Assembly: GCA_017686895.1 (NCBI GenBank)
Contig: GCA_017686895.1_4521.1
DNA from: a phage
Length of the DNA stretch: 64,000 nucleotides
Direction: 5' to 3' (one strand)
Part shown: positions 1 to 64,000 of the stretch, piece by piece
Numbering within the stretch: position 1 is the first letter of the stretch
How the letters are laid out: the number at the start of each line of letters is the position of its first letter
The notes under the pieces: model-generated
The model's database searches: none
What the model saw: the letters and a program-made list of their open reading frames with translations, nothing else
What the model was told of the DNA's origin: nothing
Position numbers and translations under genes: made by a program

Positions 1-299
1 ACAAGATTGAAATTTATGGCATCCCTGAAGAAGTTGGACGTTGTCCAGGATGTTATACTGTTACAAAACTTTTAAAGGAGCTCAATGCTCCTTATACATT
101 TTATAAAGTCCTCACTAATAATGGTAAGATTGAATATGACCGTCCTTTAATCGTATCTCTTGCTAAACGTGCAGGATTCACTTCACTTAATATTCGTTAT
201 CCTGTCATATTTTTAAATGATAAGAAACAAAAGAATATTGCAGAGTTTAAAAAGTCCTTGATTTCATTAGGATACGACTCTGATATCATAGAAGATTGA
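1..299 (+). CDS. thioredoxin/glutaredoxin-fold protein (NrdC/NrdH-like), 5' end outside window
   Basis: Frame open from window edge (first full codon at 3); CPGC redox motif in IYGIPEEVGRCPGCY; stop at 297-299; absent from ORF track because no start in window. Confidence 0.5.
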   Translation, partial: KIEIYGIPEEVGRCPGCYTVTKLLKELNAPYTFYKVLTNNGKIEYDRPLIVSLAKRAGFTSLNIRYPVIFLNDKKQKNIAEFKKSLISLGYDSDIIED

Positions 300-371
300 C
301 CAGGTGCCGCCTGGTCTTCTTTATCCTATTTCTAATATAATCCATTAGAATCTTCACTTCACTATCTCCTT

Positions 372-647
372 GTGCCCCTCTCAAATCAAAAATATTTTCA
401 TAAACCAGTTTACATCCTCGATAGATATGTTAAGATTAAACCATCTGCTATAGAGGAAAACAAAATGACAATTGAAGATAAAGAAATTAAGGTTGACCAG
501 TATTATTCTGTCAATGGTAATGCAGTACGGATAACCAGAGTTTCAAGCCTGGATGTTTGGTACCGTTCAATCAAATATCCAGAAATTGGTGAAATGCTTT
601 GTGACCGTAGTATCTTCTGTTCAATTGCGAAGGAAATTAAGCCATGA
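372..647 (+). CDS. hypothetical protein (GTG start)
   Basis: 91-aa ORF in densely packed + strand block; no recognisable motif. Confidence 0.25.
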   Translation: MPLSNQKYFHKPVYILDRYVKIKPSAIEENKMTIEDKEIKVDQYYSVNGNAVRITRVSSLDVWYRSIKYPEIGEMLCDRSIFCSIAKEIKP

Positions 648-892
648 TTAGTTTAGATTCAAAGAAGGTTGTTCTAACCCTTAAAGTTAATGACGAGCAT
701 CCGGTATTCATTACCATTTCAGATTTGCATGTTGAAATTGCTAATGGCGTTCGTACTTATCAAGCAAATAAAACTCATTGGGATTATATCCCGATGTTGA
801 CGCTTACTCAGCGTTTAGAATCAATCGGTCTTAAAGACCTTTCAGTAAGTGAAGTGAATTTTATCAAACGTGTCGTATCAATCAACCTCTGA
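644..892 (+). CDS. hypothetical protein
   Basis: 82-aa ORF; ATGA start/stop overlap with upstream ORF. Confidence 0.3.
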   Translation: MISLDSKKVVLTLKVNDEHPVFITISDLHVEIANGVRTYQANKTHWDYIPMLTLTQRLESIGLKDLSVSEVNFIKRVVSINL

Positions 893-1193
893 GGTACTTA
901 TGGGTAAAACATATCGTCGTAAAGATTTGAAAGTTCGCGATTATGACTATTTTGGTAAGCGTAAAGCTCCTGACGGTGTTAGCCACAAAGACATGGTTGA
1001 AAACATTTTCCGCTCAGATAAATGGAAACGTATGAAAGGAGTTGATTCTGAAGTCAAGAATGAAATGAATCGACAACTCCGCAAAGAGGTTCGTAAGTTG
1101 AAAAAAGATGTTTACAGTAAAGAAGAGTATGATTATAATACTTCTCATACTGAAGCCAAACGTAAAGCTAACGAATGTTATCGTTACAGTTGA
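870..1193 (+). CDS. hypothetical basic protein
   Basis: 107-aa Lys/Arg-rich ORF; likely true start at internal ATG (MGKTYRRK). Confidence 0.35.
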   Translation: MSYQSTSEVLMGKTYRRKDLKVRDYDYFGKRKAPDGVSHKDMVENIFRSDKWKRMKGVDSEVKNEMNRQLRKEVRKLKKDVYSKEEYDYNTSHTEAKRKANECYRYS

Positions 1194-1200
1194 GGAAATT

Positions 1201-1335
1201 ATGAATATTAAACGAATGCTTTTTAAGCAAGGATTATATACTTTAAATGTTAATCCAAAGGGTGATACAACTAAATGGTCTGTAAATGACTGGATTAAGT
1301 TCATCGATGAAAATGGGGCGTGGAATACAAAATGA
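1201..1335 (+). CDS. hypothetical protein
   Basis: ATG at 1201 preceded by GAGGAAA Shine-Dalgarno; track ORF starts earlier at 1108. Confidence 0.35.
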   Translation: MNIKRMLFKQGLYTLNVNPKGDTTKWSVNDWIKFIDENGAWNTK

Positions 1336-1532
1336 ATCCTGAATCTATGTTATCGCAAAAGCTTCGTGAAGAACGTGCCGAATTCTTTGCCAATATGAAA
1401 CTCAACGGCGTTGAGGATGAAGACTTCTTACGCTGGTTCTGGATTTACAAATACAAAGAATGCCAGCACGCTGTACTATTGACTTGTGCAGCTATGTACG
1501 AAGGCTGGAAAGGCGCTAAAAAGTTCGGTTAA
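1332..1532 (+). CDS. hypothetical protein
   Basis: ATG overlaps upstream stop (ATGA coupling). Confidence 0.3.
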   Translation: MNPESMLSQKLREERAEFFANMKLNGVEDEDFLRWFWIYKYKECQHAVLLTCAAMYEGWKGAKKFG

Positions 1533-1535
1533 TAA

Positions 1536-1576
1536 TGTACAACGATAGGACGACATGTTATTATCTTCCTATCGTC
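1536..1576 (+). promoter_or_regulatory. early-promoter-like element with 9-bp inverted repeat flanking the -10
   Basis: TGTACA -35-like, TATTAT -10, arms acgatagga / tcctatcgt. Confidence 0.4.
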
Positions 1577-1595
1577 TTAAAATGAGGAAAATATC

Positions 1596-1835
1596 ATGGC
1601 CCAAGAATTAGATTTTATCAAATTCAAAAAACACCTCGACGTTAAAATTGGGGATTCAATTGTTAGGATTGAGTATGACATTTTAACAGATGCTATTACT
1701 GTTAGTTGTGATGGAAATAGTTTCAGCTTCGATACAACCGAAAACAAATACCCAATCTATAAAGGCATCTTTGATATGGGTGTTGATATTACTCCACGTG
1801 ATACAAATTACTTACTTTTCATGCTTAAAAAATAA
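1596..1835 (+). CDS. hypothetical protein
   Basis: 79-aa ORF preceded by promoter-like element and GAGGAAA SD. Confidence 0.4.
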   Translation: MAQELDFIKFKKHLDVKIGDSIVRIEYDILTDAITVSCDGNSFSFDTTENKYPIYKGIFDMGVDITPRDTNYLLFMLKK

Positions 1836-1873
1836 TATACAACTCTTGAGAGATGAGTATAATTCTCTCGTTG
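1834..1873 (+). promoter_or_regulatory. early-promoter/stem-loop cassette (PeSL-like), copy 1
   Basis: acaactcttgagagatgagTATAATtctctc; GAGAGA/TCTCTC arms flank -10; near-identical copy at 47384-47423. Confidence 0.45.
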
Positions 1874-1900
1874 GATAATAAAATAACCGAGGAAAATAAT

Positions 1901-2233
1901 ATGTCTACTAAAATCAAAAACGTAGTTAATTCTTTCGCTTTCGATAAAGTTGTTGCTCTTCTGGAATCCGGCAATATTGTTACTCCTCAAGTTCTTGACG
2001 CGTGGGAATTCCGTCTTTATGAAATCATGCAAAAACACGACCAGAAAATTGGACGTAATTCTATTCGCGAAATTCTAGTGCAATATATTCTTTCTGAATT
2101 TGACGTTGCTGCATTTGGTGTTGAATCTAAAGCTTATCAGAAACATGAAATCTCTGAAAAGACTATCCGTCGTATGAAAAATCAACGTAAGAAAAAATTC
2201 GTTGACCTTAAAATTGTTAAGGCGGTAAAATGA
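1901..2233 (+). CDS. hypothetical protein
   Basis: ATG at 1901 after GAGGAAA SD; downstream of promoter-like cassette at 1834-1873. Confidence 0.4.
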   Translation: MSTKIKNVVNSFAFDKVVALLESGNIVTPQVLDAWEFRLYEIMQKHDQKIGRNSIREILVQYILSEFDVAAFGVESKAYQKHEISEKTIRRMKNQRKKKFVDLKIVKAVK

Positions 2234-2457
2234 GCGTATTAACAGAAACTTTGATTAATGACCTGCGTCTAGCTGGTTACGAAGTTGGTACAAATAGCCT
2301 AGGTCTTCCTCAGATTGAAGGTCCTGGATTTATTCTAGAATACGAATTCAAACAATGGTGGTTATATGCTACGGTTGATGATGCATTGAATATTGATTTC
2401 GTCGACCAATTTGATTCATTGGATGCTGCTTTATTTGCCGCAAAGGAAATAGAATGA
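2230..2457 (+). CDS. hypothetical protein
   Basis: 75-aa ORF, ATGA overlap with upstream ORF. Confidence 0.35.
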   Translation: MSVLTETLINDLRLAGYEVGTNSLGLPQIEGPGFILEYEFKQWWLYATVDDALNIDFVDQFDSLDAALFAAKEIE

Positions 2458-2612
2458 AACTATCTCGAATCGCTATAACCGAAGAAAAGTATGGTGAATT
2501 TTAAGTCGACAACTTTATGAAAGTTACGTATCTTTGATAGTATCTCGTGCTTTAAGATAGGTCTCTAAATATTATGATATAATAGACCTATGAATTGAGC
2601 TAAGAGGTACTT

Positions 2613-3170
2613 ATGACTGAACAAAAACCTAAAAATAACTATGTGAATAATAAAGAGCTTCTCGCCGCTATAATCGAGTGGAAAAAGGAGCTCTTAAATA
2701 ATAAAGACCCAAACAAAATTATTCGTCAGAATGATACCATCGGTTTAGCAATTATGCTTATCGCCGAAGGCCTGTCCAAACGTTTCAACTTTTCAGGATA
2801 TACCCAGTCTTGGAAGCAGGAGATGATTGCAGATGGGATTGAAGCCTCTATTAAGGGACTTCATAATTTCGACGAAACTAAGTACAATAACCCACATGCA
2901 TACATAACTCGAGCTTGTTTTAATGCTTTTGTCCAACGTATCAAAAAAGAACGTAAGGAAGTTGCAAAGAAATATAGTTACTTCGTTCATAATGTCTACG
3001 ACAGTCATGACGATGATATGGTAGCGTTGGTAGATGAAACGTTTATTCAAGACATCTACGATAAAATGACGCATTATGAAGAATCCGCTTATAAAGCTCC
3101 TGGGGCTGAAAAGAAGGAAGTTGTTAGCGATTCGCCTAGTTTGGATTTTTTATATGAGGATGACAATTGA
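2613..3170 (+). CDS. 55: late-transcription sigma factor gp55
   Basis: N-terminus [27 protein letters not shown] closely matches T4 gp55 as recalled; 185 aa; synteny 55-47-46. Confidence 0.9.
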
Positions 3171-3369
3171 CATCTCTAACTACTTAGAAGAACCTTTTGA
3201 CGAAGCAATCCCTTATTTGGTAAAACTGTTGGGTCGTGAATTTAAAATTAATTTTGACATCGACCCTTTGAACCCACATGACGTGTCATTTTCAATAAAT
3301 GGGACTCCAGTTGAGTACGAGTTCTGTATTGAAGAGGATGGACGTTTTTATTTTAATTTAATGAGATAA
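3160..3369 (+). CDS. hypothetical protein
   Basis: ORF at the position where T4 has alpha-gt; start chosen at ATG after GAGG. Confidence 0.3.
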
Positions 3370-3370
3370 T

Positions 3371-3694
3371 ATGACTACCGATATTATTGAAAATAAAGAA
3401 GCAGAAGATGCAGTAGCTAAAATGCTACAAGAAATCCAAAAGAAAAATGAAGCTGAAGCACGTAAAAAATCCGAAAAGATTCTTAAAAAGAATCGTTTTG
3501 AACTAAACCGTCTTTATGCACATGCTCAAGAAGCAGCAATTCAAAACAACTTCGAAGCTTACGAATATGCTATTAAGAAATCTCGGGATATTCTACGACA
3601 ACCATATAATGACAAGTTAATTAAAATCCAGTGGATTACTACTCGTCAGGCTATTGAGGACATCATTAATGGCGCTAGTTCAAACAAAGTTTAA
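3371..3694 (+). CDS. hypothetical protein
   Basis: 107-aa ORF, charged helical-looking sequence. Confidence 0.4.
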   Translation: MTTDIIENKEAEDAVAKMLQEIQKKNEAEARKKSEKILKKNRFELNRLYAHAQEAAIQNNFEAYEYAIKKSRDILRQPYNDKLIKIQWITTRQAIEDIINGASSNKV

Positions 3695-3875
3695 ACGTCT
3701 GAAGCTGAACGCAGGGTTCACCCTTAAATTGGGAGGTCCTCTTTGTGTTAAAATTTCTGAAAAGGAATATCACGACGGTTCTATTACAGAAATTTGTCCG
3801 CCTATTGTAAAGGCGGACCCAAAACAACTCGTGTGGGTCGATTCATTTCAAGTTAAGAAATGGTGGAAACGATGA
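3669..3875 (+). CDS. hypothetical protein
   Basis: ATG at 3669 with GAGGA SD; overlaps end of upstream ORF. Confidence 0.3.
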   Translation: MALVQTKFKRLKLNAGFTLKLGGPLCVKISEKEYHDGSITEICPPIVKADPKQLVWVDSFQVKKWWKR

Positions 3876-3913
3876 GAGAAATCGATTTAGGTATTTTCTG
3901 AGAGGTGCTTATG

Positions 3914-4087
3914 CGTGACGAACATCCCGACTTCTGAAAATTTCGATAAAATCCGTAAAGGCAAAGCAGAAAGAACGAGACGTTTTAAAGAGTCTTATGA
4001 TAAAGCTAAAGCCGAAGGAACTATTACATACAAGCCCATTCGATTTAAAAGTTCAAATGAGCCTCTGTACGGTGTACTATGTGGATA
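3914..4087 (+). CDS. hypothetical small basic protein (GTG start)
   Basis: 57-aa ORF hand-translated; GAGG SD upstream; followed by terminator hairpin; below the track size cut-off. Confidence 0.2.
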
Positions 4088-4088
4088 G

Positions 4089-4112
4089 GAACTCTTCGGA
4101 GTTCCTTTTTTG
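4089..4112 (+). terminator. intrinsic terminator-like hairpin (UUCG loop) + T-run
   Basis: ggaactc-ttcg-gagttcc followed by tttttt. Confidence 0.55.
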
Positions 4113-4135
4113 CTTTATAAACGGATGATAGAATG
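4111..4135 (+). promoter_or_regulatory. middle-promoter-like element (MotA box + -10) upstream of gene 47
   Basis: TTGCTTTA then 11 nt then TAGAAT. Confidence 0.5.
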
Positions 4136-4157
4136 AATTAACTAATGAGGAAATAAT

Positions 4158-5177
4158 ATGAAAATTTTGCACTTAGGCGACTTCCATATCGGAGTCAAAC
4201 AAGACGACCCATGGGTTCAAGATATTCAACGTGATGGTATTCGACAAGCAATTGAATACTCTAAGAAACACGGGATTAAAACTTGGATTCAGTACGGTGA
4301 TTGGTTTGACGTCCGTAAAGCAATAACACATCGTACAATGGAATTCAATCGTGAAATCGTTGATATGATTTCTAAAGCAGGCATTCACGTTCATGTCACG
4401 ATAGGAAACCATGACATGGCGTTTAAGAATACAATAACACCTAACACTGTTTCTGAATTGTTAACTCAATTTGAAAACTTTACTATTTACGAGCATCCAA
4501 CTACTGTAGATTTTGACGGATGTCTGATTGATATCGTTCCATGGATGTGTGAAGAAAATACAGGTGAAATCTTAGAGCACATCAAGACTTCTTCTGCTGC
4601 GTATTGTGTTGGTCACTGGGAACTGAACGGCTTTTATTTCTATAAAGGAATGAAGTCCCATGGGCTTGAACCTGATTTCTTAAAGACTTATAAACAAGTC
4701 TGGTCCGGCCACTTCCACACAATCTCTGAAGCTGCTAACGTCAAATATATTGGGACACCATGGACCCTTACTGCAGGTGATGAGAATGATCCTCGCGGAT
4801 TCTGGGTATTTGACACTGACGTTGAACGTATGGAATTTATTCCTAATGAAACAACATGGCATCGACGAATCACTTATCCATTTAAAGGCAAAATCAATTA
4901 TTCTGATTATACTAATCTAGCCGTACGTGTTATAGTATCAGAAATTGATTCAGAGTTGACTAAGTTTGAATCTGAACTTGAAAAAGTAGTTCACTCTCTT
5001 CGTATGGTTTCTAAAGTTGATAACAGTGTTGAATCTGATGACGACCAGGAAATCGAGATTAAATCACTTCAAGATATCATTAAAGAATATATTGACGCGA
5101 TTCCAGATATCTCAGACGAAGACAGAGAAGCGCTGGTCAAATATTCCAACGAACTTTATATTGAGGCAACACAATGA
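4158..5177 (+). CDS. 47: recombination endonuclease subunit gp47 (Mre11-like)
   Basis: MKILHLGDFHIG phosphoesterase motif; high similarity to T4 gp47 along its length as recalled. Confidence 0.92.
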   Translation: MKILHLGDFHIGVKQDDPWVQDIQRDGIRQAIEYSKKHGIKTWIQYGDWFDVRKAITHRTMEFNREIVDMISKAGIHVHVTIGNHDMAFKNTITPNTVSELLTQFENFTIYEHPTTVDFDGCLIDIVPWMCEENTGEILEHIKTSSAAYCVGHWELNGFYFYKGMKSHGLEPDFLKTYKQVWSGHFHTISEAANVKYIGTPWTLTAGDENDPRGFWVFDTDVERMEFIPNETTWHRRITYPFKGKINYSDYTNLAVRVIVSEIDSELTKFESELEKVVHSLRMVSKVDNSVESDDDQEIEIKSLQDIIKEYIDAIPDISDEDREALVKYSNELYIEATQ

Positions 5178-5431
5178 CTTTAGATGAATTTAATAATGCT
5201 GGGCTCGGGCTTGAAGTTGAAATAGACGTTAAAGATGATGATGGATTCGAGAACACTATCAAGTATTGGATTGAGCCATTACGCGTTGAAGGCAATGAAG
5301 TTAAAGCAGTTCATGTCTGCACCGACTGGGCTATTGAATTTAGCTTTAATATAATGGACAACGATACTCCTGGCTCTATTCTTAAAATGGCTGAAGCGTG
5401 TATTGAGGATGCGTATAATGACGAAGACTGA
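5174..5431 (+). CDS. hypothetical protein
   Basis: 85-aa acidic ORF between 47 and 46. Confidence 0.4.
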   Translation: MTLDEFNNAGLGLEVEIDVKDDDGFENTIKYWIEPLRVEGNEVKAVHVCTDWAIEFSFNIMDNDTPGSILKMAEACIEDAYNDED

Positions 5432-5657
5432 CTATGAAATCCATCGTCACGAATTTAGTATTGGTGACGGTTATATTGGTATCGTTGAATGGACTGAGAA
5501 TTACGAGGAATCAACTCCTCGTTTCTTTGGAACAATGTATGTTACCTGTGAGTACGCACCAGGTGTTGTTATGTATGCAGAACTAGATGAATATTTTGCT
5601 GATAGGGATGACATGTTAAAATATGTAGAGGACTTCACTCGAAGAGAATACATATGA
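5403..5657 (+). CDS. hypothetical protein
   Basis: 84-aa ORF between 47 and 46. Confidence 0.4.
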   Translation: MRMRIMTKTDYEIHRHEFSIGDGYIGIVEWTENYEESTPRFFGTMYVTCEYAPGVVMYAELDEYFADRDDMLKYVEDFTRREYI

Positions 5658-7342
5658 AATCATTTAAATTAAATCGTGTTCGTTATCAAAACATCATGTC
5701 GGTAGGTGGGAATCCTATTGATATCCAATTAGATAAAGTCCAAAAGACATTAATCACTGGTAAAAATGGTGGTGGTAAATCTACGATGTTAGAAGCCATT
5801 ACTTTCGGACTTTTCGGTAAACCATTTCGTGATGTTAAGAAAGGACAAATCATTAATAGCACGAACAAGAAAGAGCTCTTAGTTGAGCTTTGGATGGAAT
5901 TCGATGATAAAAAATACTTCATTAAACGAGGCCAAAAGCCCAATATTTTCGAAATCTCCGTTGACGGTGTTCGTCTTGATGAATCTGCCAGCAGTCGTGA
6001 CTTCCAAGAAGAATTTGAACGTAGCATCGGAATGTCATACGCGTCTTTTAAACAGATCGTTGTGCTTGGGACGGCAGGGTATACCCCTTTCATGGCTCTT
6101 AGCACCCCTGCTCGCAGAAAGCTTGTTGAAGACTTATTAGAAGTTGGAACACTAGCTGAAATGGATAAAATCAATAAGTCTCAAGTTCGAGAACTTAATT
6201 CCCAGGGACAAGTTCTCGATGCCAAGAAAGATGGTATTATCCAACAAATTAAGATTTATAACGAGAATATCGAGCGTCAAAAGAAATTATCTGGCGATAA
6301 TGTAGCGCGTCTACAGAATATGTATGACGACCTAGCCAAAGAAGCTCGTTCATTAAAGGCTGAAATCGAAGAAGCTAATGAGCGTCTACTTAATATCGTT
6401 CTTGACGAAGACCCTACTGAGGCATTCAACAAGATCGGACAAGAAGCATTCTTGATTAAATCTAAAATTGACTCATATAACAAAGTTATTAAGATGTATC
6501 ATGATGGCGGTACATGTCCTACTTGTGCATCACAGTTGCACCAGGGTGATCCTATTGTCTCTAAGATTACCGATAAGCTTCATGAATGTAATCACTCATT
6601 CGAGCAACTTACCTGCCACAGAGATAATCTGAGTGTCCTAGTGGACGAATATAGAGCTAATGTTAAGACTAAGCAGGACCTTGCATCTGATATTCGTACC
6701 AAGAAACAAGCAATGATTGCCACTATTGATAAAGCTAAGAAAGTTAAAGCTGCAATAGAACAAGCCTCGGCGGAATTTATCGACCATGCCGATGAGATAG
6801 CTTTGCTTCAAAAAGAACTTGATAAAATCATTAAAACAAAATCGGATATCGTTCTTGAAAAATACCATCGTGGTATTATCACAGATATGTTAAAAGATTC
6901 TGGTATTAAAGGTGCTATCATTAAAAAATATGTGCCTCTGTTCAACAAGCAGATTAACCATTACCTTAAAATCATGGAAGCTGATTACGTGTTTTCTATT
7001 GACGAAGAATTCAATGAATCTATAAAATCACGTGGCCGTGAAGAGTTCAGTTATGCTTCATTTAGTCAAGGCGAAAAAGCGCGTATCGATATCGCATTGT
7101 TGTTTACATGGCGAGATATTGCTGAAAAGGTCTCTGGTGTTAGAATCAATACATTAATTATGGACGAAGTCATGGATTCCGCGACTGATTCTGAAGGTAT
7201 TAAAGCTATTTCAACAATTCTTAACTCTCTAACCGATGCAAACGTGTTTATAATTAGTCACAGAGACCATGACCCACAAGCTTATGGACAACATCTTCAA
7301 ATGAGCAAAGTTGGACGATTTACTGTAATGACTGTTTCATAA
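5654..7342 (+). CDS. 46: recombination endonuclease subunit gp46 (Rad50/SbcC-like ATPase)
   Basis: Walker A GKNGGGKST, coiled-coil middle, CPTC zinc hook; matches T4 gp46 as recalled. Confidence 0.92.
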   Translation: MKSFKLNRVRYQNIMSVGGNPIDIQLDKVQKTLITGKNGGGKSTMLEAITFGLFGKPFRDVKKGQIINSTNKKELLVELWMEFDDKKYFIKRGQKPNIFEISVDGVRLDESASSRDFQEEFERSIGMSYASFKQIVVLGTAGYTPFMALSTPARRKLVEDLLEVGTLAEMDKINKSQVRELNSQGQVLDAKKDGIIQQIKIYNENIERQKKLSGDNVARLQNMYDDLAKEARSLKAEIEEANERLLNIVLDEDPTEAFNKIGQEAFLIKSKIDSYNKVIKMYHDGGTCPTCASQLHQGDPIVSKITDKLHECNHSFEQLTCHRDNLSVLVDEYRANVKTKQDLASDIRTKKQAMIATIDKAKKVKAAIEQASAEFIDHADEIALLQKELDKIIKTKSDIVLEKYHRGIITDMLKDSGIKGAIIKKYVPLFNKQINHYLKIMEADYVFSIDEEFNESIKSRGREEFSYASFSQGEKARIDIALLFTWRDIAEKVSGVRINTLIMDEVMDSATDSEGIKAISTILNSLTDANVFIISHRDHDPQAYGQHLQMSKVGRFTVMTVS

Positions 7343-7384
7343 ACGCTTTAACATGATGTGGTTATAATGACCACATCAAATTAA

Positions 7385-7585
7385 ATGGAGAACAACATGG
7401 AGTATTCAACCGGACAACATCTTCTTGTTGTCCCTGAAATTAAAAAATATGTTTTGACCAATATGTTTTCAGGTGAAGAACATATTGTTACTGAACAAAT
7501 GCTCAAATCTGCTTTTAAAGATGAGTATAATAAAATAATGTCTAATCGCAATTCCGCATGGACAGTTACCGACTTCTACGAATAA
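7385..7585 (+). CDS. hypothetical protein
   Basis: 66-aa ORF. Confidence 0.35.
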   Translation: MENNMEYSTGQHLLVVPEIKKYVLTNMFSGEEHIVTEQMLKSAFKDEYNKIMSNRNSAWTVTDFYE

Positions 7586-7597
7586 GAGAGAAATAAT

Positions 7598-8014
7598 ATG
7601 TTTACTACTGCTAAAGGTTTTACCGCTGCTGATCTGAAAGTTACTTCTATCCGTACTGACGCTAACCCGCATAACCATAATCGTGTTCGTAAAGCATGGG
7701 TCCTGCATTGTGATGACGCAAGTGCTAAAAAGCTTCAATCTTTGCCACAAGAAACTCGTTTTATGATTTATGGTTTTATTGATAACGATGTATCTGATAT
7801 GTGGATTCATCTGATGCGTAAGCACTATAAAGATTCTATTGAAGCAGGTGGAAAAATCGTTCTTGATAAAGATGGTTCTGAGCGCCTGGAAGATTTCTAC
7901 TGTGTTGATGCCGACGAACAATTAATTGCAGCTGGCGAAATTGTTGCTTCTAAAATTCCAGAATATATTGAATCACTGCCTGAAGCTATTAAAAAGCAGA
8001 TGGTCGCTGCTTGA
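7598..8014 (+). CDS. hypothetical protein (possible RpbA by position only)
   Basis: 138-aa ORF upstream of gene 45 where T4 has rpbA; sequence identity not verified. Confidence 0.35.
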   Translation: MFTTAKGFTAADLKVTSIRTDANPHNHNRVRKAWVLHCDDASAKKLQSLPQETRFMIYGFIDNDVSDMWIHLMRKHYKDSIEAGGKIVLDKDGSERLEDFYCVDADEQLIAAGEIVASKIPEYIESLPEAIKKQMVAA

Positions 8015-8910
8015 TAATTATGAATTTAATATATCTTATAACCTTTTATAATCGTGAGATTAAAAATGAATACCCGTGTTATTATATAGGTTCTAAAGTT
8101 TCGTGTCATTTTAATGGAAAGGATATTATTGAAGATTCTACCGGTAAAATATATACCGGTAGTGTTAATTCCTCGTATTCTCCTTTATATAACAGATTAA
8201 TAGACCAAGGCGAATATTCTGTAAAAATTTTAGGCGAAACCACATTAGACCCTAGAAGAATAGAAAGACTATTCCAACTCAATGTTAAAGCCGTTTCAAA
8301 TGAAAAATATTTTAATAAGGCTTATGCTAACGAGAAGTCTAGAATATCAGCTAAAGGATATGCACCGTATAAAAATTTAAAAACAGGCAAAATAGTAAAA
8401 CTTTCTAAAAACGAAATAAACGAAGATTACGTCGGTGTTAGAAAAAATTGCAAATTGTCGGAGAATCATTTAAACGCAATTAGAGAATTTCAAAAAACAT
8501 ATTGGACCAAAGAACGAAGAGAGAAAGTTTCTATTCGTTCTAAAAAAATGTTTAACGATAGAGATTTTGCTTTAAAATTTAAAGATATAATGAATTCTCC
8601 TAATGTTAAAGATAAAATAAAAATATCTAAAACATTGTATTGGTCTAAACCTGAAAATAGAGCAAAGGCCTCTATCGCAGCTTCGAAAAGAAATGCAACC
8701 AAAGAATTTAAGGATAAATTCAGAAAATCTAAAGCTAGAGGTACATGGATATTTCATGAACAAAAATTAAAGGAATTGTGGATTGCTTTAGGAAAACCAA
8801 GTTATATTACATTTAGAAAACATGCAATTCAGCATGGTTTTAATGATGAATCATACCAAGGTGCTATCCGGTCTTGGACAAATTATTATGCTAATAGGAA
8901 ACCTAAATGA
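8011..8910 (+). CDS. homing-endonuclease-like protein (GIY-YIG-like N-terminus, NUMOD-like C-terminal repeats)
   Basis: N-term LIYLITFYNREIKNEYPCYYIGSK resembles GIY..YIG; Lys-rich C-terminal S-x-x-x-K/R repeats; markedly AT-rich relative to flanking genes. Confidence 0.5.
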   Translation: MIIMNLIYLITFYNREIKNEYPCYYIGSKVSCHFNGKDIIEDSTGKIYTGSVNSSYSPLYNRLIDQGEYSVKILGETTLDPRRIERLFQLNVKAVSNEKYFNKAYANEKSRISAKGYAPYKNLKTGKIVKLSKNEINEDYVGVRKNCKLSENHLNAIREFQKTYWTKERREKVSIRSKKMFNDRDFALKFKDIMNSPNVKDKIKISKTLYWSKPENRAKASIAASKRNATKEFKDKFRKSKARGTWIFHEQKLKELWIALGKPSYITFRKHAIQHGFNDESYQGAIRSWTNYYANRKPK

Positions 8911-9593
8911 AACTTAGCCGTGAAACCGTAAATATTCTGAAAAACTTCGCTTCTATTAACTCTGGCATTCTGCTGAGTCAAGGTAAATTTATTATGACTC
9001 GTGCAGTTAATGGCACCACTTATGCGGAAGCAAATATCTCTGATGAAATTGATTTTGACGTAGCACTTTATGATTTGAATAGCTTCTTAAGCATTTTGAG
9101 TCTAGTGTCTGACGATGCTGAAATTTCAATGCACACTGATGGTAATATTAAAATTGCAGACACACGTTCCACAGTTTATTGGCCTGCCGCTGACAAGAGC
9201 ACCATTGTTTTTCCTAATAAGCCAATTCAATTCCCAGTGGCTTCTGTGATTACTGAAATTAAAGCCGAAGACCTTCAACAATTGCTTCGAGTTTCACGTG
9301 GTCTTCAAATTGATACAATTGCTATTACAAATAAAGATGGTAAAATTGTTATCAATGGCTATAATAAAGTTGAAGATTCTGGACTAACTCGTCCTAAGTA
9401 TTCTTTGACTCTTACCGATTATGATGGTTCTAACAACTTTAACTTCGTAATCAATATGGCTAATATGAAAATCCAGCCAGGTAACTATAAAGTAATGTTG
9501 TGGGGAGCTGGTGATAAAGTTGCAGCCAAGTTTGAAAGCTCTCAAGTAAGTTATGTTATTGCAATGGAAGCCGATTCTACTCACGACTTCTAA
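8907..9593 (+). CDS. 45: sliding clamp gp45
   Basis: MKLSRETVNILKNFASINSGILL matches T4 gp45 as recalled; 228 aa. Confidence 0.93.
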   Translation: MKLSRETVNILKNFASINSGILLSQGKFIMTRAVNGTTYAEANISDEIDFDVALYDLNSFLSILSLVSDDAEISMHTDGNIKIADTRSTVYWPAADKSTIVFPNKPIQFPVASVITEIKAEDLQQLLRVSRGLQIDTIAITNKDGKIVINGYNKVEDSGLTRPKYSLTLTDYDGSNNFNFVINMANMKIQPGNYKVMLWGAGDKVAAKFESSQVSYVIAMEADSTHDF

Positions 9594-9625
9594 GTCAAAG
9601 CTTTACGTTTAATGTAGTACGATTA

Positions 9626-9643
9626 TGGAGGAGAAATCCTCCA
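9626..9643 (+). other. RNA hairpin with GAAA tetraloop between genes 45 and 44
   Basis: ggagga-gaaa-tcctcc; no T-run. Confidence 0.35.
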
Positions 9644-9668
9644 GATTAATGATAATGAGGAAAATTAC

Positions 9669-10631
9669 ATGATTACTATCAATTCCAAAGAACACATTCT
9701 AGAACAGAAATATCGTCCTTCTTCCATTGACGAATGTATTCTGCCTGCGTATGACCATGAAACATTCAAGTCTTTAGTATCTAAAGGAAAACTTCCTCAT
9801 ATTATTTTGCACTCTCCTTCTCCTGGTACCGGTAAAACAACCGTAGCAAAAGCATTATGTAATGATATCAATGCCGAAATGATGTTCGTCAACGGCTCTG
9901 ATTGTAAGATTGATTTTGTGCGTGGTCCGTTAACTGCATTCGCTCGTTCAGTCTCAATGGAAGGCAAGCCTAAAGTTATTGTTATTGATGAATTCGACCG
10001 TAGTGGTCTCGCCGAATCACAACGTCACCTTCGTACGTTTATGGAAGAATTCTCTAGTAACTGCTCTATTGTTATTACTGCTAACAACATCGATGGAATT
10101 ATTGAACCATTACGTAGTCGTTGTCGAGTTATCGAATTCGGACGTCCAACCGAAGAAGATAAAATCTCGATGATGAAGAAAATGATTCATCGTATGGTTG
10201 AAATCTGTAAGAACGAAAATATCGAAATCGCTGATATGAAAGTTGTTGCAGCTCTGGTTAAAAAGAACTTCCCGGACTTTCGTCGCACAATCGGCCAATT
10301 AGACCAGTACTCGTCTAAAGGTGTTCTTGATGCAGGTATTCTGTCTATCGTAACTAATGATCGTGGCACAGTCTCTGATGTTATTGAAGCAATGAAGAAC
10401 AAAGATATCAAACAACTTCGTGCATTAGCTCCAAAATATGCTGCAGATTATTCATGGTTCATCGATAAATTAGTTTCAGAATGTTACGACCAAGTTGCAC
10501 CTGGTAAAAGTATTATTTCGCTTTACGAAATTGCAGGCGAAAATAATAAGTTTCATGGACTAGCAAGTAATATTGAATTACATGTTATGTATATGCTTCT
10601 TCAACTGACCTGTGAACTGACTTGGAAATAA
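9669..10631 (+). CDS. 44: clamp loader large subunit gp44
   Basis: Walker [11 protein letters not shown]; matches T4 gp44 as recalled. Confidence 0.92.
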
Positions 10632-10632
10632 T

Positions 10633-11196
10633 ATGAACTTATTCGATGATGACGTCCAGCTTAACGAGCACCAAATTGCATGGAAGTCTAATGACGCTGA
10701 TGCGATTCAAAAATGTGCTGATATGTTTAAAGAAAAACCTGAGAATGAATTCTTTAAAATCATTAATGCTATTAATGAAAAGAAATCTATGTCAATTGCT
10801 CAGGTCGACTACTCAAAATTTATGGTTGAGAACTCATTATCCCAGTTTCCAGAATGTATGCCAGCTGTTTACATGATGAACTTAGTCGGTTCTGAATTAA
10901 GCGATGAAGCGCACTTCAACTATATGATGGCGGCAATTCCGCGTGGTCGTCGATTCTCTAAATGGGCTAAACTAGTCGAAGACACTTCAGAGTTACTAGT
11001 TATCAAACTGTTGATGAAACATTACACAATCAACATGAATGACGCCACTGAGTATAAGCGGCTCCTTGAAAAAAATAACAAGTTGCCAATAGTCCTTAAA
11101 GAACTGAAGGCCATGGTCACTGATGAATTTCTCAAAGAAGTTACCAAAAACGTGAAAGAACAAAAACAATTTAAAAAATTAGCATTGGAATGGTAA
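10633..11196 (+). CDS. 62: clamp loader small subunit gp62
   Basis: 187 aa; matches T4 gp62 as recalled; synteny 44-62-regA. Confidence 0.9.
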
Positions 11197-11198
11197 AA

Positions 11199-11567
11199 AT
11201 GATTGAAATTAAATTGAAGAACCCCGAAGATTTTCTGAAAGTCAAAGAGACTTTGACCCGTATGGGCATCGCTAATAACAAGGATAAAGTCCTTTACCAG
11301 TCTTGTCATATCCTCCAAAAGCAAGGTAAATATTACATCGTCCACTTTAAAGAAATGCTGCGTATGGACGGACGTCAGGTTGATATTGATGGTGAAGACT
11401 ATCAGCGACGTGATTCGATTGCTCAGTTGCTTGAAGACTGGGGCTTGATTGTTATTGAAGACTCTGCTCGTGAAGATCTATTTAGCCTGACTAATAACTT
11501 CCGAGTTATCTCTTTTAAACAGAAAGATGACTGGACTTTGAAAGCAAAATATACAATTGGTAATTAA
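11199..11567 (+). CDS. regA: translational repressor RegA
   Basis: MIEIKLKNPEDFLKVKETLTRMGIANNKDKVLYQSCHILQK matches T4 RegA as recalled. Confidence 0.88.
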   Translation: MIEIKLKNPEDFLKVKETLTRMGIANNKDKVLYQSCHILQKQGKYYIVHFKEMLRMDGRQVDIDGEDYQRRDSIAQLLEDWGLIVIEDSAREDLFSLTNNFRVISFKQKDDWTLKAKYTIGN

Positions 11568-11573
11568 AGCAAT

Positions 11574-11587
11574 GGGACTTCGGTCCC
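11574..11587 (+). other. RNA hairpin (UUCG loop) between regA and gene 43
   Basis: gggac-ttcg-gtccc; no T-run, abuts TATAAT at 11596. Confidence 0.35.
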
Positions 11588-11648
11588 ATTTGGAGTATAA
11601 TGAGTTCATCAACAAACAAAAGACAATAACTCGTCTAAAGGAAATTAA

Positions 11649-14360
11649 ATGAAAGAATTTTACTTAACGGTTGAACAGATTGGTGATTCAATTTTTGAAC
11701 GTTACATCGATTCTAATGGCCGTGAACGTACTCGTGAAGTAGAATATAAACCATCACTGTTTGCTCATTGTCCAGAAAGTCAGGCTACGAAATATTTCGA
11801 TATCTACGGTAAGCCGTGTACTCGTAAGTTGTTCGCTAATATGCGTGATGCCTCCCAATGGATTAAACGCATGGAAGATATCGGACTTGAAGCACTTGGC
11901 ATGGACGATTTCAAATTGGCGTATTTGTCTGACACTTATAACTATGAAATCAAATACGACCATACAAAAATTCGTGTGGCTAACTTCGACATCGAAGTAA
12001 CATCTCCGGATGGGTTCCCTGAGCCGTCACAAGCAAAACATCCAATTGATGCTATCACCCATTATGACTCAATTGATGACAGGTTCTACGTATTTGATCT
12101 ATTGAATTCTCCATATGGTAATGTAGAAGAATGGTCTATTGAAATCGCTGCTAAGCTTCAAGAACAAGGTGGTGATGAAGTTCCATCTGAAATTATCGAT
12201 AAAATCATTTATATGCCATTCGATAATGAAAAAGAATTGTTGATGGAATATCTCAACTTCTGGCAACAGAAAACTCCTGTCATTTTGACTGGATGGAACG
12301 TTGAGTCATTTGATATTCCATATGTGTATAACCGAATCAAGAATATTTTTGGCGAATCTACTGCGAAACGTTTATCACCACATCGTAAAACTCGTGTTAA
12401 AGTTATCGAAAACATGTATGGTTCTCGTGAAATCATTACATTGTTCGGTATCTCTGTTCTTGATTATATCGACCTTTACAAAAAATTCTCTTTCACAAAC
12501 CAACCGTCGTATTCTCTGGATTACATTTCAGAATTTGAATTGAATGTCGGTAAACTGAAATATGACGGTCCTATTTCTAAACTTCGTGAAAGTAATCACC
12601 AACGATATATTTCTTATAACATTATCGACGTGTATCGTGTATTGCAAATTGATGCTAAACGCCAGTTCATCAACTTGAGTTTGGACATGGGTTATTATGC
12701 TAAGATACAGATTCAATCTGTGTTTAGCCCAATTAAAACATGGGATGCTATTATTTTTAATAGCCTTAAAGAGCAGAACAAGGTGATTCCACAAGGTCGT
12801 TCTCACCCGGTTCAACCTTATCCTGGCGCTTTTGTTAAGGAACCTATTCCAAATCGATACAAATATGTAATGAGTTTCGACCTTACATCTCTGTATCCAA
12901 GTATTATTCGCCAAGTGAATATTAGCCCAGAAACAATAGCAGGAACGTTTAAAGTAGCTCCATTGCATGATTATATTAACGCAATCGCTGAACGTCCTTC
13001 AGATGTGTACAGTTGCTCTCCTAACGGCATGATGTATTATAAAGACCGTGACGGTGTAGTTCCAACCGAAATCACCAAGGTCTTTAATCAACGTAAAGAA
13101 CATAAAGGTTATATGCTTGCTGCTCAACGTAACGGTGAAATAATTAAAGAGGCATTGCATAATCCTAATCTTTCTGTTGATGAACCATTAGATGTTGATT
13201 ATCGTTTCGACTTCACTGACGAGATTAAAGAAAAGATTAAAAAGTTGTCTGCTAAATCTCTTAATGAAATGTTGTTTAGAGCTCAACGTACTGAAGTTGC
13301 AGGTATGACTGCCCAAATTAACCGTAAATTGCTCATCAACTCGCTTTATGGTGCACTTGGCAACGTTTGGTTCCGTTATTACGATTTGCGTAATGCTACT
13401 GCAATCACAACATTTGGTCAAATGGCTTTACAATGGATTGAACGTAAAGTTAATGAATATCTGAATGAAGTTTGTGGTACAGAAGGTGAAGCTTTCGTTC
13501 TTTATGGTGATACAGACTCTATTTACGTATCTGCTGATAAAATTATCGATAAGGTTGGTGAATCTAAATTCCGTGATACCAACCATTGGGTAGACTTCTT
13601 AGATAAGTTCGCACGTGAACGTATGGAACCAGCTATTGATAAAGGTTTCCGTGAAATGTGTGAATACATGAACAATAAACAACACTTAATGTTCATGGAC
13701 CGAGAAGCTATCGCTGGTCCTCCGCTTGGTTCTAAAGGTATTGGTGGATTCTGGACTGGTAAGAAACGTTATGCATTAAACGTGTGGGATATGGAAGGAA
13801 CTAGATACGCTGAGCCTAAACTCAAAATCATGGGTCTAGAGACTCAGAAATCTTCGACCCCTAAAGCAGTACAGAAAGCTCTTAAAGAATGTATTCGTCG
13901 TATGCTTCAAGAAGGTGAAGAATCATTACAAGAATATTTTAAAGAGTTTGAAAAAGAATTCCGTCAATTGAATTATATTAGCATCGCGTCGGTATCTTCT
14001 GCGAATAACATTGCTAAATATGATGTAGGTGGATTCCCTGGTCCTAAATGTCCGTTCCATATTCGTGGAATTCTGACATATAACCGAGCTATCAAAGGTA
14101 ATATTGATGCTCCACAAGTTGTAGAAGGTGAAAAAGTATATGTTCTGCCTTTACGTGAAGGAAACCCATTCGGTGATAAATGTATCGCATGGCCTTCTGG
14201 TACTGAAATCACAGATTTAATTAAAGACGACGTACTTCATTGGATGGACTACACTGTTCTCCTTGAGAAGACATTTATTAAACCACTTGAAGGATTCACA
14301 TCAGCAGCGAAACTCGATTACGAGAAGAAAGCATCTCTGTTCGATATGTTCGATTTTTGA
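11649..14360 (+). CDS. 43: DNA polymerase gp43 (family B)
   Basis: MKEFYLTVEQIGDSIFERYIDSNGRERTREVEY matches T4 gp43; exo motif FDIE and pol motif YGDTDS present; 903 aa, uninterrupted. Confidence 0.95.
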   Translation: MKEFYLTVEQIGDSIFERYIDSNGRERTREVEYKPSLFAHCPESQATKYFDIYGKPCTRKLFANMRDASQWIKRMEDIGLEALGMDDFKLAYLSDTYNYEIKYDHTKIRVANFDIEVTSPDGFPEPSQAKHPIDAITHYDSIDDRFYVFDLLNSPYGNVEEWSIEIAAKLQEQGGDEVPSEIIDKIIYMPFDNEKELLMEYLNFWQQKTPVILTGWNVESFDIPYVYNRIKNIFGESTAKRLSPHRKTRVKVIENMYGSREIITLFGISVLDYIDLYKKFSFTNQPSYSLDYISEFELNVGKLKYDGPISKLRESNHQRYISYNIIDVYRVLQIDAKRQFINLSLDMGYYAKIQIQSVFSPIKTWDAIIFNSLKEQNKVIPQGRSHPVQPYPGAFVKEPIPNRYKYVMSFDLTSLYPSIIRQVNISPETIAGTFKVAPLHDYINAIAERPSDVYSCSPNGMMYYKDRDGVVPTEITKVFNQRKEHKGYMLAAQRNGEIIKEALHNPNLSVDEPLDVDYRFDFTDEIKEKIKKLSAKSLNEMLFRAQRTEVAGMTAQINRKLLINSLYGALGNVWFRYYDLRNATAITTFGQMALQWIERKVNEYLNEVCGTEGEAFVLYGDTDSIYVSADKIIDKVGESKFRDTNHWVDFLDKFARERMEPAIDKGFREMCEYMNNKQHLMFMDREAIAGPPLGSKGIGGFWTGKKRYALNVWDMEGTRYAEPKLKIMGLETQKSSTPKAVQKALKECIRRMLQEGEESLQEYFKEFEKEFRQLNYISIASVSSANNIAKYDVGGFPGPKCPFHIRGILTYNRAIKGNIDAPQVVEGEKVYVLPLREGNPFGDKCIAWPSGTEITDLIKDDVLHWMDYTVLLEKTFIKPLEGFTSAAKLDYEKKASLFDMFDF

Positions 14361-14400
14361 TATAATACCATGGACGGTAAACTAATTAAATGAGAGAAAT

Positions 14401-15036
14401 ATGAAAACTACACCAATCACTATCGCTATTGACGCAATCGTAAAACAAGCTTCTTCTTTGGCTACTATGGCCAAAGTAATTAGTCAAAACCCTGCTCGTT
14501 ATAATGCTATTCTAGAAACTCTTCGACGCCCTGGACTGAGTAATTATGAAAGCCGAGTAATTATTACAGGTGTTGGTAAGAACGCTAATATCGCAACTAA
14601 AGCTTCCGAGACTTTTGCTTCACTAGGTATTCCTAGCATGTATTTGAACACCGGGCATTATTCTCATGGCGACGCAGGGTTTATTGCACCTAATGATGTA
14701 TTAGTTCACATCAGTCGTTCTGGTAAGACTGAAGAAATGATAGGTGTTGCTAAACATCTTCGTATGATTCGTCCTCAGGTTAAACAGATTCTGTTACATT
14801 GTAACCCTGACATTCCGCAAGAATACGAAGCTCTTTTTGATTATACGTTCTGTACAGGCATCGCGGTAGAGGTTGATGAGAATTCTCTGGCTCCGACCAT
14901 GTCCACTACATTGTTGTTAGCGCTTATCGATACGTTTGCTATCAACCTTTCGTCTGAACGTGGATTTACCTCTAATGACTTCCTTAAGTTCCACCCTGGT
15001 GGTGCACTAGGTGCCATGTTACGAGGCGAACAATGA
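14401..15036 (+). CDS. SIS-domain sugar-phosphate isomerase, arabinose-5-phosphate isomerase (KdsD/GutQ)-like
   Basis: Motifs ETFASLGIP, HGDAGF, ISRSGKT resemble KdsD SIS domain; no CBS domains. Confidence 0.7.
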   Translation: MKTTPITIAIDAIVKQASSLATMAKVISQNPARYNAILETLRRPGLSNYESRVIITGVGKNANIATKASETFASLGIPSMYLNTGHYSHGDAGFIAPNDVLVHISRSGKTEEMIGVAKHLRMIRPQVKQILLHCNPDIPQEYEALFDYTFCTGIAVEVDENSLAPTMSTTLLLALIDTFAINLSSERGFTSNDFLKFHPGGALGAMLRGEQ

Positions 15037-15176
15037 AAGCAATAACAATAGGACTTTTACTATTGATGCTTGTCATGACTATCTACTGGAGCTTAACGGC
15101 TCCAGTAATGATTCCGACTCTTATAATCGGATGGATTATGATTGGACTACAAACAAAGTATGAATGCTTTAACTAG
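15033..15176 (+). CDS. small hydrophobic membrane peptide
   Basis: 47-aa ORF hand-translated (MKAITIGLLLLMLVMTIYW...); ATGA overlap with upstream stop; below track cut-off. Confidence 0.25.
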   Translation: MKAITIGLLLLMLVMTIYWSLTAPVMIPTLIIGWIMIGLQTKYECFN

Positions 15177-15217
15177 AATAGTGTACAATACACCTACTTA
15201 CCAATGAGGACCACAAC

Positions 15218-16903
15218 ATGAAAAAAGCTGTTATTCTTGGTGCTGGACTGGCAACTCGTTTGTATCCAATAACGCACCATATTCCTAAGGTGCTTGTTAA
15301 CTATAAACAAGACACTATTCTGAGCAATTTGTATACAATTTATTCTGACCTTGGTGCAGATGAAATTATTGTAGTAGTTCATTCAAAATTTGTTGAAACT
15401 GTTCGAGCTTATTGTGAGCAAGAAGGGTTCAATGTGACTATTCGTACAGTTGATGAAGCGTATGGTTCTGCTTATGCTCTTGCTAAATTATACAAAGATT
15501 TAGATGGCCATAACGTAATTGTTAACTGGTGTGATATTATTCCTGATTTTGGTTCATGGTCTTGGAATGTTAACGCAATCTATGTTAAGGGTGATGAATG
15601 TCGATATAATTTCGATGGTGAAAATATCACTAACGTAGGTTCAACAGGCGGTAATGTTGTAGGAATTTATCAGTTCAAAGACTGGGAATTCTATATGGGT
15701 TCTACTGATGAGGAAATTCATGAATACTGCAAAGGGCGTGATTTCGTAGAATTCCTTTACGGCAGTGCATTCAATAAATCAGAGCTTATGAATCTAATTG
15801 ATTTAGGTGATATGCCTAAACTTGAAAAAGCTCATGAAGTTCGTGAACTTAATCGTAGTTTTAATGCAGTTGAAATTGGTGAAGAAACTGTAACTAAATT
15901 CGCATTAACCGAACAGGGACGAGCTCTTCAGAAAGATGAGATTTCGTGGTATCTTAAAGTGAAATCAGATTCAGTTCCTCAGTTAGTTTCTGTTAATGAA
16001 AATAACTTTGAAATGGAACGCATTAAAGGTAAGCCAGCATTTGAATATATTAAATCCAAATCAAGTCTTGCTCGTCCACAAATTGTTGATGCAATTTTAG
16101 ATGCACTGAAATTCAGCACAGACACTTATTTTGTAAGTCCTGAAACTGTTCGTCGTGATTTCACTAAAGAATTCTATACGAAAGTTATTGATCGTTGTGA
16201 AAGCATTCAACCATTGATTGATTCATTTGGTAAAATCACACATGTGAACTACACTAAGATTGGACGTCTGAAGCCAATGCTGAAACAAGCTTTAGAACAC
16301 CTTATTCGTTATCATAACCGTTCTCAGGGACAGTACTCTGTTATTCATGGTGACCCGAACTTCAGTAATACTATGATTACTGATAACGGCGAAGTCAAGT
16401 TTATCGACCCTCGTGGATATTTTGGCGAAACCAAGATTTACGGGCCAAAATTGTACGATGAAGCTAAAGTGCTTTATGCTGTTTCAGGTTATGATGAATT
16501 CAATGCTAATCCGACCTGGGGACAGTTTACTATTGATGAAACAACTTGTAATGTGACTATTAACATCAATCCATTAATTTACAAATATGGAAAGATGAGT
16601 TCGTTTAACGAGTATCATCATTTGGCGGTGGCAATTATCTGGATTGCATTAGGTGGTTATTTCAAGAATAATCCACTTAAAGCGGTAGCCGCATATTATA
16701 AAGGTATGGAACTTCTGACTAAGCAATTACGCAACATGGGCCGTGTACTTCAAGACGGCTCTATTAGTTATGACGTAGCAGAACCTGTAACGGCTACTCT
16801 GATTACAAAAAATCCTGGTAAATGGGTACTAACTGATAAAGAAACTGGTGTTTCCTATCGTCCAATCGGTGGCGATATCACTCATCAATGGGAACGAATC
16901 TAA
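15218..16903 (+). CDS. bifunctional sugar-1-phosphate nucleotidyltransferase / anomeric sugar kinase-like protein
   Basis: N-term AVILGAGLATRL...PK nucleotidyltransferase signature; C-term HGDPNFSN...IDPRG resembles APH/choline-kinase catalytic loop. Confidence 0.65.
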   Translation: MKKAVILGAGLATRLYPITHHIPKVLVNYKQDTILSNLYTIYSDLGADEIIVVVHSKFVETVRAYCEQEGFNVTIRTVDEAYGSAYALAKLYKDLDGHNVIVNWCDIIPDFGSWSWNVNAIYVKGDECRYNFDGENITNVGSTGGNVVGIYQFKDWEFYMGSTDEEIHEYCKGRDFVEFLYGSAFNKSELMNLIDLGDMPKLEKAHEVRELNRSFNAVEIGEETVTKFALTEQGRALQKDEISWYLKVKSDSVPQLVSVNENNFEMERIKGKPAFEYIKSKSSLARPQIVDAILDALKFSTDTYFVSPETVRRDFTKEFYTKVIDRCESIQPLIDSFGKITHVNYTKIGRLKPMLKQALEHLIRYHNRSQGQYSVIHGDPNFSNTMITDNGEVKFIDPRGYFGETKIYGPKLYDEAKVLYAVSGYDEFNANPTWGQFTIDETTCNVTININPLIYKYGKMSSFNEYHHLAVAIIWIALGGYFKNNPLKAVAAYYKGMELLTKQLRNMGRVLQDGSISYDVAEPVTATLITKNPGKWVLTDKETGVSYRPIGGDITHQWERI

Positions 16904-17289
16904 TGCACCGTGTAGAAAACATGCTTAATCTTTGTTTTGATGTCGATGATTGTATAACAGAGTGGAATAACAATCGTGATTACGTGAACTTCAAACCAGA
17001 CGTCGAAATGGTGTCTGCCATTAATGCCCTGTATGATGCAGGGCATACCATAACGCTTTACACTGCTCGTGGTATGAAGTCAGTAGGTCCTGGTCGTATA
17101 GCAATTGACATTCTCCCAAGTCTGATTCAGAACTTGGCAAACATTGGCTTGAAGTACCATAATTTGCTAACACATAAACCAGTATATGATTGGATTATCG
17201 ACGACAAAGCTATGCGTCCTGACGAATTCAAAGCTCTTATGAATAAAGGCGAATTCGAAACATTTAAATCATATAAACCGAATCTATAA
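16903..17289 (+). CDS. HAD-superfamily phosphatase-like protein
   Basis: FDVDDCIT (DxD motif I), LYTARG, WIIDDK; start taken at ATG overlapping upstream stop. Confidence 0.45.
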   Translation: MHRVENMLNLCFDVDDCITEWNNNRDYVNFKPDVEMVSAINALYDAGHTITLYTARGMKSVGPGRIAIDILPSLIQNLANIGLKYHNLLTHKPVYDWIIDDKAMRPDEFKALMNKGEFETFKSYKPNL

Positions 17290-17335
17290 TAATTTAAGTA
17301 AGACCTGCAAAAACCATCGCATCAATTAACGCGAG

Positions 17336-18505
17336 ATGCAAAAAATGAATACTTTTAAAATCGGAACGAATTTTGATTTAGCTCTTCTTGATAAAATCGT
17401 AGAGCTCAATAAAACCTATCCTAATAGCTTGATAAACGAAGTATATGGCTCTACAAGAGAAATGGCTTTTGTAGCAGCCAGACCTGATTTTAGGCTTCCT
17501 GACGTTGACAAAAAGATGTTAGAAGATTACGTTAAACGTTGTAACGAATTAGGTATTTGCTTTAACTATACACTCAACACGATAAATCCTGGTTCAAAAA
17601 GAGAACTAGTTGAGTGGAAGAAGAAAGCTATTCAGGATTATGTTCAGTATCTTTGGTCAATAGGCGTATGGCGTATTACTATCGCTAACCCTGTTGTTAT
17701 GGAAATTGTTCGTGAAGTCAATAAAGATATTGAGATTGAAGTTTCAACAATTCTACATGTCGATGCGGTAACTCAAATCAAATACTTACATGACCAATAT
17801 AACATCAAAAAGGTCTGTTGCGGAATTCATAAGAACCGTTCAGTTTCTTTCCTGAAGCGTGCAGCAGAGTTTTGCAATAAGAACAATATAATATTTGAAG
17901 TTCTTGTAAATGAGTTCTGTTCTAATGCTGGTAAAGGGTATACAACACATTGTAGTTATCGTGACTCTTGCTATATTTTCCATAGTACTGATGTTACAGC
18001 TGATGATGCTAAATCCTTAAATGGATATCCAATGCAACACTGCATTAAAGCTCGTGATACAGACCCATTTAACTGGTTGAGAACTCGTTTTGTTCGTCCT
18101 CAAGATTTGAAACTTTATAATGATATTGGTATCACTCAATTCAAAGTTTCAGGACGTACAGGTAGCACAGACTACATTTTGAAAGTTCTTGAAGCATACG
18201 CTTCTGAAAAGTTTGAAGGTAATTTGTTAGAACTGTGGAAGCCTTTAGAGACTATTTTCACTCTTGAAAATGAGACTGAGTTTTCACATACAGTAAATAT
18301 TGAAACCTCTTTGTTAGATGGCTTTTTAGAAAAAAGGTGGTTCAGACATCCAGATTTTGATTGTGCTAATGAAATCTGTGGGTCAACGTGTACATATTGT
18401 GAAAGGTATTATAAACGTCAATTATCTAAAAACGGGTTAGCAGAAAACTCCATATCTATTATTGATATAACTAACTCTGATGACGCTTTGAGGTACCCGG
18501 AATGA
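17336..18505 (+). CDS. peptidase-U32-family-like Fe-S protein
   Basis: N-terminal layout and Cys-rich EFCSNAGKGYTTHCSYRDSC segment resemble U32 family; C-terminal CxxxCxxC cluster. Confidence 0.5.
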   Translation: MQKMNTFKIGTNFDLALLDKIVELNKTYPNSLINEVYGSTREMAFVAARPDFRLPDVDKKMLEDYVKRCNELGICFNYTLNTINPGSKRELVEWKKKAIQDYVQYLWSIGVWRITIANPVVMEIVREVNKDIEIEVSTILHVDAVTQIKYLHDQYNIKKVCCGIHKNRSVSFLKRAAEFCNKNNIIFEVLVNEFCSNAGKGYTTHCSYRDSCYIFHSTDVTADDAKSLNGYPMQHCIKARDTDPFNWLRTRFVRPQDLKLYNDIGITQFKVSGRTGSTDYILKVLEAYASEKFEGNLLELWKPLETIFTLENETEFSHTVNIETSLLDGFLEKRWFRHPDFDCANEICGSTCTYCERYYKRQLSKNGLAENSISIIDITNSDDALRYPE

Positions 18506-18741
18506 TTTCTAGAAAAAGTTTTAATTATAAACTTAACGAAGAGATTTTGACTATGAAACTGAACACTAACGAACAAATTCTTAAAAAGGCCCTTATGGGC
18601 CTGTTTGAAACCAAAGCGGCTAAAGTGATTAAAGAACCTGTTCAATTGGAATACTACACTGATGCATTCCTTCATAGTGTTCTTGGAAGTATAGATTCTG
18701 AAGCTTTACGTTATATCAACATTGTCAAGAAATTCAAATAA
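18502..18741 (+). CDS. hypothetical protein
   Basis: 79-aa ORF, ATGA overlap. Confidence 0.3.
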   Translation: MISRKSFNYKLNEEILTMKLNTNEQILKKALMGLFETKAAKVIKEPVQLEYYTDAFLHSVLGSIDSEALRYINIVKKFK

Positions 18742-18764
18742 GCTTTATGAATTGAGTATATAAT
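18741..18764 (+). promoter_or_regulatory. middle-promoter-like element upstream of 42-like gene
   Basis: aGCTTTA box, 11-nt spacer, TATAAT. Confidence 0.35.
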
Positions 18765-18783
18765 AAATTGTATTGAGGTAAAT

Positions 18784-19500
18784 ATGGGAAAACATAACAC
18801 AATGAAATATATCAAAGCCGCAGATTTTCAAACCGCATTTAAAGCAGTCAATCGTGAAATTTTAGAAAACCCCGAATTCGTAACTGATTCTCGTATTGGA
18901 CGTTGTAATGAAATTGGGTCTATGACAGTAGTTGTTGACACTCCATCATCATTCAAAATGACCGACCCACGTATTAACCGCATCTCTTATGAATATGCCG
19001 AAGACTTCTGGAAGTTTATGATTTCTGGTGGTACCAACGCAGAAGAAGCGTTTAAGGCATATCCTAATGTCGCTAAATTTATTTCTAAACCAAAATCAGA
19101 TGTTTTGCCGGCGAACTTCAACACTTTCTATGGTCCTCGCATTGCGGCCCAATTACCAACTCTTCTAAAAGAACTTAAAGAAAAACCTAACTCTCGAAGA
19201 GTTGTGTTCCAAATTCTAGAAAGTTCTGATCAGGCTTTGCTTGATTCGGACGAAACACTTGAATATCCATGTACTGACTCAGTAACTTATTATATTCGTG
19301 ATGGTAAGCTTTATACCCACTGTCATATGCGTTCTCAGAACTGTGCTGTTGTTATGCAGTTGGATTTTTATCTCCAAGGAAAATTACTTCATTATATCGC
19401 TAACGAATGCGGTGTAGAAGTTGGTGATTATACTCATACCATGGTAAGTGCCCATGTGTTTGAACGTGATTTTGATTATGTTAAAGGATTCCTTGACTAA
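18784..19500 (+). CDS. thymidylate-synthase-family pyrimidine hydroxymethylase (gene 42-like dCMP hydroxymethylase)
   Basis: PCTDSV and HCHMRSQN resemble TS-family catalytic Cys and (Q/M)RS motifs; position and dCTPase at 29023 support hmC synthesis; divergent from T4 gp42. Confidence 0.65.
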   Translation: MGKHNTMKYIKAADFQTAFKAVNREILENPEFVTDSRIGRCNEIGSMTVVVDTPSSFKMTDPRINRISYEYAEDFWKFMISGGTNAEEAFKAYPNVAKFISKPKSDVLPANFNTFYGPRIAAQLPTLLKELKEKPNSRRVVFQILESSDQALLDSDETLEYPCTDSVTYYIRDGKLYTHCHMRSQNCAVVMQLDFYLQGKLLHYIANECGVEVGDYTHTMVSAHVFERDFDYVKGFLD

Positions 19501-20399
19501 TGGCTATTTTCCGCGTACCAATCTTGAGTATGCGGTCTTATGAAACTGGACAGTATGCTATCCTTAAGGATGGCAACTTCCAACTTCATTTGCACCGTGC
19601 TAATCCAGGTGATGTGATTACATATCCACGTAATGCATCTGATATTAAAGAATGCGAACGTCTTTTCCCAGAATTTAAGTTTGTTCCATTATGGTATAAA
19701 GATAACGCGTATAACACTCGTAAATATTTCTGGTCTGAAAATGAATTTGTGGTTGATTCATTAATTGCTTATTATGATTGTGATTTTCTAATCACAGATA
19801 TCACCGGATATGACGGCGCTTTTGATGTGGAATTCAATTTCAATATCACTGCAGACCCTAATAAACCACGTTTTTATATTGACGAATTCTTAAAAACTGA
19901 TATGTTGTCGGTTAATCGTTCACTTCAAACTACTGTGTTGAATGAACGTCAAAAAGAAGTGCTGGTTAACGCAGGTGCAGATGGTAATAAGATTATCGTA
20001 ACGCAGAAAGTTATACGTCCTTCCATCATGCAGCGTCTTGTAGGTGATTTGGCTCCTATTCATCTAGATGGTATTTTTCATCCATTTCGAATTAGTGACC
20101 CGTGCTATCGTTTTGAACAAGTGGTTGAATGTGCAATTCAATTAGGCCAACCGCTTTATATAACCGATCCAAATAATAGCTTCGACAGAAATAAGTATCC
20201 TGAAGAAGCATTGATTCGAATTTTTAAACCAACTAAAACTGAGTACTATCAAATTCTTAAAGGACGTCCGAAGATTCAATATTTCGAAAATCCTGAAGAA
20301 GTATTCCATCCAGGTCTTGGTGAGTTCATCTACTTTAATGCTTTAATTTCTTCGCCGTATAATATACCTAAATATGAAGATGTCGTAATCGAGGAATAA
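19500..20399 (+). CDS. hypothetical protein at the T4 beta-gt position
   Basis: 299-aa ORF between 42-like and uvsX; no recognisable motif. Confidence 0.45.
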   Translation: MAIFRVPILSMRSYETGQYAILKDGNFQLHLHRANPGDVITYPRNASDIKECERLFPEFKFVPLWYKDNAYNTRKYFWSENEFVVDSLIAYYDCDFLITDITGYDGAFDVEFNFNITADPNKPRFYIDEFLKTDMLSVNRSLQTTVLNERQKEVLVNAGADGNKIIVTQKVIRPSIMQRLVGDLAPIHLDGIFHPFRISDPCYRFEQVVECAIQLGQPLYITDPNNSFDRNKYPEEALIRIFKPTKTEYYQILKGRPKIQYFENPEEVFHPGLGEFIYFNALISSPYNIPKYEDVVIEE

Positions 20400-20400
20400 A

Positions 20401-20949
20401 ATGGCTAAAATTATTTTAGTAGATGGCCCGGATAATGCTGGTAAAACAACTTTCATTAATGACATAATGGAAATTAGTGAAAGATATGTAAAGATTGATT
20501 TCCCTAAACGAACAGTTGATGGACGTTTCGATGTTAAGTCTCGAAATGAAGTTGGCTGTTTCGAAACTATGTTGAATTATTTAGACCCTACTAAGATTTA
20601 TCTATTAGACCGTGGATATATTAGTAACTGGGTTTATGGACGTATTCGACAAGATGCGGACTCGGTTCTTGACGTTTATGAACAGGATTATGTTCGTCTT
20701 TGCCAAAACCATGATGTGTTCACAATTATTTTAACACGTAACGAAATGACTGAAAGTTTTGAAGACGACCTTATTACTTTGTCTTCATTCGGTTTTAATA
20801 CAGTAATTTCACATTTTGAAGAGTTTGCAATTCATAACGAAATCCAAACGTATCAATTACTTAATCATGATGGTGCTAACAAAGTTATAGGATTTAATGC
20901 AAGCGAACGTAATAATTTGATTACAGAAATCATCAAATGGGCTCGTTAA
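20401..20949 (+). CDS. P-loop nucleoside/nucleotide kinase-like protein
   Basis: Walker A GPDNAGKTT and LDRGY motif resemble thymidylate/dNMP kinase fold. Confidence 0.5.
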   Translation: MAKIILVDGPDNAGKTTFINDIMEISERYVKIDFPKRTVDGRFDVKSRNEVGCFETMLNYLDPTKIYLLDRGYISNWVYGRIRQDADSVLDVYEQDYVRLCQNHDVFTIILTRNEMTESFEDDLITLSSFGFNTVISHFEEFAIHNEIQTYQLLNHDGANKVIGFNASERNNLITEIIKWAR

Positions 20950-21047
20950 GAGCCATTTAAAGTTTTAAATGCTGTATAACCCTTAGTATATAATCATCTT
21001 ATCTTTTAAACATGAGTAAAATATAATGATGCCTATGGAAAAATACA

Positions 21048-22220
21048 ATGTCTGATTTAAAATCTCGTCTGATTAAAGCTTCTACTTCTAAAATGACTGC
21101 AGACTTGACTAAGTCTAAGCTGTTTAATAATCGTGATGAAGTCCCTACTCGTATTCCAATGTTGAATATTGCACTAGGTGGTGCACTGAATGCAGGGTTG
21201 CAATCAGGCTTAACTATTTTTGCTGCTCCTTCTAAACATTTTAAAACGTTGTTTGGGCTGACCATGGTTGCAGCATATATGAAGAAATATAAAGATGCAA
21301 TCTGTTTGTTTTATGACTCAGAATTCGGTGCTTCAGAATCTTACTTCCGTTCGATGGGTGTTGATTTAGACCGTGTAGTTCATACTCCGATTCAATCCGT
21401 CGAACAACTTAAAGTTGATATGACTAATCAGCTTGACGCGATTGAACGCGGCGATAAAGTTATTATCTTTATCGATTCAATCGGTAATACTGCATCTAAG
21501 AAAGAAACCGAAGATGCGTTGAACGAGAAAGTTGTAGGTGATATGTCTCGTGCTAAGGCACTTAAATCTCTTTTCCGTATTGTGACTCCTTATCTGACTA
21601 TTAAAGATATTCCGTGTGTTGCAATTAACCATACTGCAATGGAAATTGGCGGATTGTATCCTAAAGAGATTATGGGCGGTGGTACAGGTATTCTTTATTC
21701 CGCCAACACGGTATTTTTTATCTCTAAACGTCAGGTTAAAGAAGGTACAGAATTGACCGGTTATGACTTCACGTTGAAAGCAGAAAAATCTCGTACAGTT
21801 AAAGAGAAATCTACTTTCCCGATCACGGTTAATTTCGACGGTGGTATCGACCCATTCAGTGGCTTGTTAGAAATGGCAACTGAAATCGGTTTTGTGGTTA
21901 AGCCTAAAGCTGGTTGGTATGCTCGCGAATTCCTTGACGAAGAAACAGGTGAAATGATTCGTGAAGAAAAATCATGGCGTGCTAAAGCTACTGATTGTGT
22001 AGAATTCTGGGGACCTTTGTTTAAACATAAGCCTTTCCGTGACGCAATTGAAACTAAATATAAACTAGGTGCTATCTCTTCTATTAAAGAAGTTGATGAC
22101 GCTGTTAACGACCTTATTAATTGCAAAGCAACAACTAAAGTTCCGGTTAAAACTTCTAATGCTCCGTCTGCAGCAGATATAGAAAACGACCTTGACGAAA
22201 TGGAAGATTTCGATGAATAA
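21048..22220 (+). CDS. uvsX: recombinase UvsX (RecA-like)
   Basis: MSDLKSRLIKASTSKMTADL matches T4 UvsX as recalled; 390 aa. Confidence 0.93.
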   Translation: MSDLKSRLIKASTSKMTADLTKSKLFNNRDEVPTRIPMLNIALGGALNAGLQSGLTIFAAPSKHFKTLFGLTMVAAYMKKYKDAICLFYDSEFGASESYFRSMGVDLDRVVHTPIQSVEQLKVDMTNQLDAIERGDKVIIFIDSIGNTASKKETEDALNEKVVGDMSRAKALKSLFRIVTPYLTIKDIPCVAINHTAMEIGGLYPKEIMGGGTGILYSANTVFFISKRQVKEGTELTGYDFTLKAEKSRTVKEKSTFPITVNFDGGIDPFSGLLEMATEIGFVVKPKAGWYAREFLDEETGEMIREEKSWRAKATDCVEFWGPLFKHKPFRDAIETKYKLGAISSIKEVDDAVNDLINCKATTKVPVKTSNAPSAADIENDLDEMEDFDE

Positions 22221-22554
22221 TCTCGATGATTTAAATCTAGAAATCGTTGATGAATCCCCTTCTTCGGAAGGGGAGGACATTCGCAAAGAACGAGTGTTTA
22301 ATGAATCTCTTAAAATTATCCGTTCAGCAATGGAAAATGTCATTCAAGAGATTCTGATTACACTTGAAGACGGTTCCCATCATATAGTCTATATTACAAA
22401 ACTAGACTGGGTTGATGGTAAAATCGTAATGGACTTTGCAGTTCTTGACCAGGACAGAAAAGCAGAACTTGCACCACACGTTGAAAAATGTGTTACAATG
22501 CAAGTACAACAAGCTTTTAATGAACGAACCAAGAAAAAATTTAAATTCTTTTAA
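22213..22554 (+). CDS. gp40-like protein (by position)
   Basis: 113-aa ORF between uvsX and 41, as gene 40 in T4; identity not verified. Confidence 0.4.
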   Translation: MNNLDDLNLEIVDESPSSEGEDIRKERVFNESLKIIRSAMENVIQEILITLEDGSHHIVYITKLDWVDGKIVMDFAVLDQDRKAELAPHVEKCVTMQVQQAFNERTKKKFKFF

Positions 22555-22563
22555 GGAGTTATC

Positions 22564-24006
22564 GTGGTAGAAATTATTTTGTCTCATCTAGTATACGACC
22601 AGGCTTATTTTTCTAAGGTCTGGCCTTATATGGATTCTGACTATTTTGAGCGTGGACCGGCAAAAAATGTCTTTAAAATTATAAAGAGCCACGTTAACGA
22701 ATATAATGCAATGCCATCTATCAATGCGTTAAAGGTGGCTTTAGATAACAGTTCTTTAACTGAAGCCGAATATAAAGGAACTTCAGACCTAATTGAAAAA
22801 TTGGCTGATACTCCTGAAGACCATGAATGGTTGGTTAAAGAAACTGAGAAATATATCCAGCAAAAAGCGATGTATAATGCTACATCCAAAATCATTGAGA
22901 TTCAGTCTAATGCTGAACTACCTCCGGAACAACGTAACAAGAAAATGCCTGACGTAGGAGCTATTCCTGATATTATGCGTCAAGCACTTTCAATTTCGTT
23001 CGATAGTTATGTTGGGCATGACTGGATGGAAGACTATGAAGCACGTTGGCTTTCTTATCTAAATAAAGCACGTAAGGTCCCGTTCAAATTAAACATTTTG
23101 AATAAAATCACCAAAGGCGGCGCAGAAACAGGTACACTAAACGTTTTAATGGCTGGTGTTAACGTCGGTAAATCTTTAGGCCTTTGTTCACTTGCTGCAG
23201 ATTATCTTCAAACAGGTCATAATGTTCTTTATATTTCCATGGAAATGGCTGAAGAAGTTTGTGCTAAGCGTATAGATGCAAACATGCTTGACGTATCACT
23301 CGATGATATCGATGATGGTAACATATCTTATGCTGAATATAAAGCCAAGATGGAAAAATGGCGTTCAAAAACAACATTAGGACGTTTAGTAGTTAAACAG
23401 TATCCTACTGGCGGAGCTAATGCTAATACATTCCGTGCATTGCTTAATGAGTTAAAACTTAAGAAGAACTTTGTGCCATCTGTAATCATGGTTGATTACT
23501 TAGGTATTTGTGGGTCTTGTCGTATCAGAGTTTACACTGAAAATAGCTACACATTAGTTAAAGCTATCGCAGAAGAACTTCGTGCATTAGCAGTAGAATC
23601 TGAAACAGTTCTATGGACTGCAGCTCAAGTAGGACGTGCAGCATGGGATGCTTCAGACATGAACATGAGTGATATCGCAGAATCAGCAGGTTTACCAGCA
23701 ACGGCAGATTTCATGTTGGCTGTAATTGAAACCGAAGAACTTGCACAAGCTGAACAACAACTTATCAAACAAATCAAATCACGATACGGCGATAAGAATA
23801 AGTGGAATAAATTCCTGATGGGTGTACGTAAAGGCAATCAGAAATGGGTTGAGATTGAGCAAGAAGGCATGAACACACCTAACACAGTAAATGAAAACGC
23901 AGGTGCTCAGATGCGTCAGGCAGAGGTGAATCGTACGGAACGCGTAGGTAAAGCCAAAGCAACACGTGCTGACCTAGATAGCTTAGCCAATGAGTTAAAA
24001 TTTTAA
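22564..24006 (+). CDS. 41: replicative DNA helicase gp41 (DnaB-like)
   Basis: GTG start with AAGGAG SD; MVEIILSHLVYDQAYFSKVWPYMDS matches T4 gp41; Walker A GVNVGKS. Confidence 0.93.
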   Translation: MVEIILSHLVYDQAYFSKVWPYMDSDYFERGPAKNVFKIIKSHVNEYNAMPSINALKVALDNSSLTEAEYKGTSDLIEKLADTPEDHEWLVKETEKYIQQKAMYNATSKIIEIQSNAELPPEQRNKKMPDVGAIPDIMRQALSISFDSYVGHDWMEDYEARWLSYLNKARKVPFKLNILNKITKGGAETGTLNVLMAGVNVGKSLGLCSLAADYLQTGHNVLYISMEMAEEVCAKRIDANMLDVSLDDIDDGNISYAEYKAKMEKWRSKTTLGRLVVKQYPTGGANANTFRALLNELKLKKNFVPSVIMVDYLGICGSCRIRVYTENSYTLVKAIAEELRALAVESETVLWTAAQVGRAAWDASDMNMSDIAESAGLPATADFMLAVIETEELAQAEQQLIKQIKSRYGDKNKWNKFLMGVRKGNQKWVEIEQEGMNTPNTVNENAGAQMRQAEVNRTERVGKAKATRADLDSLANELKF

Positions 24007-24012
24007 TAAAAA

Positions 24013-24028
24013 GGAGACTTCGGTCTCC
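24013..24028 (+). terminator. hairpin (UUCG loop) after gene 41
   Basis: ggagac-ttcg-gtctcc then ttt. Confidence 0.4.
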
Positions 24029-24035
24029 TTTCGGG

Positions 24036-24065
24036 GTTTACATCTTCCTCTAGGCATGATATGAT
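24036..24065 (+). promoter_or_regulatory. early-promoter-like element
   Basis: GTTTAC -35, 18-nt spacer, TATGAT -10. Confidence 0.45.
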
Positions 24066-24094
24066 GTACTTACACAAACCAAGAGGAAAACATT

Positions 24095-24469
24095 ATGAAT
24101 ATGTCTCAAGCAATTTTTACTGCAATCACCGAAAACACAACTGTTGAAGTAGTTTCTCCGCTGGCAACCTACGTTATTCTTGCTCCTAAAACTATTGTAT
24201 CTCGTATGGAAAACACAGGCAAACGTATCGTACAAATAGTTGGAGCTGGAAATCAAAAACTTGATTATCTACGAACCATCAAAGCTTACGAACATTTCCA
24301 ACTCGAAAAAGGTTCTCCTATCCAGGTAGAACTCGTAAATGGTGATATCGTTCGAGCAATGTTCCATCATTTCTATGCATTGAATGACCCATCTAAAGCG
24401 GTTCGTTTAATTGCATATGACGCAAACCAAAACGAAATCAACGCAGATATATCTAAATTACATTTTTAA
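24095..24469 (+). CDS. hypothetical protein
   Basis: 124-aa ORF downstream of early-promoter-like element. Confidence 0.4.
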   Translation: MNMSQAIFTAITENTTVEVVSPLATYVILAPKTIVSRMENTGKRIVQIVGAGNQKLDYLRTIKAYEHFQLEKGSPIQVELVNGDIVRAMFHHFYALNDPSKAVRLIAYDANQNEINADISKLHF

Positions 24470-24518
24470 GTTTACTTCTCCAGTAGTTGTGTTATTATAG
24501 ACCTATCAACTACTGGAG
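24470..24518 (+). promoter_or_regulatory. early-promoter/stem-loop cassette (PeSL-like)
   Basis: GTTTAC -35, TATTAT -10, 12-bp arms ctccagtagttg / caactactggag flanking -10; right arm carries the SD. Confidence 0.5.
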
Positions 24519-24524
24519 AACAAA

Positions 24525-24842
24525 ATGAAAACCATCGATTGTAAAGCAGAATTTAAGATTTTTTATCACGGTTCAAGTAGTTCAGCTAACATCGAAAACA
24601 TGCTTTGTCCTCCTGAAGAAACAGGAGTTCTGTCTGAAACTGGACGTAAGAAAAACTTGGATCGTGTATTCTTTACTGAAGATATCGGTTTAGCAAAGAT
24701 TTATGCAGGACGAGCAGCACGCTCTTATGGAGGTGAACCACGTCTCTATCGAGTAATTTCTCCGGTAGATGTAGTTCAAATGAATGATACTAAAGGCGCT
24801 ACAGTTTATCACGCTGAATGGGCATTTTGCGAGGAAATATGA
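24525..24842 (+). CDS. hypothetical protein
   Basis: 105-aa ORF downstream of promoter/stem-loop cassette. Confidence 0.4.
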   Translation: MKTIDCKAEFKIFYHGSSSSANIENMLCPPEETGVLSETGRKKNLDRVFFTEDIGLAKIYAGRAARSYGGEPRLYRVISPVDVVQMNDTKGATVYHAEWAFCEEI

Positions 24843-25030
24843 GCAAATTAACTAAAGTTACTTTTATCGGTTGGTTTAAAAGCGGTGAGATGTTCACTAA
24901 AGATATCATGTTATCAGGTGATCGCGAAGAAATCGAGTGGGTTACGGTACAACTTGCTGAAGTGAACAATGCATTAGTTAAAGCATTTATTAATGACGAG
25001 AAAGTTTTTGAAGCTGATTTCAGAGGATAA
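24839..25030 (+). CDS. small protein, possible Dmd-like antitoxin (tentative)
   Basis: 63 aa; near gene 41 as dmd is in T4; identity rests on uncertain recall. Confidence 0.4.
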   Translation: MSKLTKVTFIGWFKSGEMFTKDIMLSGDREEIEWVTVQLAEVNNALVKAFINDEKVFEADFRG

Positions 25031-25031
25031 T

Positions 25032-25244
25032 ATGTATTCAACTGTGTTTAAACCATCAACATACGAATTTGCATCAACTACACAATGGAAAGCTCTTATT
25101 CTGGAAGGATGGGAACTAATGATGGACTGCGAAGCATCTGAAAAGTTTCCACACGGCAAAGTGGACTTCGTTAAATTTGCTGTACGTCCGACTAAACGAC
25201 AGATTCGTCAAGAAAAACGCAAATTTCGAAAAAGTTTAAAATAG
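25032..25244 (+). CDS. hypothetical basic protein
   Basis: 70-aa ORF with basic C-terminus. Confidence 0.35.
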   Translation: MYSTVFKPSTYEFASTTQWKALILEGWELMMDCEASEKFPHGKVDFVKFAVRPTKRQIRQEKRKFRKSLK

Positions 25245-25246
25245 CT

Positions 25247-25276
25247 GTTTACAAGCACCACATACTGTGTTACTAT
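25247..25276 (+). promoter_or_regulatory. early-promoter-like element
   Basis: GTTTAC -35, TACTAT -10 upstream of lipoprotein gene. Confidence 0.45.
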
Positions 25277-25304
25277 CTTTCTATCAACTACAGAGGAAAT
25301 TGAA

Positions 25305-25673
25305 ATGAAAAAATTAATCGCTTTAGCAATGGTATTTGGATTAACCGGATGTGGTGCCCATGGCTTTATCCCTAATAACGTCGGCCAATTGATTTACAAT
25401 CCGAATGTTAAACAGTACGACCAACCTAAAGTTGAAGTGGAAGACCCGGTTACTGTAGGTAATCGAATGATTCAAGCTGATGCCCATGCTCAACGTTATC
25501 GTGACTCTGATACCGTAGCATTGTCAAAAGAACAACGCGTTAAAGAACATTGTCTACAGGCTACTGAAATCGCATTCATTCGCTATGTTGAAACAACTGG
25601 TAAAGAGCCTACCCAGAAACAAATCGCGAATAACTACGTCCAGTGTATTGAACGTTTAAACAAATTTAATTAA
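25305..25673 (+). CDS. putative lipoprotein
   Basis: Signal peptide plus lipobox MKKLIALAMVFGLTGC. Confidence 0.5.
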   Translation: MKKLIALAMVFGLTGCGAHGFIPNNVGQLIYNPNVKQYDQPKVEVEDPVTVGNRMIQADAHAQRYRDSDTVALSKEQRVKEHCLQATEIAFIRYVETTGKEPTQKQIANNYVQCIERLNKFN

Positions 25674-25676
25674 TTG

Positions 25677-25706
25677 GTTTACACCAAAGTTAAAATAAGA
25701 TACTAT
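25677..25706 (+). promoter_or_regulatory. early-promoter-like element
   Basis: GTTTAC -35, TACTAT -10 upstream of imm-like gene. Confidence 0.45.
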
Positions 25707-25734
25707 AAACATAACAAATCAAGAGGAAATTAAC

Positions 25735-25983
25735 ATGGAATTATTCGTAGCTAGTTCAGTAGCAGTTTTAATCGCAGGTATTGGTTCAATCATCATTTAC
25801 ATGTTGCCTTGGGTAATCGCACTTATTCGTGGCACAAAAAGCACAACAGCAATCTTCTTTGTATCTTTACTCTTTAACTGGACGATGGTTGGTTGGATTG
25901 GAACTTTAATTTGGTCTATCGTTGCCGAAAAGAAATCTGCTCAGCAGCCTCAACAAGTAATTATTATTCGCGAAAAAGAATAA
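25735..25983 (+). CDS. imm: superinfection immunity protein Imm-like membrane protein
   Basis: 82 aa, two predicted TM helices; LPWVIALIRG...LLFNWTMVGWIGTLIWS resembles Imm family. Confidence 0.6.
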   Translation: MELFVASSVAVLIAGIGSIIIYMLPWVIALIRGTKSTTAIFFVSLLFNWTMVGWIGTLIWSIVAEKKSAQQPQQVIIIREKE

Positions 25984-25987
25984 ACTT

Positions 25988-26026
25988 GTTTACATTATAG
26001 ATGGACTATAGTATAGTAGTCCTATC
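25988..26026 (+). promoter_or_regulatory. early-promoter-like element
   Basis: GTTTAC -35, TATAGT -10, conserved agtcctatc start region. Confidence 0.45.
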
Positions 26027-26046
26027 AAATTAACTAAGGAGTTAAA

Positions 26047-26340
26047 ATGAAAAAGTTATCATTGGCAGCAATCTTACTTGCAGTATCATGTGCACCGGCT
26101 CCAGTTACGGCAGGTTATGATAAAGACCTCTGTGAGTGGTCAATGACTGCAAATCAAGAAGATGTTGAACAACAAATCTTCTCTGATATCATGAACATCA
26201 CTAAACGAGACCGTCCTAATATGGTTAATAAAGTTGTTGAACAACTTAAGTCTGGCGGTATCATGCAGTACAATTATGTTTTGTATTGTGACCCTAATTT
26301 CGATAACAAAGATATCGTAACCGAAATCACAGGTGAATAA
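26047..26340 (+). CDS. sp: periplasmic Spackle-like protein
   Basis: 97 aa with signal peptide; AGYDKDLCEWSMTA...QYNYVLYCD resembles T4 Sp as recalled; adjacent to gene 61. Confidence 0.5.
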   Translation: MKKLSLAAILLAVSCAPAPVTAGYDKDLCEWSMTANQEDVEQQIFSDIMNITKRDRPNMVNKVVEQLKSGGIMQYNYVLYCDPNFDNKDIVTEITGE

Positions 26341-26341
26341 T

Positions 26342-26992
26342 ATGATTTATTACATGCACAAAAACGCACCATTTAAATATGGTAAATTTCCTAATGCACA
26401 ATGTTATAATATAACGCCGAACGAAAATAATAACGGATATCATATTGGTGTAATTTTTGTAATTGTTAAAGATAACGAAATCGTTGCCTGGGCCGATTTT
26501 AAAGGTACAACATATGATGTTAATCCTGTGCCTTTCACATATTACAATATAATGGATTTGGCATATGATTATAATTGGTTTAATCATGACGCGTTGGCTC
26601 ATATTGAAGGTGTAGGATTTGACATCTCTTATTCTAGCTATTCATTATGTCCTATGAGCAGGGCTCATGGTAAAGATGCATCATATCTTTCATTTCGGAA
26701 ACGTGTAAACTTCAAACGTAGTACAGAGTATGTTGGCGGACTCTTTGTTAAAGATAATAAAATAACCCGTATTAGTTATCCTTTAAGTGTAGGTCAAAAA
26801 GATGTTGATGTTGATTTAGACTTAACTGAAAATAACATTAATCGTATTGCTTCTGTATATTTTGATATCGATGAAAAAATTGTAGTGTGTGGATACGAAT
26901 TACCACCTGAAGAAAAGGCTGAAGCAGTTGAAGTCGAATTAGAAATTTCTGTTGATGACCAAATATTTAATGCATTTATGAATCGAGGTTAA
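26342..26992 (+). CDS. hypothetical protein
   Basis: 217-aa AT-rich ORF. Confidence 0.4.
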   Translation: MIYYMHKNAPFKYGKFPNAQCYNITPNENNNGYHIGVIFVIVKDNEIVAWADFKGTTYDVNPVPFTYYNIMDLAYDYNWFNHDALAHIEGVGFDISYSSYSLCPMSRAHGKDASYLSFRKRVNFKRSTEYVGGLFVKDNKITRISYPLSVGQKDVDVDLDLTENNINRIASVYFDIDEKIVVCGYELPPEEKAEAVEVELEISVDDQIFNAFMNRG

Positions 26993-26993
26993 A

Positions 26994-27191
26994 ATGACTA
27001 CTGCAATTTGCACTGGTTCTAAAATTAGTGTTTTTACAAGTTTTGAAGATTATGAAGTTGTTTCAAAACACCAACGCCATATTAGCGTAAAAGCTAATGA
27101 CGGTGTAATTTGGAATATTCCACAGTATGAAGGCACTACATATGAAGTCACAGATATAAATGGTGACAAAGCAATCTTTGTAATTGATTAA
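26994..27191 (+). CDS. hypothetical protein
   Basis: 65-aa ORF. Confidence 0.3.
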   Translation: MTTAICTGSKISVFTSFEDYEVVSKHQRHISVKANDGVIWNIPQYEGTTYEVTDINGDKAIFVID

Positions 27192-27210
27192 ATATACTCA
27201 GGAGGTACCT

Positions 27211-27678
27211 ATGGGTATTATTAACACTGCAATAGATTCTGTTTACGCATATAAGTTTATTCGACTAATGCAAAAACCTTTTACTGAATGGAAAGCGTAT
27301 GAAGCCAAAATCATCGATGAACGTGGGAGTGTTCTTAAACGCCCTTCCACTCCTGAAGAGAAAGCGGCTTATACACCTTTTCATGCTTCAGTTCGTTCAA
27401 TGAAGCGAATGATGAGCACTGTTCCAGGTCTTAATGGAATGGCCTCAATGATGTCTGCCTGGAGTGCTGTAGCTTCACGCTATAACATTACGGAAGAACA
27501 ACAGAAAGAAATATTTAAAGAACTCCCTTTATTTGAGGATATGGTTGCTGGTGATTCAGGTGGCAGCCCTCAAGCTATTGCATCAGGAACAACTACAGGT
27601 GCAGTAGTAAATAAAGGTCCAGAACAAATTCCTTCCAAGAAAAGAAAGCGAATTAAAGTAAATATTAATAAGTTGTGA
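27211..27678 (+). CDS. hypothetical protein
   Basis: ATG after GGAGGT SD; basic KKRKRIKV C-terminus. Confidence 0.4.
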   Translation: MGIINTAIDSVYAYKFIRLMQKPFTEWKAYEAKIIDERGSVLKRPSTPEEKAAYTPFHASVRSMKRMMSTVPGLNGMASMMSAWSAVASRYNITEEQQKEIFKELPLFEDMVAGDSGGSPQAIASGTTTGAVVNKGPEQIPSKKRKRIKVNINKL

Positions 27679-27717
27679 TATGATGGCCTTATTAATTTAA
27701 GGCCTCTGGAGAATACT

Positions 27718-28740
27718 ATGGCTGAATGGATAGATAATGAATTTGCTTATCGTGCGTTTTCTCACCTACCTCGTTTTAGACAAATCAATAATTCAAGCAC
27801 ATTTAAATTAACATTTCGATGTCCAGTTTGTGGCGACTCCCAGACAGATGCAATGAAAGCTCGCGGATGGTATTATGGTGGAACTCCAGGTAATGTGCAT
27901 TGCTATAACTGTCAATATCATAATACAATTTCCGGATACTTAAAAGAGTATGATGAAGAGCTTTATCGCGAATATCTAATGGAAGTTCGTAAAGAAAAAG
28001 CTAGAATGGAACCAAAGATTGAAAAGGTTCCTGAAGCTAAGCCGGAACCAGAGAAAAAGACTATAAATTCTTTGCCGTCTTGTTCTCGTCTGGACAAGCT
28101 GCCCGAAGAGCATCCTATTGTGAAATATGTTAAGTCTCGGTGTATTCCTAAAGAATCATGGAACAGATTATGGTTCACATTAGAATGGCCTAAATTGGTC
28201 AACAAGATTCAACCTGGTACGTATAAGAAAGAGATTCCCGAACCACGTTTAGTGATTCCTATTTTTAATAAAGATGGGAAGGCCGAGTCATTCCAAGGAC
28301 GTGCACTTCGTAAAGATGCTCCTCAGAAATATATCACTATTAAAGCGTTTGAGTCTGCAACAAAAATTTATGGTGTTGAACGTGTTAAGGAAGGGGACGT
28401 CTGGGTAATGGAAGGCCCTATTGATAGTTTATTCATACCCAATGCAATCGCTATTACAGGCGGCTCGATAGATTTAGATGTGGTACCATTTAAAGAACGT
28501 CGGGTATGGGTAATGGATAATGAACCTAGGCATCCGGATACTATAGCTCGTATGAAGCGATTAGTTGATGCAGGCGAACGTGTCATGTTCTGGGACCGAG
28601 CTCCATGGAGATCAAAGGATGTGAATGATATGGTAATGAAAGAAAATGCAACACCACAAGAAATTTTAGAATATATGAAACAGAATATTTCAAGTGGGTT
28701 GCATGCTAAAATGAGATTATCTCGTTATTCGAAGATTTAA
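27718..28740 (+). CDS. 61: DNA primase gp61
   Basis: WIDNEFAYRAFSHLPRF and zinc motif FRCPVCGDSQTD match T4 gp61 as recalled. Confidence 0.9.
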   Translation: MAEWIDNEFAYRAFSHLPRFRQINNSSTFKLTFRCPVCGDSQTDAMKARGWYYGGTPGNVHCYNCQYHNTISGYLKEYDEELYREYLMEVRKEKARMEPKIEKVPEAKPEPEKKTINSLPSCSRLDKLPEEHPIVKYVKSRCIPKESWNRLWFTLEWPKLVNKIQPGTYKKEIPEPRLVIPIFNKDGKAESFQGRALRKDAPQKYITIKAFESATKIYGVERVKEGDVWVMEGPIDSLFIPNAIAITGGSIDLDVVPFKERRVWVMDNEPRHPDTIARMKRLVDAGERVMFWDRAPWRSKDVNDMVMKENATPQEILEYMKQNISSGLHAKMRLSRYSKI

Positions 28741-28934
28741 ACAAGCCCTATAATAGCAAAGGCCAAATCAACTACAGTATCCAATGGAACAGAAGGAACT
28801 ATAATACCATGGGCAACTAACAATGGTGCAATCCCGAAGTTCCATGAAATAATGCCACCTACAACTATTGCAGCGATGGCAGTTTTCTTTTTATTGCCTT
28901 TAATAGCGTTGATTAACGACGGAAGTTTAAACAT
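28737..28934 (-). CDS. small hydrophobic membrane protein
   Basis: 65 aa, two hydrophobic segments; GGAG SD 5 nt upstream on - strand; only - strand gene in this + strand block. Confidence 0.4.
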   Translation of the reverse strand: MFKLPSLINAIKGNKKKTAIAAIVVGGIISWNFGIAPLLVAHGIIVPSVPLDTVVDLAFAIIGLV

Positions 28935-29022
28935 AATATCTCCTTAGTTACCTATTATTTATTACGCTTTATAAAATTAATGTTAGAATTAACTCTCTTA
29001 TACTGAATTGAAAGGAAAAATA

Positions 29023-29544
29023 ATGGCGCACTTTAATGAATGTTCACAACTTATTTCTGGTGTTGATAAAGCAGAAGAAGTTTATTTTAATGCTCTGATT
29101 CACGAAGATAAAGACCCACTTCAGGTAATGCTTGATATGCAGAAATCTTTACAGGTTCGTCTGGCAAATGACAAGCCTGAACATAACAAACATCCTGATG
29201 AATTGGCTACTGCTGGTGATGTTGTTGATTGGCTGCGTAATCAGAAAGATTATATTGATGATGAATTCCGTGAACTGTTGACTTCACTTGGTGGTATGAG
29301 CAATGGTGAAAAAGCCGCCAGCAGTGTATGGAAGCCTTGGAAAGCACAACATGCTGAATATCGAAATCGTCGTATCGATGAACTGTCTCCTGAAGACCAG
29401 CTTGAAATTAAATTTGAGATGATTGATATTCTTCATTTCGTTCTGAATATGTTCCAAGGTCTGGGTCTTTCTGCTGAAGAAATCTTTAAACTTTACTACT
29501 TGAAAAACCAACACAACTTTGAACGTCAGGATAATGGTTACTAA
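29023..29544 (+). CDS. 56: dCTP pyrophosphatase gp56
   Basis: MAHFNECSQLISGVDKA...DPLQVMLDMQ matches T4 gp56 as recalled; start at ATG 29023 rather than track TTG. Confidence 0.9.
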   Translation: MAHFNECSQLISGVDKAEEVYFNALIHEDKDPLQVMLDMQKSLQVRLANDKPEHNKHPDELATAGDVVDWLRNQKDYIDDEFRELLTSLGGMSNGEKAASSVWKPWKAQHAEYRNRRIDELSPEDQLEIKFEMIDILHFVLNMFQGLGLSAEEIFKLYYLKNQHNFERQDNGY

Positions 29545-29550
29545 TTAAGT

Positions 29551-29558
29551 TATAAATA
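29551..29558 (+). promoter_or_regulatory. late promoter TATAAATA upstream of soc
   Basis: Exact T4 late promoter consensus about 30 nt upstream of soc start. Confidence 0.55.
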
Positions 29559-29589
29559 CACCTGTAATTAAACAACAAAGGAGTTAATT

Positions 29590-29826
29590 ATGGGTGGTTA
29601 TGTAAACATCAAAACCTTTACGCATCCTGCTGGTGAAGGCAAAGAAGTTAAAGGTATGGAAGTTTCTGTTCCGTTTGAGATTTATTCAAACGAACATCGG
29701 ATTGCAGATTCTCATTACCAAATCTTTCCATCAGAAAAGGCAGCTTATTCTACTGTAGTTTCTAATGCAGCTGACTGGAAAACTAAGAACGCTGAAATGT
29801 TTACCCCTACACCAGTAAGTGGTTAA
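29590..29826 (+). CDS. soc: small outer capsid protein Soc
   Basis: GYVNIKTF...HYQIFPSEKAAYSTV matches T4 Soc; TATAAATA late promoter upstream. Confidence 0.85.
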   Translation: MGGYVNIKTFTHPAGEGKEVKGMEVSVPFEIYSNEHRIADSHYQIFPSEKAAYSTVVSNAADWKTKNAEMFTPTPVSG

Positions 29827-29835
29827 ATAATTTAA

Positions 29836-29859
29836 GGAATCCTTCGGGATTCCTTTTTT
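29836..29859 (+). terminator. intrinsic terminator after soc
   Basis: ggaatcc-ttcg-ggattcc followed by tttttt. Confidence 0.6.
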
Positions 29860-29869
29860 CGTTTCTAGA

Positions 29870-29899
29870 GTTTACATCCACTAAAAACTATGTTAAGAT
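29870..29899 (+). promoter_or_regulatory. early-promoter-like element
   Basis: GTTTAC -35, TAAGAT -10. Confidence 0.4.
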
Positions 29900-29927
29900 A
29901 TTCTTACTTACTCAAGAGGAGAACATT

Positions 29928-30155
29928 ATGTTAAATCGTTGGATTAAACCTAATAACACATTAGGTGCTTTGATTGCTCAAGAAGTTTCGTTGAAATACG
30001 GCCTTGGATATTATGATGACGTAGTCGTACACTCATTCATGATGGATGGTGAAGACGTCAAATTTAATGCCGAAATCCGTTGGGATGATGGTGGTGTTCG
30101 TTTTGTTCGAGGAACAATTAATGCTTACGATGCTGAAGAAGTTATTTGTTGTTAA
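29928..30155 (+). CDS. hypothetical protein
   Basis: 75-aa ORF after early-promoter-like element. Confidence 0.35.
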   Translation: MLNRWIKPNNTLGALIAQEVSLKYGLGYYDDVVVHSFMMDGEDVKFNAEIRWDDGGVRFVRGTINAYDAEEVICC

Positions 30156-30168
30156 ACCAGGCGAAGGT

Positions 30169-30357
30169 ATGATGCCTATTCCTGATACACATGAAAAAAG
30201 TTGGGAATATATTGGTGACGGCATGATGGAAGAAGTTATTCGTCCTAAGTCTGCTTCAAGCTCTTCAAGTTATAATCATTCTTACGTATCATCCTGGTCT
30301 GGAGATTCTGGTTCAAGTTATTCTGATTGTAGTTCGGACTCAGGGAGCTGCGAATGA
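30169..30357 (+). CDS. hypothetical protein with Ser-rich low-complexity tail
   Basis: Start uncertain; C-terminal SASSSSSYNHSYVSSWSGDSGSSYSDCSSDSGSCE. Confidence 0.25.
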   Translation: MMPIPDTHEKSWEYIGDGMMEEVIRPKSASSSSSYNHSYVSSWSGDSGSSYSDCSSDSGSCE

Positions 30358-30533
30358 ACAGAATAGTAAAATGGTTTAAAAGCTGGAATGATGGAGTCGG
30401 ACCAGAAGATTGGTTAGATGCTCTTGAAGAGAATATGGCTAAAGAATTCCAGAAACATGAAGAAAAACTCGTCGAAGATGAAGGCGAACGTATTGTAAAA
30501 CTTTATATGGGTGAACCATCGAGGAAATTATAA
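30354..30533 (+). CDS. hypothetical protein
   Basis: 59-aa ORF hand-translated, ATGA overlap; below track cut-off. Confidence 0.25.
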   Translation: MNRIVKWFKSWNDGVGPEDWLDALEENMAKEFQKHEEKLVEDEGERIVKLYMGEPSRKL

Positions 30534-30997
30534 TGGATGCTATGTTATTTAAAATGTATTTGCTTGAAGCCAAGTCATTTAAACATATACCAGTAGAAGA
30601 TAAGACTCCACTAGAAATAGCTATTCTCATTAACAAAAGTCTAAATAATCCGCAATATATCGTAGAAGAATTCTGCAAATTGCAGATTCCTAAAGGTTAC
30701 AAAATTCGTGTAGAGCGAGTTGGAGCTATTACTCATTCTAAAAATTCTCCGTTTAGTCTTGAAGAAGGCATAAAGGACTTAGGGTATGAATCTACAGAAA
30801 ATGCTGTTTATGTGAATCCTGAAAAGCGTTTAGACCTGTTTGAAAAGCGAGACCATACGTATTTTGCCAAAAAATACTTTATTACATCATTAGCAGATTT
30901 AATCCATTTGCAACGAGCTATTTGGAAATTTTTTAAGACAAAAGGTGTAGCACTAGAAACATTCTCTGAACCTGCTAGTTTTTATTTAGGTGAATAA
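30533..30997 (+). CDS. hypothetical protein
   Basis: 154-aa ORF. Confidence 0.4.
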   Translation: MDAMLFKMYLLEAKSFKHIPVEDKTPLEIAILINKSLNNPQYIVEEFCKLQIPKGYKIRVERVGAITHSKNSPFSLEEGIKDLGYESTENAVYVNPEKRLDLFEKRDHTYFAKKYFITSLADLIHLQRAIWKFFKTKGVALETFSEPASFYLGE

Positions 30998-30998
30998 T

Positions 30999-31178
30999 AT
31001 GGACCTTATGAGTATGTTTGACGAGCCTGAAGTTGAGGCTCCTAAAGTGCATCGTAGTGAACTTGTTGATGAACTAGATAGTATTATACAACGACACGGC
31101 TTTAGTTTACCATTAGATGTCCTGAAAGACCTCGCCTCTTATTATGATGACCCTCCACCATGGAGTCCTTGGAAATGA
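30999..31178 (+). CDS. hypothetical acidic protein
   Basis: 59-aa ORF. Confidence 0.3.
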   Translation: MDLMSMFDEPEVEAPKVHRSELVDELDSIIQRHGFSLPLDVLKDLASYYDDPPPWSPWK

Positions 31179-31339
31179 AAGAGAAATTGAAAGAGAAATT
31201 CTTACTAGAAATCAAGGAAAAAGACTTTGAGACATGGTATCGAATGGTGAAAGGGTTGACATTGCTTTTTAAAGCATCGTTATTCGTGTTAGAACAACCT
31301 GGCCCTGATGGACCTTTAGTAGGAAAGCTTAAAAAGTAG
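31175..31339 (+). CDS. hypothetical protein
   Basis: 54-aa ORF hand-translated; contains 12-bp tandem duplication gaaagagaaatt. Confidence 0.2.
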   Translation: MKEKLKEKFLLEIKEKDFETWYRMVKGLTLLFKASLFVLEQPGPDGPLVGKLKK

Positions 31340-31367
31340 TTTACATTCCCTCCTCTCGTGTTATGAT
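31339..31367 (+). promoter_or_regulatory. early-promoter-like element
   Basis: GTTTAC -35, TATGAT -10 upstream of modB-like gene. Confidence 0.45.
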
Positions 31368-31394
31368 AGGCTTATCTTTAAATGGAGGTCTATC

Positions 31395-31976
31395 ATGACA
31401 TGTCAATCTGAACTTCAAGAACGCGAATATCTCGCAGCACTAATTGATGATAAATTCACTAAACAAGAACAAAACATTCTCTGGGCTTGCACTGATTATA
31501 AGGAAGACCCGGATTTCCACTATGAATTAGACCATCTTGTTCGTAAGCATATGACTTCTACAGTACCAGTAGAACTCTACCGTGGTGTAACTCCAGAAGA
31601 AGTAGAACGTCTTTCCCTTCTTTCTGTTGGATGTCATTGGTCTCCCGGACGAGTAACATCGTTTACAACAGACTTTGGTACGGCCAGACAGTTCTCTGGG
31701 AGTTGGGAATATCAAACGTACACTATTCTTAGTCTCAGGAATGCTCCGTTCATTTTCGATTACTACCAAAACATGGTTAACATTGTACTCGCCGGAAAGA
31801 ACCCTAAGCATGTTATGGAAGAAAAACGTGTTGACGTCCTAGATATGATTGAATCTGAACAAGAATACATGGTCTCAGGTATCTCTAGATTTGAGATTGT
31901 AGAAATTGAAGACTTAGAATATGACCCTTTATCTCGGTTATACAAAATCATTCATTTGAAAATGTTGAATTTTTAG
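31395..31976 (+). CDS. ADP-ribosyltransferase-like protein (ModB position)
   Basis: Arg (YRG), S-x-T (SFTTDFG) and acidic EQEY motifs in R-S-E order; paralog of next ORF. Confidence 0.5.
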   Translation: MTCQSELQEREYLAALIDDKFTKQEQNILWACTDYKEDPDFHYELDHLVRKHMTSTVPVELYRGVTPEEVERLSLLSVGCHWSPGRVTSFTTDFGTARQFSGSWEYQTYTILSLRNAPFIFDYYQNMVNIVLAGKNPKHVMEEKRVDVLDMIESEQEYMVSGISRFEIVEIEDLEYDPLSRLYKIIHLKMLNF

Positions 31977-32033
31977 TGTACAAACTCTTCCGATGATGAT
32001 ACTATACCTTTATCAACCACAGGAGAAACCTAA

Positions 32034-32642
32034 ATGTTTATGCCGTATAACGAGTGTGAAATTGAAGAAATGGTTCGTCGTGCTCAAAACCCCGAATATC
32101 AAGATGTATTGCAGTACGAAATTGATAGTCAATTCAGCGACATTGAACAAAGTGTACTGTGGCAGTGTATGGAAAACAAGCCAGTCTGTATTCAACAGGA
32201 GTTAAGTTCAATCGTTCGTAGAAATTGGACGTCTTCTGTTCCTGAGACAATGTATCGTGGAATCTCTAAGAAAACTATGGCCGCACTCGATGATAAAGGC
32301 ATTGGTAGTATTATTAAATTTGACAGAGTAATGAGCTTCAGCCCAGTGTTCGGTGTAGCACGTAACTTTGCTTCGTATAATTTTTACGGAACATTTAATA
32401 TGTTCTGCATCAAAGATGCACCGTTTGCTTTCAACTTCCGTGAACATATGCTTAACATGATTCTGGCTGCGCCATCTTGTGAGTTCAATGGAGCTTTCCC
32501 TGAAGCGACAAGACGGTCTAATGCTAGACTTATATCTGACGAATGTGAATTTATGCTCCCTATAGGGACTACACTGCGTGTAGATTCTATTATTCAAGAT
32601 GGACGTTATACAATCTGGAATCTGTCTATTGTCAGTTACTGA
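32034..32642 (+). CDS. ADP-ribosyltransferase-like protein (ModA position)
   Basis: YRG, SFSPVFG, DECEF motifs; paralogous to 31395-31976. Confidence 0.5.
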   Translation: MFMPYNECEIEEMVRRAQNPEYQDVLQYEIDSQFSDIEQSVLWQCMENKPVCIQQELSSIVRRNWTSSVPETMYRGISKKTMAALDDKGIGSIIKFDRVMSFSPVFGVARNFASYNFYGTFNMFCIKDAPFAFNFREHMLNMILAAPSCEFNGAFPEATRRSNARLISDECEFMLPIGTTLRVDSIIQDGRYTIWNLSIVSY

Positions 32643-32794
32643 CTGAATTGGAATAACCGGATGGAACTCAGAACCATTATAACACATAAAAAATTAAAGC
32701 ATTTTATGAAAAAAGAGTGTACACTACCTGAGGGCATGATATTATAAGCTTATCAGCTAAATGACCTAACGTCCGTAAGACAGAGGAAAATATT

Positions 32795-33541
32795 ATGTTA
32801 TCAAATAATAAAATTAACAAAATCAATCGTCGTCTTGACCACACCAGAGCTTCTGCGAAGAGACACTCTAAGGATTTTAACTTGGACTTTAATTACCTTA
32901 AAAACATTCTTGATCAAAAGGTCTGCGCTTACTCAGGTGAATCTTTTAATAACTCTGTTGAAGGTGAGAAATTATCCTTAGAACGTTTTAATAATGATAT
33001 AGGCTACATTAAAGGTAATGTTATCCCGGTTAAGAAAAAATATAACACGGCTCGTTCTGATTTAACATTAGAAGAACTTATTGAGAAACGTGATGCCATT
33101 GCAAGACGTATCGCTAATCCTTCTGCCCGTAAAGTAGAGAAACTTAATCTCGACGAGAAGAAATGGGCCCAAATTAAAAAGGTTTATGGTGCTATTTTAA
33201 AAATCCGAGCAAAACGTGAAAATCGTGTTAAGCATATGGCGAACATGATGAAAAATCAACCTTTATCTAACGAATCTAAACTTAGAATTGTTGCTTTAAA
33301 AGCACGCATTAATGGCTCACATCAAGCAGAAGGCCATGAACTTACTAAACTCAACGTTCTTCTTAAAGGCTCTGACTGGAAAACTAAAACTAAATTAACT
33401 GACGCTGAATCGCTTTTCGATACATATGATAAAGTTATCCAAGGTCTGCAACGTTTTGAAAAGATTGGTTTCATTGGTAAATTAAAATTGAAACGTGGCT
33501 TACCACTTAACGCATCATTATTCCAACTGATTAAAGGTTAA
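32795..33541 (+). CDS. basic protein with degenerate HNH-like motif (Srd position)
   Basis: VCAYSGESF...LSLERFNNDIGYIKGNVIPV resembles HNH core but lacks the catalytic His. Confidence 0.35.
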   Translation: MLSNNKINKINRRLDHTRASAKRHSKDFNLDFNYLKNILDQKVCAYSGESFNNSVEGEKLSLERFNNDIGYIKGNVIPVKKKYNTARSDLTLEELIEKRDAIARRIANPSARKVEKLNLDEKKWAQIKKVYGAILKIRAKRENRVKHMANMMKNQPLSNESKLRIVALKARINGSHQAEGHELTKLNVLLKGSDWKTKTKLTDAESLFDTYDKVIQGLQRFEKIGFIGKLKLKRGLPLNASLFQLIKG

Positions 33542-33543
33542 TT

Positions 33544-33855
33544 ATGGTTTATGTATATGCAATAGTTTATCGAGATATGGAAGGATTTACTGTCCCGGTC
33601 CCACTTGATGAGCATCGTCCTGCAGTATTTTTTAGAAAGGATATTGCAGATAAAGTTTTCGATACTTTGAAAACACAGTATAAAACAGATTTAAAAACGG
33701 GAGTTCTAAGAATGGTCGAAACTCCGCGTAAGTTCTGGTTTAATAAGCTTGAAATGAAACACGTTAAACTAGATGCGGAGACGCAAAGATTGTATCAACG
33801 AATCCTGGACACAGGCCGTATTGTTAGTATTCCAATTGCAGGGACTTTACGATGA
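33544..33855 (+). CDS. hypothetical protein (dda.1 position)
   Basis: 103-aa ORF immediately upstream of dda. Confidence 0.4.
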   Translation: MVYVYAIVYRDMEGFTVPVPLDEHRPAVFFRKDIADKVFDTLKTQYKTDLKTGVLRMVETPRKFWFNKLEMKHVKLDAETQRLYQRILDTGRIVSIPIAGTLR

Positions 33856-35165
33856 CATTTGATGATTTGACTGAAGGCCAGAAAAACGCCTTCAACGTTG
33901 TTATGAAAGCTATTAAAGAAAAGAAACATCACGTAACTATTAATGGGCCTGCCGGTACAGGTAAAACAACCCTTACTAGATTCATCGTTGAAGCCCTTAT
34001 TTCTTCTGGAGAATCAGGTATTATTTTAGCAGCCCCTACACACGCTGCTAAAAAGGTTCTAAGCAAACTTGCAGGTCAAGAAGCATCGACTATTCATAGC
34101 ATTCTTAAAATCAACCCAACTACATACGAAGAAAACGTATTGTTTGAGCAGAAAAAGGTTCCCGACTTAGCCTTGTGTCGTGTACTGTTATTTGATGAAG
34201 CGTCAATGTGCGACCGTCCTCTGTTTAAAATAATGTTAGCTAGTATCCCTAAATGGTGTACAGTAATTGGAATTGGTGACAGATGCCAGATTCGACCGGT
34301 AGACCCAGGCGAATCCACTGCGTATCTAAGTCCTTTCTTCACTCACAAAGACTTCGTGCAATGCAACCTTACAGAAGTTAAACGTAGCAATGCGCCAATT
34401 ATTGATGTTGCGACTGATATTCGTAATGGCAAATGGATTTACGATAAAGTAGTTGATGGGCATGGTGTTCATGGATATACAGACCTTAAATCGTATATGA
34501 TGAACTATTTTAACGTCGTTAAAACTCCTGAAGACCTTTTCGAAAATCGAATGATGGCATTCACAAATAAGTCGGTGGACAAGTTAAATTCAATTATTCG
34601 CCGAAAACTTCTTGAAACAGAAAAACCATTTATTAAAGACGAAGTCATTGTTCTACAAGAGCCATTTACTAAGACATATAAGCTAGACGGTAAAAATATG
34701 ACCGAAATGCTTTTCAATAATGGGCAATTCGTTCGTATTCGAGATGCTGTAGAAACGTCTACATTCGTTAAAGCACGTGGTGTTTCAGGCGAATATATGA
34801 TACGATACTGGAATCTTACAGTAGAAACATATGGTGATGATGAAGAATACATCCGCGAAGATATAAAGGTTATTTCTTCTGAAGAAGAGCTTTATAAATT
34901 CAATTTGTTTTTGGCTAAGACCGCAGAAACATACAAATTTTGGAATAAAGGTGGTAAAGCTCCATGGAGCGAATTCTGGGATGCTAAACGTATGTTCACT
35001 AAGGTGAAGGCGCTACCAGTATCAACCTTCCATAAGGCCCAGGGTATGTCTGTTGACACAGCCTTTGTTTATACACCGTGTATCCATTATGCTGATTCAG
35101 AATTAGCTAAACAGTTGTTGTATGTCGGCACAACTCGTGGTCGTTTTGACGTCCATTTTATTTGA
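33852..35165 (+). CDS. dda: DNA helicase Dda (SF1B)
   Basis: MTFDDLTEGQKNAFNVVMKAIKEKKHHVTINGPAGTGKTT matches T4 Dda as recalled. Confidence 0.93.
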   Translation: MTFDDLTEGQKNAFNVVMKAIKEKKHHVTINGPAGTGKTTLTRFIVEALISSGESGIILAAPTHAAKKVLSKLAGQEASTIHSILKINPTTYEENVLFEQKKVPDLALCRVLLFDEASMCDRPLFKIMLASIPKWCTVIGIGDRCQIRPVDPGESTAYLSPFFTHKDFVQCNLTEVKRSNAPIIDVATDIRNGKWIYDKVVDGHGVHGYTDLKSYMMNYFNVVKTPEDLFENRMMAFTNKSVDKLNSIIRRKLLETEKPFIKDEVIVLQEPFTKTYKLDGKNMTEMLFNNGQFVRIRDAVETSTFVKARGVSGEYMIRYWNLTVETYGDDEEYIREDIKVISSEEELYKFNLFLAKTAETYKFWNKGGKAPWSEFWDAKRMFTKVKALPVSTFHKAQGMSVDTAFVYTPCIHYADSELAKQLLYVGTTRGRFDVHFI

Positions 35166-35174
35166 GAGAAAATT

Positions 35175-35852
35175 ATGAGCACTGATGTTATTATAGATTT
35201 TGAAACATTCGGCAATACATCAAAAGCGGCTGTTATTGACCTTGCGGTTATTGCATATAATTCAGACCCTGAAGTTGTTGAATCATTTGAAGAACTTGTT
35301 CAACGAGGTAAGCGAATTAAATTTAATTTAGCTTCTCAAAAAGGGAAGCGAGTTTTCGCTAAATCCACTATGAAATGGTGGAAAGAACAATCAGCAGAAG
35401 CACGTAAAAACCTGGCCCCATCTGAAGACGATGTCACTACGCTTGAAGGCATTAAAATCTTTTTAGATTATTGTCGAGCTAATAAAGTTGACCAATGGAA
35501 ATCACAGATGTGGTGCCGTGGTATGAGCTTTGACTTCCCGATATTGGTCGATTTGATTCGTGACCTCTATCGTGATGAAGGTGTTCTTGAACCAGATATT
35601 GATACCGATAAATTAGAACCTGTTAAATTCTGGGCTCAACGCGATATTCGTACGGCAATCGAAGCTTACTCGTTGACACGAGGATTAAGTATGTGTCCAT
35701 TACCGATGGGTACTCTAAAAGGATTCGTTGCCCATGATAGTATTCATGATTGTGCTAAAGATATTTTGATGTTAAAATATGCTCAGCGTTATGCGCTTGG
35801 TCTTGAAGATGTACCTGAGAATCCTGACCCGTTAAGTGTAAAACAGCGATAA
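35175..35852 (+). CDS. dexA: exonuclease A (DexA)-like protein
   Basis: 225 aa immediately downstream of dda as in T4; DFETFG N-terminal acidic motif. Confidence 0.6.
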   Translation: MSTDVIIDFETFGNTSKAAVIDLAVIAYNSDPEVVESFEELVQRGKRIKFNLASQKGKRVFAKSTMKWWKEQSAEARKNLAPSEDDVTTLEGIKIFLDYCRANKVDQWKSQMWCRGMSFDFPILVDLIRDLYRDEGVLEPDIDTDKLEPVKFWAQRDIRTAIEAYSLTRGLSMCPLPMGTLKGFVAHDSIHDCAKDILMLKYAQRYALGLEDVPENPDPLSVKQR

Positions 35853-35857
35853 AACCA

Positions 35858-35888
35858 GTTTACAACCAAGGATGGTTGGAGTATAATC
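35858..35888 (+). promoter_or_regulatory. early-promoter-like element
   Basis: GTTTAC -35, TATAAT -10. Confidence 0.45.
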
Positions 35889-35917
35889 TTTCTATCTTAA
35901 CCAAACAGGAAAACATT

Positions 35918-36412
35918 ATGAATATCAATACTACGGCTACTTACATCCTGAAAGATGAAAAACAAATCAACTGGTACGGTGCTTCAGTGCGAGCTTATGA
36001 AAAGTTTTGTGAAATTTTAGGTGCCACTCAAGGTAATAGTTTCACTATTGTTAACTTCATCAAACAAGTTGAAGGCCCTTGGTTATTCTTAGAAATTAAA
36101 AATTCATATGGTACAATTTCTACCACCGCCCTTCCAAGCACCGACTTTGAACTGTTGATTGAAGAAGTAGAACCCGTTAAAGATATCTGTATTGATATGG
36201 ATATCGCTTGTATGTACGGTACTCTGATTAAGCCTATTGAGCCTACTGATTTGTTGTGTAAATATGTTTCAATTCGACGCCCATTCGCTGGTCCAGTAAA
36301 TGGATGGGTGACTGATCAGTGGATTGAAGACGGTGTTGAACTTCTGAACGTTGTTCATGCAGGTGATTTTAGTGTAGTTCCACGTAGTGCTGTGGTTAAT
36401 ATCCTTAATTAA
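35918..36412 (+). CDS. hypothetical protein, paralog family member 1
   Basis: C-terminal GWVTDQWIEDGVELLNVVHAGDFSVVP shared with next two ORFs. Confidence 0.45.
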   Translation: MNINTTATYILKDEKQINWYGASVRAYEKFCEILGATQGNSFTIVNFIKQVEGPWLFLEIKNSYGTISTTALPSTDFELLIEEVEPVKDICIDMDIACMYGTLIKPIEPTDLLCKYVSIRRPFAGPVNGWVTDQWIEDGVELLNVVHAGDFSVVPRSAVVNILN

Positions 36413-36473
36413 TGTTGTACATCCAAGGACGGGTGGAGTATAATGAATTCAACTTAAACAAAGAGAGAAAATT

Positions 36474-36959
36474 ATGAATCTTGGTATTATTGGTGAAATC
36501 GTTCGCGTATCTAACAAATCTCGTTCTAAAGCAGCAGGAAAATTGGTCGAAGTTGTAAGTATTCAACTTAAAGAAGGCGTTAAAGATGAAGATTCTGAGG
36601 TAAAAGTTCGTATTATTCCTAGTCTTGGGTCGAGGGAAACTCAGTTCGCTTATGTTCGTGCAAAGTTCTTGGAAACTCCTGCGAGTAGTGCTTTTGCTTC
36701 AAGAGAAAAAGTTGAATCCACAGAGCCTAATGTACAGTTCAAATGGGCCTTGTGTAAAGGTGTTGAATTCCAGACTGATAAAGAATTTGACTTCATCGAT
36801 GAATATGGTTATCCAAGCACAACTGATACCATGTGTGGCTTCATTAGTGACCAATGGGTAGAAGATGGTGAAAAGTTATACAATATCGTATTCTTAGGTG
36901 ACTTCCGAGTTGTTAAAGAATCCGAAATCACTCGCTATGTGTCTCCTCGTAAAGCTTAA
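36474..36959 (+). CDS. hypothetical protein, paralog family member 2
   Basis: SRSKAAGKLVEVVS and GFISDQWVEDGEKLYNIVFLGDFRVV shared with neighbours. Confidence 0.5.
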   Translation: MNLGIIGEIVRVSNKSRSKAAGKLVEVVSIQLKEGVKDEDSEVKVRIIPSLGSRETQFAYVRAKFLETPASSAFASREKVESTEPNVQFKWALCKGVEFQTDKEFDFIDEYGYPSTTDTMCGFISDQWVEDGEKLYNIVFLGDFRVVKESEITRYVSPRKA

Positions 36960-36968
36960 GGAATTATT

Positions 36969-37388
36969 ATGAATATTGTAAATCTCTCTACAGGTGATTA
37001 CGTATATGTATCTGTTGCTTCTCGCTCTAAAGTTGCCGGGAAGTTGGTTGAAGTTCTTTCTGTGAGTGATCCGGTTTTTGGTCGTAACCAAGTTAAAGTT
37101 CGTGATGCTAATGGTAATATTGGCTACGTCTCAAGCCAGTTCATTGAGCCAGAAGAAAAAGCGTTCAAATGGGGACTATGCAGATCAGTTTCTGTTGAAA
37201 AAGACCATGAATTCACTATTGCTGCGGCAACTGATGGAACGCCATGGAAAACTAAGCAAATCGCCGGATTTATTAGCGACCGTTGGGTAGAAGATGGTGT
37301 TAAGCTTTATAACATCGTTTTCGCTGGTCAGTTCATGGTAGTTCCTGAATTCCAAATTAAAAAATATAGCCCAGCTGCTTTCGCATAA
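36969..37388 (+). CDS. hypothetical protein, paralog family member 3
   Basis: SRSKVAGKLVEVLS and GFISDRWVEDGVKLYNIVFAGQFMVV shared with neighbours. Confidence 0.5.
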   Translation: MNIVNLSTGDYVYVSVASRSKVAGKLVEVLSVSDPVFGRNQVKVRDANGNIGYVSSQFIEPEEKAFKWGLCRSVSVEKDHEFTIAAATDGTPWKTKQIAGFISDRWVEDGVKLYNIVFAGQFMVVPEFQIKKYSPAAFA

Positions 37389-37392
37389 AGTT

Positions 37393-37442
37393 GTTTACTT
37401 CTCCTCTGGTTTTGATATTATAACCATATCAACCAGAGGAGA
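37393..37442 (+). promoter_or_regulatory. early-promoter/stem-loop cassette (PeSL-like)
   Basis: gtttacttctcctctggtt..TATTAT..aaccagaggagaa; 11-12-bp arms flank -10; related to cassette at 24470. Confidence 0.5.
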
Positions 37443-37447
37443 ATAAT

Positions 37448-37972
37448 ATGTTAGTTTACCGCGTAGAACGTAGTTTTTGCACTCAACGTGAATCATTACC
37501 AGGAATTGCTATCGAAGACGGTAAAGCCGTCAGAATTTGGGAAACCTCTTGGAATAAAGAACCTCGTTCGCCATACGGTTGGTCGGGCACCGACAACTCT
37601 GAAGAAACATGGGAGTTCCTTGATAAGCATGGAATACTCTCAGGTAACTTCTACCATCACGGCGACAACTATAATGTCCCTAATCGTCCTACAGTAAATG
37701 AAGACAAACTTCTTGAACAAAATATCTTAAGATACCATAGAATTGAGTACACATTTGAATTGAGTGAAGATTGGGCTCAAGGGTTCTATTTTGGATTTGA
37801 AAGCGTTGACGCGGTTTATGCATGGTTTGATGACCAGGTGGATGTTGAACTCTTGAAAGCTAAAGGATACTACATCGCGGTCTATGAAGCACCTGATTTC
37901 ATCCTCGGAAGTTGTCAATTAATGTTTAGACGTTCATTGGCAGAACAAGTTGATTTTATTTTGCTAAAATGA
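37448..37972 (+). CDS. hypothetical protein
   Basis: 174-aa ORF after promoter/stem-loop cassette. Confidence 0.45.
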   Translation: MLVYRVERSFCTQRESLPGIAIEDGKAVRIWETSWNKEPRSPYGWSGTDNSEETWEFLDKHGILSGNFYHHGDNYNVPNRPTVNEDKLLEQNILRYHRIEYTFELSEDWAQGFYFGFESVDAVYAWFDDQVDVELLKAKGYYIAVYEAPDFILGSCQLMFRRSLAEQVDFILLK

Positions 37973-38029
37973 TGTACAACAACTATGGTCTATGATACTA
38001 TAGACCTATCAAAACAAGAGGAGAATATT

Positions 38030-38257
38030 ATGAAACGTCAAATCATTAAAAACGTAACTACTGATTCAAACATCGATGAGTTTGAAGATGTTCTGTTTAA
38101 TCCTGATTTAGTTGTTGTACAGAAAAACTGGACCAGATTTTTATGCTACACCGAAGTGGTTTACGTTTACGAAAAACTCGGCGATGAAATGCCTATCTAC
38201 GGTATCTTCCGTGAAATCACTGAAAACGGTACAACTTATTGGAAGGAAACTTACTAA
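38030..38257 (+). CDS. hypothetical protein
   Basis: ATG at 38030 after GAGGAG SD. Confidence 0.35.
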
Positions 38258-38667
38258 TGGCTAATAAATTCCGCGTTAACTCGTGGTACCAATTTAAAGA
38301 TAAACGTGCCCAAGAAGAGTTTATTAAAAACCACACTGATAATGGGATTTATGCACGACGTCTTGGCATGGAACCATTTAAAGTATTAGATGTTGACCAT
38401 CTTGGTCGTCCTACTAAAATTGTGACATCTACTGGCACGGTTGGATACGCAACAGGCGGTGATATCCTTGATGAAAACTTTATCTGGCTCTCCACGAATG
38501 AAGCAGAATTCTTTGACGAAGTTGGAAATCCGTATCAAGCGTCCGAAGAGCAAGATTCTGGTGAACTTGACGAATTGTCTGAATTTCCGGTGATGACAAT
38601 TACTATCGAAAATAACGACCAGGCATGGTCTTTGTATCAAATGTTGAAAGCACATTTTAAGGAATAA
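38257..38667 (+). CDS. hypothetical acidic protein
   Basis: 137-aa ORF, ATGA-type overlap. Confidence 0.4.
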
Positions 38668-38669
38668 TA

Positions 38670-38849
38670 ATGCCGTTATACGACTATAAATGCCAATCTG
38701 AAGATTGCGGACATGAATATGAAAAAATTAAAAGGATTTCTGAACGAGAAAACGATGTTTGCCCTGAATGTCATCGTCTGTCTACTCGTCGGGTTTCTGC
38801 TCCTAAACATGTGAACGGTGGTTTTTACGACTTACTTAAGAAGGGTTAA
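38670..38849 (+). CDS. zinc-ribbon small protein
   Basis: 59 aa hand-translated: MPLYDYKCQSEDCGH...CPECH, two CxxC pairs; below track cut-off. Confidence 0.4.
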   Translation: MPLYDYKCQSEDCGHEYEKIKRISERENDVCPECHRLSTRRVSAPKHVNGGFYDLLKKG

Positions 38850-38851
38850 TT

Positions 38852-39277
38852 ATGGCTTTTAAAGGTTTTGAAGTTGGTAAGAAATATCGTATTATCAAAG
38901 GTCAAGAAGATAATTTCTTGAGAATTCTTAATACGACCGGTAAACGTCTTAATACTAATCTGCATACTACTTTATTGTCCAAAGATTTTATTGTGGAAGA
39001 GATGATTGGTTACGGTGTTTCGGTTATTGCTGTAGAAGCCGTAGGCGATTATGGTCGAACTATTCATAGTATGCAAGGTGATATTCTGCTTTATGGTGCA
39101 GAATTTAAATTCTTTGAAGAAGTTCCGGAACCAGATACATCTGTCGATTTCAAAAAAGGCTCTATAGAATTTGTTGATGGATCGGTGATCGTATCAGGCG
39201 ATGTGGTCATTACAGTTAAAAGTGAACAAGGGCGTTTGGCTGTAATTGATGCACTTCAGAAAATTAAATTTAAATAA
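38852..39277 (+). CDS. hypothetical protein
   Basis: 141-aa ORF ending at terminator hairpin. Confidence 0.45.
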   Translation: MAFKGFEVGKKYRIIKGQEDNFLRILNTTGKRLNTNLHTTLLSKDFIVEEMIGYGVSVIAVEAVGDYGRTIHSMQGDILLYGAEFKFFEEVPEPDTSVDFKKGSIEFVDGSVIVSGDVVITVKSEQGRLAVIDALQKIKFK

Positions 39278-39294
39278 GGGCTTCGGCCCTTTTT
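39278..39294 (+). terminator. intrinsic terminator upstream of gene 39 promoter
   Basis: gggc-ttcg-gccc followed by ttttt. Confidence 0.6.
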
Positions 39295-39318
39295 GCTTTA
39301 GATTTCGGATGATAGAAT
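39293..39318 (+). promoter_or_regulatory. middle-promoter-like element (MotA box + -10) upstream of gene 39
   Basis: TTGCTTTA then 12 nt then TAGAAT; near-copy of the element upstream of gene 47. Confidence 0.5.
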
Positions 39319-39340
39319 ACCTTCATAACGAGGAGACAAC

Positions 39341-41158
39341 ATGATTAAAAACGAAATTAAGGTATTGTCAGATGTAGAACATATTAAGAAACGTAGTGGT
39401 ATGTATATTGGTTCTTCGGCTAAAGAAGCACATGAGCGTTTTTTGTTTGGTAAATATCAACAAGTTGAATATGTTCCTGGTCTGGTTAAATTAATCGATG
39501 AGATTATTGACAACTCGGTTGATGAAGCTATTCGTACATCATTTAAGTTTGCAAATAAAATTGATGTGCAAATTAAAAATAATCAAGTTTCGGTGGAAGA
39601 TAACGGACGTGGTATTCCTCAAGGTTTAGTTACTGACCAAACAGGTGAACAAATTCCTGGGCCTGTAGCAGCCTGGACTATTCCAAAGGCCGGTGGTAAC
39701 TTTGGTGATGATTCTGAACGCAAGACTGGTGGTATGAACGGCGTCGGGAGTAGTTTAACTAATATCTTCTCTACGTTGTTTACAGGCATCACGTCAGATG
39801 GCGAAAATGAAATCACTGTTAACTGTTCAAACGGAATGGAAAACAAATCATGGTCTTCTAAGAAATCTAAAGGTAAAGGCACTAAAGTAATCTTCACTCC
39901 TGATTTCACTTCATTTGAAGAGAATAATTTATCTCAAATTTATTTAGATATTACTTTAGACCGACTTCAAACATTGGCAGTTGTTTATCCTGATATCAAG
40001 TTCACATTTAATGGTAAAAAGGTTGATGGTAATTTTAAACGATTTGCTAAACAATTTGGTGAAGATAACATCATTCAAGAAAATGATAAAGTCTCTATAG
40101 CATTCACAACATCACCAGATGGCTTCCGTCATTTAACTTATGTGAATAACATCCATACTAAAAATGGTGGTCATCATGTTGAATGTGTAATGGATGATAT
40201 TTGCGAACATCTTTTACCGGGTATTAAAAAGAAATATAAGGGTATTGAAGTCACTAAAGCTCGTGTTAAAGAATGCCTCACAATGTTGATGTTTATTAGA
40301 GACATGAGCAATATGCGTTTTGATTCTCAGACTAAAGAACGTTTAACGTCAACGTATGGTGATATTCGTAATCATATCCAATTAGATGCTAAGAAAATTG
40401 CTCAGGCACTTCTTAAAAACGAAGCCTTGATTATGCCTATTGTTGAAGCAGCATTAGCTCGTAAATTGGCAGCAGAAAAGGCTGCAGAAACTAAAGCAGC
40501 TAAAAAGGCAACTAAAGCTAAGGTTCATAAGCATATTAAAGCTAACCGATGTGGTAAAGATGCAGATACGACATTGTTTTTAACAGAAGGTGATTCGGCA
40601 ATTGGTTATCTCATTGATGTTCGTGACCGTGAACTACACGGTGGATTCCCATTACGTGGTAAGGTGATGAATAGCTGGGGTATGTCATATGCTGATATGA
40701 TGAAGAACAAAGAGCTCTTTGATATCTGTGCTATCACAGGTCTTATTCTTGGTGAAAAGGCAGAGAATACGAACTATCGTAATATTGCAATTATGACTGA
40801 TGCAGATCACGACGGTCTTGGAAGTATCTATCCGGCTTTGCTTGCTTTCTTTAGTAATTGGCCTGAATTGTTTGAACAAGGACGTATTCGCTTTGTTAAA
40901 ACGCCTGTAATTATTGCACAAATTGGCAAAACTCAAAAATGGTTTTATACTGTAGCTGAGTATGAAGAAGTTAAAGATACACTGCCTAAGCATAGTATTC
41001 GATACATCAAGGGATTAGGCTCCCTTGAAAAGTCAGAATATCGTGAAATGATTCAGAACCCTGTGTACGACGTAGTTAAACTTCCTGAAAATTGGAAAGA
41101 ACTCTTTGAAATGTTGATGGGTGATGATTCAGAACTTCGTAAAGAATGGATGTCCTAA
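39341..41158 (+). CDS. 39: DNA topoisomerase II large subunit gp39 (GyrB-like ATPase), continuous 39+60 equivalent
   Basis: 605 aa; MIKNEIKVLSDVEHIKKRSGMYIGS; Toprim region present; single uninterrupted ORF. Confidence 0.92.
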   Translation: MIKNEIKVLSDVEHIKKRSGMYIGSSAKEAHERFLFGKYQQVEYVPGLVKLIDEIIDNSVDEAIRTSFKFANKIDVQIKNNQVSVEDNGRGIPQGLVTDQTGEQIPGPVAAWTIPKAGGNFGDDSERKTGGMNGVGSSLTNIFSTLFTGITSDGENEITVNCSNGMENKSWSSKKSKGKGTKVIFTPDFTSFEENNLSQIYLDITLDRLQTLAVVYPDIKFTFNGKKVDGNFKRFAKQFGEDNIIQENDKVSIAFTTSPDGFRHLTYVNNIHTKNGGHHVECVMDDICEHLLPGIKKKYKGIEVTKARVKECLTMLMFIRDMSNMRFDSQTKERLTSTYGDIRNHIQLDAKKIAQALLKNEALIMPIVEAALARKLAAEKAAETKAAKKATKAKVHKHIKANRCGKDADTTLFLTEGDSAIGYLIDVRDRELHGGFPLRGKVMNSWGMSYADMMKNKELFDICAITGLILGEKAENTNYRNIAIMTDADHDGLGSIYPALLAFFSNWPELFEQGRIRFVKTPVIIAQIGKTQKWFYTVAEYEEVKDTLPKHSIRYIKGLGSLEKSEYREMIQNPVYDVVKLPENWKELFEMLMGDDSELRKEWMS

Positions 41159-41186
41159 GCTCCTTCGGGAGCTTCATTTTAATTTT
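41159..41186 (+). terminator. terminator-like hairpin after gene 39
   Basis: gctcc-ttcg-ggagc then T-rich tract. Confidence 0.5.
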
Positions 41187-41200
41187 AATAAGGCTTAATT

Positions 41201-42301
41201 ATGAAAGTTATGTTTATCCCATCTCGTGCAGTCCCATTTAATCCTGACCGTGTACAAGGTGGTCTTGAAGCAGTACATTTAAATGTGTTGAAATATCTTG
41301 TGTCCATCGGTGCTGATATTGATTATATCGGCTTTGATAATGACGTGTTTGGTGATTGGAAAGTTACACACCATCCTGTCGGCCATCTGACTAAATTCAG
41401 TCTAGGTATGAGTTATACTATGGCTCGTAAGATTGTTGAACTAGCCGGCATCCATGAATACGATTTTGTTGTTACTATGGAACCGACTAAACTAACCGTT
41501 CAGGCAATTAAAGACGCAGGTCTCTCTAAAGTTCATAAGAATTTTATGGCAACACCATTTGAACCGGTATCTCGTGGCATTGTTCAAATTTGGGACCAGA
41601 CTATTCAAATTCATAAGAATGGTGGTAAGAGTTATGCTCCTACTAAAGCCTTCCGTGAATTTGAACGCAAATATTGTTATATGACTTCAGGTCTGACTGA
41701 CAAAATTGATTATGATTATTGGCGAGCAAATCCGTTGTTTGAAGCCGAAGATTATCCGGTTATTTGTTTGAATGAGAAACCTGAAGTTCTTCCGGCGACT
41801 GATCTGATTATTAGTGCACAACGTTATGACACTAAAATGCGTCGTACTGATGTTGCTCTTGAAGCGATTAAAGCACTAGGCGAAAATGGTGTAGGATACT
41901 GTCCTAGTAAATGGGCGCCACCGGCTAAGTATCCTGTTATTATTGATGCTCCACATAGTGAAATCATGGAACGTCTTAAAACAGCTAAAGCACTTATCAA
42001 TACGTGTCCTGACACAGGTACGGTAGAGAATAGTTCTATTGAAGCCATCTCTAAAGGTGTCCCTGTAATCCAGTTAGTTTTTAAGGATTATCCTCATGCG
42101 ACATTTGAATACGACCCAGATACTGTGCGTGTAGAAATTGATTCCTCTACTCCTAAGAAAGAAGTAGTTGCGCTTTACACAAAAGCTGTATTAGAATTCA
42201 CTGACACATACGAAGCTCGAGTTAAACGTGCTGAAGCCGTATGGAAGAAGTATAACCGAGATGCAGTTGTTGCGATGTGGGATAAAATCTTCACAGCGTA
42301 A
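41201..42301 (+). CDS. GT-B fold glycosyltransferase (GT4-like), candidate DNA sugar transferase
   Basis: N-term MKVMFIPS...QGGLEAVHLNVLKYL and C-term TGTVENSSIEAISKGVPVI (E-x7-E motif). Confidence 0.55.
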   Translation: MKVMFIPSRAVPFNPDRVQGGLEAVHLNVLKYLVSIGADIDYIGFDNDVFGDWKVTHHPVGHLTKFSLGMSYTMARKIVELAGIHEYDFVVTMEPTKLTVQAIKDAGLSKVHKNFMATPFEPVSRGIVQIWDQTIQIHKNGGKSYAPTKAFREFERKYCYMTSGLTDKIDYDYWRANPLFEAEDYPVICLNEKPEVLPATDLIISAQRYDTKMRRTDVALEAIKALGENGVGYCPSKWAPPAKYPVIIDAPHSEIMERLKTAKALINTCPDTGTVENSSIEAISKGVPVIQLVFKDYPHATFEYDPDTVRVEIDSSTPKKEVVALYTKAVLEFTDTYEARVKRAEAVWKKYNRDAVVAMWDKIFTA

Positions 42302-42393
42302 ATCCTGAATAGCCTGAGGCACTATTACACATAAGATGATAGATTATATGGTCTTTAGTAATAGTGCCCTAGGAATCTACTGAAGAGAATATT

Positions 42394-42594
42394 ATGAGAA
42401 CATATAACGTGGACTTGGAACTTTTTGATAAAGCAGTGCTCCGGGAATTCCGGCTTATCCAAAGATTTTTTGATATTGAGTCAGCAGAGTCCTTTAAAGA
42501 ACGCTTTAAAGAAATTCGATATAAAATACAAACCGATACAGCTACTAAAGAAGAACTTCTTGAAGTAGCAGAAATTTTTAAACGTAACTTGTGA
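42394..42594 (+). CDS. hypothetical protein
   Basis: 66-aa ORF upstream of rIIA. Confidence 0.35.
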   Translation: MRTYNVDLELFDKAVLREFRLIQRFFDIESAESFKERFKEIRYKIQTDTATKEELLEVAEIFKRNL

Positions 42595-42606
42595 TGAGAG
42601 AAAAAT

Positions 42607-44820
42607 ATGATTATTGAAACGGCTAAAGAAACGATTATTGGTTCAGGCGGTAAGAGCACAGCATTTACTATTCAAGGCAATAGCAAAGTTTATAAGATTT
42701 TGTCTAATGACCTTTATACAAACAAAGAATTGGCTTGTGTACGTGAATTAATTACAAACTGTATCGATGGACAAATTCTTAACGGTTGCACTGATAAGTT
42801 TATTATTCAGGCTCCAGGTCGGTTAGACCCGCGCTTTGTAGTTCGAGACTTTGGTCCTGGTATGAGCGATTTCACCATTAGAGGTAATGACGAAGAGCCA
42901 GGAATTTATAACTCATATTTTGCTTCAACTAAAACATCGAGTAACGATTTCATCGGTGGATTCGGACTCGGCTCTAAAGCTCCGCTAGCATATACCGATA
43001 CGTTTAACCTTACGTCTTATCACAACGGCGAAGTTCGTGGTTACGTAATCTACCAAGATGACACGGGTCCACAAATTAAGCCGACCTTTGTAGATAAGAT
43101 GGGTCCTGATGACCGTACTGGTGTAGAAGTAGTTGTACCGGTTAACCCGGAAGATTTTGAAAAGTTCGCATCCGAAATTGCATATGTTATGCGTCCTCTA
43201 GGTGATATTGCAGAAGTTCGTGGTGTTAAAGATATTAAATACTTCCCTGAATTTGACGATGTATATTTGGCCAAGGAAGCTCCATGGGGTGAACGCGGTA
43301 ATATCATGGCTGTTTATGGCGGTATTGTATATCCAATCGGAAGTGTTATTAAAGAACAAACATGGATGATGACTCGATGCACTACAGCTTATATTAAATT
43401 CCCTATGGGTGAACTAGACGTAGCTCCGTCTCGTGAAGCATTGTCATTTGATAAACGTACAGTAGCAAATATCCATAAACGCGTTGCAGAAATCGATGCT
43501 AAATTGTTCGCTGAAGATTCTAAGAAATGGATTGATTGTAAATACCCGCGTCATGTGTTCCGTGAAATTGATTCTCTTGGCTATACCGCTCGTAAATACA
43601 TGGAAAAGGCCGGGTCTAATATTGAATCGCTGAAATACTCCAAAGAACAACTAACTTATTCTGAGTTGTACAAACGTTTTAAAATGGGGCCTGAGTGGTG
43701 TAATCTTGGCGTAGTATACGATATCGTTGAATCCCCTCGTCTTCGTCGTATTCGTGAAAGTGGTAGCTCAACGGCAACCATTTCAATTAACAGTCTGATT
43801 GGCATTAACATTAAAAATGTTGAAATTGTTATTGACGACGTTAAGGGACGCGTTCCATTAATGCGAGCTCTTAATTCAATTGAAATGTCTAAAGACGAGG
43901 TTAAATTAACTGGTAAAGTTCCACGCGGTTTTGGTAAAAGTGTACTATTCGTTGACCCTACAGACGAAGATGCAATGAAACTTCTGGAACGCCTTAAAGT
44001 TATCTTTGATGGCGACAATATTAACATGTACAAGACTTCAGAGCTTTTACAAATCGTTAAGCCATGGATTGAAGTCAGGAAACGGACTAATGAGCCTCGT
44101 CCTAAATCGCCAAGTGCTCATCGATTCTTTAAGAATGAAAATGATGTTTGGGTATCAGAAGACCTCTTTATTCCGGCAAGTGAAGCAGATGAAATCCAAG
44201 GTTATGCTATAGTTCGTAATCGTTCTAATGCTGAATGTCTTGACGCAGATAAAGGTTGGTTGAACTATGACTCCAATTTCTTGACCCGTATTGCTGATTT
44301 GTCAGGTATTAAAGAGTTCACTGTAGTTCGTCCGCAGATTGCTAAGAAAGTTCGTAAACTTGGTGAAGTAGAATGCTTGTTCGAAAAATCAATTAATGAC
44401 TATATTACGCTAATCGATAAAGTGGATTATGATGAGTATGTATCACCAAGTCGTAGAGCACAGCCTTATTTGAATCATATTACTCGTAATGAAGAGCTTA
44501 ACTTCCTTAGTAAGTATTTTAGCTCTAAGAACAAAGAAATCAGTAAAGACTTTGCAAAACTCTCAACAGTAAATAATCGTTGGGGATGGAATCGATTCGC
44601 AGGTGCTACTAATACAGACCTGAATAAGAAGTTAGAATTGTGTGCTAAAATTTTCGATAAGCTTAAAGATAATGCTTACGATAATGATGATAAAATGGTT
44701 ATTGAATTCGAAACCAATTATCATATTGTGTCAGACTACATGGGACGACGTGGTACTCTTTCTAAAGAACAAGTCGCTCAAATCGTTAAATTCATGAAGG
44801 CTGTGGAAGCAGCCAAATAA
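42607..44820 (+). CDS. rIIA: rIIA protein
   Basis: MIIETAKETIIGSGGKSTAFTIQGNSKVYKILSNDLYTNK matches T4 rIIA as recalled; 737 aa. Confidence 0.93.
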   Translation: MIIETAKETIIGSGGKSTAFTIQGNSKVYKILSNDLYTNKELACVRELITNCIDGQILNGCTDKFIIQAPGRLDPRFVVRDFGPGMSDFTIRGNDEEPGIYNSYFASTKTSSNDFIGGFGLGSKAPLAYTDTFNLTSYHNGEVRGYVIYQDDTGPQIKPTFVDKMGPDDRTGVEVVVPVNPEDFEKFASEIAYVMRPLGDIAEVRGVKDIKYFPEFDDVYLAKEAPWGERGNIMAVYGGIVYPIGSVIKEQTWMMTRCTTAYIKFPMGELDVAPSREALSFDKRTVANIHKRVAEIDAKLFAEDSKKWIDCKYPRHVFREIDSLGYTARKYMEKAGSNIESLKYSKEQLTYSELYKRFKMGPEWCNLGVVYDIVESPRLRRIRESGSSTATISINSLIGINIKNVEIVIDDVKGRVPLMRALNSIEMSKDEVKLTGKVPRGFGKSVLFVDPTDEDAMKLLERLKVIFDGDNINMYKTSELLQIVKPWIEVRKRTNEPRPKSPSAHRFFKNENDVWVSEDLFIPASEADEIQGYAIVRNRSNAECLDADKGWLNYDSNFLTRIADLSGIKEFTVVRPQIAKKVRKLGEVECLFEKSINDYITLIDKVDYDEYVSPSRRAQPYLNHITRNEELNFLSKYFSSKNKEISKDFAKLSTVNNRWGWNRFAGATNTDLNKKLELCAKIFDKLKDNAYDNDDKMVIEFETNYHIVSDYMGRRGTLSKEQVAQIVKFMKAVEAAK

Positions 44821-44829
44821 GGAAACATT

Positions 44830-45777
44830 ATGTACAATATTAAATGCTTGTCTCAAGAAGAACAGTTAGAAGCTTACGGCCTGGTTGAATCAGGCAAATG
44901 GACTCGTAAAGAAATTGCCGATTACTTCGACATTTCAACAGATACTCTTCGTAAGATTGTTAAGAATTTTAAAGCAGAAGGCGTTGTCCCTGAAGCAAAC
45001 GATGCCTCTTATGTAATCGAAGAAGTTCCAGAAAATGATGAACCTATTATCGGCGGACATCGTCCAGAAATCGTATGGAACGCATCATCTAAATTTATTT
45101 CAATCATTGAAGGACGCGTAGCATACAATGCGACCCCATCAAGTCATGCAAATTTTGAAGAAATTAAAGCTAATCTGGTCGCAGGAAACCTTAGTAAAGC
45201 TGTCGAACTTATTAACATCAAGAAAGCTATTACTAAGTTTGTTGATGGTAATGTTACTATTGAAGGTGGTAGTTTATTTTATCAAGGTATAGAGATTCGT
45301 TCAGGGCTGGTTAACCGTATTATTGATTCCATGGAAAAAGGTGAAGACTTTAAATTCTATCTGCCATTCCTTGAAAACCTGTTAGAAAACCCAAGCGAAA
45401 AAGCTGTACAACGTTTATTCGACTTCTTGGTTGCAAATGATATTGAAATCACTGAAGATGGGTATTTCTATGCGTGGAAAGTAGTTCGTAAAGACTATTT
45501 AGATTGTTATAGCGGTACATTTGATAACTCACCAGGTAAAGTTGTTTCAATGCCTCGTACTCGTGTTAACGATGATGATACACAAACCTGCTCCCGCGGT
45601 CTACATGTTTGCGCTAAATCATATATTCGTTACTTTGGTTCAAGCTCAGATAAAGTTGTTAAGGTTAAAGTTCATCCACGTGATGTTGTATCCATCCCAG
45701 TTGACTATGGTGATGCTAAGATGCGTACTTGTCGTTATGAAGTAATTTCAGACGTTACTGAATTATTTGCAGAATAA
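44830..45777 (+). CDS. rIIB: rIIB protein
   Basis: MYNIKCLSQEEQ...; C-terminal half nearly identical to T4 rIIB as recalled. Confidence 0.93.
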   Translation: MYNIKCLSQEEQLEAYGLVESGKWTRKEIADYFDISTDTLRKIVKNFKAEGVVPEANDASYVIEEVPENDEPIIGGHRPEIVWNASSKFISIIEGRVAYNATPSSHANFEEIKANLVAGNLSKAVELINIKKAITKFVDGNVTIEGGSLFYQGIEIRSGLVNRIIDSMEKGEDFKFYLPFLENLLENPSEKAVQRLFDFLVANDIEITEDGYFYAWKVVRKDYLDCYSGTFDNSPGKVVSMPRTRVNDDDTQTCSRGLHVCAKSYIRYFGSSSDKVVKVKVHPRDVVSIPVDYGDAKMRTCRYEVISDVTELFAE

Positions 45778-45782
45778 TAATT

Positions 45783-45806
45783 GGGGACTTCGGTCCCCTT
45801 TTTCTT
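45783..45806 (+). terminator. intrinsic terminator after rIIB
   Basis: ggggac-ttcg-gtcccc followed by tttttcttt. Confidence 0.6.
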
Positions 45807-45817
45807 TAGGGGTAATT

Positions 45818-46105
45818 ATGATTCATCCATTTGACGTATCAGAATCCAAAATTGCTAATCTTCGTGGTCATCATAAGTGTAAATCAGTTTATTGTGCTAA
45901 ATTGGTAAAACATCCTGGTGATGCACACTACGGCTGGTTAGAATGCGACGAAGTTGTTATTGAAATCCCACCGGTAGATGCTAACTATCTTGAAGAAGGA
46001 GACCGCATTTATTTTGGCGAACTACACATCAGAGGTATCTATGGTAAAGACGAACTTGGGACTGTTGAGACTGAAGAATCTTCCGACATTTATCCTGTCG
46101 AATGA
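45818..46105 (+). CDS. hypothetical protein
   Basis: ATG at 45818 after terminator hairpin and SD. Confidence 0.35.
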   Translation: MIHPFDVSESKIANLRGHHKCKSVYCAKLVKHPGDAHYGWLECDEVVIEIPPVDANYLEEGDRIYFGELHIRGIYGKDELGTVETEESSDIYPVE

Positions 46106-46121
46106 GTTTTTGACTAGTGAA

Positions 46122-46598
46122 ATGAAAGTGAAGATTGCTGACACTGCTCGGTATTCACTAAGCCAAAATCCAGACCAAAACAAAGAAGATGTAGTTCGAC
46201 GTTGTAAGGTTGCAGTCTTTGCAGAGTATGTAGTAGCAAATTGGCTAGACGGATATGTTAATAAAGGTATTGAAGATGTAGAAGACCCGTACACGTATGC
46301 ATGGGACGTGTTAGCCCATCCCAAATATTGTGGAATTCGTGTAGAAGTCAAGACACATCAGATGGATTCTAAATGGATTTCTGTTACCACAGGATACAGT
46401 GGTGATTATCCGGGTGGCAACGGAATCAACATAGGGCCCTTCCTTAATCATCGAGTCGCTGACTGTATTATTATATTGAATGTCAAAGAAACCTCACCTG
46501 ACGTCTTCTCTTATTCTATAAAGTTCGTTGGAGACCATGAAGACCTAAAGAAAATCGTCCGCAAGAGCAACTACAACGGGTGGTATCTTCATCTTTAA
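46122..46598 (+). CDS. hypothetical protein (denB position)
   Basis: 158-aa ORF between rIIB and ndd, where T4 has denB; identity unverified. Confidence 0.35.
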   Translation: MKVKIADTARYSLSQNPDQNKEDVVRRCKVAVFAEYVVANWLDGYVNKGIEDVEDPYTYAWDVLAHPKYCGIRVEVKTHQMDSKWISVTTGYSGDYPGGNGINIGPFLNHRVADCIIILNVKETSPDVFSYSIKFVGDHEDLKKIVRKSNYNGWYLHL

Positions 46599-46610
46599 TT
46601 TCATAAAAGT

Positions 46611-46649
46611 GTTTACAACTAAGTAGGACTATGATATAGTAGTCCTATC
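46611..46649 (+). promoter_or_regulatory. early-promoter-like element
   Basis: GTTTAC -35, TATAGT -10, agtcctatc start region. Confidence 0.45.
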
Positions 46650-46666
46650 TAAAAGAGGATAACATC

Positions 46667-46930
46667 ATGAAATTTAAATTTTTCTACGCAAAACATAAAG
46701 TGACTGGTGAGTTTGTTTCAATGTACAACACTGCAGATGACGAAGGGATGATTTATACTCATTTAGGTCTATCTCATTGGGACTCAGACGTGCCTTATAT
46801 GTCATCCGAAGCCGAAATAACTCGTTTAGTTAATGGACATATGAATGACCATTTTGGTGTTATTCTTTCTAAAGACCTTAAAGAGGTTATCAACAAAGGA
46901 TATATGGAACTCGCGGAAGTTGAGATATGA
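46667..46930 (+). CDS. hypothetical protein
   Basis: 87-aa ORF after early-promoter-like element. Confidence 0.4.
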   Translation: MKFKFFYAKHKVTGEFVSMYNTADDEGMIYTHLGLSHWDSDVPYMSSEAEITRLVNGHMNDHFGVILSKDLKEVINKGYMELAEVEI

Positions 46931-47122
46931 GCTCTAAAATGTGGATTGGAATATGGTTGCTTAGTATCCCAATGATTTGTATAATATTTTCAATTGTGTT
47001 GAGGTACTTATGAAAAATGCACTTCTTATTGTACTAAAAACAATTTGTGATACTGGTTTTTACATTGCATGTTCGTTCACTGGAACATGGCTGGCTTTAA
47101 CATATTTTAATGTAATTTAATT

Positions 47123-47160
47123 GTTTACATCATGGTAGGATTATGGTATAGTAGTCCTAT
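47123..47160 (+). promoter_or_regulatory. early-promoter-like element
   Basis: GTTTAC -35, TATAGT -10, agtcctatc start region. Confidence 0.45.
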
Positions 47161-47180
47161 CAAAACACGAGGAATACAAA

Positions 47181-47381
47181 ATGGCTAAGCTTTTTAAAGA
47201 TGTTGAAATTGGTGAAAAATTTGTCCTGAATAATGGTCAGCAGCTTATTCGTGTAGCTTCTATAGCCGGACAAACTCATAACTGCATCGCCCCAACGTGT
47301 TGGACCCGATTCTTTATTGAGGATGACACCGAATGTTTAACCGTTGAAGAGCTTTTTGAACGTTCTGATATGACCGAATAA
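47181..47381 (+). CDS. hypothetical protein
   Basis: 66-aa ORF after early-promoter-like element. Confidence 0.4.
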   Translation: MAKLFKDVEIGEKFVLNNGQQLIRVASIAGQTHNCIAPTCWTRFFIEDDTECLTVEELFERSDMTE

Positions 47382-47383
47382 AA

Positions 47384-47423
47384 TTGTACAAACTCTTGAG
47401 AGCAGAGTATAATGCTCTCATGG
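47384..47423 (+). promoter_or_regulatory. early-promoter/stem-loop cassette (PeSL-like), copy 2
   Basis: acaaactcttgagagcagagTATAATgctctc; near-identical to 1834-1873. Confidence 0.45.
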
Positions 47424-47457
47424 ATTACAAAAACATTAATCAATTGAGGAAATTAGC

Positions 47458-47904
47458 ATGTCCAAATATTTAACTCGTAAAGACCTTCTGGCCGTTGGCG
47501 GTGAAGTTGTTGCAGTAGTTCGTAATGGTGAATACGGTTCCGAAGTTTCTAAAGAGTTTCGTTCTCGTGAAGGTTTTTACTTCTTTGTTAAAGGTTCATC
47601 TGACTGGCGACAAGTAGCAGCACGATTCTTTGTAGGACGTCAACGTTCTAAACAAGGGTTAGATGCAATTCTTTCTCACATTCGTCAAGGCCGTTCACAA
47701 CTAGCTCGTACCATGGGTACTAATAATATTGAATATGACGTAATTTTTGTTTCAGCCAAGAACATGAAACCTCTGACCACTGGTTATGGTAAAGGTCAAT
47801 TGGCTCTGGCATTCACTCGCAATCATTCATCAGAATATCAAACACTCACTGAAATGAACCGTCTCCTGGCTGATAATTTCAAATTCATTCTGCAGAGTTA
47901 CTAA
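47458..47904 (+). CDS. ndd: nucleoid disruption protein Ndd
   Basis: QRSKQG...[14 protein letters not shown]...[22 protein letters not shown]...LADNFKF matches T4 Ndd as recalled. Confidence 0.85.
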
Positions 47905-47911
47905 TTTATAT

Positions 47912-47945
47912 AGGCCTATTAAGTTAGGCCTTTAATTTATTTTTG
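47912..47945 (+). terminator. terminator-like hairpin after ndd
   Basis: aggcct-attaagtt-aggcct then T-rich tract. Confidence 0.35.
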
Positions 47946-47956
47946 AGGTAATTAAA

Positions 47957-48103
47957 ATGGTAGCATGGATTATTGCATTGCTGTGTTGGTCGTTTTTATT
48001 CGTTAGCACTTTAGTTACAGGCGAAACAACAGTATTTCAACAGGCCGTATCACAAGGTACCTTAGCGGTCTTAGCTCTTATTAACGTGTTAAAAGGCGAG
48101 TAA
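47957..48103 (+). CDS. small membrane peptide
   Basis: 48 aa hand-translated (MVAWIIALLCWSFLFVSTLV...); below track cut-off. Confidence 0.3.
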   Translation: MVAWIIALLCWSFLFVSTLVTGETTVFQQAVSQGTLAVLALINVLKGE

Positions 48104-48243
48104 TGATTAAGAAAATCTTAGCAGGAGCCTTCGGGCTCTTGTTGTTGCTTACGGTTCTGTATTATGGTGTGATGTTTGGACTAATCCAAGTGGTGCTTTT
48201 CATTTCAGATGTTATAATGGTTATTCGTTCATTAATATGGTGA
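48103..48243 (+). CDS. small membrane peptide
   Basis: 46 aa hand-translated (MIKKILAGAFGLLLLLTVLYYGVMFGL...); position of ac/stp-type genes. Confidence 0.3.
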   Translation: MIKKILAGAFGLLLLLTVLYYGVMFGLIQVVLFISDVIMVIRSLIW

Positions 48244-48247
48244 AAAT

Positions 48248-49573
48248 ATGCAATTGAATTCTCGTAATCTAAAAAGTATTATTGATAACGAAGCCTTAGC
48301 ATATGCGATGTACACCGTTGAAAACCGTGCAATCCCAAACATGATTGATGGATTTAAGCCGGTTCAACGTTTTGTTGTTCATCGGGCATTAGATTTGGCT
48401 CGTGGTAATAAAGAAAAATTTCATAAACTTGCGTCAATTGCAGGAGGTGTTGCAGATTTAGGTTATCATCATGGCGAATCTTCTGCACAAGATGCAGGTG
48501 CATTGATGGCTAATACGTGGAATAACAACTATCCACTGTTAGACGGCCAGGGCAACTTTGGTTCTAGAACAGTCCAAAAAGCTGCAGCATCTCGTTATAT
48601 TTTTGCTCGTGTAAGTAAAAATTTCTATAATGTCTATAAAGATACTGAATATGCTCCAGCACATGAAGATAAAGAACACGTTCCACCAAAATTCTATCTT
48701 CCTATTATTCCGACAGTTCTTTTGAATGGCGTCTCTGGTATTGCAACCGGTTACGCAACAAATATTCTGCCTCATAGTTTTAAATCAGTTAAAAAGGCTG
48801 TATTACAAGCTCTTCAAGGTAAAAATGTCACTAAGCCAAAAGTTGAATTCCCAGAATTCCGTGGTGAAGTACATGAAGTTGATGGGCGTTATGAGATTCA
48901 CGGAACATATAAGTTCACATCTCGCACTCAAATGCAGATAACTGAAATCCCATATAAATTCGACCGTGAAACGTATGTGAGTAAGGTTCTTGACCCGTTG
49001 GAAGACAAAGGTCTAATCTCATGGGAAGATGATTGTGGTGAACACGGCTTTGGGTTTAAGGTGAAGTTCCGTAAAGAGTACTCGCTTCCAGATGACGAAG
49101 AGCTACGTCATGAAAAAATCATGAAAGATTTTAGTCTCATCGAACGTCGTTCACAAAACATCACAGTGATTAATGAAAAGGGTAAATTGGCGGTCTACGA
49201 TAACGTAGTGGACTTAATCAAAGATTTTGTTGAAGTCCGTAAGACTTACGTTCAGAAACGTATTGATAACAAAATCCTTGAATCTGAAAAAGCATTTAAA
49301 CTTGCTTTTGCTAAGGCACACTTCATCAAAAAAGTTATCAGTGGCGAAATTGTGATTCAGGGCAAGACTCGTAAAGCTTTGACTGAAGAGCTAGCACAAA
49401 TCGAAATGTATAAAGAACATGTCGATAAACTGGTAGGTCTTAACATCTTCCATATCACTTCCGACGAAGCACGGAAACTAGCAGAAGAAGCTAAAGCTAA
49501 GAAAGAAGAAAATGAGTATTGGAAGTCTACTGATGTTGTGACAGAGTACACTAAAGACTTGGAGGCACTTTGA
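48248..49573 (+). CDS. 52: DNA topoisomerase II medium subunit gp52 (GyrA-like)
   Basis: AYAMYTVENRAIPNMIDGFKPVQRF motif; 441 aa. Confidence 0.92.
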   Translation: MQLNSRNLKSIIDNEALAYAMYTVENRAIPNMIDGFKPVQRFVVHRALDLARGNKEKFHKLASIAGGVADLGYHHGESSAQDAGALMANTWNNNYPLLDGQGNFGSRTVQKAAASRYIFARVSKNFYNVYKDTEYAPAHEDKEHVPPKFYLPIIPTVLLNGVSGIATGYATNILPHSFKSVKKAVLQALQGKNVTKPKVEFPEFRGEVHEVDGRYEIHGTYKFTSRTQMQITEIPYKFDRETYVSKVLDPLEDKGLISWEDDCGEHGFGFKVKFRKEYSLPDDEELRHEKIMKDFSLIERRSQNITVINEKGKLAVYDNVVDLIKDFVEVRKTYVQKRIDNKILESEKAFKLAFAKAHFIKKVISGEIVIQGKTRKALTEELAQIEMYKEHVDKLVGLNIFHITSDEARKLAEEAKAKKEENEYWKSTDVVTEYTKDLEAL

Positions 49574-49648
49574 GTGCCCTAGCCTTAGGATTTCTCAGTG
49601 CAATAGCTGCACTAGTGATTTGGCTGTATTGGTTGGACAATCATGATT

Positions 49649-49680
49649 AGGGAGCTTCGGCTCCCTTTTGTGCATTTTTT
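49649..49680 (+). terminator. intrinsic terminator after gene 52
   Basis: gggagc-ttcg-gctccc followed by ttttgtgcattttttc. Confidence 0.55.
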
Positions 49681-49691
49681 CTCACAAAACA

Positions 49692-49730
49692 GTTTACATG
49701 TGCTTCAAACGTGATATTATAGACCTATCA
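49692..49730 (+). promoter_or_regulatory. early-promoter-like element
   Basis: GTTTAC -35, TATTAT -10, agacctatc; near-duplicate of 50013-50050. Confidence 0.45.
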
Positions 49731-49759
49731 AAACAAAACAACCAAATTGGAGAAATAAA

Positions 49760-49975
49760 ATGTCTAAAATGAAATTAACCCAAAACACAACTACTCGTTT
49801 CGGTAAAGTCAAACCCGGTATGAATGCTCTCCGTAAAGCACTTGTTGAAGAATTAAATTTCTTAGAAGTTGAAATCAATTCTTTAGTGGTTCGCGGTTCA
49901 AATGGACATCATTTAGAAAAGCTTCGTTCTAAAAAGGCAAAACTTATTAGCCTTATTAAAGAAATGAGTTTGTAA
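49760..49975 (+). CDS. hypothetical protein
   Basis: 71-aa ORF after promoter cassette duplicated upstream of motA. Confidence 0.4.
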   Translation: MSKMKLTQNTTTRFGKVKPGMNALRKALVEELNFLEVEINSLVVRGSNGHHLEKLRSKKAKLISLIKEMSL

Positions 49976-50012
49976 ATTTTACCAGGGCTTTTGAAAAAGA
50001 GCCCAAAATAAA

Positions 50013-50050
50013 GTTTACTTTTGCTTCAAACATGATATTATAGACCTATC
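50013..50050 (+). promoter_or_regulatory. early-promoter-like element upstream of motA
   Basis: GTTTAC -35, TATTAT -10, agacctatc. Confidence 0.45.
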
Positions 50051-50077
50051 AAACAAATACTAATTTGGAGAAATAAA

Positions 50078-50710
50078 ATGTCTAAAGTTACTTACATCAT
50101 CAAAGCTTCTGAAAACGCTCTGAATGAAAAAACTGCTGCAATAATGGTTTATATCATTAAGAACAACTTCACCACTGCTGCCAATGTCCGTGAAGCTCTG
50201 AAAGCGGAATACAATGCATCGGTTGTTAACTCTAACATTGGTGTATTGATTAAAAAAGGTTTAGTCGAAAAATCCGGTGATGGACTTGTGGCAACCGGCG
50301 AAGCAATGGATATTATCCAAAAAGCTGCAGACCTATTTGCTCAAGAAAATGCTCCAGAACTTCTCCAGAAACGTAACACCAGAAAAGCACGTGGAGTTAC
50401 TCCTGAAATGCATGAACTAGCGAACTTTGTTTTTGAAAATATTAAAGATAAAGTTGAAGTTAAAGAAATTGGTGAAAACCGTAGTAACTTAGAAGTTCGA
50501 TTCGCTAAACGAGTTCTAGGCATTCGCCAAATTGAAATTCGACGAGATGGCGCTCTTAGAATCTTTGCATACAACATGTCAGAAACTGAATCAAAGCTGT
50601 TTACTTCTCTTGAAAATGATGTTAAGATTAAAATCGGTGGTAAATATACTTACATTGACTTCCCTAATGTGTCCAAAGAAATCATTACCCTTGTAACTAA
50701 CGTACTGTGA
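50078..50710 (+). CDS. motA: middle-transcription activator MotA
   Basis: MSKVTYIIKASENALNEKTAAIMVYI...NSNIGVLIKKGLVEKSGDGL matches T4 MotA as recalled; 210 aa. Confidence 0.9.
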   Translation: MSKVTYIIKASENALNEKTAAIMVYIIKNNFTTAANVREALKAEYNASVVNSNIGVLIKKGLVEKSGDGLVATGEAMDIIQKAADLFAQENAPELLQKRNTRKARGVTPEMHELANFVFENIKDKVEVKEIGENRSNLEVRFAKRVLGIRQIEIRRDGALRIFAYNMSETESKLFTSLENDVKIKIGGKYTYIDFPNVSKEIITLVTNVL

Positions 50711-50720
50711 GGAATACATA

Positions 50721-51050
50721 ATGAATAAGCTGAATATTATTAACGAACTTCGTAAATGTGCAGAACCTACTCAGGAAGGATGGGATATTTGGTACCACGG
50801 GGCTTATTTAGGGACAATTGTAAAGATTAAAGCAGGCCAATATACGGTTATTCGTGAAAATAATGACGCGCCATTTGGCCTTCGTAAAAACTACATGGCA
50901 GCGATCAGTTCATTTGTTGATGCAGCTTACGAAATCTATAAAGAAGATTATAAAGAATATCAGCAGTCACAACCGGTTATTCGTTCGATTGGTGTAAATA
51001 AACAAGCACAAAAATCTATTTGGCAACGTATTAAGGAATGGTTTAAATGA
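50721..51050 (+). CDS. hypothetical protein
   Basis: 109-aa ORF. Confidence 0.4.
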
Positions 51051-51508
51051 AATCATTTAAAGAACGTTTAGAGCTATTAGATTTAGCCTTGTCTCGTGAG
51101 ACTCCTGAAAGTCTAGCAGAAAAATTCCAGTCCTACGGTTATAATTATTCTGCTGATGATATAATGAATGAAGTTCCTGAAATCTGTTGGCAAACGTGCT
51201 ATTGGAATAATGACCAAAAAGTTCAACGTGTTATAGTATGTGCAGCTAATAGGTTTAAATTGAAGAGTGGTGGAACTCTGGTTATTCCTGGAGTTCGTCA
51301 TTACTCTAAAGATATGGCTGAAGTACTTGACATAGTTGGTCCTCAATTAGTCTCGCAACAAGTTTGTGGTGACGACCAAGGCTTTATTGACCAATACTCT
51401 AATTACTGGACACGTGAAGAAGCAATGATTATTGCAACGTATGCTGGACAGGTACGTATTGAACGTGGCGGAAGTGAGAAAGAACTTTATTCAGAGGACC
51501 TTTATTAA
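51047..51508 (+). CDS. hypothetical protein
   Basis: 153-aa ORF. Confidence 0.4.
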
Positions 51509-51789
51509 TGAATATTAAACAACTCCAGAAAGATGCTATTGAATCACGTATCCAAGATATCAAACGTCTTAATCATATGATGGAAGAAAACTATGGTATG
51601 TATGCTAATCAGCCTGGTTGGGACGCTTTAGATCATCCTTATTTGGTTAATTTATGTAAAGGTGATACGTTAGCAATTATTCGTGATGGGTTAAAACCTT
51701 TCTTGCGTGACATGTATATTAAAATGAACGAAGAAATTATTAGCTCGTTGCAATATCAATTAAGGAAATTAGATGATGAGAATAATTGA
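51508..51789 (+). CDS. hypothetical protein
   Basis: 93-aa ORF. Confidence 0.4.
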   Translation: MNIKQLQKDAIESRIQDIKRLNHMMEENYGMYANQPGWDALDHPYLVNLCKGDTLAIIRDGLKPFLRDMYIKMNEEIISSLQYQLRKLDDENN

Positions 51790-51991
51790 TTCTAAAGCAG
51801 ATTATTTTAATTCTGTTAATGATAAGAATAAAGCTTTAATTCGCCACTTTATTACTGAGATGGGTTATACTGACTCTAAAGATTTGAAAGAGCACATTAT
51901 CGAATGTTCTGTGGCTAAAAAGTTTTCTTTCACAGACAAATGTTTAAACGAGGTTATAAATCATTATGAACAATCTTGTAGCAAAACATGA
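51773..51991 (+). CDS. hypothetical protein
   Basis: 72-aa ORF. Confidence 0.35.
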   Translation: MMRIIDSKADYFNSVNDKNKALIRHFITEMGYTDSKDLKEHIIECSVAKKFSFTDKCLNEVINHYEQSCSKT

Positions 51992-52074
51992 TTTCAATAA
52001 GGCTTCTGTCCATAAGGACAAGAAGAAATCAGAACTTCAATCTAAGCGTAAACAAAAACATAAGGGTAAAGACT

Positions 52075-52362
52075 ATGTTTACTAAAATCAAAGAAAATCC
52101 TGCCACTGAACTTGTTATTCGTTGTGAAGAACTTGCAGAGCTTTATCAGGTTAACCGAGAAGTGTGTCGTAGTGTTATCGTAGATATGGCAGACGAAGTA
52201 TGTTCTCGTATTCCTTTTAGCGTTGATTTCAATCATATGAAGCCTGGTGAAATCACTATCGTCTTTGGTTCTGACTATACTGAAGAACGGGCTCTTAATG
52301 TCCTAGAATATGAAATGTCGTTCTTTGACATACAGGACTACATTGATAGTTATAAGGAATGA
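52075..52362 (+). CDS. acidic small protein, possible Arn-like DNA mimic (tentative)
   Basis: 95 aa, Asp/Glu-rich; lies between motA and asiA where T4 has arn; identity unverified. Confidence 0.3.
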   Translation: MFTKIKENPATELVIRCEELAELYQVNREVCRSVIVDMADEVCSRIPFSVDFNHMKPGEITIVFGSDYTEERALNVLEYEMSFFDIQDYIDSYKE

Positions 52363-52363
52363 T

Positions 52364-52525
52364 ATGAGCCATAATCTTCAGAACGTAGTAGAGGCAGAAC
52401 GTGAGCGTGAGGCTTTAGTCTATAATGAACTATTAGTCACGTTCTTGGCCTTACACTCGTACGAACAGGAAGACTACACTGATTACGTTAAAAGTGTAGA
52501 AAAAGCCGTTTACAATCAACACTGA
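52364..52525 (+). CDS. hypothetical protein
   Basis: 53-aa ORF. Confidence 0.25.
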   Translation: MSHNLQNVVEAEREREALVYNELLVTFLALHSYEQEDYTDYVKSVEKAVYNQH

Positions 52526-52571
52526 TAATGGTACTATACTCATATCAACCAAATGGAATGAATAAAACGTT

Positions 52572-52844
52572 ATGAATAAAGACATTGAAATCGTACGTGA
52601 AATTATTACTATTGCTTCTATTTTGATTAAATTCTCTAGGGAAGATATTGTTGAAGACCGAGCAAATTTCATCGGATTCTTGAATGAGATTGGAATTAAA
52701 AAAGATGGTCGGCAGCTAAATCAGAATTCGTTCAGAAAACTAATTACAAATTTAACTGCCGAAGAAAAGAAAACACTGATTAGTGAATTCAATGAAGGTT
52801 TTGAAAATATTTATCGCCATTTGACGATGTATTCTAACAACTAA
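52572..52844 (+). CDS. asiA: anti-sigma-70 factor AsiA
   Basis: MNKDIEIVREIITIASILIKFSREDIVEDRANFIGFLNEIG matches T4 AsiA as recalled; 90 aa. Confidence 0.92.
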   Translation: MNKDIEIVREIITIASILIKFSREDIVEDRANFIGFLNEIGIKKDGRQLNQNSFRKLITNLTAEEKKTLISEFNEGFENIYRHLTMYSNN

Positions 52845-53504
52845 TTATTTAGCCCGCCCTAATATCCTTGCTGCTTGGTTGCATATTGCAGCCAAGCGTT
52901 CTTCATTTAGCACATCCGATCCCTTATACCAATACATAGAAACAGTTCCCGCATATATGTTATCCAAATTGAAGTAAGGACAACTATACATATACGCCAG
53001 TTCCGGAGTTTTTGATTTGGTAGGTAAGAAAGCAAAATCTGTTTTAGAAGTAAAGTGAAGTCCACTTAAATGGACCGAATATTCTGCTGTCGTTTTATCA
53101 ACAGGAAATCCTCCCATAGATTTTTCAGTTACTGTGCTAGGTAACTTACCTTCATACGCAATAAGGTCGACGAAATAATTTAGATTTTTAGGTCTGAAAG
53201 AATACACCGAACTAAAATCCGCCCTTGATGTGACGTGGACTATTTGTAGTTGTTCTAAAGCCGCAGATTCAAATCGTGTATTTCTTTCTTTTTGAATTAC
53301 TTCTGTGTAAGTATCATATTTCGACCTCACGTAATAATCCATAAAAATATTCCCTTTGTACCATATTAGTGCCATTAGGAACAAAAGAACTACAACAGCA
53401 ACTCTTGAAATAAGAATATTTCCAGAGGCGTTATCTTTGAAAATGCGGTCTAGCAACCCAAATAAAATATCACTAGGCGAAAATGATACTTTTGGTGCTG
53501 CCAT
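52845..53504 (-). CDS. t: holin T
   Basis: MAAPKVSFSPSDILFGLLDRIFKDNA matches T4 holin; start at second ATG, since the track's extra MGGN codons form the GGAGG SD. Confidence 0.9.
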   Translation of the reverse strand: MAAPKVSFSPSDILFGLLDRIFKDNASGNILISRVAVVVLLFLMALIWYKGNIFMDYYVRSKYDTYTEVIQKERNTRFESAALEQLQIVHVTSRADFSSVYSFRPKNLNYFVDLIAYEGKLPSTVTEKSMGGFPVDKTTAEYSVHLSGLHFTSKTDFAFLPTKSKTPELAYMYSCPYFNLDNIYAGTVSMYWYKGSDVLNEERLAAICNQAARILGRAK

Positions 53505-53523
53505 ATTACCTCCCATTTATCAA

Positions 53524-53531
53524 TATTTATA
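53524..53531 (-). promoter_or_regulatory. late promoter TATAAATA upstream of holin t
   Basis: TATAAATA on - strand, followed by GGAGG SD and ATG at 53504. Confidence 0.5.
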
Positions 53532-53549
53532 ATTGAGAGGTATTATCGT

Positions 53550-54329
53550 TTAAATCCAGGAGCCGTAGATTGTGCCTGTAGCACCCCATGACGGTGAACT
53601 TCCGAATACTGCTCTGCCAGGAGCACCACCGCCAGATCTAGATAAGTGATTACCCCATCCATCTCCGCCACGACCTCCAGCATCACCGCCATTGCCTCCG
53701 CCGAATTGGGAAGTGTAACCGGCCCCGCCCGGGGCGTCATAACTAGCATTACCACCCGGCCAATTAACGCCACCTCCGCCGATGCCAAATGGTCTACCAC
53801 CACCGCCACCTGCTGTAGCATTTGGCGCCCAGCTATTCTGTAATGACACTGCACCACCTCCGCCACCGCCTGATGCAATAACACCATAGTTCCAAATACG
53901 AAGTCTTCCGCCGATATCATTTTGGATTACATCGCCACCATTAGTGCCTGGGTTTCCGTTTACAGTACCGTTACCACCTCGTCCCCACATATGAACTCCA
54001 CCATGAATATTCAAAGTAACATATTCATTTGGCGTATCGCCATACATAAAGAATAATGGAACATCTTTACTATATGATACTAAATTTCCAGTGATATTAA
54101 ACACTATAGGTGCACTACCTGCCTCAAAACATCTATCTCGGAACCATTGACCATTGAAGTTATGGTCTGCTCCAAGTGTGTGAATAATCTCACGAGACCG
54201 ACCAGCAAATTGCGACATTGATACCGGTAGTCCCAATCTTAACTGTCCAGCCGCTGCAGACATCAATCGCTGGCCTGTTTCAGCCACTGCTGATGTTCCA
54301 ATCCAACCAGGAATTCCTACTACTGCCAT
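53550..54329 (-). CDS. 38: tail fibre adhesin gp38 (T2-type, glycine-rich motifs)
   Basis: Several poly-Gly motifs ([38 protein letters not shown]) separated by variable segments; directly downstream of gene 37. Confidence 0.75.
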
Positions 54330-54341
54330 AAAAACCTCCAG

Positions 54342-54355
54342 GGCCCGAAGGCCCT
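54342..54355 (-). other. GC hairpin between genes 37 and 38
   Basis: gggcc-ttcg-ggccc on - strand just upstream of gene 38 SD. Confidence 0.35.
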
Positions 54356-54358
54356 TTA

Positions 54359-57300
54359 TTATAATAATGATTTAATTAATGCTTTCAATTCAGCAATTTC
54401 AGATTTCAATTCCTTGATTTCGTCAGTATGCTCGTTGATAGTAGCAGTATTTAAACCGATAATACCGTTATAGTTTAAACGAAGTAAGCCGGTCTCTTTA
54501 TCTTCAGAAACAAGTTCAGGTAATACTTCTTGAACTTCCTGAGCAATTAAACCTGCGGACGGTTTAACTTCGTCTGTAACAGAGTTTTTAAGCAGATAAG
54601 TATAACCGCCCAATAGTTTAGATTTCTCTTGGGCATTCTCTATAAGCTTAATTTCTGACTTACAACGAATATCAGAACGAATATAAACGTCGTTAACATC
54701 GATGTTATCACGAACATACATACCTGCATTACAGTGGAAGTTAACATCACCGAATGTCTGAGCTAAACCAGGTCTAAAACTAAACACACCTTGGCCGTTT
54801 GCATATGCGTTGAAAATACCATCGTTTTCCCAAAGCAAACCGGTATCGTTATCTCCCAGTACAATACACGGCCCGGCCCATGCAGGGTCACCGCCGCCTG
54901 CTGATACTCTGCCGCTCTTAAGTAAGCTAGGGGCATAAAAAACACCATTATGATGGAATTCATAGATGGCTTGGGGGTCAGAACCGTTTTCCTGGTTACC
55001 TACACGAATAATACCTTGTGCCCAGGTATTAGTAATGCGTTGCATACCAAAATCTACGCCGGATACGTATCCTTCGTTAGTAATACCGGATTTTCCTTTA
55101 ATAATAGGATAATAACTATCATTACCGACATTACCAAAATCTACAAATATAGGAGCTTCTTGGCGCCATTGGTTAGCCCAGTCACCGCCCTGGTGTGCGG
55201 TCCATTGTGTACCGTTTATATGGAGGCGGTCTCTATTAAAATTAAATGTTCCTTGGCCTTGAGGAGAAAGCGATATTTCACCGTTAGTTGTTATGTATAC
55301 ACCGCCTTGTGTAATGTAACTGTAAAAACCTAGACCATTGTCGGCACCGCCTTTACCAATATACCAATTATTGGCCCCGGCCGTATCAGAACGAATAAAT
55401 GATGAATCACTGGCCAAAGGAGGATTAAGAACTATTCCAGCAGCATCTTTATTAATCCAAAGAGTGCCGGTCATCGTATCACCTTCTTTGGCAACACGAG
55501 TAGCTATTGCGTCGCGAATATTAGTTACGTCGCCTGCAGAAGTAAACGTTTTCCAAATATCCGAGAAAATATTACCATTACGAGCAATAGCAGCTTCACC
55601 ACCACCGACCAGAACGTTATCTGGGAAGTTAACAGTACCGTCTTGATTAAAACGAGATGTATGTCCTTGAGTTCCGTCTTCTTTTAAATGATGAATAACA
55701 AATGTGCCTGAATTAATTTCAGTGCCTAAAGACCAAACGGCTTTACCATTTAAAAACTTCTGTTTAACAATAGGATAATATTTGCTTACAGCATCGTCAT
55801 CGATTTCCTGGAAAATAGGAGCCGCTTGAGCATATTGAATATCATAACCGCCGGCACCCGCTCCATGGCCAACAAATTTAATATAGCCGTTCGCAGTGAT
55901 CGTATTGTATTTTGATTGTAAATCTGGAATAGTAACTTTACCAGTATCTAAAGCCATACTAAACGGGCGAAGTGGACCGATATCGCCGTGTTTACCTTCA
56001 CCGTAAGCAGTTGGAATAATATGAAGACTATCTTCTGAACGTCTAAAAATAGCTCCATAATCTGCGTTCCAAATACGAAGAGCATTCACTTCTCCAGATG
56101 AAATTTCACCTGTTGTGTGAACTCCTCTATCTCCAGCAGTAACACCAGATGATTCAAATGAGCCATTAACGTTCATTTCTACTTCGCCAGTAGTAAGTCT
56201 TTGAATATAGCTCATCCAGCTAGTTGCATCAGAAATTTCCATAATGTTTTTACGGATACCTCCGCTTGGATCAACAAACGTATTACCCCAAACTTTAATA
56301 TCCATATTATCAACCGAGCTGTATCCTGTTGTGTTGCCTCTAAACATTAGTGTAGAAGAATTATTTCTACCATCTATATTAACAGAACCGCCAATAACAT
56401 CAATATTACCAGGAGTAACCAACAAACCGCCATGAGTATTAATGTTTGTGGTACCCTTACCACGGAAATAGTGATGATAGTTACCGCCTTGATAATATCC
56501 CAAAAGAGTCTGACCATCTCCAAACGCGTTATTATCGTGATATGTCACAACAGTAGCAAGAGCATAGTTTTCAGTTGGAGGAGTAGTTAAATCGGCTCCA
56601 TTAGTAGAATATCCAGCTACAAATTTTCTTAGGCTAGTTGTTTCGCTAGGATTAAATAAAAACGTTTTTGTTCCATTATTAACGCTGAAATAATATCCGT
56701 CTTGATGCCATTTAAATCCAGTATCATTATCCCCAAGAACAATAGAACCTTTACCTAAGGTTGAATATGTCATAGGCCCTGATTCCATACCTACTGCAAT
56801 CGAATGGCCTGCTTGAAAACCGCCGGAATAAGCAAAAGATAACATATAATCAGTAGGGGTTGAACCAGAATACCAACTGATGCCGTTGTTTTCACAAATT
56901 TCATGGAGCATTGCGGCCGCTGGGTCGGTACGTACAACACGTAAATTATTTTTATCTGTATTAGAATTATTATTTGCTAATGAATAGATGTCATAATCAC
57001 CTGCCTTCTTCCCGTCTGTAATGACTTTGTCAGTCAAAATCTGAGGAGTTGACATAGATTTCCATGCCGATACTTCAGGTGAAATAAATTGTCCACTGCC
57101 TGAAAATGCATAGGTGCTTTCGCTACCAGCTGCGTAGTCTTGAACTCTAATATTAATTACTTGTGTAGTTAATCCATCATTAGCAGGAGAAAAAATGATT
57201 CCACGTTCACGGTCAGCTGAATCATGAAAACGAACATGTGATGTACCTGAACTTTTTGTAATAAGTTCTCCGCCTTCAGTCATAATCTGCCCAGCGGCAA

Positions 57301-57595
57301 TAATATCGCGAGTTACTCGAGCAATACCAGTTAAATTAAAATTACCAGTCTGAGTGAAGACGCCATTTAAAGTATAATCACCAGTTTGATTATAGTTTCC
57401 TATATGAATAACATTCCCGTCAATACTACCACCCTTAGCAAAACCAAGATCAATGATATTTCCTTGGTCGTCTTTAGTAAAAAGTACGCGGTCTTTTAAG
57501 TTTATAGCCAATTCACCTTCGGCTAATACTGAAGCGGCAGGACGTGCTCCTGCAGTTTTGCTTCTTTTAAATTGTATTTGTTTTAAAGTAGCCAT
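54359..57595 (-). CDS. 37: long tail fibre distal subunit gp37 with C-terminal intramolecular chaperone domain
   Basis: 1078 aa; C-terminus [15 protein letters not shown]...[15 protein letters not shown] resembles self-cleaving S74 chaperone domain; synteny 34-35-36-37-38. Confidence 0.88.
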
Positions 57596-57603
57596 AAGTC
57601 CTC

Positions 57604-58260
57604 TTAATAATAGCCGAAATCTTGAACAGAATCCTTAATAACAATTTGATCAAATCGTGGAACATGTGAGGGTTGAGATGCAGGATTCTGTGAGAAAAAG
57701 TTTGGGGCGGTTAGCGCGCCGGTCATCGTATCTCCTGAACGGAGTACACGACTGTTTGCATTAGCATTAACTGTATTTATTTGACTATCAACATAATCTT
57801 TGCGAGTAAGGTCGTAATTATTTAAAGGTGCTAACGTTGTGGCTCTGAATTGAGATGCTTCAATAACGCCTTTAGAACTTATATTACCGGTGCGAGTATC
57901 AATTACAGCAGTTCTTTCACCTGTACCTTGAGATGATTTAAACCCAATACCATACCACGAAACAATATCCATGTTTGTTTGGTCGAATGTCGCAGCGTCA
58001 CCACCACCAGAAAAAATACCATTCGTTTGGTCATCTGCTGTTTTGACTGCAATACCTTCGTTAAAGATTACCTTTTTGAGATATGTCCCACCATTTGCTT
58101 TAGATACGAAATCGTTATCAGCCGCTTTTGGCTTGTTATATTCGGTGTATAATTTAAATGTTTTATATAGGATGTCATCGCCAGCTGGCATTAAAGGAAA
58201 ATTGCCTTGATGCCATATGACGGAACCACCAACTGTACTTCCGGCTTTTAAATCGGCCAT
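57604..58260 (-). CDS. 36: long tail fibre distal connector gp36
   Basis: MADLKAGSTVGGSVIWHQGNFPL and C-terminal PRFDQIVIKDSVQDFGYY match T4 gp36 as recalled. Confidence 0.85.
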   Translation of the reverse strand: MADLKAGSTVGGSVIWHQGNFPLMPAGDDILYKTFKLYTEYNKPKAADNDFVSKANGGTYLKKVIFNEGIAVKTADDQTNGIFSGGGDAATFDQTNMDIVSWYGIGFKSSQGTGERTAVIDTRTGNISSKGVIEASQFRATTLAPLNNYDLTRKDYVDSQINTVNANANSRVLRSGDTMTGALTAPNFFSQNPASQPSHVPRFDQIVIKDSVQDFGYY

Positions 58261-58286
58261 TTCGTGTCTCCTTATTAATATTAAAG

Positions 58287-58294
58287 TATTTATA
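58287..58294 (-). promoter_or_regulatory. late promoter TATAAATA upstream of gene 36
   Basis: TATAAATA on - strand between hairpin after gene 35 and gene 36 SD. Confidence 0.5.
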
Positions 58295-58302
58295 CGCGAA
58301 AA

Positions 58303-58318
58303 GGAGACCGAAGTCTCC
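58303..58318 (-). terminator. hairpin (UUCG loop on - strand) between genes 35 and 36
   Basis: ggagac-ttcg-gtctcc on - strand, then late promoter. Confidence 0.4.
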
Positions 58319-58319
58319 T

Positions 58320-59444
58320 TTATTCTGTGTACTCTTTAAATTCCTGCCCAAATACCTTACCTGTGTCGTTAGATAACTGAGTAGGCAAGTCCATTATATC
58401 ATTACCGGTTAATGATTCATCGATGTAATTAGCACGAATACCATTTAGGCCAAACTCGGCAGGTTTTGCTATACTTCCGTTACATGATACTTCAGTGAAA
58501 ATAACATTTCTTAGTCCACCTTGACCGACTGGGACCGTACGGTAACAATATACTGTAAAGCCATCGGCTTCAGCTGGTATTTCAACGTATTCTTCATATA
58601 GCTTCCACACTCCAGCAGTTCCGTCAAAGTTTATATCTTTAGATGATATAGGAGAGCTAGATGGAGACTTAAAGAAACGAATTGAAAGTCTTGTGGTTCC
58701 TTCCTCTAATAATTCTTCATCAGCCATTAATTGAAATTTCAAATAAAGAAAATCTGTAGGCTTTAATCCATAGTTTGCGATAGGAGTAACAAGGGATGAT
58801 GTAGGCATCCTTTTTATTTCATTGTTAGTTCCTCCAACAGGAGATAAAAACGTTTCTAGAGCTTCATATGTACGTCTAGGATAGCCGGTAGCACCTATAT
58901 CAGCAATAGAGTCATATACAATATCTAATGGAGTTGAGTAATCAGAAATTGTTTTCTTATTACTGTATTTTATGTGTTCTAATGCAATAGTATTTTTACC
59001 TGAAACATAAAACGCCGAATATGAAATATCAACAAGACTAGCAACTTCAATTGACGGTATAACTGAACTCCCAGCAGCTTTAAACCATTCAATTATTTCT
59101 GGCGGCAAATTAAATTTGTTATTAGAAATAAATGCGAAAATGAAATTATCTGCGTATGTATTAACAAACGAAATAAATGCAGCTGAAGTTGCATTATTTG
59201 TAGGCGCAAAATTGTATAATTTACTATCAACTATAGTTCCATTTTCCGGATTTATTACCCTAACATTTAGTCCAATACCAAAAGACTGCAACCCTAAAGG
59301 CTCATTTTGGAACAAAATATACGGATTAGTTGTTGAAAGCGGGCATGAACCCGCTATACTTAGTTTAAATCTAACTGAATTGCTTTCCGATAAAAACGGC
59401 GTTTGGACGTATCCCTGTCCAAACCTTGCCATAAATTTTTCCAT
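58320..59444 (-). CDS. 35: long tail fibre hinge protein gp35
   Basis: 374 aa between 34 and 36; size and position as T4 gp35. Confidence 0.8.
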   Translation of the reverse strand: MEKFMARFGQGYVQTPFLSESNSVRFKLSIAGSCPLSTTNPYILFQNEPLGLQSFGIGLNVRVINPENGTIVDSKLYNFAPTNNATSAAFISFVNTYADNFIFAFISNNKFNLPPEIIEWFKAAGSSVIPSIEVASLVDISYSAFYVSGKNTIALEHIKYSNKKTISDYSTPLDIVYDSIADIGATGYPRRTYEALETFLSPVGGTNNEIKRMPTSSLVTPIANYGLKPTDFLYLKFQLMADEELLEEGTTRLSIRFFKSPSSSPISSKDINFDGTAGVWKLYEEYVEIPAEADGFTVYCYRTVPVGQGGLRNVIFTEVSCNGSIAKPAEFGLNGIRANYIDESLTGNDIMDLPTQLSNDTGKVFGQEFKEYTE

Positions 59445-59452
59445 ATAACCTC

Positions 59453-62400
59453 TTATTCAACCCATATAAATTTAACTGTTTTGTTAACCGGGTCTGGAAC
59501 AATTCTCACATTTCCTAATTGTAAGAAGTCTCGAACAGTAAGGTTTCCAATAACAGCATTATCAGATGGGATAGCACCGACATCGCTAGGTGAAGGTGGG
59601 TTGCCACTATCAAATACCATTGCAAATGAAGTCCAAGCATCTTTATTTTTCTGCCAGGTACGAGTATATCGAATACTACCACCATTTGCACCTGTAGGAT
59701 AACAAATCCAATCCTGATAAAGCGAATCTAAGCTATTGCCGAATTGAGTCAAAGTACCAGGATATTTAATTTCTTGGTCACGGTTACCTTTGTTATCACG
59801 CGTCCAGTATCCAGGGAATTGGCTATATACGGCAGAATCGTTAATGTCAATAGACCAAAAACCTACAGTAGAAGCTGTTGGTTTATCGGTATAAACCGTG
59901 GCAGTTTTAACGCCGTTAGAAATAATCCTGTTATTTACAGTTAACCCACCGGTAGTTATTGTTGCACCACTTGTGATTTGAACACCGTTGTCAAGACGAA
60001 CTAGGCCTGTGGCATTGTTAATCGTGATCGGGCGTAAGTTATTAAACGTCCCGGTCTGGTCACCTGAGTTAGTTAATGCAATATAAGAACTGTCACCAGC
60101 ATTATAAAGCATAACACCATAGTTACCGTTAATAGCTCTGAATGCAATAGGAGAACTAGAAACAATTTCGCCTGTAGCACTAATAGGCCCGGTAAATGTA
60201 GAAACACCTGTAACATTTAATCCATTTGTAGAAACAATACCTGTTGAATAAAGTGTTCCATTAATATTAAATGATACTTTATTATCAGAAGCGCGCTGAG
60301 AATAGAAATGGTATCCGGTTTCGTCACCCGCTTCAAATACTGTATCACGGGCACCATCTGTAGCGCTATTACCCCATGCTCTAACAACGAAATTCTCTTT
60401 ATTACTAAGAGATTGGGTTCCTTTAGTGAAAACTATTTCGGAACCGCTAGAGTCATTAAGAGTTAATCTACGAGTAACAGATGCTTCGGAACCAAAAGAA
60501 GCAGTGCTTGTAGATACTAAAGGAGCACTCAGGTTGGTCTGTTTAGTAAGACTTAAAGAACCATTAACCGTCTGGTCGATGTCTCTACGGATGAACTGAA
60601 GAGAATCTAGACCATCTAACAGATTACTATCTACGGCTTTAGCTTTCAATGGTAAGTAGTTAGCAAGTACACGGTTTAATTCATATGGAGAAATAGCATA
60701 ACTATTTTTCTCATAAAGATTCAGGTCCTGGGTACTACCTTGAGTATCGTCACCAACGAATGTAATAGAACCGGATGAAGTTTTAACGAATCCGCGAATT
60801 GCTGTAGTAGCAGCCCATGTTGGTTCATCCTGGACAATCCATTTTAAATTCTTAGGCGATACAGCAGTATTAGCAGAAGTTCCTGTTACAGTTTCAGCCT
60901 GAGTAGCAACCTTAATTACACCTTCAGATGTTTCAGTGGACTTAGTCCCTAAAAGCTTTTTAGGAGTAATAAGAACATCATCTAAAGTTCCTGCATTAGA
61001 TTCTGCCTGGGTCGCTACACGAAGTGTACCACGTTGTGTTTCATTTGCTTTAGAAATATCAAGAGTATAATGGTTCCACAAGGTTCCTTCTTCAATAAGT
61101 CCGGAATCAGAATTAACACTGGTACGGTCAGAAGAATCAAAATGAGTTTTAATTTTCAGTGGAGACGAGATACGAGTATCGTCAGTTCCAGTATCAAATT
61201 CAACTTGCGTAGCAATTTCGGCTATGCCGGATAATCCTTCCGTAGCTTTCCTATCATTTAACGTCTTAGGCGTTACTGCTCTAGTATAATCAGTTCCAGT
61301 GTTAGTTTCTGCTTGCGTAGCAATTTCAATTAAACCAATACGTCCATCAGTAGAAGTTTTCTTATGCAGAGTTTCAGGAGTCACTACAGCATTAGCCCAA
61401 CCGGTTTGTGATTCACCAGCGATAACTTCACTTTCAATAGCAAGAATTACTGCGCCCTGTTGAGTAGGGGTAGCTTTATACTGGTCAAGAGCCTTTGGAG
61501 AAATAGTTAAATTATCTACGGCTTTGTTATAAACGTTAGTCCCAGCATTACCACGAACAGTAGCCGCTGTAGTACCAGTCGTAGATGTGTATTTTACAAT
61601 ACCAGATAAAACTTCAGAACCTTGACGGGCATCCAATTTCTTAGGAGTAATAATAGTGGTATCATCTATGCCAGCATTAGTTTCATCCTGAGTTGCAACT
61701 TCAGCAACACCTCTACGGGTTTCAGTTGCTGTACGTTCGTTCAATTTCTTAGGAGAAATAATCAAGTCGTCTTGGAATGCAAAATCGGTATTCTGGTTAA
61801 CTTGTGCAGTTGTTGCAATTCGAGCAATACCACGACGAGTTTCAGTTGCTGTACGATTTGCTAATGTTTCCGGAGTAATAGCCAGTTCTTTACCAGGAGC
61901 ATTTTCTAAATCAACATTTGCTTGCGCTTGAGAAGCAAGAGCAATAACACCTAAACGAGCTCGAGTGGTATTGCTCGATGCATCGACTCGTTCGACGGTT
62001 ACGGTGTTTTGTTGAACTACCCAATATTTTGTTTCAGATGAATAATCTTCTATATAAGCTAACTCAAGTACAGGTACATACGAAGTATCACCATTAAATT
62101 CCAGCTCACTAACAGAAACCCATTGTGCATCAGGTGGATACTCTGAACGTTTTGGGAACTGTAATAAAGAAATACTGCTAGCAATTGTATCGCCTTCAGC
62201 AGCTTTAATTTTTACAGTTTGCCCTTTACGCATATAATTCAACGATATTTTAACAGTATCACCAGACAAAATATCTGTAGGCAAAGTAAGATTTACCGTC
62301 GAGATTGTATCATTATTAGTTCCAAAAACAAGAACTTCTTCATTAGGGCGTAAATCAGTATCATTACGAACTATACGTAAACGAGATTTCTGGTCACCTT

Positions 62401-63286
62401 CCCAAACACGCCATAAGCTATTAGCAGAATCATAAACAAAGAATGCTTCTGCAGTATTACGTCCTTCTGCTACATGAACACCGGCTTCTCGTATAGAAGT
62501 TGTATCATCGTAAGTTTTGACAATTGTGTGATATAACGGGTTTAATTTGTCTAAATCAACTAAATTAATAATATCGCCATTATTAGCATTGCGAGGCAAT
62601 GTAATATTAATAGGAGCGGCTGATGTAAAACGTCGAATGATAAAATCGTTAGGTTGCGCCTGATATGGCTTAGCAGGAGTTACTGTGACTGCATTACGTT
62701 CGTAATCAGAAACATACATTTGCCATAGGCGGTTGCTAAAAATGAAGACCATTTTAGATTTTGGGTGCGTCATTAAAACTGAACGAACCTGTTGTCCTCT
62801 AAAGTTTACAATACTTTGAGCCTCTGCAGTAATTTGAACTTTTACATAGCCTACTCTACCGCCAATATCAGACAAAATAACTGTATCGCCATTTAAAGGA
62901 TTTTTAGGCAAAGTGAAATTAATATCAGTGCCAGCTGAAGTATCAACCGCAATAGAGTTACCTACTGATAATTGGAAATCTCCGCCTTGAACTGTAATCC
63001 ATTCTGCATCTGTACGAGTTGCCTTCCATTTAGCCAAAGAGAAAGGGCCCGCCGGAGCTGGAATATCACTTAAAGCTTGATAAAAACGATTATCATAAAG
63101 AACAATAAAATCTTTTGTATACGCGCGCGTATCGTCATAATTCTGTACGGTGTTTTCTTGCACCAAAAAGTCAACGTTCACGCCATCGGTGCCAACTGTG
63201 CGGTCAGCAAGCGCAACGTTAACTATCTTATCACCGCCTGCGTCAAGACCATCTTCGGCCCTGAACTTACGTTTGATGTCAACCAT
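59453..63286 (-). CDS. 34: long tail fibre proximal subunit gp34
   Basis: 1277 aa; internal repeats of ATQAETN(T/A)GTD...TPK(K/T)L type; late promoter upstream. Confidence 0.92.
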   Translation of the reverse strand: MVDIKRKFRAEDGLDAGGDKIVNVALADRTVGTDGVNVDFLVQENTVQNYDDTRAYTKDFIVLYDNRFYQALSDIPAPAGPFSLAKWKATRTDAEWITVQGGDFQLSVGNSIAVDTSAGTDINFTLPKNPLNGDTVILSDIGGRVGYVKVQITAEAQSIVNFRGQQVRSVLMTHPKSKMVFIFSNRLWQMYVSDYERNAVTVTPAKPYQAQPNDFIIRRFTSAAPINITLPRNANNGDIINLVDLDKLNPLYHTIVKTYDDTTSIREAGVHVAEGRNTAEAFFVYDSANSLWRVWEGDQKSRLRIVRNDTDLRPNEEVLVFGTNNDTISTVNLTLPTDILSGDTVKISLNYMRKGQTVKIKAAEGDTIASSISLLQFPKRSEYPPDAQWVSVSELEFNGDTSYVPVLELAYIEDYSSETKYWVVQQNTVTVERVDASSNTTRARLGVIALASQAQANVDLENAPGKELAITPETLANRTATETRRGIARIATTAQVNQNTDFAFQDDLIISPKKLNERTATETRRGVAEVATQDETNAGIDDTTIITPKKLDARQGSEVLSGIVKYTSTTGTTAATVRGNAGTNVYNKAVDNLTISPKALDQYKATPTQQGAVILAIESEVIAGESQTGWANAVVTPETLHKKTSTDGRIGLIEIATQAETNTGTDYTRAVTPKTLNDRKATEGLSGIAEIATQVEFDTGTDDTRISSPLKIKTHFDSSDRTSVNSDSGLIEEGTLWNHYTLDISKANETQRGTLRVATQAESNAGTLDDVLITPKKLLGTKSTETSEGVIKVATQAETVTGTSANTAVSPKNLKWIVQDEPTWAATTAIRGFVKTSSGSITFVGDDTQGSTQDLNLYEKNSYAISPYELNRVLANYLPLKAKAVDSNLLDGLDSLQFIRRDIDQTVNGSLSLTKQTNLSAPLVSTSTASFGSEASVTRRLTLNDSSGSEIVFTKGTQSLSNKENFVVRAWGNSATDGARDTVFEAGDETGYHFYSQRASDNKVSFNINGTLYSTGIVSTNGLNVTGVSTFTGPISATGEIVSSSPIAFRAINGNYGVMLYNAGDSSYIALTNSGDQTGTFNNLRPITINNATGLVRLDNGVQITSGATITTGGLTVNNRIISNGVKTATVYTDKPTASTVGFWSIDINDSAVYSQFPGYWTRDNKGNRDQEIKYPGTLTQFGNSLDSLYQDWICYPTGANGGSIRYTRTWQKNKDAWTSFAMVFDSGNPPSPSDVGAIPSDNAVIGNLTVRDFLQLGNVRIVPDPVNKTVKFIWVE

Positions 63287-63320
63287 GGTAGTCCTCTTAT
63301 CATTATGTGTTCTATTTTAC

Positions 63321-63328
63321 TATTTATA
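63321..63328 (-). promoter_or_regulatory. late promoter TATAAATA upstream of gene 34
   Basis: TATAAATA on - strand about 35 nt upstream of gene 34 start; AAGAGGA SD. Confidence 0.55.
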
Positions 63329-63342
63329 AATGAGTAAAAGAC

Positions 63343-63373
63343 TATTTACGCTTTCGAACTAGTATGTTACTAT
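63343..63373 (+). promoter_or_regulatory. early-promoter-like element upstream of rnh
   Basis: TTTACG -35-like, TACTAT -10. Confidence 0.35.
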
Positions 63374-63406
63374 AGTCCAAGTTGACTAACTGAACAAGAG
63401 GTTCAT

Positions 63407-64000
63407 ATGGATTTAGAAATGATGTTGAATGAAGATTACAAAGAAGGTATTGCACTTGCCGACTTTAGTAACATTGCATTGGCAGCTGCATTAAACAACT
63501 TTGAAGACGGTGATAAAATTACTGTTCCGATGGTTCGCCATGTAGTCTTGAATTCAATTCGTAAAAACGTAGTGATGTTCCGTAAGCAAGGTTATACAAA
63601 ATTTGTATTGTGCATGGATAACGCTACTTCTGGATATTGGCGTCGTGACTTTGCTTACTATTATAAGAAAAATCGTAAAACCGATCGTGAAGCTTCAAAG
63701 TGGGATTGGGAAGGATATTTTACTGCACTTCATCAAGTTGTTGATGAGATTAAGAAATATATGCCATACGTTGTAATGGATATTGACAAATACGAAGCGG
63801 ATGACCATATCGGTGTATTAACTAAATATTTGTCATTAGCTGGTCATAAGGTGTGTATTGTTGCATCAGATGGTGACTTTACACAATTACACAAGTACCC
63901 TAACGTTAAACAGTGGTCGCCACCGCAGAAAAAATGGGTTAAAATTAAGAATGGTTCTGCTGAAATTGATTGCATGACTAAAATTCTTAAAGGCGACCGT
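63407..64000 (+). CDS. rnh: RNase H (Rnh), 3' end outside window
   Basis: MDLEMMLNEDYKEGIALADFS...GYWRRDFAYYYKKNR...YEADDHIGVL matches T4 RNase H as recalled; no stop in window so absent from track. Confidence 0.88.
   Translation, partial: MDLEMMLNEDYKEGIALADFSNIALAAALNNFEDGDKITVPMVRHVVLNSIRKNVVMFRKQGYTKFVLCMDNATSGYWRRDFAYYYKKNRKTDREASKWDWEGYFTALHQVVDEIKKYMPYVVMDIDKYEADDHIGVLTKYLSLAGHKVCIVASDGDFTQLHKYPNVKQWSPPQKKWVKIKNGSAEIDCMTKILKGDR

Follow-up and report, generated by a model that had tools for sequence, protein, structure and literature searches.

The stretch of phage DNA analysed here (64,000 nucleotides; hereafter, the window) very probably carries a receptor-binding tip module of the T2/S16 type, belonging to the long tail fibre of a T-even, Mosigvirus-like phage and operating by the mechanism set out below, binding to the porin OmpF included. 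The module as such is textbook material, well studied and already public, and the gp37 and gp38 proteins have both been deposited in NCBI; the exact gp38 product had no record in the contig index, though the protein itself is present in NCBI. Direct observations comprise the genes with their domains and catalytic residues, a predicted fold, and near-identity to relatives that have been characterised.

Both open reading frames lie on the minus strand, at the coordinates given in a preliminary description of this DNA: gp37 (1078 aa) at 54359-57595 and gp38 (259 aa) at 53550-54329. According to Pfam, they are part of a syntenic gp34-gp35-gp36-gp37-gp38-t block, with gp34, gp35 and gp36 upstream and the holin gene t downstream. 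gp38 directly follows a gp37 with a C-terminal Peptidase_S74 (S74) domain and precedes t, an order common to T2, T6, S16 and fPS-2. The features referred to in the text are the following.

58287..58294, minus strand: late promoter motif (T4-type) TATAAATA, upstream of gp36 (motif match, fPS-2 annotation)
54677..57595, minus strand: mature part of gp37, residues 1-973, ~104.8 kDa, distal half-fibre subunit (ORF; PHROG 1699)
54359..54676, minus strand: C-terminal chaperone/Peptidase_S74 domain of gp37, residues 974-1078, 105 aa, 11.6 kDa, plus stop codon (PF13884)
54341..54354, minus strand: putative RNA hairpin GGGCC-UUCG-GGCCC, located after the gp37 stop and ahead of the gp38 Shine-Dalgarno sequence (sequence, fold)
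54204..54329, minus strand: N-terminal attachment domain of gp38, residues 1-42 (Pfam Gp38_N, AlphaFold2 helices, Trp survey)
54170..54510, minus strand: recombination patch, ~340 nt, spanning ~50 codons at the end of gp37 and ~50 at the start of gp38 (sliding 50-nt identity)
53550..54203, minus strand: beta-helix and PGII sandwich receptor-binding domain of gp38, residues 43-259, plus stop codon (Pfam GP38, PDB, fold)
53524..53531, minus strand: late promoter motif TATAAATA, after gp38 and before the holin gene t (motif match, fPS-2 annotation)

The gp37 chaperone domain and the gp38 adhesin

gp37 matches the family of long tail fibre distal subunits, PHROG 1699 (E 0), and its S74 domain comprises the last 105 residues, at the extreme C-terminus. 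The Pfam Peptidase_S74 match (PF13884) spans residues 974-1029 with an E-value of 4.5e-12 and 46.5 bits, the curated cut-off being 22 bits, and contains both motifs that the preliminary description had quoted when it proposed an S74-like chaperone at this end of the protein. A Ser974/Lys979 dyad is found in the sequence SDIRCK, where the serine opens the domain and the lysine follows at +5, as in the SDxRxK motif; the same spacing is seen in T5 pb1 (S1264/K1269) and MYRF (S578/K583). The predicted scissile bond is R973^S974 in the context DVYIR^SD. Published gp37 cleavage sites read DVYIR^SD in the fPS phages and DLNVS^SD in S16, and the VYIR^SDIR context is conserved in T2 gp37. Alignment with S74 domains, suggested beforehand as a check, thus found that the dyad is kept and so is the cleavage context known from the literature, along with a match to the gp37 tip and chaperone chain of S16 (6F45_A) at E 8.8e-30. 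The tip sequence, which ends with R973, is identical in seven phages. By analogy with S16 and T2, the chaperone would be released autoproteolytically after trimerisation. Such a release was reportedly described for T2 gp37 by Drexler et al. in 1986.

The chaperones of endosialidase and T5 pb1 belong to the same Pfam family, sit at the C-terminus of trimeric fibres and likewise show Ser...Lys(+5) at the domain start. In contrast with gp37, what precedes their S74 domain is a different receptor-binding or enzymatic domain, whereas removal of S74 in the window would expose the place where a separate adhesin docks.

The candidate adhesin, gp38, matches the Pfam models GP38 (PF05268; E 3.8e-83, 279.1 bits) and Gp38_N (PF21721; E 8.7e-16, 58.1 bits), each with a curated cut-off of 25 bits, as well as PHROG 2056 (E 2.2e-106). 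Sequence matches in the PDB were 9V85 (3e-73) and 6F45_D (4e-45), the gp38 structures of PP01 and S16, respectively. An AlphaFold2 model of gp38, predicted as a monomer with a pLDDT of 90.6, shows the same three-part fold as 6F45_D and 9V85, that is, a helical attachment domain, a beta-helix and a polyglycine (PGII) sandwich, and a fold search with this model returned only 9V85 (TMt 0.93, rmsd 1.3) and 6F45_D (TMq 0.83) as significant PDB matches. Judged from the sequence comparisons, the family matches reflect homology and not chance. The view of gp38 as a T2-type adhesin, originally taken from the letters alone, is therefore upheld by both Pfam gp38 models, the PDB matches and the predicted fold.

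Glycine makes up 25% of gp38 overall and 35% of residues 111-259, with runs at 154-159, 174-178, 184-187, 210-212 and 233-235 and numerous GG pairs besides; the stretch that holds the conserved Gly-rich motifs and the variable loops covers approximately residues 116-240 (53610-53984). In an alignment of 73 homologues, the Gly runs sit on invariant columns and what lies between them varies, which agrees with the poly-Gly motifs and intervening variable segments noticed earlier in this 259-aa protein. An architecture of Gly motifs and hypervariable segments has been described for gp38 (PMC3157838). Counts of Gly runs are in themselves weak evidence (in 2.6% of shuffles, this Gly-rich protein still has three runs of ≥4 Gly), and the case for gp38 therefore rests on homology.

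Among known systems, T2 has the same gene order, and its proteins share the Pfam architecture of those in the window, with a C-terminal Peptidase_S74 domain in gp37 and Gp38_N plus GP38 in gp38. Combined with a gp38 fold that matches only gp38 adhesins, this sustains the original claim of a T2-type module. The proposed alignment with T2 gp38 likewise confirmed homology, at 50% identity, the receptor-binding domain differing at 111 positions; T2 further differs in its receptor, FadL, and in a longer gp37 of 1341 aa. Similarly, Salmonella phage S16 (gp37-gp38, PDB 6F45) shows homology along all of gp38 as well as in the gp37 tip and chaperone, but is only 45-49% identical and targets Salmonella OmpC. 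In the structural model for S16, autocleavage of the chaperone is followed by docking of a monomeric gp38, which carries a PGII sandwich, by means of Trp prongs. For relatives, gp38 has been shown to sit at the virion fibre tip and to set the receptor.

The preliminary description had set this layout against that of T4, in which gp38 serves only as an assembly chaperone. We give hardly any credence to a T4-type arrangement in the window, with gp38 absent from the virion and the gp37 C-terminus binding the receptor. While many database records call close homologues "long tail fiber assembly chaperone/catalyst", these labels exist because of legacy naming from T4, to whose gp38 the window protein has no similarity (BLASTP E 1.9). 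In addition, T4 gp37 ends in Collar and fibre-repeat (Phage_fiber) domains without S74, in contrast with the S74 end of gp37 here, and gp38 matches solved adhesin structures. The contrast with T4 was thus well drawn.

Expression signals and proposed assembly

The motif TATAAATA has four exact matches in the window, three of which immediately precede gp34, gp36 and t, and the fPS-2 annotation has late promoters at the same positions. The copy upstream of gp36 probably drives a gp36-gp37-gp38 transcription unit. Between gp37 and the Shine-Dalgarno sequence of gp38 (GGAGG, 54335-54339), the wider 56-nt context of the putative hairpin gave a fold z-score of -0.80, which is not significant; the hairpin's sole support comes from relatives, which have one of different stem sequence at the same place.

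By homology, we infer that gp37 is cleaved, that gp38 is present in virions and that it binds OmpF. In the pathway we propose, gp36, gp37 and gp38 would probably be co-transcribed late in infection, and gp37 would trimerise with the aid of its own C-terminal S74 chaperone domain. In the folded trimer, Ser974, activated by Lys979, would cut R973-S974, upon which the 105-residue chaperone would leave and expose a flat DVYIR tip. One gp38 monomer would dock on this tip via its three-helix N-terminal domain, and the distal polyglycine sandwich would present its hypervariable loops to a host outer-membrane porin, most likely OmpF.

The predicted receptor

OmpF is the likely receptor because the receptor-binding domain of gp38 is near-identical to that of RB51 gp38, which has been mapped experimentally to OmpF. 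Only three differences separate the two domains (R46V, I48V and N82D), all of them before residue 83; the hypervariable segments are identical, and Q208, the equivalent of RB51 Q206, is retained (53706-53708). The domain is also identical to that of other public gp38 proteins (0 differences from P0008) and differs at 2-6 positions from those of AlbertHofmann, fPS-2, FL31 and FL33. OmpF was identified for RB51 gp38 by genome-wide screens, and the substitution Q206L in HVS3 switches this protein from OmpF to OmpW (bioRxiv 10.64898/2026.04.02.716166). Dependence on OmpF has similarly been shown for the relatives AlbertHofmann/Bas47, fPS-2/fPS-90 and FL31/33/34, which are 95-96% identical, with partial TolC dependence in addition for the FL phages. 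These OmpF-type gp38 relatives sit on differing genomic backbones (Tequatrovirus, Mosigvirus). By analogy with relatives, the LPS core probably serves as a co-receptor.

Since a single HVS3 residue can switch OmpF to OmpW, the receptor prediction is strong but not absolute. Still, a receptor other than OmpF, be it another porin (OmpW, OmpC etc.) or LPS alone, strikes us as very improbable: the one substitution that moves RB51 to OmpW affects a position at which the window protein agrees with OmpF-binding RB51, as do all its hypervariable segments, and OmpF is required by four or more independent relatives whose receptor-binding domains are 95-100% identical to that of the window. PP01 gp38, the nearest protein with a solved structure, does bind OmpC, but it is only ~64% identical. 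PP01-like OmpC specificity, which we considered with PP01 being the best PDB match, was rejected on this figure compared with the 97-100% for OmpF-type adhesins. The sequence thus permits a prediction of OmpF use, and a single change at Q208 could retarget the phage. That the variable segments set host range, as had been suggested, finds support in experimental work published on near-identical proteins (PMC3157838; bioRxiv 10.64898/2026.04.02.716166).

A mosaic junction and the tryptophan prongs of gp38

The closest genome is that of Shigella phage Shf125875 (Mosigvirus), with 97.1-97.5% nucleotide identity over gp36-gp37-gp38-t and with a gp37 tip and most of the chaperone identical to the window. 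An assignment of the window to Tequatrovirus was rejected, as Shf125875 and AlbertHofmann, its nearest classified relatives, belong to Mosigvirus. Inside the patch at 54170..54510, sliding 50-nt identity is 96-100% to the Gaprivervirus phages ECML-359 and TH41 versus 52-92% to Shf125875, and megablast gave 98.7% identity to ECML-359/TH41 for the first 150 nt of gp38. The receptor-binding part of gp38 and the start of t show the reverse pattern, being nearer Shf125875 than ECML-359/TH41. On this comparison, a Gaprivervirus-like donor supplied the patch over the gp37 3' end and the gp38 5' end, and we see a clear case of cassette-like mosaicism because the breakpoints exactly flank the junction of gp37 chaperone and gp38 attachment domain. 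Where the window has this Gaprivervirus-like patch, Shf125875 has a gp38 N-terminus of the RB69/JS98-like subtype with W22 and W37; RB51, AlbertHofmann (Bas47), fPS-2/fPS-90 and FL31/33/34 carry other attachment-domain subtypes, with all three Trp.

The attachment helices predicted by AlphaFold2 (residues 10-18, 23-29 and 38-41) are preceded by W9 (54303-54305), L22 (TTG, 54264-54266) and S37 (TCA, 54219-54221). That is, gp38 of the window keeps one of three conserved Trp prongs, with L22 and S37 in place of the other two, whereas S16 gp38 keeps all three (W7, W20 and W35). The prongs are a characteristic described for S16 and not a formal criterion of the gp38 family; their loss does not affect homology, so family membership stands, while details of docking may differ. 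In a survey of 132 gp38 cluster representatives, position 22 was W in 124 of the 125 informative ones, and position 37 was W in 114, Y in 12, S in 2, N in 2 and A in 1. L22 is private to the window, and a single G>T change separates its codon from TGG. In ECML-359 and TH41, both isolated phages, gp38 has W22 and S37, and an independent, diverged lineage found in two sequencing runs, P0031, has S22 and S37 (codon TCA). W22 has been lost on an S37 background in two independent lineages, as L22 in the window and as S22 in P0031.

The N-terminal subtype, recognisable by the sequence GLPVSMSQF, is rare; exact-pattern scans for it with codon 22 left free had no matches in IMG/VR, JGI metagenomes or GTDB genomes. 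We put forward, as a tentative and rather doubtful reading, that this rare Gaprivervirus-like subtype, imported here, docks on the standard DVYIR tip with a single Trp prong.

With one of three prongs kept, docking of gp38 could be weaker or different. Loss of Trp after import of the domain might even lower fibre occupancy and leave adsorption poor or conditional, in line with the near-invariance of W22 and with an L22 that is private and a single G>T from TGG. The gp37 tip, moreover, is the same as in phages with a three-Trp gp38 and so shows no visible compensation, and the genome was taken from the assembly of a bacterium and not from a characterised phage isolate. We nonetheless hold such defective attachment to be decidedly unlikely, given that S37 is carried by isolated phages (ECML-359 and TH41), that position 37 varies (Y/S/N/A) in ~13% of representatives, that Leu is still hydrophobic and that the P0031 lineage with S22 and S37 suggests W22 to be dispensable in this subtype. 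An unlikely alternative of another kind is that L22 reflects a mistake made in sequencing or assembling the contig, whose assembly holds the NCBI record EHH5496362.1, and that the real protein has W22 as in ECML-359/TH41. The difference is indeed a single base (TTG versus TGG) within an otherwise 98.7%-identical 150-nt stretch, and was seen on one contig only; however, contigs assembled from short reads of a high-copy phage seldom carry substitution errors, and the second lineage without W22 arrived there through a two-base change.

Turning back to one-prong docking as our tentative reading, gp38 domains with two or even one Trp prong exist on an unchanged gp37 tip. Compatibility of the N-terminus with gp37 limits chimeric gp38 adhesins (PMC12892980), and variation in the Trp prongs matters for their engineering. 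If the reading is true, the rule of a Trp in each of three equivalent pockets would not be obligatory for joining a monomer to a trimer, and the gp37-gp38 interface would tolerate, or exploit, asymmetric docking.

A T2-type module within the long-tail-fibre block

The preliminary description had identified a gp37 gene, for the distal long-tail-fibre subunit, and a gp38 gene, for a T2-type adhesin at the fibre tip; both ORFs lie at exactly the coordinates it gave, on the minus strand. With gp34 (1277 aa), gp35 (374 aa) and gp36 (218 aa) upstream of gp37 and the T holin gene t (223 aa) downstream of gp38, all assigned by Pfam and PHROG matches, they form the canonical T-even block gp34-gp35-gp36-gp37-gp38-t.

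59453-63286, minus: gp34
58320-59444, minus: gp35, proximal hinge connector
54359-57595, minus: gp37, ORF of 1078 aa
53550-54329, minus: gp38, ORF of 259 aa
63321-63328, minus: TATAAATA T4 late promoter motif upstream of gp34
58287-58294, minus: the same motif upstream of gp36
53524-53531, minus: the same motif upstream of t
54341-54354, minus: tetraloop hairpin GGGCC-UUCG-GGCCC, gp37-gp38 intergenic, directly upstream of the gp38 Shine-Dalgarno

Exact TATAAATA motifs number four in the 64-kb window, below the shuffle expectation of 7.9, so it is their placement and not their number that is notable: three of the four are minus-strand motifs that sit just before gp34, gp36 and t. Given this placement and the late promoters annotated at the same places in the fPS-2 record, gp36-gp37-gp38 look like one late transcription unit. 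The intergenic hairpin, which may have a role in mRNA stability or translational coupling, has counterparts of other sequence at the same spot in relatives (GGGGC-TTT-GCCCC in fPS-2 and T6, GGGGG-AAAT-GCCCCC in FL33); the fold z-score of its wider context was not significant. As a side observation, gp35 matches Pfam ILEI ("Interleukin-like EMT inducer") barely over threshold (E 6.8e-07; 30.2 bits, cut-off 27), as does, weakly, its homologue on contig L026, which also carries the gp38 homologue P0031; the match probably reflects a shared small fold.

The proposed S74-type chaperone domain at the gp37 C terminus is borne out by a Pfam Peptidase_S74 match ("Chaperone of endosialidase") at residues 974-1029 (E 4.5e-12, 46.5 bits; curated cut-off 22 bits) and by alignment of residues 908-1077 with 6F45_A, which is gp37 in the S16 gp37-gp38 tip structure (E 8.8e-30). 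The domain starts with S974-D-I-R-C-K979, a Ser/Lys(+5) arrangement like the catalytic pairs described for T5 pb1 (Ser1264/Lys1269; PMC4690869), endosialidases and MYRF (S578/K583; PMC3742443). S974 is directly preceded by DVYIR. Salem et al. aligned fPS-2/-65/-90 with S16, whose site DLNVS^SD is known by experiment to be cleaved, and so predicted DVYIR^SD as their scissile site (PMC7917993). We thus infer autocleavage at R973^S974, with a predicted mature gp37 of 973 residues (104.8 kDa) and a released chaperone of 105 residues (11.6 kDa). Separately, gp37 residues 414-558 resemble a Gp34_trimer domain (E 3.8e-07) and align with the T4 gp34 structures 4UXE and 5NXF, which points to a module common to proximal and distal half-fibres.

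That gp38 is a glycine-rich T2-type adhesin is equally well founded. The Pfam hits are to GP38 (E 3.8e-83) and Gp38_N (E 8.7e-16), and the PHROG hit is to 2056, annotated as "tail fiber protein; host specificity". Both solved gp38 adhesins match as well, that of PP01 (9V85, E 3e-73) and that of S16 (6F45_D, E 4e-45). Using 73 homologues as input, AlphaFold2 returned a confident model (pLDDT 90.6, pTM 0.83), for which a Foldseek search of the PDB found only 9V85 (TM 0.93) and 6F45_D (TM 0.83) significant, the next match being at E 2.8. Residues 111-259 are 35% glycine, the Gly runs falling on family-invariant columns and the intervening segments being variable, which is the architecture described by Trojet et al. 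(PMC3157838).

The Pfam architecture of both proteins is identical to that of T2. In contrast, T4 gp37 combines Collar and fibre-repeat domains and lacks S74, while T4 gp38 has zero Pfam matches and no similarity to the gp38 studied here (E 1.9). The assignment as T2-type, not T4-type, is correct.

Relatives and candidate receptor

The system is well known, and its close relatives have already been dissected structurally and genetically; the earlier finding is real and its interpretation correct. NCBI already has entries for the two proteins, EHH5496362.1 ("receptor-recognizing protein") and EHH5496363.1; the 170,199-bp contig that encodes them is filed as Escherichia coli. A gp38 homologue is present in 757 phage records. 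The module shares 97.1-97.5% DNA identity with Shigella phage Shf125875, classified as Mosigvirus like AlbertHofmann, and the flanking 23.5 kb 97% with phages CCU7 and PECP20. Several gp38 proteins of near-identical sequence carry the names E. coli or Salmonella enterica in their records, and one homologue that of Bacillus cereus; their contigs of ~165-171 kb indicate complete T-even phage genomes inside bacterial isolate assemblies.

From residue 43 on, gp38 is identical to the public homologue P0008, one residue from EC128 and phiC120, and three (R46V, I48V, N82D, all N-terminal to the hypervariable region) from RB51/RB68. Genome-wide screens identified OmpF as the RB51 receptor, and the natural variant RB68 switches to OmpW through Q206L, in both mutagenesis directions (bioRxiv 10.64898/2026.04.02.716166); the Gln is retained here as Q208. 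The gp38 proteins of AlbertHofmann/Bas47, fPS-2/fPS-90 and FL31/33/34, with 2-6 differences from ours, belong to phages that depend on OmpF (PMC8594841), on OmpF and LPS core (PMC7917993), and on OmpF with a minor TolC effect (PMC12032242), respectively. Near-identity to RB51 with the Gln kept, together with the OmpF dependence of these relatives, strongly favours OmpF as the primary receptor.

A recombined attachment domain and its tryptophan prongs

~54170-54510, minus: recombination patch, by sliding identity
54264-54266, minus: gp38 codon 22, TTG (L22)
54219-54221, minus: gp38 codon 37, TCA (S37)

From ~54510 to 54170, a stretch that takes in ~50 codons at the end of the gp37 chaperone and ~50 at the start of gp38, sliding identity is 96-100% to ECML-359 and TH41, both Gaprivervirus phages, versus 52-92% to Shf125875. 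Upstream, in the adjacent chaperone region, Shf125875 reaches 100% and ECML-359/TH41 94-96%; downstream, the reversal likewise holds for the receptor-binding part of gp38 and the beginning of t, and the rest of the module follows Shf125875. At least four attachment-domain subtypes occur with this one OmpF-type receptor-binding domain. Patch and subtype mixing fit the known cassette-like evolution of the locus. The ECML-359 record lacks annotation of gp37 and gp38, and the TH41 record, marked "UNVERIFIED", has no annotation, yet intact gp37 and gp38 ORFs are present in both.

Three tryptophans have been described as prongs docking gp38 onto gp37. They are W7, W20 and W35 in S16, and in T2, T6, RB69-like and RB51-like gp38 align with our positions 9, 22 and 37, of which only W9 is kept, alongside L22 and S37. 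Each of these residues directly precedes one of three helices in the predicted model (10-18, 23-29, 38-41). A survey of 132 other cluster representatives finds Trp at position 22 in 124 of the 125 sequences that are informative there; position 37 is W in 114, Y in 12, S in 2, N in 2 and A in 1. As ECML-359 and TH41 also have S37, this residue was brought in with the patch.

A single G>T change, private to this sequence, gives L22, and scans of three contig collections returned no further copies of its N-terminal subtype. A base-calling error at codon 22 may account for L22. The only other sequence without W22, P0031 (S22 and S37, codon 22 TCA), is of the same S37 subtype at 19/150 nt divergence and comes from two sequencing runs. 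Prong loss may also weaken gp38 attachment. The S37-subtype phages share the last 18 residues of their mature gp37 tip with Shf125875, AlbertHofmann and JS98, in which gp38 carries all three prong tryptophans, and the gp37 side shows no compensating change. Our reading is that the rare S37 subtype either does not need the second and third prongs or makes up for them with other contacts. For engineers of gp38 chimeras, the loss of prong tryptophans is a minor lead.
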